DNA from: the human T2T-CHM13v2.0 reference genome, Homo sapiens
NCBI RefSeq assembly: GCF_009914755.1
Contig: NC_060931.1
Direction: 5' to 3' (one strand)
DNA: 64,000 nt
Below are positions 1 through 64,000 of the stretch, one piece after another (position 1 is the stretch's first letter; the number at the start of each line of letters is the position of its first letter). Under the pieces are notes generated by a model, which had not been told where the DNA came from, searched no databases, and saw nothing but the letters and a program-made list of their open reading frames with translations. The position numbers were made by a program, and so were the translations under genes.

Positions 1-1084
1 ACCAGGGCCTCCATGCTAGCGAGGAGCCCTAGTGATGCAAACACAGTCCTGATGGATGCTACCATGCCACTCAGAGAGGGAAAGAATGAATGTGTCAATG
101 CACCGCAGCAGAGACAATGCTGGGGGAGGCGGGCGGAGAAAGTCCCTACGTAATTTAATGCAGTACAACGAGGGCTTTTGGAGTTGATACCCTTCCCTTT
201 GTTAATATCAATATAATTCTCTTAGTAGAAATTCCAGTTTCTATGACAGTATGAGAATGTCTCATGGCCATGAGTCATGCTTACAGGCAAAGGGGCTTTG
301 CAACCATCTCTGATCACTCTAGCCTGGCAGTCTGCCTATGCCCTGAAATGTGCTCCACCACTCAGAGACAGAAATCATTGCCTATTCTCCAGACTGAATG
401 AACTCCTAAAGCCTTTTTTCCCATAGAGATGCTAAACTCAGAAAGGATAAGACCTAAAAGTTGGAGAAGCTGGGAGGTGGCTGGGCCCCAGCATGGTGTG
501 TGCACATGCGTTCTCTGGATGGAGGCAGAGCGGGCTCTGAGAGCAGACAGGCAGGCTCTGGAGTGGCCTTTTCAGGAAAGCCAGTGTCTCTGCTCTACTT
601 TCTGACCTTCAGGACCCACTGATTCTGGGTTCAGCGTGGGACTGAGGAATGGGTGTCCCATGAGGTTGGATATTCCCTAAGGTAGTGGGGCTGGGAGCTG
701 GGATCAGGATTAACAGGACACCATGCAAGAAAGAGAGAGGAAAGAGGGAAGAGCAGTGAGACAGAAAGAGGCACAAACTGACAGTGGGAGAGTGAAGTAC
801 AGGGTTTAGGGAGCAAAGGAGAGGCAGGAAAAGGAGAAGAACAGGGAGACTTTCTGTAGCTAGAAGGGACTTCTCTCTTCACTTCTCTAATGAGTCTGTA
901 CCCAGCAGATCAAGATTATGTAGCTCAGACCTACCATGTGTGTTGCTCAAGAAGCCATGATCACCTAGGTTACAGTTCACACTTCTTGGCCTGAAATTGA
1001 CAGCTTTTATATCAGGCTGCAAACTTTCTTCACAGCCCCCTTGCTTCTATTCTGCTACCTTATGAGACTCGCAGCAAGGCGCTT

Positions 1085-1235
1085 GGGGTAGACAGACTCC
1101 ATCTCTGATTCTACTTTCATTCTCTGAGTAACACTGGTTGAGTTCCTCATCTTCCTGAGCCTTATTTTTACTTCTTTAGACATGGACATGATAATTTCTA
1201 CTTCCTACTGTTGCTGTAAGCATTAAATGAGAAGA
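1085..1235. mobile_element. MIR fragment
   Basis: Degenerate MIR core-like sequence (ctgagcc...gataat...gttgctgtaagcattaaatgag). Confidence 0.5.
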
Positions 1236-1754
1236 AGATATAAAACCCAGGGCTGAGCCAGAAAGAATTAAGTAAGCGGTAGCTGTATCTGCTCTATAAG
1301 GGGTACCCATTTACTTTTTCTTACCCAGGCAATGCTTGTTTTTACCTTAAAGCCATTCACACTATTTCCTTCCACCTGTTTATTTGTCTGTCCCCAAAGT
1401 TCTCCACATTTCCAAATCCTCCCTTCCTTTAGTGCAAAATTCCTACATGACAACCTCCACAACTTGAGATTTTTTGATCCTCTGCTGTCTGTCAATCAGA
1501 CAATGCCTCTTGGACTCCATTACTCCATGTGTGCTGGTTTCATTTCCTCAGCAACATGGGAAGACATTTGTACAGATGGAGCCAGGTTGGTTTCTTCTTC
1601 TTTTTCCCCTTACTCCATCCTCTGCCACATGACAGATACATCAGAGATTTTAAACCTTACTTGGAGTTCATGTAAATGGCCCAGTCATTCTGATGGTCCC
1701 CAGGGGTGCTAGTTTATAGTATTAGCTCCTTTTCAGACTTACTGTGTATTAGAC

Positions 1755-1936
1755 CAGTGGTTCTCAAAATGTGGGCCATGGATCAGCAGCATCAGTATGA
1801 ACCGGAAACTTGTTAGGAAATATGGGCTCCATCCTTAACTCATGGAATCAGAAACTCTGGGGGCGGAGTCCAGCAATCTAAGTTTCAGTAAAACCCCCAA
1901 GTGAGTCTGATGCCTGCTAAAGTTTGAGAACCACTG
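1755..1936. mobile_element. MER5A-like hAT-Charlie MITE
   Basis: Terminal inverted repeats CAGTGGTTCTCAAA...TTTGAGAACCACTG, ~180 bp, internal gaatcagaaactctggg. Confidence 0.85.
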
Positions 1937-2265
1937 AGCTAAAGCTTTGTCTGTTAAAGGACTCTCACCTATGATTAAATCAGCTGAAATGGAGATCATA
2001 AGAGAGTTTTTAAAAGCACATCTGAAATGTAAAATTTTAGGTGAGAAAAGTCAACATAAGACCCTCTCATCTAAGATCATCCTAGAAGAAACAAAATGGA
2101 GAGGTGCTGTGGGCCATCAGGAAACAGCCTAAATGTCCCTGAAAGTTGAGATGCCTCAGAAATAAACCTCCAACTTTTATTTGTAGCTGGGCACAGGCCC
2201 CAATTCCACTAGTCATGGCAGTGGCCCAACTTCAACAGTGCAAATGATACAGCAATGTCCAAGAG

Positions 2266-2444
2266 CAGTGGTTCTCAAAGTGAGGTCCCCAGACCAGTGG
2301 CATCATGGGAATTGTCAGAAATGCTATTTTCAGGCTCCATTCAAAACCTACTAGTTCAGAAATTCCAGGGATGTTGCCTAGCCATTTGTATTTTAATAAA
2401 CTCTTTAGGTGATTCTGATGCAGGCTAAGGCTTGAAAACCTCTG
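2266..2444. mobile_element. Second MER5A-like MITE
   Basis: CAGTGGTTCTCAAAG...TTGAAAACCTCTG with aggtgattctgatgca inside. Confidence 0.8.
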
Positions 2445-2799
2445 TGCTAGCCACTGGGAATTCATCCTTTACGTGCACTTTTCCATTTAATTCAGACTGG
2501 ATAGTTTAAATTGTTCCCACCTTAAGATGAAGGAAATTAGGCTCAAGTTTGAGTAAGGACACTTAGCTAGTCAGTGGCCCAGTAGAAACTGGAACTCAGT
2601 TCTGTCTAACTCCAGAACCCCAGTGAGAATATGGAGGACGTATTTTGGGTATATGTGATCACTGATGGACTGAGTAGTTAAAAATGTATGTGGGAGAACT
2701 TCAGGGCAGGATGAAGAAGGAAAGTTAGAGAAAGGCAAATAGAGCAGTCTCTGCTATTTTAATGGATGATATTCAAGCCTGGGATCTGTAGCAAGTTAA

Positions 2800-3243
<444 letters not shown>

Positions 3244-5597
3244 TAATATTTGATTTGTATTCAGCTCCTTTGACTTCCTTCTCAGTATCTCCCTGTGAGT
3301 TATTTTCCCCTTACCTAGCCACTGTCCTGATGGAAAACCTTTACCTCTGAGAGAGGAATGACAGCTCCAGACCAATGGGGTGCATGTTTTACTGAGGGGA
3401 CTTTCAGCCCTTTCAGATCACACAGGATAAGACAGTTATCTACCCTCTCTGAGAACAGAGCTTGCTGCTATAGCAGCCCTGGGTCTTGTGGTTTCCTTTC
3501 ACACACTGAAGTTATTTTTCACACTTCACAAAACACCTAGAAACCAAATGCCTCTCAACACTCAGGGAGATGAAACTCAGGAAGGACAGCAAGTGAAAAT
3601 GAAAAGATATTATGGGAGAGTTTTTGGAGAGGAAATGGGGTAGGGGCTGACAGGGTTATGAGCAAAGGAAACAGAATGGGCTGGTGACCCAGTGGGTTCA
3701 CCTCAAAGTTTACAGCCAGGGTTCCTCTATGCTCTCTTTGACTCACTTGTTCTGTTTCCATGCACTGAGAGGGTGCAGTTCGTGGGAGGCAGAGCAAGTG
3801 GAGGAGGACCACAATTAAAGCGACCAAAATTCAGATTATGTAAAGCCTGATGAGGGAGAAGGTTTTGAATTCATAATTCACACAGCCCACAATTACACAT
3901 ATCTGACTGTGACATACCTAGATTCAAGCCTGGAGTGTTTTTCCATTTTCCATAATAAAACATTCAGGATCCAAACTTAATTATGAGTTTCTGTAAAAAA
4001 TCATCTGCTAAAATCTCCAGCCTCATTTCTACACAATGTGACTTCCCACCTTGAGGATCTAGCCATCCTTGGCTTTCTTTGATTAACTGAGAGTTCCATG
4101 TCTTCACTTACCTTGGAATATGCTTTATCTTCTTCCTGGAAATACTTCTAATCTCTTTCCCTAACTTCTACTCACTATTCAATTTCAGCTTAAACAATGT
4201 TGATTTTTCTAAGAAGTCTTTTCCAACTACTCCTACTATTAGTTTAGCAGATCCTTCTATGCACTCTTAAAACATCCTAGTGTTCTCCTTAATAACATTC
4301 ATTATCCTACTGTTTTTGTTAACTGTCATGTTTGCCTGAGAAAGGAGGTAGTGATAGGGAAAAGGTGGTGATGGTAAAAATAGAAGAGGGAGGTTTTATA
4401 GGATGGCACAGAAGAAAATAAAATATTTGATTGGTTACAGTTATACAGTTACCTTATTTGGTCTACCCTGTTGTAAAGTCCATAGTTTTGTTTGCTGGCT
4501 ACTTCTAATTAGTTGAGCTTAAGTTCTGCTTTTATTTAATATTAAACATTTACAAGAAATAGCTCAAATTAAGACTTGCTTATCTTTGCAAATCAAGCAA
4601 GGTTGAGGTCATTTGTAAGGCCTAACTGCTTTTGTCTGCTCAGGTATTCTCCGGGTCTGGTCTCCATTTTAATTTACTTTAACAAAAAGAGACGAGACCC
4701 TCAAACCAGGTCCAGCTAGAACTAGCACAATTGAAGACAGAATTGCTCTGTCTTAGAAATGGATAAGATTACTTAGGAATATCAAGGCAAAAATCCTGAA
4801 TTAGCTATTAACAAATAGAATCAAGCAACACCTTGTGTGATTAAGATTTGTCTAAGTATGCAAAGAAGTCAATATTAGGAAATACTAGGAAATATTTTTA
4901 TACAATTTAATGTATTACAAAGCTATGGAGCAACATAATCTGATCACCTCCTTAGCTGTTGAAAAGTAATTTGGTAAAATTAAATGTCTAATAATTGGTT
5001 CTTTTTCCCCATAAGAAAATTTTCCATCTCAACCTCAAAGTCTGCATCTAGTTTAATGGTAAACATTGAGATATTGCCACAAAAGTTAAGAACAAGCTAA
5101 GGAAGCCTACTATCATTGTGATTACTTATTTAACATTCTCTTAGATACTAGCCACAATAAATTAACAGTGAAAGAAATTAGAAGTTGTTTTATAAAAAAT
5201 TCAAAAAAAGAAGATAAATTATCATTTTTGGCCCCATAAAGAACTTTTACAAATCAATATCAAAATTATTCCCATCAGAATTGAAACATGGGCAATAAAT
5301 ATGTAAGAGATATCAATAAAAAATATAGTTCTTTCTTTAATAAATAGACATATGACAAATGACTCAATCATATTCCCATTGAGTAATGTATATGAAAATC
5401 ACACTAACATCATCTTTCACCTATCAGTTTGGCAAAGATAAAATTATGAGAAATCAATATGGGAAACTAATAAAATGCTGGTGAAACTAATTTGACTAAA
5501 ATTTTTATTGTAAGCAATTCAGTAATATCTTTCAAAATTACAAATGCATGTACCAATTGTATAGCAATTCTCCTTGTAGGAACCCACTCAGGTGATT

Positions 5598-5830
5598 TGA
5601 TTATCTGTTGCTGCATAAGAAACTACTCCAAAACTCAGTGGCTTAAAACAACGTGTTTTTGTGTGTCAAGAATTTGGGCAGAGCACACTGGGTACAACTT
5701 GACTTCACTCCTTGCAGACTGGGCCTCAGTTGGAGTGGCTCAAATGGCTCTAGATGGGGTGGGGGACAGATCAATGAGGGCCACATGTGGGAGCCTCTCG
5801 TTGTCAACTGTGTCCCTAGCTTCTTCTCCA
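5598..5830. mobile_element. MLT1-type MaLR LTR fragment
   Basis: ttatctgttgctgcataagaaactactccaaaactcagtggcttaaaaca resembles an MLT1 terminus. Confidence 0.55.
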
Positions 5831-6954
5831 CGTTGCACCTGCTGAGCCTAGAATATCCCAAATCGCTTCTACCCTCCTTCACCAAGGTAACAGACTCTTT
5901 TCCTGGTGGTTTTACTTTCCCAGGTTTATCATAGAATTGTAAAGTCAACAGAACTTAAAGGTACTATTGGTCAGCTTTATTCCCTGTTTGACTCATAATA
6001 GCCAGGAAAACAGATTGTGTGTGAGAAGCAGGTTCTCAGATGCTCAGAGATCTTTATAAAGCCCTGACTCACCCACAACTCTTTGCCTTCATGGCCTGCT
6101 GAGTCTTTTACAATGCCACCCCATTACATCTCACAGTAGAGGAATCCCTTGCTCCGAATGTCATACATCCCAAAAAAAGTTACATAGCAAAATTCCACAA
6201 TAGGGGTTCTATATTTCATCATTTAAAGGGGAAAAGCTGCAGTACATTTCTAGCCCATCCAAAAACCCCAACAATTTCCTCCAGATATCACTAAAACACT
6301 TTTAAACAATCAAAGCAATATAATAAAAATCACCAATGATTTCTGCAAAATGTAAGGCCATTAAATGCCAATCAGCTAATTGTTTAGCTGATTATTTGCC
6401 AGTGATTTAACACTACACTCATATCTGTCTGCAGTAAGCAATGATATAAATGCAAACATTCTTTTCTACTACACTTCTACAAGCATTCAGAAAAATTGAT
6501 TAAATACAAAAATAGGTTCATATAGATAACAAAATCAAATTTCACTCACAAATTTAGAAAAGGATTATTTACTAATTAGAATTGCCTAAATGAGGTTTAG
6601 AGGAGAGGAGAGGGAGACCGGAGTCCTCACGGTGGCTGTTCAGCGGGGTGAGTGTGTGGGATGAGCTGATAAAGGAGGAGGTGGAATTGTTCACTCCTGG
6701 GGTTTGTCCATATCCAGTTCCAAGGGACTGGGAACTGTCTTTATGGCATTTGACCCTCCAGAAGGAGATGACTGTGGCCTGTTGTCTGAAATCATAGTCA
6801 AAGCAATGTGATGGGAAAAACTCAAAATGGCCATGTCTTTGTGTTTCCTCTGCTTGAAAGCATACGGACCCCTGGGTAATAATGTAACACTGTGCTTGAG
6901 ATTGCATCATATAGTGGAATGCTTCTGTTGATGACTTTTGTATGATTTTAAAGT

Positions 6955-7885
6955 TTCTTTTATTATTATTATTATACTTTAAATTCTGGGATACATGTGC
7001 ACAACGTGCAGGTTTGTCACATAGGTATACACGTGCCATGCTGATTTGCTGCACCCATCAACCCGTCATCTACATTAGGTACTTCTCCTAATGCTATCCC
7101 TCCCCTAGCCCCCCACCCCGCAACAGGCCCCAGTGTGTGATGTTCCCCTCCCTGTGGCCATGTGTTCTCTTTGTTCAACTCCCACTTATGAGTGAGAACA
7201 TGCGGGGTTTGGTTTTCTATTCCTGTGTCAGTTTGCTGAGAATGATTATTTCCAGCTTCATCAACATCCCTGTAAAGAGCATGAACTCATCCTTTTTATG
7301 GCTGTATAGTATTCCGTGGTGTATATGTGCTGCATTTTCTTTATCCAGTCTATTATTGATGGGCATTTGTGTTGGTTCCAAGTCTTTGCTATTGTGAACA
7401 AAGCTGCAATAAACATGTGTGTGCATGTGTCTTTATAGTAGAAAGATTTATAATCCTTTGGGTATATACCCAGTAATGGGATTGCTGGGTCAAATGATAT
7501 TTCTGGTTCTAGATCCTTGAGGAATCGCTACACTGTCTTCCACAATGATTGAACTAATTTACACTTGCACCAACAGTGTAAAAGCGTTCCTATTTCTCCA
7601 CATCCTCTCCAGCATCTGTTGTTTCCTGACTTTTTAATGATCATCATTCTAACTGGCGTGAGATGGCATCTCATTGTGGCTTTGATTTGCATTTCTCTAA
7701 TGACCAGTGATGATGAGCTTTTTTTCATGTTTGTTGGCTGCATAAATGTCTTATTTTGAGAAGTGTTTGTTCATATCCTTTGCCCACTTTTTGATGGGGT
7801 TGTTTTTTTCTTGTAAATTTGTTTAAGTTCTTTGTAGATTCTGGGTATTAGCCCTTTCTCAGATGGATAGATTGCAAAAATTTTT
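6955..7885 (-). mobile_element. 5'-truncated L1PA 3' end (~0.9 kb, older primate subfamily)
   Basis: Poly-T/(TTA)n tail, L1 3'UTR and ORF2 C-terminal peptides ([18 protein letters not shown]) on the minus strand. Confidence 0.93.
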
Positions 7886-8590
7886 AAATTCAAAAATGTA
7901 CTCAATTAATCTTTAAGATTATTCTGCAAGATTGACTCCTTCTTGCAACTCTGAGCATTGGTTTGAACTGAATTCTCTGGCAGTAAGTCCTTTGCTATGT
8001 AAGGCTCATAGCTCTTCACATTCTTCACTGTACATGTCACCAATTCAGACCTCTTCAAAAAGATCCAAAAAAAAAAAGGATCCAAGAAGGGTTTTTCTGT
8101 TGGTGATGTTGGTGTTGGTGTTGTTATTGTGTTGCTTTGCAGTCATCACTTCATGAAACTTTGGAAATCAGCAATAAATTGTCCCTTTCTCATAGAAGAA
8201 CTTTCACTTAATAATGTGGAGAAAATGATTCCAACAATTAAAAACCAATTTAGACAACGTGGGAACAAGACAGGATCTTGTCAGGAAACAACTGAGATAT
8301 GACTGCAGTTTACTTCACTTTCACCCTACAGACTCAAGGGCAATATCCATGTTTTACTGGTGTACACAACCAGATTTGCTTCAGTGGAGTTTCAATTCAA
8401 ATAATGAATTTTGGGTGAAATCAATTGAAAGTTATTTATGGCAAATATTTAAATTTGGGGAGTTTAAATAGTGAGGGAGAGCTTGAAGTTAAACATCTCC
8501 TGAATTCTTAATTATTCCAAAATATAATGATGAATTGAAAACTGCCTAGTAAGTCAGGAAGCTAAACAAGCCTAAAAGAAGTCACTGCAA

Positions 8591-9922
8591 TTTTTTTTTT
8601 TTTACGAAATTTTCCTGGACTAAATTCTTTTTCTTTTCGTTTTTTATTATTATTATTGTACTCTAAGTTTTACAGTACATGTGCACAACGTGCAGGTTTG
8701 TTACATAAGTATACATATGCCATGTTGGTGTGCTGCACCCATTAACTCATCATTTAGCATTAAGTATATCACCTAATGCCATCCCTCCCCCCTTCCCCCA
8801 CCCCACATCAGTCTCCGGTGTGTGATGTTCCCCTTCCTGTGTCCATGTGTTCTCATTCTTCAATTCCCACCTCTAAGTGAGAACATGCGGTGTTTGGTTT
8901 TTTGTCCTTGCAATAGTTTGCTGAGAATGATGGTTTCCAGCTTCATCCATGTCCCTACAAAGGACATGAACTCATCATTTTTTATGGCTGCATAGTATTC
9001 CATGGTGTATATGTGCCACATTTTCTTAAAGGACCAGTCTATCATTGCTGGACATTTGGGTTCGTTCCAAGTTTTGCTATTGTGAATAGTGCTGCAATAA
9101 ACATACGTGTGCATGTGTCTTTATAGCAGCATGATTTATAATACTTTGGGTATATACCCAGTAATGGGATGGCTGGGTCAAATGGCATTTCTAGTTCTAG
9201 ATACCTGAGGAGTCGCCACATTGACTTCCACAATGGTTGAACTAGTTTACAGTCCCACCAACAGTGTAAAAGGGTTCCTATTTCTCCACATCCTCTCCAG
9301 CACCTGTTGTTTCCTGACTTTTTAATGATCGCCATTCTAACTGGTGTGAGATGGTATCTCATTGTGGTTTTGATTTGCATTTCTCTGATGGCCAGTGATG
9401 ATGAGCATTTTTTCATGTGTTTTTTGGCTGCATAAATGCCTTCTTTTGAGAAGTGTCTGTTCATATCCTTCGCCCACTTTTTGACGGGGTTGTTTGTTTT
9501 TTTCTTGTAAATTTGTTTGAGTTCATTGTGGATTCTGGATATTAGCCCTTTGTCAGATGAGTAGGTTGCAAAAATTTTCTCCCATTCTGTAGGTTGCCTG
9601 TTCACTCTGATGGTAGTTTCTTTTGCTGTGCAGAAGCTCTTTAGTTTAATTAGATCCCATTTGTCAATTTTGGCTTTTGTTGCCATTGCTTTTGGTGTTT
9701 TAGACATGAAGTCCTTGCCCATGCCTATTTCCTGAATGGTATTGCCTATGTTTTCTTTTAGGATTTTTATGGTTTTAGGTCTAGCATGTAAGTCTTTAAT
9801 CCATCTTGAATTAATTTTTTATAAGGTGTAAGGAAGGGATCCAGTTTCAGCTTTCTACATATGGCTAGCCAGTTTTCCCAGTGCCATTTATTAAATAGGG
9901 AATCCTTTCCCCATTGCCTGTT
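8591..9922 (-). mobile_element. 3' half (~1.3 kb) of an L1PA4-like element, with a double poly(A) tail
   Basis: ORF2 C-terminus (ORF 9042-9722) and 3'UTR. A-rich tail at ~8628-8657, then ~24 nt of unique sequence, then T13 at 8591-8603. L1 homology stops at ...gcaatggggaaag. Confidence 0.95.
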
Positions 9923-10779
9923 GGCCACCATAGCTTCAAGTCAACACTGCAAGGTCTACTGGGTATTGGAGCATGCATTAAACACCTTTGGTCTTTCTTC
10001 TATTTGTGTTTTCACTGGGTAATGAGGTTCTCACGGGCACCACCTTTGGCTCCACTGGATGTTCATCCCTTCCTTCCTGGGTTTCTTATTTTGCAAATGG
10101 TGCCATAATCTGTCCAGTTGTCCATGCCAGAAGCCTTGACTCTTTCTTCCAATAAATAATAAAAGAGTTGTGTATTATAAAGGCTTCATATCTCTCTGGA
10201 GCATCCACTTTTTTTTTTCCTTATCTCTACTTGAGTTATGGTCACCATCATTTCTGGACTGGATTGTTGCAACTGCTTCTTTGGATTGAACCTGTTTCAA
10301 GGCTTGCTTCTCTCAAATTACCTTTCACACTGCAACCATAATGCTATATATTTATAAGACAAATATAATTGTGAGATGATGTCAGTGGGAATAGCAGAAT
10401 AATGCCCTCCAAAAATCTCCACAAAAATAGAGAACACTGTCAAAAAATAGTCAGAATCAACTCTTTGTTTTTTGTTTTTGTTTTTATTTTTGTTTTTCAG
10501 AACTCTGTGTATCAACCCAACGCTTGAAGTAATATAGAGAGTGTTCATTCAAGAAAAATAGTAAGAATAGTGAGTTCTGTCATGTTTCAACCTGCCCCTT
10601 TCTCATTACCCCCACTCTGCAGTAACCTTGAAAACCAAAAAACTAAAATCACTATGAAAACTAGCAGCCTGGAAGCCACTGAAGGCAGCTGAATGGAGTT
10701 AGAGCCCCTTAAAAGTCCCATTTCTAAAACAATGTCATTATTTGACCTGTCTAGTGGTGCCCTGGGAGATCCCACTTAC

Positions 10780-11062
10780 AACTCAGGAATGGAAAACCAA
10801 ATAGTGTATTTTCTCATTTCTTAGTGGGAGCTAAGCTATGCGGATGCAAAGGCATGAGACCGATATAATGGACAGAGGAACTGGGAGGGGGGAAGATTGG
10901 GAGGGGGATGAAGGATAAAAGATGATACATTGGGTCCTGTGTACTCTGCTTGGGTGATGGGTGCACTAAAATCTCAGAGAACACCACTACATAACTAATC
11001 CATGTAACCAAAAACCACCTGTACCCCAAAAACTATTGAAATAAAAATAAAAATTTAAAAAG
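10780..11062 (+). mobile_element. Old L1 (L1MA/L1PB-type) 3' end
   Basis: caggaatggaaaacca...catgtaaccaaaaaccacctgtacccc...aataaaa 3'UTR signature. Confidence 0.75.
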
Positions 11063-11449
11063 GAACAAGGTAATGAAAAAGAATAAATATAGTACTAGTT
11101 TAAAAGAAAGAAAAATCCTGAAATCTTCCCCACTGTTTCTAAGAGTCCTCTTTTTCCTCAGCCTTTTCTTTACCTCCTCAGTCCTACAGAATTATGCACT
11201 GTTTCTTTGTTGGTGCAAGACTCCAAAAGCCTAAAATGTGGTGTTTTTACTGTTACTTAAAAAAAAAAAAAACACCCTGGTATTCACACACACAATTATT
11301 CCTATTTGACTTTTCCTTTACTGTTGTTTCAGTTTCAGGAACTTTTACTGAAGATTCTGCAGAGAACATGCAGAGTCAGCATGCAGCCTTCCTTCCTGAT
11401 TTTGATCACTCTTCCTTTTGCTCCTTCCTCTTTTAAAAAAATGTAAGAT

Positions 11450-12860
11450 GCTTTTATTGGTGTCTTTGAGAGTCTGTTCTTTAGTGGATAATAATATCTC
11501 TGTTTTAGTCTGTCAAGCTTTGGTTAAAAAAACTCATTCCTACCCCCTTCCACATTATATTGAAAGGTGGAAAAAGTCCATTTAATAAACATTTAAAAAC
11601 CCCATATATTCAGAACATTGGATGCATTATAAATGATCATCAAGTGTGGGCGTAAGAATGTTTAGAGTACCCCATCAGGTTTAAAGAGAAGATATATTTA
11701 CACTGATTTCTGGCATGCAATTTATGTTCTTTAAATATCTAAAAGACTCATTTCTAAATCTTCTAGCTCCTGGAGAAGGGCTGTCTCTTTTTGAATTTTC
11801 TACAGCTGCTTTTTTTCCCAGCTGTTTGCCAGTTGCTGCTTGTTATTTCAGTTGTTTGATTGTTTTCAGTTTCTTAGGTTCTCATGTTTTCCCCGCTATC
11901 TTAAAATCTCTTCATGTTGGCTGAGAGAACAAATTTTGGGGTGTGTTTCCTGTTTTGCAGTGACTGGCTTCATGCTTCCTTTGTTCTTAGGGGATGTTTT
12001 GGGAAATGGCTTGTTATTTGCCCTTGTAGTTTCATATTCTCTGCGGCCCCTCCTCATGCAGCTTAAGATCAACGACTTGTTCATTTCTTCTAAGTGGAGT
12101 TCTAAAAGTCATTGCAATATTGGCTCCTCACAGGGTACTTAGAACTGCTTGATAAGTTATTGATCTTATTGGAAATACTATGTCCAGAATTTTTCACTAA
12201 GGATTTCTGCATTTGATGGCGTGATATTCTTGTGCAGGATAGAGCTAGTATAATGGAAAATCTCGCACCCATTATTAACACATAACCTGGGGGCACATGT
12301 AGTAGTTGTTGCAAGACAGGTTCAGTATGCAAGTATCAGTCATGTATTACACCATATTAATAGAATGAAGGACAAAAATTGCATGATCATCTCACTGGAT
12401 GCAGAAAAAACATTGTACAGCTCTTTATCTGGGCACCAAGCAAAGTATGTAAAATTTGAAGCCATAGGTTTGGAAATAAGTTTGTGGTTTTTAACACCCC
12501 ACAATTTGTCCCCTTGATTTCCAAACCCCTGCAGTAGTAATATGTATGAATACAGTGGTAATGTGTATGAAGGCTATAGTAGACTGTATTACAAGAGCCA
12601 GTTCCAAAGTCAAGTTTACAATCACACAGCAAGTAGAGAATTGCTGCTTTGACAAGAGTTTTCCTAGAGGGCCCAACTCATTATAAATGGGATCACTCTT
12701 CAGTATTTACATTATAGCATTTTATTTGTTGCAATATAGAAACATGTTTGTTATTGACAGTAGAAAACTATGGTTTTGTCAACATCTGCACTACCTATTA
12801 CCAACTCACCAGTAGCTTTTAGATTGTATTTTAGTTCTCACTACTAATGTTACTTTGCCT
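11450..12860 (-). pseudogene. Decayed, 5'-truncated processed pseudogene of EIF2A (eIF2A WD/beta-propeller initiation factor)
   Basis: Minus-strand translations match human EIF2A in order with no introns: LVIGSADVDKT (~LVIASTDVDKT), CDCKLDFGTGSCNTVYYSLH (~CDPVFDFGTGPRNAAYYSPH), KLISKPMASNFTYFAWCPD, TATCAPRLCVNNG..HYTSSILHK, NNKPFPKTSPKN, AATGKQL..KIQKETALLQELEDLE. Many frameshifts and stops. Minus-strand AATAAA at 11453-11458. Confidence 0.88.
12318..12415 (+). mobile_element. Short old L1 ORF2 fragment interrupting the EIF2A pseudogene
   Basis: catattaatagaatgaaggacaaaaattgcatgatcatctcactggatgcagaaaaa matches the L1 RT region. EIF2A homology resumes on both sides. Confidence 0.7.
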
Positions 12861-13282
12861 CAAACCAGGAAACAGGCACCATCTTGGAAGCAAGGAGTAA
12901 GCCTTTACCAGGCACAGAATCTATTGTAAGATACTATTTGTAGAATAATATATTCAGTGAAAATATATTTCAAAATGAGACATTAAGGTTGAAAAAGACA
13001 TTAAGGTTGAAAAAGAAGGAGTTGCTGTGAATATAATCACACTTCAAGATAAGAAAATTTTCCTTCCTTCCTTCCTTCTTTCTTTCTTTCTCTTCTTTTT
13101 CTTCTTTCTTTTTTTCACATTTATTCCCCTTTTATTAACTGATTTGAAAGGCAACTTTAAAAAACAATGTGTATATTATTGTATTGTAGAATCTATAACA
13201 TAGAAAAATATAATGTTTACTATTAAAAGCACAGAGAAGGTGATGGGAATAAAGCTATATTGGAGGAAGAAAATGACAAGAT

Positions 13283-18202
<4,920 letters not shown>

Positions 18203-18384
18203 TCACCGCAATTTTTAAATTCACAGTAACAAGCCTCCCCTCCCCATGTTTTGGAATTTTGGGATGTTAAATCCACTTGTTCCTTTTGTTTTGCAATTTC
18301 TCATCATATCTTTACCTGTGCACCCCCTCCTTTTACATACACAATGTTTTGTATCATCTTATTGAGAATGATATACTCTATAAT

Positions 18385-18582
18385 TGCACTGTTCAAAACG
18401 GTAACCACTAGCCACATGTGGCCGTTTAATTATATGATTTAAAATTAAAATGTAAAATTCAGTTTCTCCATCACATTGGCCACCTTGCTAGTGCTCAACA
18501 GCCACATGTGCTAGTGGCTGCCATATTGGACAGGGCAGACAGTAAACATGTCCATCACAGAATTCTCTATTGAACAGTACTG
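18385..18582. mobile_element. MER3/MER33-like hAT-Charlie element
   Basis: Inverted-repeat-rich ccactagccacatgtggc ... gccacatgtgctagtggctgccatattggacag, ending tattgaacagtactg. Confidence 0.7.
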
Positions 18583-19853
18583 CTTTATAAATAAACACTT
18601 TACAAGAAACCACAGAACAATTGTCAAATACATCTCAATATGACTGCAGGAAATCTGTGGTCTATTCTTTCGGCTTGACCCATTTTCCAAAATTGCCTTG
18701 AACCATGGGAATAAAATGAATTTTAAAATGTCATAGTACTCTAAAACATGCACCTCTACTCAGCCCCTGCCCTCTCCTTCCTCACCTCCTCCCAACATCT
18801 ATCTTACTCCTCCTTTAAGGCTGTAGTCACATCACTTACTAGAACCATGGGACATAGGGGAAATGTTCCATGTATGCTCATGTTCAGAAGGGACAGGAGT
18901 GAGAAGGCTTGAACAAGAAATTTCATGAGGGAGATATTTAAAACTGTGCTTGGAAGTCTCTACAGATGATCTAAAAGATGAAGCAGGAGAAGCAATATTT
19001 GCATCTCCAAACCTAGAGGAACAGTGCAAAAACAGAAGGACCTATCTCCAGTTGCTGGGAGTGAGACCAGTTGTTAGCTCTCAGCTGTTGAGCCGTCAGA
19101 CCTGTCCAGAAATTAGCTTATGCTGAAGAGAGATGCCCTATGTAAGTCAAGTGTCTTTTCCAGAGGAAGTTTGCATCCGATGGGGATTATAAAGTTCTGC
19201 TCACTCTCCTTCATTCTGAAAGTCCAACCAAACTTTAGAACTCCCTGTAGAGTCTATATTTGTTGTGACTACATCTCAGTCTCACTTCTCCCTGCCTAAT
19301 CCTGGGTTCTTCCCTTCTCCCTCTAGCACATTTCCTGAGAAGATTCCCTAATAAACTTCCTTCATCCATTTTATCTTCATCTCAACAGTCTGTATTCCTA
19401 GGAACCCAAACCTTTGCACATGTACATGTACATATCACTTATGTTAGGAAACGCAGTGATGTAATTTGCAATATTAGTAGGTCAAAAGGAAAAAGACATG
19501 GAATTATATCAGTCAACGTCAAAATAAAATTTTCTAAATTTATACCACAGATAAAAGACTTTAATGAAATAGGACTAAGCAAAGTATAGCCACACTGATT
19601 TTAAAATAAACTAATTAATTTCCAATAACCAACATCAATATTAATGATAAGATATTAGGTGCCCTACAGGTAAATAAATAATAAAAGCACATTAACTCAC
19701 TTTTGAAAAGGTAGCAAGCAATTGTAATTATACAAGAGAAAGCAACATAAGATATTTTTGGAAACAAGGAGGGAAAATTATCACTATTTGCAACTGAGTC
19801 TATGATAAACCTGGAAACTCCAAGACAATCAAAAGGAAATGTTTTAAATGCTA

Positions 19854-19978
19854 GGATGTGGAGAAATAAGAACACTTTTACACTGTTGGTGGGACCGTAA
19901 ACTAGTTCAACCATTGTGGAAGTCAGTGTGGCGATTCCTCAGGCATCTTGAACTAGAAATACCATTTGACCCAGCCAA
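19854..19978 (+). mobile_element. Internal L1PA ORF2 fragment (~125 bp), no tail
   Basis: Translates [41 protein letters not shown]. Confidence 0.85.
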
Positions 19979-20529
19979 CACTCCAGAGTATTACTATAGA
20001 CATTTCCTAGACAATTTCTCCCCACAGGGAGGTTCTCTGAAATTACAGAGCTGGACAGGGAAGAAAGGCCCAGAATCCTAGAAGCCATGAATGAGTTATG
20101 TAAAAATGTTTTGATGGTTAATGATCCTTACAATCAGACTCAGACAAAAATGTCCCCTCTCAGGTTCCCCTTTCTGTGCCCTTCTTCCCCTGGGCAGTGC
20201 CTATCAGAGGCTCCTCTTCTCTCCCAGTGGCATCTGCTTTAGAACAATCCCTGCTGCTGGTGTCAATGAGGTTTAAGCCCTTCTCAGGGGGCCATTTGCA
20301 TCTAGACAAACTTCTAACTGTTGGGACATATCCCAGCTGGGAAGGACTGAAATCCACCAACTTCCTTGGCATTCATGCCTTTCTTTCCAGTCCAGATGAA
20401 ATCATTAAAACACTCTTTTTTCACTTTTGAGAAGAAGAGACAGTTGGCCCACATGACAGCAAATAACTACTGATTAACTTTCCATTTAAACTGTTTATTT
20501 TGCATAATGGCATGAAAGAGAATTTCAAA

Positions 20530-20620
20530 CACAGGCACGTGGTGGCGTTCATTAGCAGTCAGGAAGCTCAGGAAGATTCAAGAGAGGAAGAAGACCGACT
20601 GGAGTCTCGGTTTTACTTTC
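20530..20620 (+). promoter_or_regulatory. Putative GIMAP2 proximal promoter (clustered ETS GGAA cores, E-box)
   Basis: CACGTG at ~20536, CAGGAAG twice (~20560-20575), GAGGAAG at ~20584 and an IRF-like TTTTACTTTC at ~20611, just before exon 1. Motif evidence only. Confidence 0.45.
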
Positions 20621-20695
20621 TTTTTCTCTTGGAGCTGAGCTATAAGACAACAGGACTGAACAGGGAGCCAACTGTTTCTTTGAACAGTAAATCAG
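20610..20695 (+). other. GIMAP2: GIMAP2 non-coding exon 1 (5' end approximate)
   Basis: Ends at a strong donor CAG|GTAAG (intron starts 20696). Lies upstream of the ATG exon and matches the usual GIMAP layout of a non-coding exon, a short ATG exon and one large exon. The transcription start cannot be read from sequence. Confidence 0.75.
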
Positions 20696-21555
20696 GTAAG
20701 CCCAGATTTACGAAAAGTTCTGCAGTGTTGATTTCTAGGTCCCAAGCCATGCACAAACATTTTCATTTTTCTTAGAACAAATTTGTCCTATTTTAAGAGA
20801 AGCAATTTAGAGTGACTGCCTTTTCCTTAAGTGGAGCCAGTTTACAGGAAACCGATGTAATTTACTTTACACATTACTGGCAAAGAAAGAATTTCCATAG
20901 TATAAAGTCAATAAAAAGTGCTAACTGGGAAGAATTTGGGCATTAATCGGTGGCTTTCAGTTTTCTGTGCTTGTACGCTTGGTCTATGCCTGCCAGATTT
21001 AAGCAAGAGAAACTAGCTGATGAAAACGTACCGATATTTCTCACTCCATAGTAGTTCCTACATTGCAAGGGCTTCATAACCAGGGGCTGTTGGGGAATGA
21101 GAAAAATTCAAGCCATTAATGGATCAAGTGAAGTGTATTTCCAGCTTAAAGGACTGCACGGTTTCCCAGAGTCATAATCTTCATTCACTGAGTCTCTCAG
21201 CAAAGACTCAACATGAGGGAGGAGGTTTGGAGAGAGTAGAGGAGGGAAGGAGGCAAGGTGGGAAAAGAAAGAGAGGGAAAGGGAGGACTGAGCCTAAGGT
21301 GTAAGGGAAGGCACACCTACAGAGAAAGCTGACAGAAGCGAAGAGTGTGCAGGCAAAACAAAAACAGAAGGGAGCCGGGCTGATCTGTGAGAGGACGGGA
21401 GGAAGAAAGCGAGAGAGAGCTGGGCATGAGGCTTACAAATGAAACCCACTTCTCAGCCCCTCAGCAAGTGATTCCAGTTCTCTGTAAAGTAGGAAGTCAT
21501 TCCTTTCCCACCCACCTTGTCCCTTATGAGTAGACAAATGAAACATGGTTGTTTA

Positions 21556-21957
<402 letters not shown>

Positions 21958-21969
21958 TCAGGAACACCA

Positions 21970-21997
21970 ATGGACCAAAATGAACACAGTCACTGGG
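21970..21997 (+). CDS. GIMAP2: GIMAP2 coding exon 2 (MDQNEHSHW-G)
   Basis: Polypyrimidine tract and CAG acceptor ending at 21961, ATG at 21970, phase-1 donor G|GTAAG at 21998. Joins exon 3 in frame (G+GA = Gly). Confidence 0.92.
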
Positions 21998-22012
21998 GTA
22001 AGAAGGTGACTT

Positions 22013-22015
<3 letters not shown>

Positions 22016-22065
<50 letters not shown>
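22016..22065 (+). repeat. (TG)~25 microsatellite
   Basis: Perfect dinucleotide run starting ~18 nt after the exon 2 donor. Confidence 0.97.
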
Positions 22066-22068
<3 letters not shown>

Positions 22069-22081
22069 GCTCTTCTGATGA

Positions 22082-22484
<403 letters not shown>

Positions 22485-23009
22485 CGAAAATTGTTAAAAT
22501 ACTCACCAGGATCCAAAATATGCATCCAGGCTTTTCCCTTATGCACAAATCTTTCAGATCTCTTTGAAATACTCCTTCTCCTACCATTCAGTCTTCTCTT
22601 CCTTCTCTCACATTTCCATAGGTTCTTTGTGTGTGTGTGTGTGTGTCTCTCTCTCTGTCTTTCTGTCTGTCTCTATCATTCCCTTCTCTTCCCTTGTCCT
22701 TTCTCTCTCTCTCCTCTTCTTGCACCTGTTTCTGCTATCTGTATGGTATGGGCGTCTCTCTCTCTGTATCTTGACCTCCCCTTTCCCACTCCCTCCTCCT
22801 CACTCTCTGCCCCTCGACAGCCCTGTCTTCAGTCTCTTACATCAAGAAGAGCCCAGATCTTCCTCCTTACCAAGTTGCCTTCACACTCAACCCTCACCTG
22901 TGAGAAATAGGAGGTCTCTGGCTTCATTGTGTATGGAACTTGTTTATTGATCAAGCTGAACTCTGAGATCCAAATGAGAAACAACTTTTTTTTTCCTCCC
23001 AGCCACTGA

Positions 23010-23340
<331 letters not shown>

Positions 23341-26300
23341 ACAATCTTGATTTATTGATGCCATCTCAGGCAGTTGCCTTTCTGATTAATAGAGACTAGA
23401 AGAATAGTCTATTAAAGTCACTATGACACATGTATCAGGTGTTGTACTGTTCGGTGCCGTCTAACATCAAACTTACATTCAATTTGAGTTTCTCCTTCCT
23501 CTACCTCAGCCTCAGCCTGAACTCTGGTACCTTCCAAAAGTCCTCCTCTCCCTTCCAGCTCTGCCCCCTCAACCCTCATGCTAGTCCCTCCTTCCCCATC
23601 AGGCAGGAGGATGGGTGACTGGAGAAAGAAGGTGGAGTGCTTGAGTCCCATTGTCCTTGCAGTTGTCTCCTGGCTAGTCCTCACCGCCATCCCATGCCCC
23701 ATTACAGCAGACACCCTCCACTGTGCGAGAACACTGTGGAGTCGCCACAGGGCTAAGTTGCAGGCTTCCCGCCAGAGGCTGCGCCCTCTCTGGCAGAATT
23801 CTCCAACTAGACCTCTGCTCCCACCCTCATGGCACCCCTGGCTTCCTCTTGTAATTGCACTCCGCTTGCCATACAAGGCAGGCCTTTGGACAGGGCCTCA
23901 TCAAGGCAGCTGTGCCTAGTTATTTTCTGTAAGATCCCTTCTGTCCATGGGAAACCCCCTAAGCCATTGCTGCTTACTCCTTATCCTGGTCTCCTAGGTG
24001 GCTCTAGTCAGCCTTCAAAATTTAGAATTCTCCAGAAAGGAAATAGACACCAATTTCCATGTTTATACATGTCTCCAAACTTCAGGTTACATCTAACTCC
24101 TCTCAAAAATTTGCTCAAGAATTCTCTTCACTTTGCTGCACTTGGATAGGCTTACCAGTTTCTGTCATTCAGCAGACACCCATCTGGGAAATGACCTACC
24201 TATCTCTCAACTTTGGTGACATGCCCAATATTTATGAGTGGATGATTTAGAGACCCTCTCACTTGGCTTTGGATGCAGAGAATTCTCTTCCCTATACCCT
24301 CCCCATGGGAGAGAATGAGGTAGCACTCCCTAGGAGGCCAGCAACTCAGGACTCCCACCGCTTCTCTTCAATGACTCCCTTCATTTCTGTTTTCATAGGC
24401 GAGAGGAAGGTTAAACGTGCAATTTGGCTGCCTCTAAGCAAGCTCCAGCGCGGTGTATCAGGAGCTGCTTGGCTGCTGTTTTCAGAATATAGAAATGTGT
24501 AATGTAATGCCTGCTTCCTTTTAAGTACAAGTGTCCATTGCATGTCTACTGTGAGGCCATAATTTCACTGGCCTACAGAAAATAAGATTAAATGTCCATA
24601 AATTTTGGCCAATTTGTCTGGAAGAGAAAATACTTAAATATGTGCAACAAGTGTTGGCGTAGCAGCATGGCAAAGCACTAATACTTCAGGCATAGAAAAC
24701 GGGCAGGTTCAAATGCCAGCTTTTTCATTTACAAAACTGGTTACTTTTAATGGGCTCTAAGTTATTGGGCAAGTTGCAGATTTATGTGTAAAATAAGGTG
24801 AATAAAAGGAACCCATGGGTAAAAAGGTTGACAAACCCTTTCCCTTTCTGAGAATTTAATCTTTGGTTAAATGTTTTAGCTGAGATTCTCTAATAATTTA
24901 ATAAGAGTAAAATGTCTCTAACATTATTAGGAACTTTGCTTATGGTTGAAAACTTCTCTTGATGGGTGAATTATATCTATACTGGAAGAACTATAAATAC
25001 ATGCTAGGAAGCTATGTTTTGAACTTCCCTGAGCACAGTGACTCTTGTAACTCTCATGTTCCTTGCAGGGAATCTGGAAGCTAAACCCCAGAGTTGCTAC
25101 AAGAGACATTGGCTCCTGTGAGTCCAGGTGGCTTCTATAACTGCTCAAGATGCCATCTCCTTGCCCTGGGACCTCCCTAGGTGACAGTTTGCAGTGTTCC
25201 ATGAATTGCTGCATAGACTTCCACTAGGTGGAAGGCCCAACATTGTCCCTCTGGCAAGCGAAGTTTTCCATTCTTCTGAGTAGACTAGTGTCCCAGTGAG
25301 GCCCATGGCAGTCCTGTGAGCCCGAGAGGTCATTTGAACCAGCTAAGAACAAGACCACTGGTGGGCATTGCAGCACCTAACCCTAAATCATATCATTGCT
25401 AGGAGGAGTAAATTAGGTAATGCAGGTAAACCACTTGGAACAGATCCTGGCACATTAAAAGTGCTCAATAAAGGGTAGATTTCACTAACTATTTAGGTGA
25501 CTTTGTCCAAGTTACTTAACCCCTGCATGCAAGTTACTTCATCTATAAGGAGGTTGCTATAAACAATCCTAGCCTAATTTTCACCAAGTGCTTAAGTGCA
25601 CCAGCACTCTTTTAAGTTCTTTACATATATTAACTTATTTAGTCATTAGAACACCACCACATGGAGTAAACCATCATCTTCTCCAGATGAAGAGAAATTA
25701 ATCAGTTGTCCAAGATCATATGACTAGCAATGGAAAGACAATCTAAACTAAGCAATCCAGCTCCAGATTCTTTTTTTCTTCACCACTGCATGCTGCCTCT
25801 CAGAAAGCTCATTTTCTTTGTACAGTCTAAGTTCCTTCTAAGCTCTGATATTCTGTGGTCAATGTAGACTTTCCTTCTCCAACTTTCTCTCTGCAACATG
25901 AGAGTAAGGAACAGCTAAACCGCAAAAGGCAATGAGCTTAGCAGGAGAGTCTTAGTTTGTTTGGATATTCCCTCCAGAAAGATTCTCCTGTTATCATGGT
26001 ATTCCGTTTCACTCATATAGGTCAAATGTTCCTCCCTTACAGTAAAGGAATCAAGGGGTTAACCCTCAAGAGCCAGAGTCACCCTTGCCTTGCAAGTTAA
26101 ATCACTCCTCTCTCCACTACAAAGCTGCATCTTGGTTCTTCCATGAACCTGCCCTAGACAAGTCATTCTTATCACTGCCATGTGGACCAGCGAAATGGCA
26201 CCATGGCTCCTATGCCTTCCCCTTTTATGTGTCTGAAACACATTTTTTCCCTAAAGCCTCAAGCTCCTTCATACCTCTGTCCCCATTCACTCCTCTCCCC

Positions 26301-26857
26301 AGAACCTTACCCACGTTGAAGGGAAATGGGGAAGGAGAGAGGAAAGTTTACCATATTCTGTGACTATTTTATACCAAAATTATGCCATGCTTTCTAAGCA
26401 AAATTATGATATCCTTTATAAGATATCAGTTGTTTCTTCACTAATAAAAATAATTTTACACTGCTCATTCTAATATTTTGCTGGTCCAGCCACTTCCCTG
26501 GTAGTCATGACCCCACTCTGCCCAGCCAAGGTCAAAGTAGCAACCTCTGGCCTTGAAACAGAGCCAGGTCACTTGGCCCACATTGAGATGGAACCCATGG
26601 CCTTGCCTACGCATCTCTGATCTCCAGAAAACTTTTCTTCTAGAGATCCAGGACTGAGTGATTCAGGCAACCATTACATGATGAGAAATGTCTCTAAATC
26701 CATCTCATCCCCAAGTATGTTTTCCTAGGCTCCAACATGGCAATACCCTGCAGTCCTACAGCAATCAAGTTAGCTTTCATTTCACGTGAAATAGATGTGC
26801 GAGTATCTTTTTACATAACGGGGAATACCTCCTTATCATTAAAAATATTCCACTACC

Positions 26858-28210
<1,353 letters not shown>

Positions 28211-28523
28211 TTACAGATCCCAGTTATTATTTACTCACTATCATTTAGTGGGTGAATCACAGTAATTTCCCTGTAAAATGTGGTACCTGAAGTCATATTT
28301 GAGATTCTATGAAATGTTTAAATCTGAACATCACTCCAATTATTAATGAACCAAATCATACGATAAGTTACTGTTTGCATTGAAATATAATATCAAAGCC
28401 TTTTGAAATCTGTAAACATAAAATTCCTCTCATTTTCAAATATCTAAAGCCAGTTTTATGTTCCTAAAATCTCATTTTCTTCTTTCTAGTACTACTATTT
28501 CTACTGAATATAATGAAAATGGC

Positions 28524-28529
28524 AATAAA
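28524..28529 (+). terminator. Candidate GIMAP2 polyadenylation signal
   Basis: First AATAAA noticed after the stop codon (~315 nt downstream), followed by T/GT-rich sequence. Confidence 0.65.
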
Positions 28530-30074
28530 ATAATATTACATAAACTGTAAAGTTCCTTTGATCATATGTTGTTAATTCTCTTCTATAGTTTTCTCCTTAG
28601 AAAATGGTAAGTGGACATGACTCATGTTAGCCAGATTTTAGCCCTGACGTCCTACAGATTTATCACTGAAACATAAGTAAAGACAAATGTCAGAAAAGAT
28701 AGCAAATTGGACTGGATATTCTGAAGCATCATCTTGCTAGATGCAAATAGAGGCTACATTTATTAAAAGAAACAGAATTTTTATAATTGATGAGTTCACC
28801 AGAAAAATAAAGAAAATTCCAAAGGTAGAGCAAACAATATTTTTTTTTAAATGAGGAGCACAAACTGGAGTTGAGGCCCATGAGGAATACATGAACAAGG
28901 AAGGCAGAGGTGACCGATAGACAAATGCCGGTACCAATCCTAAGATGAAGAAATCAATCTTGGGCTGTCAGTAAAATTGGAGAGCTGATTTGGAGTGTTC
29001 TGTATTAATTTAGGACCTTCCAGGAGACTAAAGTTATCCAAAATTAGTTGAATTATTGACAGCCAGTAGAAGCAAACACAAATCTTCTCTAGAGGAAAAC
29101 ATCTCCAATTTACTTGAGTATTCAGATGGAATTAATTCAGTAAAGTGAACCCAAATCATGTCCCTATGAACAAGATCAAAAAGATTAAAAAACCCAACAG
29201 AAGTAGACTCAGAAACTTTAATATCACAGTACTAGTTACAGTGTACTAAGTAGCTATAAAATATTTCTTAGAATATCACACACATACAGCCCAAATTAAA
29301 AAGGAACAAAAAACTACCAAAGATGATGAGCTGTATTTGAAAAAACTCATGAAATTTTAATAAATCAAATTATAATTGATTTTTTTAAAGTTAATGATGA
29401 ATACTCCTATTAGTGTTGGAGAAGTGTATTCATTACATAAACTCCTCCATGGGTAGCAGTTATAAAAACTTTTAAAAATTTTAAATCTATGTAAAGATAC
29501 TGGAAAACATCTAAAAGTGGACAGATGAAAAAAGAGAGTTTCTCTCAAACATTGCAGGGATTTGTATTAAAATTTGGAGCAACAAAAGATGCAGACTATC
29601 ACTGCTTCTATTTAGCATTTTACCACAGGTCTTATCTATCTAATAACTTCAAAAAAAGAAATAAAAATAAAAGGTATGAGTACTGATGAGAAAGAAAAAT
29701 AATAATTTTAGATAGATAATTAAAGGTAATAAAAGTAGAGCAATGAATCTCAATATAATATCAACTTTTTAAAAGCTACAACACTTCCATATCCTGACAA
29801 CAGACAGAAAAACTGAATTTAAAAAACAGAGTTCAGACTTCCTTGTCAGATCAAAATAGCATAACAAGGACCAGATATCCCCTTCCTGCCCCATGTGAAA
29901 CAATCAAAAAATGGACAAATGATATAAAATGACAGTGCTGAAGACACTGAAAATCAGGTAACAAAAGAGAGTAATCACTGAGAATTGGAAAACAAGACAA
30001 GAGTTTCAATTTTCCCAGCCTCCTGTCTTGAGAGAGTTTTCAGGTCACAACACAGAGAGGGTATAACAGACAGA

Positions 30075-30598
30075 CCCTATGTTGACTTCAAATGATTCCT
30101 GGCCCCTGGTGTTCACACCTTTGTAGAACTCCTCCCCTTGATTGTAGGTGGGATCTGAGACCTATTTCTAACCAATAGAACATGGCATAGGTGACAGAAT
30201 GTCACTCCAGTGATTTATATAGCTGCACAAAGACTTGCTTTTCCTTTCCTCCTGGCCTTCAAGGAGCAAATTTCCATTTTGTGAATTGCCTATGAACAGG
30301 GCTAACATGGCAGAGAACTGCAGGTGGCCTCTAGCCAACATACAGGAAAAAGTCAAAATCCTTGGTCACAGCCACAAAGAAACAAATTGTGTCAACATCC
30401 TGAGGGTTCAGATCTTTCCCATCAAGCCTCTGATTAGACTTAAGCTAGCATTACAGGCTGGTGAAACCCTAAAGCAGAGAACATACAGTTAAGCTATGTC
30501 TACACTCCCTGCCCACACTAATCTTGAGATAATAAATCTATGCTGTTTTAAGTTGCTAAGTTCGCGGTAATTTGTTATGCAGCATTAAAAAACTAACA
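30075..30598 (+). mobile_element. MLT1 (MaLR) LTR
   Basis: Ends aataaa...gttgctaagttcgcggtaatttgttatgcagcattaaaaaactaaca. Confidence 0.75.
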
Positions 30599-31411
30599 TT
30601 TATGGAAACCAGGTGGAGCCTGGCAGACTCCCTGATTTGAGAAGATAGAGTTGGGATTCTGGAGATACAAAGGTGGCTAAGAGTTCACATAACAGAGTCT
30701 GAGAGAGGAGAGAGCTATATGGAGAGAAAACTAGACACCTGCAGAGAGTCCCCCTTGAGTCTTCAATTGAATACTGATCACCACATGCATGTGGTGAAAC
30801 CCCCTGAGGTGACAAAAAGAACCAGTCAACAAGATTAGAGGAAACAGTGTCCTGCACTCACCACGGACCATAAAAACTAAAAAAGCCTGTGATTTGTGGG
30901 GCATTGGGTAGATTTCCCAGAAGAGCCTTGCCTCACTAGTGGGAAATAATTGGTTCTAGACTGACAACTTATCAAGTATGCCTACCAAATATTAAAAGCA
31001 AGACCTGAAGGATCAAACTGTTTCCAAGTAACTTAAATGCATCCCAGAAGAAAGCTCAAGAATATTTACAGAAGTAAGAAAATATTCAGCACATAAGAAG
31101 GTCAAAACCAGATGTCTGGCATCCAGTAAAAAATTACCAAACATGAAAATTAGCAAGAAAATATGAAGAGATAAATCAATGAATAAATACCAGCCCAGAC
31201 TGACAAAAGTGTTAGAATTATCAGCCAAAAACATTAACACAGTTATTACAACTGTGTGCTATATGTTAAAACAGTTTAAGTAGTAAGGTGGAAGACATTA
31301 AAAAGATCCAAATTTAACCTCTAGAGATAAAAACTACCATAAAAGATATAAGAAGTACATTGAATAGGGTTAGCAAAATATTAGGCTGAAAAAGAAAAGA
31401 TTAGTGAACTT

Positions 31412-33680
31412 ATGATCATCTAAATAGATGCAGAAAAGGCTTTCAATCAAATTCAAAAATCCCTTCATGTTAAAAACTCTCAATAAACCAGGTATTGAAG
31501 AAACATACCTTCAAAATAATAAGAGCTATCTATGACAAACCCACAGCCAACATTATACTGAATGGACAAAACCTGAAAGTATTCCCCTTGAAAACTGACA
31601 CAAGACAAGGATGTCCTCTTTCACCACTTCCATTCAACATAGTATTGAAAGTCCTGGCCAGAGCAATCAGATAAGAGAGAGAAATAAAAGAGAGTAACAA
31701 AAGAGAGTTTGTTTCTCTCTTCCAAATGGGAAGAGAGAAATTTACACTATCCTTGTTTGCAGACAACATGAGCCTATATCTAAAAAATCCCATAGTCTCA
31801 GCCCAAAAGCTCCTTCGGCTGATAAAGAACTTCAGCAAAGCCTCAGGATACAAAATCAATGTACAAAAGTCACTAGCATTCCTATATAACAACAACAGTC
31901 AAGCCGAAAGCTAAATCAGGAATGCAATCTCATTCACAACTGCCTCAAAAAGAATAAATATTTAGGAACACAGCTAACTAGGGAGGCGAAAGATCTCTAT
32001 AATGAGAACTACAAAACACTGCTTAAAGAAGTCAGAGATGACACAAACAAATGAAATAACATTCTATGCTCATGAATAAGAAGAATCAATATTGTTAAAA
32101 TGACCATACTGCCCAATGTAATTTATAAATTCAATCTTATTCGTATCAAACTACCAATGACATTCTTCACAGAACTAGAAAGAAAACTATTTTAAAATTC
32201 ATATGGAATCAAAACAGCCTTAATAGCCAAGGTGATCCTAAGCAAAAAGAACAAAGCTGGAGGCATCATGCTACGTAACTTCAAACTATACTACAGAGCT
32301 ACAGTAAGCAAAATAGCATGGTACTGGTACAAAAACAGACATATAACCAATGGAACAGAATAGAGAGGCCAAAAATAAGGCCACACCAACTACAACCATC
32401 TGCCAAAAATAAACAATGGGGAAAGGACTCCCTATTCAATAAATGGTGCTGGGATAACTGGCTAACCAGGCTAGCCATATGCAGAAGATTGAAGCTGAAC
32501 CCCTTCCTTATACCATATACAAAAATCAACTCAAGATGAATTAAAGACTTAAATGTAAAACCCAAAAACTATATAAACCCTGGAAAACAACCTAGACAAT
32601 ATTATTCTGGGCATACGAACTGGCAAAAATTTCATGATGAAGATGCCAAAGGCAATTGCAGCAAAAGCAAAAACTGACAAATAGAATCCAATTAAAGAGC
32701 TTCTGCACAGCAAAAGAAACTATCAACAGAGTAAACAGACAACCTACAGAATGGGAGAAAATTTTTACAAATTATGCACCTGACAAAGGTTTAATATCCA
32801 GCATCTGTAAGAAACTCAAGCAAATTTATAAGAAAAAAAAGCAACCCCATTAAAAAGTGGGCAAAGGACATGAATAGCCACTTTTCAAAACAAGACATAC
32901 ATGTGGCCAGCAAGCATATTTTAAAAAAGCTCAATATCACTGATAATTAGAGAAATACAAAATAAACTACAATGAGATACTATCGCACATCAGTCCAAAT
33001 GGCTATTACTAAAAAGTCAAAAAATAACAAATGCTGGCAAGGTTGCTGAGAAAAGGGAACACTGATACACTGTTGGTGAGAGTGTAAATTAGTTCAACCA
33101 TTGTGGAAAGCAGTGTGGCAATTCCTCAAAGATCTAAAACCAGAACTACCATTCAACCCAGCAATCCCATTACTGGGTATATCCTCAAAGGAATATAAAT
33201 TATTCTATCATAAAGACACACATGCATATGTATGTTCATTGCAGCACTATTCACAATAGCAAAAACATGGAATCAACCTAAATGCCCATCAATGCTAGAC
33301 TGGATAAAGAAAATGTACATATACACTATGGAATACTACACAGCCATAAAAAAGAATGAGATCATGTCCTTTGCAGGAACATTAATGGAACCGGAGGCCA
33401 TTATCCTTAACAAACTAATGCAGGAACAGAAAACCAAATAGTACATGTTCTCATGTGGGAGCTAAATGATAAGAACATATGGACACAAAGAGGAGAACAA
33501 CAGACACTGGGGCCTATTTGAGGGTGCAGGATGGAAGGAGGAAAAGGAACAGAAAAAACAACTATTGGGTACTAGGCTTAGTATCTGAGTGACAAAACAA
33601 TCTGTACAACAAACCCTTGTGACACAAGTTTACCTATATAACAAACCTGCATATTTACCCCTGAACCTAAAAATTTAGAA
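31412..33680 (+). mobile_element. 5'-truncated older primate L1 (late L1PA/L1PB type, ~2.3 kb) inserted in an L1M
   Basis: ORF2 RT to 3'UTR. TSD-like aagatta(g/a)tgaactt at ~31398 and ~33688. Host L1M sequence resumes afterwards. Confidence 0.88.
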
Positions 33681-33699
33681 AAGAGAGAAGATTAATGAA

Positions 33700-36600
33700 C
33701 TTGAAGACACAGCAATAGAAATGTCCCAACATAGAAAACACAAAAGAAAAAAAGAATAGTCACTTTCAAAGAACAGAGCTTCAGTGAGCTCTGGGACAAC
33801 CTCAAGTGGAATGTATATGTAACTGGATTCACTAAAAATAAAAGGGGGTCAGGACAGAAAAAATATTGGAATCAATAATGGCCAAAAATTTTCCAAATTT
33901 TATGAAAACTGTAAGCACAAGAACCCAAGAAGTTCAGTGAACCCCAAGCAAATAAGACATCCACAAGAAGAAACATGATAATCAGGTTGATCAAAATGAA
34001 TGATAAAAGGACAATTCTTAAAGCAGCCAGAGGAAAAAAAACATATGTTATGTCCAGAGAAACAAAGGTAAGGATGACAACAGATTTTTCTGAAGAATTA
34101 ATGTGACAGAGAAGACAGTGAAACAACATTTACAAAGTACAATCATGTGTCACTTAACAATGGGGATATATTCTGAGAAGTGCACCATTAAGCTACTTCA
34201 TCATTCTGTGAACATTGTAGAGTGTACTTACACAAACCTAAATGGTACAGCCTACTACACACCTAGGCTGTATGATATGGCCTATTGCTCCTAGACTACA
34301 AACCTGTAGAGCATGCTACTGTAGTGAATACTGTAGGCAACTGTAACACACTGGTAAGTATTTGTGTATCTAAACATACTAAACACAGAAAAAAAATACA
34401 GTAAAAATAGGGTGCTATACTCTTATGGGACCAACATCGCATATGTGGTCTGTTGTTGACCAAAACATCATTATGTGACACATGACTGTATTAGAAGAAA
34501 AACTGTCAAATTAAAATTATTTTTCAAAATTACCTTTCAAAAATGAAGGCAAAATAAAAGCTTTTCCAGACATTCAGTAGCTCAGTTTGTTGCCAGCAGA
34601 CCTGAACTACAAAAAAAAAAAAAAAAGTTAAAAAAGGAGAATGATATCAGAGAAAAATACTGATCTTTTCAAAGGAATTAAGATCATCAAAAATGGTAAC
34701 CACATGAGTAAATATATAGGGTATTTTTCTTATTAATTAAATACCTTTAAAATATAATTGACTGCTTAAACAAAAATAATAACAATATAGATTGAGTTTT
34801 GCAATATATGCAAAAGTAAAACCTGTGAGAACAATAGGACAAAAAATCAGGAGAGGAAAAATGGAAAGATACTATTATAAAATGTTTATGCTCTATGTAA
34901 AGTGATATGATATCACTTCAAGGTGAACTGAGGCAAGCAAAAGCTCTATACTATAAACTCTAAGTCAACCAATAAAATAACAAAGAGTTATAGATAATAA
35001 GCCAACAGAGAGAGGAAAAATGGAATTTTTTAAAAGTTCAATTAATATAAATGAAGGCAGTAAAAAGGGAAACAAAGAACAAATGCGACAAATTTGAAAA
35101 ATAGTAAGATGATAGATTTAAATCTAAAGAAGTCAATAATCTAAATATTAGAGTACATGGTCTGAATATCCTCAGTTAAAAGGCAGTGATTGTCAGAGTG
35201 GATTTAAAAAGCAAAGCTTATCTATATTTTGCCTACATGAATCTTGCACTAAATATAAAGACAGCTGGCTTAAGCAGAAAAGGATGAAAAAAGATATTCT
35301 ATAATGACACTAATCAAAAGATACTTGGAATGACAATATTAATATCAGACAAAGTAGACTTCAAAGGAAAAAATATTATCAGGAATGAAGAAGGACATTC
35401 TACAATGATAAAGCCATCAATTCATCAAGAGGACATAACAATCTAAAACTTTTATGTGTGTAATAACAGAATTCCAAAACACATGAAGCAAAAATTGACA
35501 GAATTGCAATAATAAAAAGAAAAACTCACAAATATGGCCAGAGATTTTAATGCCCCTCTCAATAATTAATAGTATAGAAGATAGGTATGGAAAAATAATA
35601 ATAATAGTACAAGTAGACAAAAAAATCAGTAAAGATAGAGAAGATTTGAACACCATTGTATTAGTTTCCTATGGCTGCTGCAAGAAATTCCTACAAGCTT
35701 CGTGTCTTAATACAAGCCATTTATTCTCTCACAGTTCTGGAAATCAACAGTCCAAAATCAGTTTCATGGGGCTGAAATCAAGGTGATGGTAGTGCCCTAC
35801 TTCTCCAAAATCTCTAAGGGAAATATTTTTTTGCCTTTTGCAGCTTTTAGAGCTGCTCATGGCCCCTTCCTTCATCTTCAAAGCCAGCAGCACAGCATCT
35901 TGCTTCAGTCCTCACATTGCCCTCTTTTTCTGTGCCTTCCCTCTGCTTCTCTTAAAATTTATATTTAGAGTCCATCTGGACAATCAAAAATAATCTCTTT
36001 ATCTCAAGATCCTTAACTCAATTACATCTGCAATGTCCCTTTTTGACATATAAAGTAACATCCACAGGTATGTCCTGGGCAATAAGACATGGATATCTTT
36101 GGGGGCATTATTCAGTGTGCCAACATTGTCAACCAATTTGACCTAATTGACATTTATAGAACATTCCACTTAATAACAGCAGAATACACATTTTCAAGTC
36201 CAATATGCTTAGTTTCCTGTTGCTGCTGTTACCATAAATTTAGTAGCTTAAAACAACAAAAATTTATTATCTTACAGTTTTGGAACTTAGAGGTTCAACA
36301 TGAGTCTCAAGTTGTTGGTGAGGATGAGTTCTTTTCTGGAGGCTGTACTGGAGAATCAATTTCCTTGCCTTTTGCAGCTTCTAGAGATCACCTGCATTCC
36401 TTGGCTTATGGCCCAGTTCCACCTTCAAAGCCAATGACAATGGATTGAGTCCTTCTCACATCAAATCACTATGAACTTCTTTTCCGCATCTCTCTCCACT
36501 TTTAAGGGCCATTGTGATTACACTGGGGGTACCCAGACAATCCAAAATAATCTATTTTAAATGCAGCTAATTAGCAATCTTCCCCCCCCCCCCCACCATA

Positions 36601-39600
36601 TTACTCCAGCAGTAAAACCAAGCCTCCAGCTTCTGCCTGGAAGGGGCTTGTCTACACATTGAGCACCCCAACTTGTACAGCTCCCACTTGAGAGACTAGC
36701 TCCTAAATCACTTATCTCTGGGAACTGACATGACTTAGCATTTACAAGTCCCCCCAGACCACAGAGAACAAAGAATTGATTTGATTTTAAATGGGAATAG
36801 GAGCACCTGTAGTGGCTACTTCCCCTGGCTCGGCACAGAACAAGAAGGCAAAACACCCAGTTTCCAGTTTCTCCCTGGAAGGGGTTCAACTGCAAACCTA
36901 ACATCTTAACTTTCACTGCTGCTTCCCAGGATCAAGCCTTTAATTAGCCTGCATCTGGGAGCTGATGGGGCAGGCAATAAGTACTTCTCTGGGAGCCTGA
37001 AGGGAACTATAGGCACTTCCCACAAATCCTCTTCTCAGCTTGCTCTAGAGATAGTACCAAGCCTCCATCTGACTCACCTGTCTCTGACAGCCAATGGGAA
37101 TCAATATTCATTAGGCCCCTGAGGGAAACAAAGAGCAGACCAAAGGGTTGAAAGAGTGTACAGTCTGAACGAGAGTGCAGGAATCTGACACAGATAGTCT
37201 CCATGCCTTATTCCAGAACAAGGGCAAATACACTTCAGTTCCAAGCTTCTCCCTGAAGAGAGAAAAAAAAAACTGGACCACACATCTAGCACCATAAATT
37301 TTCCAGCTTCTTCTCAAAGTATTCACTTCTTTTTGAATTGTCTCAGGGCACTAATGGGATATGGAACACATTAATCTTCTGGGGCCCATGAAGAACATAG
37401 GCAATGGTTTGGACAAGCACAAAGATTTGGGAGGCACCCAGAATCACTGGCCATACTGATTTGTGTGGTTTATTCCTACACAAGACTGGAGAGGTAGCTG
37501 TTTTATCTAATGCACAGAAACCAACACAGAATCAAGGAAAATGAAGAAACAGGAAAATACGTTTCAAACAACAACAACAACAACAAAACAAAAAACAAAA
37601 CAAAACAAAAAAAGATAAAACTCCAGAAGTCAACTTAATAAAATAGTGACAAGTCATTTACCCAGCAGGGAATTCAAAATAATGGTCTTAAAAATATTCA
37701 CTGAGGTCAGGAGAGAAAGGCATGAACAAAGTGAGACTTTCAACACACAGATAGAAAATGTTTAAACATACCAAACAGAAGTGATACAGCCGAAGAATAC
37801 AATGCCTGAACTGAAAAATTCAACAGAGAAGTTCAGCAGCAGACTAAACCAAGCAGAAGAAAGCATCAGTGAACTTGAAGACAGGCCATTGGAAATCATC
37901 CAATCAGAGGAGCAAAAAGAAATAAGAATGAAAGAGTGAAGATACCTTAAGGGACTTATGGGACACATAAAGCCGACCAATGTATACATTATTAGAGACC
38001 CAAAAGAAGAGAAAAAAGAAAGTGAAAGAAAGTATTAAGTTGGTAAAAGAGTAATTGCAGTTTTTGCAATACATCTGCAAAAAAACGCAATTACTCTTGC
38101 ACCAACCTAATATATTCCAAGAGATAATAGCTAAAAACATCCCAAGCCTGGGGGAGTAAATAGAAATCCAGATCCAGGAAGCCCAAAGGATACTAAATAA
38201 AGTGAATCCAAAAAGACCCATTATAATTAAATTGTCAGAAGTTAAAGACAGAGAATTTTGAAATCAGAAAGAGAAAAGCAACCTACTACATACAAGGGAA
38301 TCTTCATAAGACTATTAGTAGATTTTTCAGCAGTAACCTTGCAGGTAAGAAGTGCATGGAATGATATACTCAGAGTGCTGGGAGTGGGGAACTGCCAATC
38401 AAGAATACTGTGTCAAGCAAATCTAACCTTAAAAAAATGAAAAAGAGATTAAGACTTTCTCAGAAAAACAAAAGCTCGGGGAGTTTATTACTGCTAGACC
38501 TACCTTACAAGAAATGCTAAAGAGAGCTCTTCAAGTTTAATTAAAAGAGTACTAAACAGCAACACACGTGCATAAGAAGGAATGAAGCTCACTGGTAAAG
38601 GTAAATATAGACAAAAATAGAATATTGTATTACTATAATGGAGGTGGTAAATCACTTTTAATTCTACTATAAAAGCTAAAAGGAAAAAACATTAAAATGT
38701 CTATAAATGATATTAATAGACACATAATACAAATAGATGTACATTGTTACATCAACAGAATATAATTTGGAGGGAAGAGGGATCAAAGCAGTTATTGTAT
38801 GCAAATGAAGTTATTATCAGCTCAAAATAGACTGTTACAACTATAAGACATTTTATGTAAGCTCCTTGGTAGCCACAAAGAAAACACCTATAGAAGTTAC
38901 ACAAAAGAAAAACATAAAGAAATCAAAACCAATTAATTAAAAATGAAACAGAGCAAGAGATAAAAATAGGGACAAAAGGGCTGTAAGACAAAGAGAAAAC
39001 AGTTAATCAAATGGTAATAATAAATCCCTCCTTATCAATAATTATTTTAAACAAATGAACTAAACTTCCCAATAAAATGATATAGAGTCACTAAATGGAT
39101 AAAAAAAATCAAGATCAAACTATCTGCTGTCAACAAGAAACTCACTTTAGATTTAAGGACACACAGAGGCTGAAAGGAAAGGGATGAGAAAGGATATTTC
39201 ATATAAACAGTAACCAAAGGAGAGCAGGAATGGCTCTGCTTATATAAGATAAAGCAGAGTTTCAGTTAAAAAAAAAAACTGTTTTTAGATACAAAAAAGA
39301 TCATTACATAATGGTAAAAGAGTCAATTTAACAGAAACATATAACAATACTAAATATAAATGTGTCCGACATCAGAGCATCTAAGTATATAAAGCAAATA
39401 TTGACAGATTGAAAAGGAGAGGTTGACAGCAATACAATAATAGTAGAAGACTTCAATATCCTACTTTCAATAGTGAATAGGACATCAGACATAAAATCAA
39501 CAAAGAGACAATGGAACTGAACTACACTATAGGGCAAATGGACCTAATAGATTTATACAGAACTTTTTATCCAACAGGAGAAGAATATATATTCTTCTCA

Positions 39601-40290
39601 TTCATACATGGAACATTCTCCAGAATAGATCACATTTCAGGTCACAAAGCAAATCTTAACAAATTTAAGAAGATTGAAATCATTCCAGATATACTATCCA
39701 ACCACAATAGAATGAAGCTAGAAATCAATAAAAGCAATAAAAATGGGAAATTTCATGAATACATGAAAACTAACACACTCTTGAATAATCACTGGGTAAA
39801 AGAAGAAATCAGAGAAATTTTAAAACTATCTTGAGAGAAGTAAAAATGAAAATATAATTTATCAAAAGTTACAGGATACAGCAAAAGGAGTTCCAAGAAC
39901 GAAATTTATAGCAATGTGGAAGCATCTGAAGACCATTATCTTAAGCAAACTAACACAGGAACAGAAAACCAAATACCATGTGTTCTCACTTATAATGGGA
40001 GCTAAACATTGAATACACATGGACACAAAAATGGGAACAATAGACACTGGGGATTACTTGAGTGGGGAGGGTGGGAAGGGGGAGAGGTTGGAAGGCTACC
40101 TATCGGGTACTGCGCTCACTACCTTGATGATGAGATCATTCATACACCAAGCCTCAGTGACACACACTGTACTCATGTAACAAACCTGTACATATACCCC
40201 CTTAACCCAAAATAAAACTAGAAAAAAAAGAAGAGCAATCTCAAATAAGCAACCTAACTTTACACGTCAAATTACTATAAAGACAACAAA
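33700..40290 (+). mobile_element. Nested old L1M remnants (ORF1/ORF2) with MLT1 LTR insertions (~35657-36120, ~36205-36560) and an L1 3' end (~39918-40230)
   Basis: Degenerate L1 peptides (DLIDLYRTFYPT..FSRIDHI; IRLLVDFSAVTLQVR) and MLT1 termini tgtattagtttcctatggctgctg. Confidence 0.7.
34140..34488 (-). mobile_element. Tigger3a/MER7A-like TcMar-Tigger element
   Basis: TA-flanked terminal inverted repeats ca(a/g)tcatgtgtcac...gtgacacatgactg. Confidence 0.8.
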
Positions 40291-40294
40291 TAGA

Positions 40295-47184
<6,890 letters not shown>

Positions 47185-47190
<6 letters not shown>

Positions 47191-49347
47191 GAGCTATTTA
47201 TGACAAACCTATAGCCAATATCATACTGACTGTGCAAAAGCTGGAAGCACTCCCTTTGAAAACTGGCACAAGACAAAGATGCCCTCTCTCACCACTCCTA
47301 TTCAACATAGTATTGGAAGTTCTGGCCAAGGCAATCAGGCAAGAGAAAGAAACAAAGGATATACAAATAGGAAGTGAGGAAGTCAAATTGTCTCTGTTTG
47401 CAGGTGACATGATTGTATATTTAGAAAACCCCATTGTCTCAGCCCTAAAACTCCTTAAGCTCATGAGTAACTTCAGCAAAGTCTCAGGATACAAAATCAA
47501 TGTGCAAAAATCACAAGCATTCCTATACACCAATAACAGACAAACAGAGAGCCAAATCATGAGTGAATTCCCATTCACAATTGCTACAAAGTATATTAAA
47601 TACCTAGGAATACAGCTTACAAGGGATGTGAACAACCTCTTCAAGGAGAACTATAAACCACTGCTCAAGGAAATAAGAGAGGACATAAACAAATGGAAAA
47701 ACATTCCATGCTCATGGATAGGAAGAATCAACATTGTGAAAATGGCCATACTGCCCAAAGTAATTCATAGATTCAATGCTATTCCCATCAAGCTACCATT
47801 GACTTTCTTCACAGAACAAGAAAAAACTACTTTAAATTTCATATAGAACCAAAGAAGAGACTGTATAGCCAAGACAATCCTAAGCAAAAAGATCAAGATC
47901 AAAGCTGGTGGCATCACACTACCTGACTTCAAACTATACTACAAGGCTACAGTAACCAAAACAGCATGGTACTGGTACCAAAACAGATATATAGACCAAT
48001 GGAACAAAACAGAGGCCTCAGAAATAACACTACACATATACAACCATCTGATCTCCAACAAATCTGACCAAAACAAGCAATGGGGAAAGGATTCCCTATT
48101 TAACAAGTGGCGCTGGGAAAACTGGCTAGCCATATGCAGAAAACTGAAACTGGACCCCTTCCTCACACCTTACGCCTTATACAAAAAATAACTCAAGATG
48201 TATTAAAGACTTAAATGTCAAACCTAAAGCCATAAAAACCGTAGAAGAAAACCTAGGCAATACCCTTCAAGACATAGGCATGGTAAAGACTTCATGACTA
48301 AAACACCAAAAGCAATTGCAAGAAAAGCCAAAACTGACAAATGGGATCTAATTAAACTAAAGAGCTTCTGCACAGCAAAAGAAACTATTATCAGAGTGAA
48401 CAGACAACCTACAGAATGGGAGAAAATTTTTGCAATCTATCCATGTGACAAAGTCTAATATCCAGAATCTACAAAGAACTTAAACAAATTTACAAGAAAA
48501 AAAACAAACAACCCTATCAAAAATTGGGTGAAGGATATGAACAGACACTTCTCAAAAGAAGACATTTATGTGACAAACATATAAAAAAAACCTCATCATC
48601 ACTGGTCATTAGAGAAATGCAAATCAAAACCACAATGAGATACCGTCTCACACCAGTTAGAGTGGCGATCATTAAAAAGTCAGGAAACAGATGCTGGAGA
48701 GGATGTGGAGAAATAGGAATGCTTTTACACTGTTGGTGGGAGTGTAAAGTAGTTCAACCATTGTGGAAAACAGTGTGGCAATTCCTCAAGGATCTAAAAC
48801 CAGAAATACCATTTGACCCAGCAATCCCATTACTGGGTATATACCCAAAGGATTATAAATTATTCTGCTATAAAGACACATGCATATATATGTTTATTAC
48901 AGCACTGTTCACAATAGCAAAGACTTGGAACCAACCCAAATGCCCATCAGTGATAGACTGGATAAAGAAAGTGTGGCCCATATATACCATGGAATACTAT
49001 GCAGCCATAAAAAGTATGAGTTCATGTCCTTTGTAGGGACATGGATGAAGCTGGAAACCATCATTCTCAGGAAACTAACACAGGAACAGAAAACCGAACA
49101 CTGCATGTTCTCACTCATAAGTGGGAGTTGAACAATGAGAACACATGGACACAGGGAGGGGAACATCACACATGGGGGCCTGTCGGGGGTTGGGGAGGCA
49201 AGTGGAGGGAGAGCATTGGGACAAATACCTTAAAACCTAGATGACAGGTTGATGGGTGCAGCAGACCACCATGGCAAATGTATACCTATGTAACAAACCT
49301 GCATGTTCTGCACATGTATCCCAGAATGTAAAGTACATTAAATAAAA
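47185..49347 (+). mobile_element. L1PA7/8-like 3' portion (~2.15 kb)
   Basis: ORF2 RT region (ORF 47232-47846) through 3'UTR and aataaaaa. Confidence 0.9.
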
Positions 49348-49349
49348 AT

Positions 49350-49591
49350 TTTTAAGTATGCAGCTCCTTCCCATTCTCTCTTGCTCCTACTCCAGCCATG
49401 AGATGTGTGTGCTTCCCCTCTGGCTTCTGCCATGATTGTAAGTTTCCTGAGGCCTCCCCAGAAGCCAAGGAGATGCCAGCATCATGCTCCCTGTACAGGC
49501 TGTGGAACCGTGAGCCAATTAAATCTCTTTTCTTTATAAATTACCCAATCTCGGGTATTTCTTTAAAGCAGCGTGAGGACGGACTAATACA
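49350..49591 (+). mobile_element. MST/THE1-type MaLR LTR, 3' half only
   Basis: ccatgattgtaagtttcctgaggcctccccagaagc...ttctttataaattaccca...ggactaataca. Confidence 0.85.
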
Positions 49592-51489
49592 TTTTCTTCA
49601 CTGCATTTATAAGGATACGGAAGAAAACAATGAACATGCAAAGACTGGAAAGAGAGGAAGGAAGCATTAATACAGGGTACAAAAGGAAGCCGGAGTTCTA
49701 GATATAATTCTGAGACTCAAGTGTAGTCAGGGTCTGAGCTTCACCTGGGTTTCCACAACTGATAGTAAGTATCAATGAATAATAATAGGCAACAAAGCCC
49801 AGAGACAGTGAGACATAATCAAGAGCTAATAGAAATGTAGAGGAAAATAAAGACAGAAACGGTTACTTTTCAATAGGAAGAAGATCCCAGAAAGCACCAG
49901 TAGGAAAGTGGAAATGTGGGACGGGAAGGGATAGTAGCCAATGCAAGTTGCATTAATGAGCACATTACCACTGTATACGGTGATGAGGATGTTCCCACTG
50001 CAGACAACTGGGTCTCAGTCCTGCTGGGGACTCAGCAATTTGTATGCAGTACATCACAGAGTTGTCTCACGTGGTGGACAACTTGATAAGTTGTGGTGTT
50101 TATCCATAAGTCCTAACTGACATTGATTGAAATCTGCTCCTAGGATATCAGCTCTGACAACTTCAGGCTGCTGCATGCATTACCTACATATACTTTTGTA
50201 GTCAGATAAACCCTCTGACAGAGAGTTATGAGTGGCTGAAGTAAGACATCATACACATGCATGGAAACAATAAATGGCCCGGAGCTGTTGAAGAGGCTCT
50301 GAAAGCGTCTTTATGAAAGGTACACGTCAAGTATCAAAGACTTATTCAAAGCTGATCTATGTGGCTTGGGCTAGGATGAGGCTAGTGAGAAGCCCTAGGC
50401 ACCTCACTCTTAAGAAAACACTCACTCCCAGGGTCACCCACCTACAAGATCTGCACTTGGGTGACCTGAGAGTGAGTGCCTCCTTAAGCTGTGTGCTCTA
50501 GATGCCCCACCTGCCTCACAATAGCCCCAGCCCTGCCGGTCTACTGGGAGAATGACAGGCTCCCTGTTTCAGCAATGATGAATGGAAACAGTGGACATGT
50601 CAGATATCCAGGAGACTCTGTGCCCCCAAAAAGATGGGAAACAGTAAAAGCTGGGTCTCTTCCCTACCAGAAAAAAAGTGGTCTGGCATGAAAGAGGTTA
50701 AAAAGCAGATCCTATCCAGTAGGGTAAGACTCGGGTTATTGTCTTCCCCATATACTCCAGAAAGCCAACTCCAGAAAGTTTAAATGAGTTAGGTGAGGTC
50801 CTATAGCTGGTTAATGACCTAACCAGATATGCAGCCTGCTCCTCTGTAGCCTTCTTACCACCCAGTGATTCGCTTTTTTGCTGACCTCATGATGCTCTTG
50901 AGAGAAGATAGAATAACTAGAACTGGTGATACCAACATAGACGACTAGACTAAAGCCTCCTAATAAGGCTAAATTGAAGATAGTGCGAAGGTGTTCATCC
51001 TCAACATACCAGTTCACCCTCAAGTCCTTCAATAGCTGGGAAAGCCCTCCTCTCTCAGAGAATGATAAGACTTTGCCTTCAGGTTTTTCTGGCAGACTGG
51101 ATCTGGGGCTGGCACTGGCCACATGAATGTCTAATTAATGGACAGATGATGAGAACAGCTATTACGTTATTTGTTCCGGGGCAGGAGACTCTCTGGGCCT
51201 ATTTTATATGGGGAAATGTCCCTATAGGGCAAAGGCAACTGAAGATTAGCTCAGTAATCAATTTTAGAAGTACAGTCAGGCCTCAGAGACTACAACATCC
51301 CTCCCTTCTTAGAGCATGGCAAGATATTTGACATCATGAGGCCCTGCTGGAGACACATAACCTCAGTCACAGCAGAAAGTAGAGTCGGTAGGAGAAGTAT
51401 TGCCAACCCACAGCTCAATGGGAAATGTTTCTGTCTCTTTAAACCATAACCATGGGGCCCACCCTGAGCTTCCTGATTTCTGAAGTCTG

Positions 51490-51600
51490 AGTGATTTCCT
51501 CCGTGTGCCGAGAGGAAACAGCCTTCTGCACTCACAGCCGAAGGGAAAGCAGCAGGTTGGGGCTTCTTGTGGCCAACTTCAGAGCCTGTCACCAGGAAAG
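51490..51600 (+). other. GIMAP1: GIMAP1 non-coding exon 1 (5' end approximate)
   Basis: Ends at donor AAG|GTGAG (intron starts 51601). ETS-like TTTCCT and GAGGAAA motifs at ~51495-51520. Confidence 0.75.
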
Positions 51601-53957
51601 GTGAGCCTGAGCCTGGGAGTGGCGGGGGCTGGGGGTGCTCTGAGAACCAGAAAGAACATGATTCCTAGAGTGTTTACTGCCTGAACACTTGCATTCTACA
51701 AGGCATCATGCAGGCGAGCAAGATCTGGAACAATCAAGGACATACTTCCAGGTTTTTAAGTAGGCAAAGTTCAGAGGAAATTTTAGGATCATCTTCTCCA
51801 GCTCTGGAGCACACACGTTCTTGGTGGGGAGTGAAATCTGTCTCCTCCCACATTCCCTTAACAAAGTAAGAAAAGAGTGTGCTGGAACCACCTCCAGGAA
51901 TAAAATACAGTTTGAAAGGCATTAAACATTCCTCAAGCTCCCTATTGAGCAAAGGCAAAAGATATTTCTATGGCCCCATAAGCCATCTAACCTCGGAGTG
52001 AGTTACGACGTGACAAGACTGGGTACATTTGAACTCTCCTCCTCACTGTCCACAGAAGGGGCCCCTGAGGAGACATCTGAGATTAATATCTTGGTCTTCA
52101 ACCCCTTTCCCTGCATGGCCCCTTAAACATCTGCTCCCTTAATTCAAGCTTCTCCTGCTCCAGCCACGGGGACACCTCAAATTCCCATCTGTACAATAAA
52201 GGGGGTTGCAAAAATGACTGATGTCCAAGTTCTGAGCTGTGGACATCAGAAACATTTAATTCATGAATCAGAATCTCAGGATGGATCCAAGAGATGTACA
52301 TTTTTAAAGAACATTCAAGTAATTCTGAGAAGCAGCACATTTGAGCGGTGAAGAACTCAATAAACTTTGCGGTCTCTTAAAGTGTTAGGAATACAGGATT
52401 CTATAAGTGTACATTCCTCAATGATTAAGGGCCATTTGTCACCTCAGAGTTCAGCTGGGTCTTACTTTCCTTTAAAAAAAAAAACTATTTAAAATCATTT
52501 CAACCCCTCTTCTAAACTATGGAAAATTCCAAAGGCCTATCCAGAATTCTGCAGCACTGGAAAAAGAAATTCTCATTTTCTTGGTTGACAAGGACATTTT
52601 GCTTCATCTAAATTCTTTTCTCTGAATCTTGCAACTGTTTCTTCATTTCTGCTTTGATGTCATTTATGATCATCTGTTCATTCCTACATGCAAAATAATT
52701 AATCACATAAGGCCCATGGAGTGAATTTTATTGAAGGCTTTGGGGAGGGCCAGTAGAGTTCCTGCAGAAACAGAAACAGCTCTAGATTTAATATGAGGCA
52801 AATCTGTTCTCCAAGTCCTTCAATCAAAGACAAGTTACTCAGCCAGCCTCTCTCTCTGCCCCTCCTTCATGTGTGGTGCCAATGGGAGAGAACACAGGTA
52901 TCCAAGTGACCAGGGTGCAAGACACAACAAGTTTGACATGGATGGTGAGGCACAGACAGATGGTCGGGGAGGATCAATAGTCCTAGGAGGGGAAGCCGAG
53001 TGGGTTGGAAAGGCCCTGAAATCTGCTGATTGTGAAGTAGCTGACCGAGTGGGGTATTGTCTGGGAATGAGGCTGGAGACATAGATGCAGGGAGAAGTGA
53101 ATTTGTGTTCAGGAGCTTGTGTGATTAGGCAAACTGGATCACAGAGGGTTTAGCTGTATTACACAATGTTAGATTTCAGCATAATCACATTTGGAGGGGA
53201 AGCAACTTCAGGAGTTGAAGGGAAGTGTTCAAGTCTCTCCAGCACAGATATCGTATTTAGACATCTCTAAACAAACCAAATTATTTGATTTTAAGAAAAC
53301 AGAGTTAGGGGCCCTCCAGATCTACTTGGGAGATCTGTTCAATTTCCAAAAGAAAAATCCCAATTTTCTTCTTTCTTCCCAGGTCAGCCACTTGAAGGTG
53401 GGTGCCTAAGTCACTGGGCACATTTTCTGGTTCTGAGGGTTTACCTAATCTTCCCCCAGCTGCTGAATCCCCTGATATCTCTAGCTTATGTCAGTGATAT
53501 AGAATCACCCAGGGAAAAGTAATACCTAAAGCCCATTGGCATTGAGTAAATGTTATAACCGACCCTCTGCTTTTTGCTTTTGGAGTTCCTGAAAAGACAA
53601 ATCTAGCCTCACCCAATGTTCTCACAGCATCCTACCAACTCAAGGGCAGGGTGTTGGCCCTTCCAAGGCCATTCTCTCAAGTTCCGATATAATCCTTACT
53701 TAAAGAAGGATTAGCACAATGTATTATATTTGACGAAATTTACCTGTCTTCTCTCTAGCCACGTGCCCTTCTGCCAAGACATACACCTAGATTTTTAGAT
53801 CCTTGCAAGCAAAAACCATGTCTTTTCACTGTGCTGTCACCAGCTCTTTGGACTTTGCCTGACACCCTGTAGGTGGTTATGCCTATTTGTGGTTATGCCT
53901 ATTTGAGGAATAAATAAATGAATTAACAAATTGTGTTTGGGACTCTTCCAGGTAAGC

Positions 53958-54000
53958 ATGGGAGGAAGGAAGATGGCGACAGATGAAGAAAATGTCTATG
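53958..54000 (+). CDS. GIMAP1: GIMAP1 coding exon 2 (MGGRKMATDEENVY-G)
   Basis: Acceptor TTCCAG ends at 53951, ATG at 53958, phase-1 donor ATG|GTAAG at 54001. In frame with exon 3 (G+GT = Gly). Confidence 0.92.
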
Positions 54001-54872
54001 GTAAGACCATATCTCTACACCTCATACTTGCCCCCCTAGGCTTGAACTTAGGGTAATAAGGAGAATGGGGCTTCCTCAAGACTGAACAGAGATAAGTTCC
54101 AGAGGTGTCTCAACTCTGGGATGAAACAGCACCAGCCCTGAGATCTGCATTTTAGCTGGATCTCTGCTGTGAGAAGTTAAGTTCTGTGACTAGCCTGCTC
54201 CCTTGGTTCCACAGTATAAAATAAGGATAATAAACCTACTCCGATCACCGCAGAAGAAGTGCAGAGGGGATTAAATCATGCACTACAGTGAACATGATTT
54301 GTGAGGTAGAATGTTTAGAGAACAAGGATAGAGGGTTAAAACATATATTCTTTTTAGGCAGCCAGTTTAAGAGAGAGATAAGAGAGGAAGGAGAGAAAGA
54401 GGGAGAGAAAGAGAGAAGAAGGAAAGAGGGCTTATTTCACCCCCTCAACAGGCCTCTGAGAAACAGGCCCCTATTATCGCTCCCACTTTTGCCGAAGAGG
54501 CTTAATACTTAGATTATGCAGCTTCCCCAAGGTTACACAACCAGCACGTGGTGGGGCTGTGATTCAAACCAGGGTATCTGGGACTCCACACAGCTCTTCA
54601 CTACCAGGCAGTATTGCCCCCACTGCCTGTCTCTGGGGATGGTCTCTGGGAGAATATTTCAGAGTCCATCGAAATTTTCAAATATGAAATAAATATGTCT
54701 GCATGTGTGTGGATGACCAGAAATGTCAGATGAACTATTGGGCTGGACTGATAAAGAAGCATTTCTATGATAATCAACTGTAGTTGGAGCATCTACTGGT
54801 GCAGGCAGACAACCCAAATACAAAAGGAAAAGGTGGAAATGAACGCCCAGGCGTTCAAATCTCTATTCTTAA

Positions 54873-55835
<963 letters not shown>

Positions 55836-56054
55836 CAGCGCAGGTCCTAAAACTGAAGGCAACTTGGTTAAGGGAGGCTGAATTCTTGGAGCTGAAGGGA
55901 AAACTTCATTCCAACGGAAGGAATCCTGTAGTTTCAGGCATAGTTTTAATGACACAGAAAACTTTGCTGCATCACCTTTGCAACTTTGCCAAAGCTCAGA
56001 GTTCACTTTTTAAGTTTTTAACTCATTTTAAATGATGTGTATGCAGAGTTTTAA

Positions 56055-56060
56055 AATAAA
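56055..56060 (+). terminator. Candidate GIMAP1 proximal polyA signal (further AATAAA at 56265 and 59165)
   Basis: AATAAA hexamers downstream of the stop codon. Which one is used cannot be told from sequence. Confidence 0.5.
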
Positions 56061-56438
56061 TTCGTCTAACAATAACTTCCTTTGGTAGTTTTGGTAGTCT
56101 AATGTCAAGTAGCTTGTAGTGGGGACAAACGCATGGCACAGGGAAAACAAGTGCCATTATTTTCGAGCTTTTTAAAAAATTTAGACTGCCCCTCCTTGAT
56201 AATTTTCTAGTTCTTATACATGGGTAGATAGGTTCCTTTGTGATCCTTGTAGACTTTTAGCATCAATAAAAGAAATGTGGGGGTTACACACGTGAATGTT
56301 ACTTCTGAGACATCAGTTTATAGTACAATGATTTACTACCAAAAAGATGAATGTAACTGTACTGTTACAAAGTGGAAAATAACAGTTTCCACTTTTCTAG
56401 AACATATTATGGTTCATGGCATTCCAAAATGAAGTAAG

Positions 56439-56740
56439 GGCCGGGCGAGGTGGCTCACGCCTGTAATCCCAACACTTTGGGAGGTCGAGGCAGGTGGATC
56501 ACCTGAGGTCAGGAGTTCGAGACCAGCCTGACCAACATGGCGAAACCCCATCTCTACTAAAAATACAAAAATTAGCCAGGCGTGATAGCACTCGCCTGTA
56601 ATCCCAGCCATTCAGGAGGCTGAGGCGGGAGAATCACTTGATGCAGTGAGCCGAGATCGTGCCACTGCACTCCAGGCTGGGTGACAAAGCAAGAATCTGT
56701 CTCAAAAAAAAAAAAAGAAAAGAAAAGAAAAAGAAAAAGA
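56439..56740 (+). mobile_element. AluSx-like with a short right-arm deletion
   Basis: Alu dimer; gaatcacttg joins atgcagtgag, so ~17 nt are missing. Confidence 0.92.
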
Positions 56741-56796
56741 GTAGGATATTGGGAAAATAACATATAATATCTTCTATATGGTTATTCATATTTTTA

Positions 56797-56797
<1 letters not shown>

Positions 56798-56829
<32 letters not shown>
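56798..56829 (+). repeat. (CA)16 microsatellite
   Basis: Direct dinucleotide run. Confidence 0.95.
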
Positions 56830-56831
<2 letters not shown>

Positions 56832-57538
56832 CTGTATCTCGAGCTCCTCTCTGGTTATGGAGAAGAGGCAGAGCACCAGGTGCATAGGCTGAGACTGCAG
56901 ACACCTGAGCATCCTATGCTGTGAGGCGAAAGCATCCGGTTTTTTCGGGATGGGCCTGTCCAGGAAGGTTCTCGAATGCCACGTGATTAGAAAATTTGCC
57001 GCTGACTGGTTGTGCGAATCAAACAATAGGATTTCCTTATTTCTATTTCTGAGCATAATGAGAACCCTTTAAGGGAACTCATTGTCTTTAAATCAGCCAG
57101 CCTCTAGTGAGGTCATGGAGACATGGGAAGCAGGTATTCACATTAGCTCTATTCAAGAGGAAGAGGAGGAGGGAGTGTGCGCAGGCGCCCTAGGGTCTTC
57201 CCCAGCACACGTTGGGAAGAAGGGGTCTGCAAGCATGCGCACAATTGCCAGCTCAGGCTAAGGACTGCAGGAGGTTCCAGGTGGGTTGCGGGCTTCGGGC
57301 AGGCTATGGTGAGGGGTCCTGAGGGCCTTGGTGACCGCTGCAGGGAGTTGGACTTTTTGAAGCGTGGCTCAAGAAAAACCCATGTTTAATTCCTGCCTTT
57401 CGCTTCCTCAGCAGCCTTTCTGGGCCCAGGCAGGGGCCTCGAGCCAGGGAAGGATCCTTTGATGACCAGAGGGGACAGCAGGGAGGGCACAGCGTGGTCG
57501 TCCACGGTCACTTGCGCACGAGCCAGTGCTGCTGCTGG

Positions 57539-57928
57539 TGTTAGACAACAACTTTTATCAAAGTGGTTTAATGTACAGCAGCAACAAAGCTGCTTTGTGG
57601 AGCAGGGCTCCCAATAGGCAGTGTGCCCAGAGTAGCAGCTCGGAAGCAGTACTGCAATCACATTTATACCCACTTTCAACTATATGCAAATTTAGGGGTG
57701 GATTATGCCAAAATTTCTAGAAAAAAGGTCGTAACTTCCAGGTCGTGGGATTGTTGCTATGGAAAGGAGCCAAAACTTCCAGCTGTTGCCTTAGCAATGG
57801 TAACCTGACGTGGCACTGGTGAGTGTGTTTTATGGAGAGACTCTTTCACCTCTTCCCTTTCAGCTTGTCTTCAGTGTGGTCTGGAGCCCAATCCCCACCT
57901 CCAGAGTCTAGTCCTGCCTCCTACCTCA
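57539..57928 (-). mobile_element. ERV1 solo LTR (MER51-like)
   Basis: Reverse complement starts TGAGGTAGGAGGCAGGACT and ends ...TAACA; contains the octamer ATGCAAAT. Confidence 0.65.
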
Positions 57929-59557
57929 GTAATAAAAAGTAGTAGTATATGGTTAATTGTCAAATACATTTGCAAAGTGTAATCAAAGATACATTACCAA
58001 TCTGAATCTCAAAATGTGCTATCATCTTTGAATTTGAATAATGTATTATTAAAGAAGTTACAGTTTTCCTTTACATTCAATAACATTTCTTTAGTGGTTT
58101 TCTTTTTCAGATACTTTGATTATGATCTTTTTTTTTTCATCTTTGTATCCCCGTTATACAACCCAGTGCCTGGCATAGAAAGTGGGATCAACAAATGTTT
58201 GGAAAATGAATTGTAAAGTTGACTTTCCTGTACCTTTTTAATATTAGATTTCTAGCTACCAGACTTTTGACCATTTTCTAAATTTTCTACCATAGATAAC
58301 AGAAAATTCTTTCGCGCAAGCATGTCATTGTATTAATGATATTCTCCTGCCCTAAGGAAATTTACTTCCCTTCAAGCACAGGGTCCCCCAAATTACTGTA
58401 TTTCCACCCCTTTCAGCTTATTTTATCCTTTTCTCCTGCTACAGAACAGTTGGCATTCACCATTCCCTTCGGTAAAGTCTTTTTTTAGGCTGTGGCTTAA
58501 AGGTTGCTTTTTCCCCCATAGCTCAAGGTTAGGCCTTGTGACCTCACTTATGTAATTTGAGTGATTTGATAGCACAAATCAATTTTATACTTAAATTACA
58601 GCATAAAACAGCACTGCCTCCTGTTGGAAAAACTTGCTTGCTAATTTTAACCAGACACAGTAAAAATACTGTCCAATACCTCAAAAATTGTGTAAATATA
58701 TATCCATTTCAATTGTCCCCCTTCCTCTCCTCTCCTTTTATCTCTTGGAAGATAAAAATGTATGGGTCCTGTGCTGATAATGTTTCTGTTCATATTTCTA
58801 TGCCCTGGTACCTGGATCAGCTTTTGTTCTACACAAAAAGACTTGTATCTGGCTTATTTCTGAAAGCTAGTGTTGGCCATGATGAACTTTTAGAGCAAAA
58901 GATTTCAGGCAGAGTACATTCTTACATATTCTTACACAATCAATATTCAGTTCCAGCCCGCACAGTAGCCCTAGCAAATGCCAGTGCTCCTTCCAGAGAT
59001 TCACCTATGGATTCAGTACCCCAGAAGAGAATTTCTGTAAATTCTTGGGGAAGCTATAGCTAGACTATGGCTCAACACTCATTTTTCCCCCATGATTCTT
59101 AATCTAACAGTGGCAATGTTGGCCTCTTCTTAGGCAACTAGATTCGGTTCTTGCTTATTCTGCCAATAAAATACTTTATTGAGATGCTTACAAATTTGTC
59201 CCCTCCTCTTTATTTCTTTAAGAAGTTATCACTCCATATACTGGATGTTTAGTTATAATTATTGGTTTGAGTCTTATTTTTATACTTTCAATCACATTCT
59301 TTGCCTAATTCTTCTCATATTTTTATATTTTCTTTCCCTCCTCATAATTCTCTTTACATACCACTAAGTTTAGGCACTTGGACTTTTTTTACTTTCAAAA
59401 TGGTGTTATATTGTGCATATCCTCTTGACTTCATACGTCTGAAGACTCCTAGACTATCTTTTCTACTACATGCTAGCAGAATGTATCATGATGAACACTG
59501 AAGAGAATTGCATACCACTGCTCAAAAATTAAACACACACACTTGCATGCATGCAAA

Positions 59558-59592
<35 letters not shown>

Positions 59593-59875
59593 AGGATAGA
59601 CATCTCAATCTCAAGAAATAAAAAGGAAAGAAAGACTTTCTGACTTCCAGTTCTGCAGAAGGATCAACTCCAGGTTTTAAGCCTGAATTATCAAAATTTG
59701 TCTCCAGTAGGCAGAGAAGGCCTTCTTCTTGGAAAGCCACTGATTCTTTCTTGTGTTAAAGGAGATAACTAATATTCTCTGTAGGTCCCTCTATAACAGC
59801 TTGCACATGAAGACCTAGATCAAGATTGTCTCTGATGCTCAGTTAGGGTTACTCAGAATCAATAAGATCAATGGA

Positions 59876-60183
59876 GGCCGGGTGCATTGGCTCACGCCTG
59901 TAATCCCAGCACTTTGGGAGGCCAAGGAGGGTGGATAATGAGGTCAGGAGATCGAGACCATCCTGGCCAACATGGTGAAACCCCATCTCTACTAAAAATA
60001 CCAAAAAAGAAAAAATAATGAGCCGGGTGTGGTGGTGCAAGCCTGTAGTCCCAGCTACTCAGGAGGCTGAGGCAGGAGAATCACTTGAGCCCAGGAGGCG
60101 GAGGTTGCAGTGAGCCAAGATCGTGCTGCTGCACTCCAGTCTGGGTGACAGAACGAGACTCCATCTCAAAAAAAAAAAAAAAA
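59876..60183 (+). mobile_element. AluS (Sc-like)
   Basis: Full dimer with poly(A); TSD atcaatgga. Confidence 0.93.
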
Positions 60184-60534
60184 TCAATGGAACATAGATC
60201 TTATGGTAAAGGTGGCTAGATAATTAGTACAATACTCCCATAGAGAATAATGTTAACACTCTGGATAAAATAAATTAAATAGTAAGCTTCAAAGACCTAA
60301 CAAAAGAGTGAGGAATTTCTAGAACAAACCTAAGAAAATTGAAAACCCAGAAACCTAAGCCTGATAAGCAGCCACTTTTGCCCTTAGGGTATTTTCAGGT
60401 CAAGTAGAAACAGCTTAAAGATGGAGCCACAATTTGGGATTTGGTAATTTTATAGGATAATCAGGATAAAAGTAAAATCCACAATCCATCCAAAGTGAAG
60501 AATGTCATCCTCGCCTTACTTTTAGAAAGGAGCC

Positions 60535-60897
<363 letters not shown>

Positions 60898-62167
60898 TTA
60901 AAGCGGTCTTTCTCCAATAGTGTCTCAAGATTTGGCATTAAAAAGGAATTGTACCTGGAGGATGATACTAATATTTTGGGCCTTAAATTTTCCCTTGAAC
61001 ACTTCTTTTTAAATGTAATGTCTAGCACTCAGAGAAAACCAAACACCAAAAGAAACATGATGCAATGAGAAAACCAAACAAAAAGTAACAGAAACAAATA
61101 AGCAAAAACTTGAGATACTATAATGATCAGATATGGGTGTAAAATAAGTATACTTACAATATCTAAGACAATTTTTAAGCAGTCTTTAAAATGTCTTCAG
61201 AAAATAGGAAAATATAAAACTGACATGATACATTTGCAAACATACCAAATAAAACTATTAGAATTGACAAACGGAATGTGGCAGCCATAAAACATGCCAC
61301 CCATGTCACCAGCTCTGGAGAGTATGATTGGTAAATGGCCCTGCTTCTGTCCTTCTGGACCCACCACCATGTTTGTGCCAAAGGCATGCCACCTGCAGAC
61401 TGCTCCCAGCCAGTGAGCTAGCACATTGGCATGGTGAGGGTACTCAGGCTCCTCCTGGAAAGACATGAGCTTCCTCTAACTGGTGGCTTGGCTCAAAGAC
61501 TCTCTCTTGGCTCTCTGAATCTTTCCTGGAACTGCACTGCCCACGACTCTTCCTAACCAAACCTTCTTTCTTTCCACTCTCCCTTCACAGGTGTCAAACC
61601 ATTATGGTCTGAAATCTATCCTTCCCTCTACATGCTTCTGCCTCCATTAAATTTTTTGTACATCCAATCCAGTTTTGGTGTTTCCTCCTTCACAAACCTG
61701 AACTTATATAACTGAAATTAACAACTCAGTGGACAGATTTAATGGATTAAACAGTGCTGAAGAGAGAATCAGGATAGAAGAAAATACGGAATGCAGCCCA
61801 GAGATACCAAATAGATAGGCAATGTGGAGAGAGGGTAAGAAATATAGAGAAAAGAGTGAGAAGATTTAACATATTAATCATCATTCTGAAAGAATGGAAA
61901 AACATAGGTTCACAGAGATAAGGCAAAAAGAAAAAAGGAATAGAAAAACAGGAGTTAAGACAATATCTGAAAACATGAGAATTTTCCAGAACAGATAAAA
62001 TATATCAATCCACTAATTCAATTAAACCAATAAACTTAAAGCAGAAAAAAAGACATATTATAAAAGAGTGAAAATTGGACTGACAACTGACTTCTAAAAA
62101 GAGGCAAAAAAAAAAACCTGTTCTGCACAAGACTTCTATTACACATATACAAAGAACACCCTGGATT

Positions 62168-62670
62168 CTGTGATAGTTAATTTTATGTGTCAGCTTGATT
62201 GAACTAAAGGATGCCTAGATAGCTAGTAAGATATTATTTCTGTGTGTGTTTGTGAAGGTGTTTCCAGAAGAGATTAGCATTTGAATCCGTAGATTCAAAC
62301 GAGTAAAGAAGTTCTGCCATCACCAATAGGGGCAGACATCGTCTAGTCTGTTGAAGTTCCAAATAGAACAAAAAGGCAGCAAAGGGCAATTCATTCTCTC
62401 CTCTCGAGCTGGGACATCCATCTTCTCCTGCCTTCAAACAATGGAGCTCCTGGTTCTCAAGCCTTTGAACTCTTGGACTTACACCAACAACCTCCCACAC
62501 ACACACCTGGTTCTTGGACCTTTGGCCTCAAACTGGGAGAGTTACATCATCAGCTTCCCTGGTTCTCAGGCCTTCAAACTTAGATTGGATTACACCATCA
62601 GCTTTCCTAGTTCTCCAGCTCACAGACAGCATATTATGGGGCTCTCAGCCTCCATAATCATGCAGACCAA

Positions 62671-62706
<36 letters not shown>

Positions 62707-62752
62707 GCACACACAATGGGTTCTCTATTTTTGGAGAACCCTCACGAATACA
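62168..62752 (+). mobile_element. MLT2 (ERVL) LTR with internal (CA)n
   Basis: tgtgatagttaattttatgtgtcagcttga...ggagaaccctcacgaataca. Confidence 0.85.
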
Positions 62753-63199
62753 GCTGCCATTAGGAAGAAGGTCAGGATCACTGAGAAAGCCCAGTGCCCA
62801 AAGCCCAGGCACATAGGGCATGCCTAAGACTGAAGCTATGTAAGAACAACAAAGAACACTTCTCTGCCCTTGCCATATATCTAAAAAAATACTGGGTGAT
62901 TAACAAGCAATCCAGTCTACTATAGGGAAGTGTCAAAGCCTGGAACCACCCTCTATGAAGTGGAGTTATGCAGAGATAACTGAAATCTGAGGGTGAATGG
63001 AACAGGAACACCAGGTAAAGCCCTGTGGCATTTCAGTCCCCACCTAAGCACAAGGCAACACTAAACAAATTAAAAACCTAAGATGCACTGAAGGTAACCA
63101 TAGCAACAACCCCAACCCAGTTCAACTCTTAATTAGATTGACTCAACTGAACACTAACAGCCTGACAGAAGAAGAGGCATAACCATTCTAGGTATAAAT

Positions 63200-64000
63200 A
63201 CTATTTATCCCAATCTACTTTCCTACTGTGCATATTTACAATTTAATGAAGTTATAATGTATTCAGAAAAGCAAAAGTATAATAATCCATAATAAAAGGA
63301 CAAAACAATCCACAGAACCAGACTCAGAAATAATCCAGAAGTGGGACAGGGACTTTAAAATAATTATGATTACTATGCTAAAGGACGAAGTGAAAAATGT
63401 AGACAACATGTAATAAAATTTTAGGCATTTCAACAGAGAAATGGAAACTATAAGAGTCAAATGTAAATGTTAGAAATTAAAAACATTCTATGAGAAATGA
63501 AGTATTCCTTAAGGGTTACATCAGTAGACTTGACACAGTTGAGGAAGGAATCAGTGAAATTGAAAATAAGTTAATAGAAATTGTTCAAACTGAGCAAAAG
63601 GAGAAAAACAAATGAGGGGAAAACAATATCTAGGAGTTATGAAATTATATCAAGCAGTTTAACATACCTGTCAAAAAGGGAGAATGGACAGAAGAAATAT
63701 TTGAAAAGGAAATGGTTAAGACTTTTCTAAAAGTATTGAAGGACACCAAACTACAGATCCAAGAAACAGAGAGCTCCAAGCAGGGTAAACACATAACAAA
63801 GCAAAACAGAAAATCTAGACATTTTATACTTAAACTGTTGAGAACCAATGATAAAGAGGAAGTCTTAAATATAACTAGGGGGAAAGGACATTATATTAGA
63901 AGAATAAATATTAGAATTGCAGCTGATTTTTTGTCATAAACTACAATTCAGAACACAATTGAATAGCATCTTTATAATACTGAAATACAAAAAACTACCC
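63200..64000 (+). mobile_element. Old L1M ORF1-region remnant
   Basis: A-rich, with ORF1-like peptide (KLQIQE..RHFILKLL..IRIAADF). Confidence 0.65.

What the first reader, a model, noticed from the sequence alone, without database searches (positions are those of the whole stretch)
11450..12860. Ancient EIF2A retrocopy apparently moved a second time as L1 cargo
Seen: an intronless, heavily frameshifted EIF2A copy, itself interrupted by an old L1 fragment and visibly far more decayed than the L1PA halves around it. It lies antisense to the inferred template RNA. Inference: it did not come from EIF2A mRNA at this site but is a second-generation copy of an older pseudogene, so its divergence would overstate its age here. 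It should have a close sister copy elsewhere sharing the same frameshifts.
Basis: partly seen in the sequence, partly recalled or inferred. Interest (0 to 1): 0.7.

Follow-up and report, generated by a model that had tools for sequence, protein, structure and literature searches.

The report
L1 re-copied an old EIF2A pseudogene
This decayed EIF2A gene copy is a duplicate of an older copy 185,000 bases away, likely carried here as cargo when a jumping L1 element was copied from a long spliced read-through RNA, so it is likely far younger at this spot than its decay suggests.

Summary
EIF2AP3 lies inside one 9.6-kb insertion (8596-18199) with a 17-bp target-site duplication, an L1 endonuclease site, a poly(A) tail and a twin-priming inversion. 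The predicted sister exists: window 9917-12875 matches chr7:151,660,599-151,663,538 with 3.6% substitutions and shares the L1 interruption. Both copies differ from the chr3 gene by about 22%. New here: the 3.37-kb cargo is spliced. It joins that block, across a 110,947-nt GT-AG intron, to an exon near 151,774,486, then across a 156-nt GT-AG intron to the flank of a near-full-length L1PA at 151,775,425, the likely source. The source lies only 65-71 kb from the new copy. The RNA was likely read-through from the GIMAP8 side; no promoter was shown. The tail carries a 30-nt tag from chr7:128.78 Mb, where no L1 now sits. A third partial copy, fused to L1, replaces the source's 3' end. The mechanism (spliced L1 5' transduction) is known; my searches did not find this case described. 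Unusual points: cargo size, an 8.3-kb inverted arm, and local reinsertion. Primate orthology could not be tested.

The parts
8579..8595 (+). left target-site duplication, 17 bp
   Evidence: 16 of 17 identical to 18200-18216; 0 of 3000 random windows match as well
8591..8603 (-). poly(A) tail of the insertion (13 T on +; the first 5 also belong to the TSD)
8604..8633 (-). 30-nt 3' tag between two A-rich tracts, matching chr7:128,778,100-129
   Evidence: 28-nt exact match; only 2 genome hits at up to 3 mismatches, control 1; 29 of 30 by reading; no L1PA in the 801 bp fetched there
8634..9917 (-). L1PA 3' arm (non-inverted part, about 1.28 kb)
9918..12875 (+). cargo block A, copy of chr7:151,660,600-151,663,538, ending at a GT donor
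   Evidence: 95.3% over 2967 columns; junctions
11430..12860 (-). EIF2A processed pseudogene (EIF2AP3), second-generation copy; poly(A) signal near 11452-11457; 5' edge approximate
12310..12408 (+). old L1 ORF2 fragment interrupting the pseudogene; shared with copy A, absent from the chr10 copy
12876..12929 (+). cargo exon B: chr7:151,774,486-532 joined to 151,774,866-872; 333 nt missing with a 2-nt microhomology; starts after AG, ends before GT
12930..13283 (+). cargo exon C: unique 5' flank of the source L1, from chr7:151,775,029 (after AG); holds the private 18-bp duplication
13284..18199 (+). L1PA 5' UTR, ORF1 and most of ORF2 (inverted arm); reading frames broken
   Evidence: groups with the source L1 in 32 of 59 informative sites
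18200..18216 (+). right target-site duplication, followed by TTTT/AA endonuclease site

Best explanation
The pseudogene here is a copy of an older EIF2A retrocopy at chr7:151.66 Mb, likely moved as a spliced 5' transduction on an L1 RNA and likely inserted by twin-primed reverse transcription, an inferred 15-20 million years ago. Shown: the element has a TSD, endonuclease site and poly(A); its cargo is three pieces of the same strand of the GIMAP cluster joined exactly at GT-AG boundaries; the last piece runs into an L1 at the same junction as at the source locus. Inferred: a + strand transcript, likely read-through from the GIMAP8 side, crossed the old pseudogene antisense, spliced over 111 kb (past GIMAP7 and GIMAP4) into an old repeat upstream of a then-young L1PA, and read through that L1. 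L1 ORF2p nicked the target and copied 1.3 kb from the tail. The second DNA end primed inside ORF2 and copied 8.3 kb toward the RNA's 5' end, which gave the inversion. The copy has no predicted function.
For: TSD 16/17, TTTT/AA, poly(T). The two L1 arms are contiguous in L1 coordinates with a 10-13-nt overlap; 3-nt microhomology at the priming site and 1 nt at the arm junction. Introns of 110,947 and 156 nt, both GT-AG; 0.6% of 200,000 random breakpoint pairs allow GT-AG, 3.8e-5 for two. Neither flank of the element matches any of the 20 fetched stretches, and the source's flanks and skipped pieces are absent from window 6001-20000. Window vs A 3.6%; each vs parent about 22%; polarised changes 16 on A, 11 on the window copy, 2 unresolved. 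Four-copy test: window+source 32 sites vs 13 and 14 for two neighbouring L1s; 18 vs 0 and 3 in the 5' UTR/ORF1 part. A three-AIG1-domain gene (GIMAP8; name recalled) on + ends its last ORF 4.5 kb upstream of block A.
Against: The L1 body links weakly to the source in ORF2 (10 vs 11 vs 7 sites) and the 3' arm (4 vs 2 vs 3). An earlier test with other comparators favoured neighbour N1 (23 sites vs 11), and N1 is as close or closer in raw identity in most tiles. Exon C differs from its source by 6.7%, against 3.6% for block A. The source's 3' end is replaced by another fragment, so the tag cannot be found there. Donor 1 is a weak match beyond GT, and both junctions also carry short microhomology (3 and 1 nt). 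No promoter or transcript was shown. Insertion within 100 kb of the source is unexpected for an exported L1 RNA (about 6e-5 if uniform; my arithmetic). The age rests on a recalled neutral rate.
Confidence: 0.85

Rival explanations
1. Two-RNA chimera: an L1 RNA from a now-lost element at chr7:128.78 Mb started the insertion and gave the tail and tag; the internally primed cDNA then switched, through L1-L1 homology, onto a local spliced read-through RNA that supplied the L1 5' end and the cargo.
For: The tag maps 23 Mb away and is not seen at the source. Grouping with the source is strong only in the 5' UTR/ORF1 part. It would help explain the local origin of the cargo.
Against: Window+source derived sites also occur near the priming point (17812, 18158) and are interleaved with the conflicting ones, not split at one switch. 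One RNA explains the contiguous arms more simply. The source may have inherited the tag and lost it with its 3' end.
Confidence: 0.1
2. DNA-level duplication by repeated template switching during repair, patched into or beside an existing L1.
For: All donors lie within 190 kb; junctions carry 1-3 nt microhomology; a nearby composite fragment (copy B) lacks TSD and poly(A) and looks like a repair patch; proximal repair duplications exist (PMC2671141, abstract and section 7 read).
Against: Two exact GT-AG junctions (3.8e-5 by chance), a TSD around the whole unit, and twin-priming geometry. The repair duplications in that paper are at most 619 bp with donors under 5 kb away.
Confidence: 0.04
3. 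The pseudogene arose here directly from EIF2A mRNA, and the copy at 151.66 Mb is the duplicate.
For: RefSeq lists EIF2AP3 at this site (hub annotation). Neither copy is closer to the parent (21.9% vs 22.1%).
Against: The window copy has lost introns that the other loci keep and sits inside a TSD-bounded L1 unit whose own divergence is a few percent.
Confidence: 0.01

Closest known systems
Spliced L1 5' transductions from the 8q21.11 source L1 (PMC12350158; passages read; scheme also in PMC6035798, passages)
   Same: Upstream transcription, canonical splicing, read-through into a near-full-length L1, copy elsewhere with the spliced cargo.
   Different: Here the event is an ancient fixed one, acceptors lie upstream of the L1 rather than inside it, the intron is 111 kb, the cargo 3.37 kb with a whole pseudogene, and no promoter is identified.
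mRNA/lncRNA-L1 chimeras of Law and Burns (PMC13174262 section 13 and PMC11838501 section 25 read; supplements searched by term)
   Same: Old L1PA4/L1PA5-age near-full-length L1s with spliced 5' cargo, TSD and long skipped introns (median 48 kb, up to 220 kb).
   Different: Their MAP3K13 and FHIT cases have no surviving source L1, leaving trans-splicing open; here the source L1 and all splice sites survive, which shows cis-splicing. This locus is not among the chr7 rows of their table file.
Twin-priming 5' inversion (bioRxiv 10.1101/2024.08.27.596794; passages read; the 2001 original was not held)
   Same: Inverted 5' arm, short duplication at the inversion point, inversion near L1 position 4.9 kb (their median 5.15 kb).
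   Different: The internally primed arm is 8.3 kb against a 1.3-kb tail arm; their medians are 0.54 and 1.51 kb.
L1 3' transduction tags
   Same: Short unique sequence between two A tracts that maps to one locus.
   Different: No L1 now sits at the mapped locus in this assembly.

Membership tests
L1 target-primed insertion | target-site duplication around the whole unit | tested here: met
   17 bp, 1 mismatch
L1 target-primed insertion | endonuclease motif and poly(A) tail | tested here: met
   TTTT/AA at 18216/18217; 13 T at 8591-8603
L1 target-primed insertion | empty orthologous site in an outgroup | not testable with these tools
   no primate genomes are held
Twin-priming 5' inversion | two opposed arms contiguous in L1 coordinates, with a short deletion or duplication | tested here: met
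   10-13-nt overlap
Twin-priming 5' inversion | microhomology at the internal priming site and between cDNA ends | tested here: inconclusive
   3 nt and 1 nt, compatible but short
L1 5' transduction | source L1 with the same upstream flank and junction | tested here: met
   chr7:151,775,029-425
L1 5' transduction | cargo joined at canonical splice sites | tested here: met
   two GT-AG introns
L1 5' transduction | L1 body descends from the source L1 | tested here: inconclusive
   32 vs 13 vs 14 sites overall, but mixed in ORF2
L1 5' transduction | upstream promoter or observed transcript | not testable with these tools
   no RNA data; GIMAP8 read-through is inferred from position
L1 3' transduction | unique sequence between two A tracts mapping to one locus | tested here: met
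L1 3' transduction | source L1 upstream of the mapped locus | tested here: not met
   none in the 801 bp fetched; the site reads like an empty endonuclease site
First-generation processed pseudogene at this site | own poly(A) and TSD, and no older unspliced donor | tested here: not met
   donor copy exists; no repeat over 9 nt found around copy A either
Segmental duplication | homology continues into the flanks, introns kept | tested here: not met

The most novel reading that the evidence does not exclude
A chromatin-retained, spliced read-through RNA spanning 120 kb of the GIMAP cluster was reverse-transcribed by L1 machinery close to where it was made, twice: once into the 9.6-kb insertion 65 kb from its source, and once into the patch (copy B) that replaced the source L1's own 3' end. 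This would be a fossil case of local retrotransposition of nuclear RNA.
Probability: 0.15. Interest if true: 0.7.

Novelty: new member of a known kind. Interest (0 to 1): 0.45.

Why it matters
It is a fully traceable ancient spliced L1 5' transduction: donor block, splice sites and source L1 all survive, whereas the published MAP3K13 and FHIT cases lack their source. It records an otherwise unknown 120-kb read-through transcript of the GIMAP immune cluster that must have been made in the germline or early embryo. It shows that dating a pseudogene by distance to its parent (22%) can overstate its age at a site roughly tenfold (about 1.8% per branch here), and that the older, apparently unlisted copy is the original. 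No function is proposed. The local landing and the 8.3-kb inverted arm are the parts a specialist would look at twice.

Tried and rejected
Segmental duplication: flanks do not match. Sharing of the 18-bp duplication: not shared. Extension of EIF2A homology past the donor in copy A: the next 341 nt match only themselves. chr10:45.69 Mb EIF2A copy as sister: 68-72% and lacks the L1 interruption, so an independent retrocopy. Siblings carrying the 3' tag: none at up to 3 mismatches; five 1-mismatch hits to the 19-mer did not extend. chr9:95.327 Mb hit as a sibling 5' transduction: no L1PA in the 1.4 kb read. TSD of the source L1: not found in the 20 kb downstream. The first L1 grouping test favoured neighbour N1; the 5' segment had too few copies; adding a fourth copy of similar age favoured the source. 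One search crashed after printing the junctions and was rerun; a mis-indexed 9-mer was corrected. Literature: 10 searches; EIF2AP3 appears in 1 paper, only as a landmark for a methylation probe (PMC9939425, passages). The T2T repeat preprint lists L1 3' but no L1 5' class among its top-confidence transductions (passages); its supplements and mmc7.pdf of PMC13174262 could not be seen and may bear on novelty, as may subscription papers.

Full report
Observation. The - strand of window 11430-12860 matches five separate stretches of a chr3 gene in order and without introns; the largest encodes Pfam eIF2A. Against four fetched parental stretches it has 207 substitutions in 944 columns and 25 gap openings. 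A 99-nt old L1 piece at 12310-12408 splits one parental exon. The 18-bp duplication is there.

The unit. The pseudogene lies inside a 9,604-bp insertion. A 17-bp duplication (1 mismatch) stands at 8579-8595 and 18200-18216; 0 of 3000 random windows match as well. The right copy is followed by TTTT/AA and the left runs into 13 T. Inside are a 30-nt tag, the L1PA 3' arm on - (8634-9917), a 3,366-bp cargo (9918-13283) and the L1PA 5' arm on + (13284-18199). The arms are contiguous in L1 coordinates with a 10-13-nt overlap, and the right TSD shares 3 nt with the L1 at the priming point. This is the twin-priming pattern as described in bioRxiv 10.1101/2024.08.27.596794 (passages), except that the internally primed arm is 8.3 kb where their median is 0.54 kb.

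The sister. A genome search with the cargo scored 40 of 4235 candidates and found one long match, chr7:151,660,599-151,663,538 (copy A), plus three local pieces. Searches with the pseudogene halves scored all candidates (7 of 7, 5 of 5) and found only the window, A, a partial copy B, the chr3 parent and a distant chr10 copy. Window and A differ at 105 of 2934 columns (3.6%) and share the L1 interruption. Both are about 22% from the parent. Polarised on the parent, 16 changes fall on A, 11 on the window copy and 2 are unresolved. With a recalled neutral rate near 1e-9 per site per year, 1.8% per branch gives roughly 15-20 million years.

The cargo is spliced. Block A ends before GT at 151,663,539; the window continues with sequence that follows AG at 151,774,485 (intron 110,947 nt). 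After a 333-nt internal gap with 2-nt microhomology, which is not a splice, a 9-nt piece ends before GT at 151,774,873, and the window resumes after AG at 151,775,028 (intron 156 nt). That 9-mer occurs once in the 700-nt stretch searched and 5 times in 198 kb. Random breakpoint pairs allow GT-AG in 0.6% of 200,000 trials, 3.8e-5 for two. The last piece runs into a near-full-length L1PA at 151,775,425 at the same junction as in the window. The element's flanks match none of the 20 fetched stretches, so this is not a segmental duplication. A + strand gene with three AIG1 ORFs (GIMAP8; name recalled) ends its last ORF at about 151,656,125, 4.5 kb upstream of block A; another AIG1 ORF and GIMAP4 (hub annotation) lie inside the skipped intron. 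Read-through from GIMAP8 is inferred from this position alone. Exon B looks like part of a MaLR-type LTR (recalled label, not tested).

The source L1. In a four-copy test on non-CpG sites, window+source is supported by 32 of 59 sites, against 13 and 14 for two neighbours: 18/0/3 in the 5' UTR and ORF1, 10/11/7 in ORF2, 4/2/3 in the 3' arm. An earlier test with older comparators favoured neighbour N1, 23 to 11. Exon C is 6.7% from its source. So the flank identifies the source firmly and the body only moderately; later gene conversion is a likely cause. PMC2768975 (section 7 part 1 read, supplements searched) lists an expressed 7q36.1 L1PA5 of 5,534 bp. Its 7-nt tag occurs at the end of a small antisense L1 nested in the source, 5,526 bp from the source's start, and at 17 other places in the region searched, none at an L1 3' end that I could see. 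The source is therefore probably that L1PA5; the mapping is inferred.

The tag. Window 8606-8633 matches chr7:128,778,102-129 exactly, the only other hit at up to 3 mismatches. No L1PA lies in the 801 bp read there, and the match ends at a T-run/A-run boundary like an endonuclease site. The simplest reading is a 3' transduction from a since-lost ancestor, inherited through the source L1. This cannot be checked because the source's 3' end is replaced.

Copy B. At 151,781,655-782,796 a 590-nt pseudogene piece is fused to 553 nt of L1 ORF2, in the same order as in the window, with no TSD or poly(A) seen. The pseudogene piece is 4.1% from A and 5.5% from the window and sides weakly with A (4 vs 1 shared derived sites). 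The L1 piece is 9 of 551 from the window and shares 14 derived sites with it. The two halves disagree; later conversion or a composite patch are possible. Unexplained.

Comparison with what is known. Spliced L1 5' transduction is described (PMC12350158 passages; PMC6035798 passages), and Law and Burns list 17 fixed mRNA/lncRNA-L1 chimeras. Their six readable supplement files hold no GIMAP or EIF2A, and the 12 chr7 mentions in the table file belong to two other loci. Ten literature searches found EIF2AP3 in one paper, as a landmark only. The case is thus a new member of a known kind as far as these searches reach.

Verdict. Shown: the sister, the TSD-bounded unit, the splice junctions, the source flank. 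Inferred: the promoter, one RNA versus two, the age, and why it landed 65-71 kb from its source. Confidence 0.85; interest 0.45.

Noticed in passing
L035:1655-2796 (chr7:151,781,655-782,796): Third partial EIF2A copy fused to an L1 ORF2 piece, replacing the source L1's 3' end; the two halves have discordant ancestry. Not among the genes listed in the hub annotation.
   Followed up: partly
L002:1497-4436 (chr7:151,660,599-151,663,538): The older EIF2A retrocopy, about 4.5 kb past the last GIMAP8 ORF; its annotation status is unknown to me because it lies beyond the 100 kb listed.
   Followed up: yes
L049 (chr9:95,326,743-908) vs window 13116-13281: The 166 nt just upstream of the source L1 match chr9 at 92%, with 7, 5 (+ one 2-nt gap) and 7 private changes in window, source and chr9. 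At the source the block abuts a T-rich microsatellite that may be an old poly(A) tail, so the source L1 may itself carry transduced DNA.
   Followed up: partly
L048:201-230 (chr7:128,778,100-129): Apparent empty L1 site that matches the insertion's 3' tag.
   Followed up: partly
L035:917-1131 (chr7:151,780,917-781,131): Short antisense L1 3' fragment nested in the source L1; its end carries the expression tag reported 17 times in lymphoblastoid cDNA in PMC2768975.
   Followed up: partly
L045 (chr10:45,687,671-45,688,789): Independent EIF2A retrocopy, 68-72% to the window copy, without the L1 interruption.
   Followed up: partly
chr7:151.64-151.90 Mb (L021-L040, window): The GIMAP cluster holds many long L1PA copies of different ages, including one at window 41149-47177; high L1 density may raise local insertion and conversion rates.
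   Followed up: no
window 6941-7884: Separate truncated L1PA 3' fragment on the - strand, 700 bp left of the insertion.
   Followed up: no
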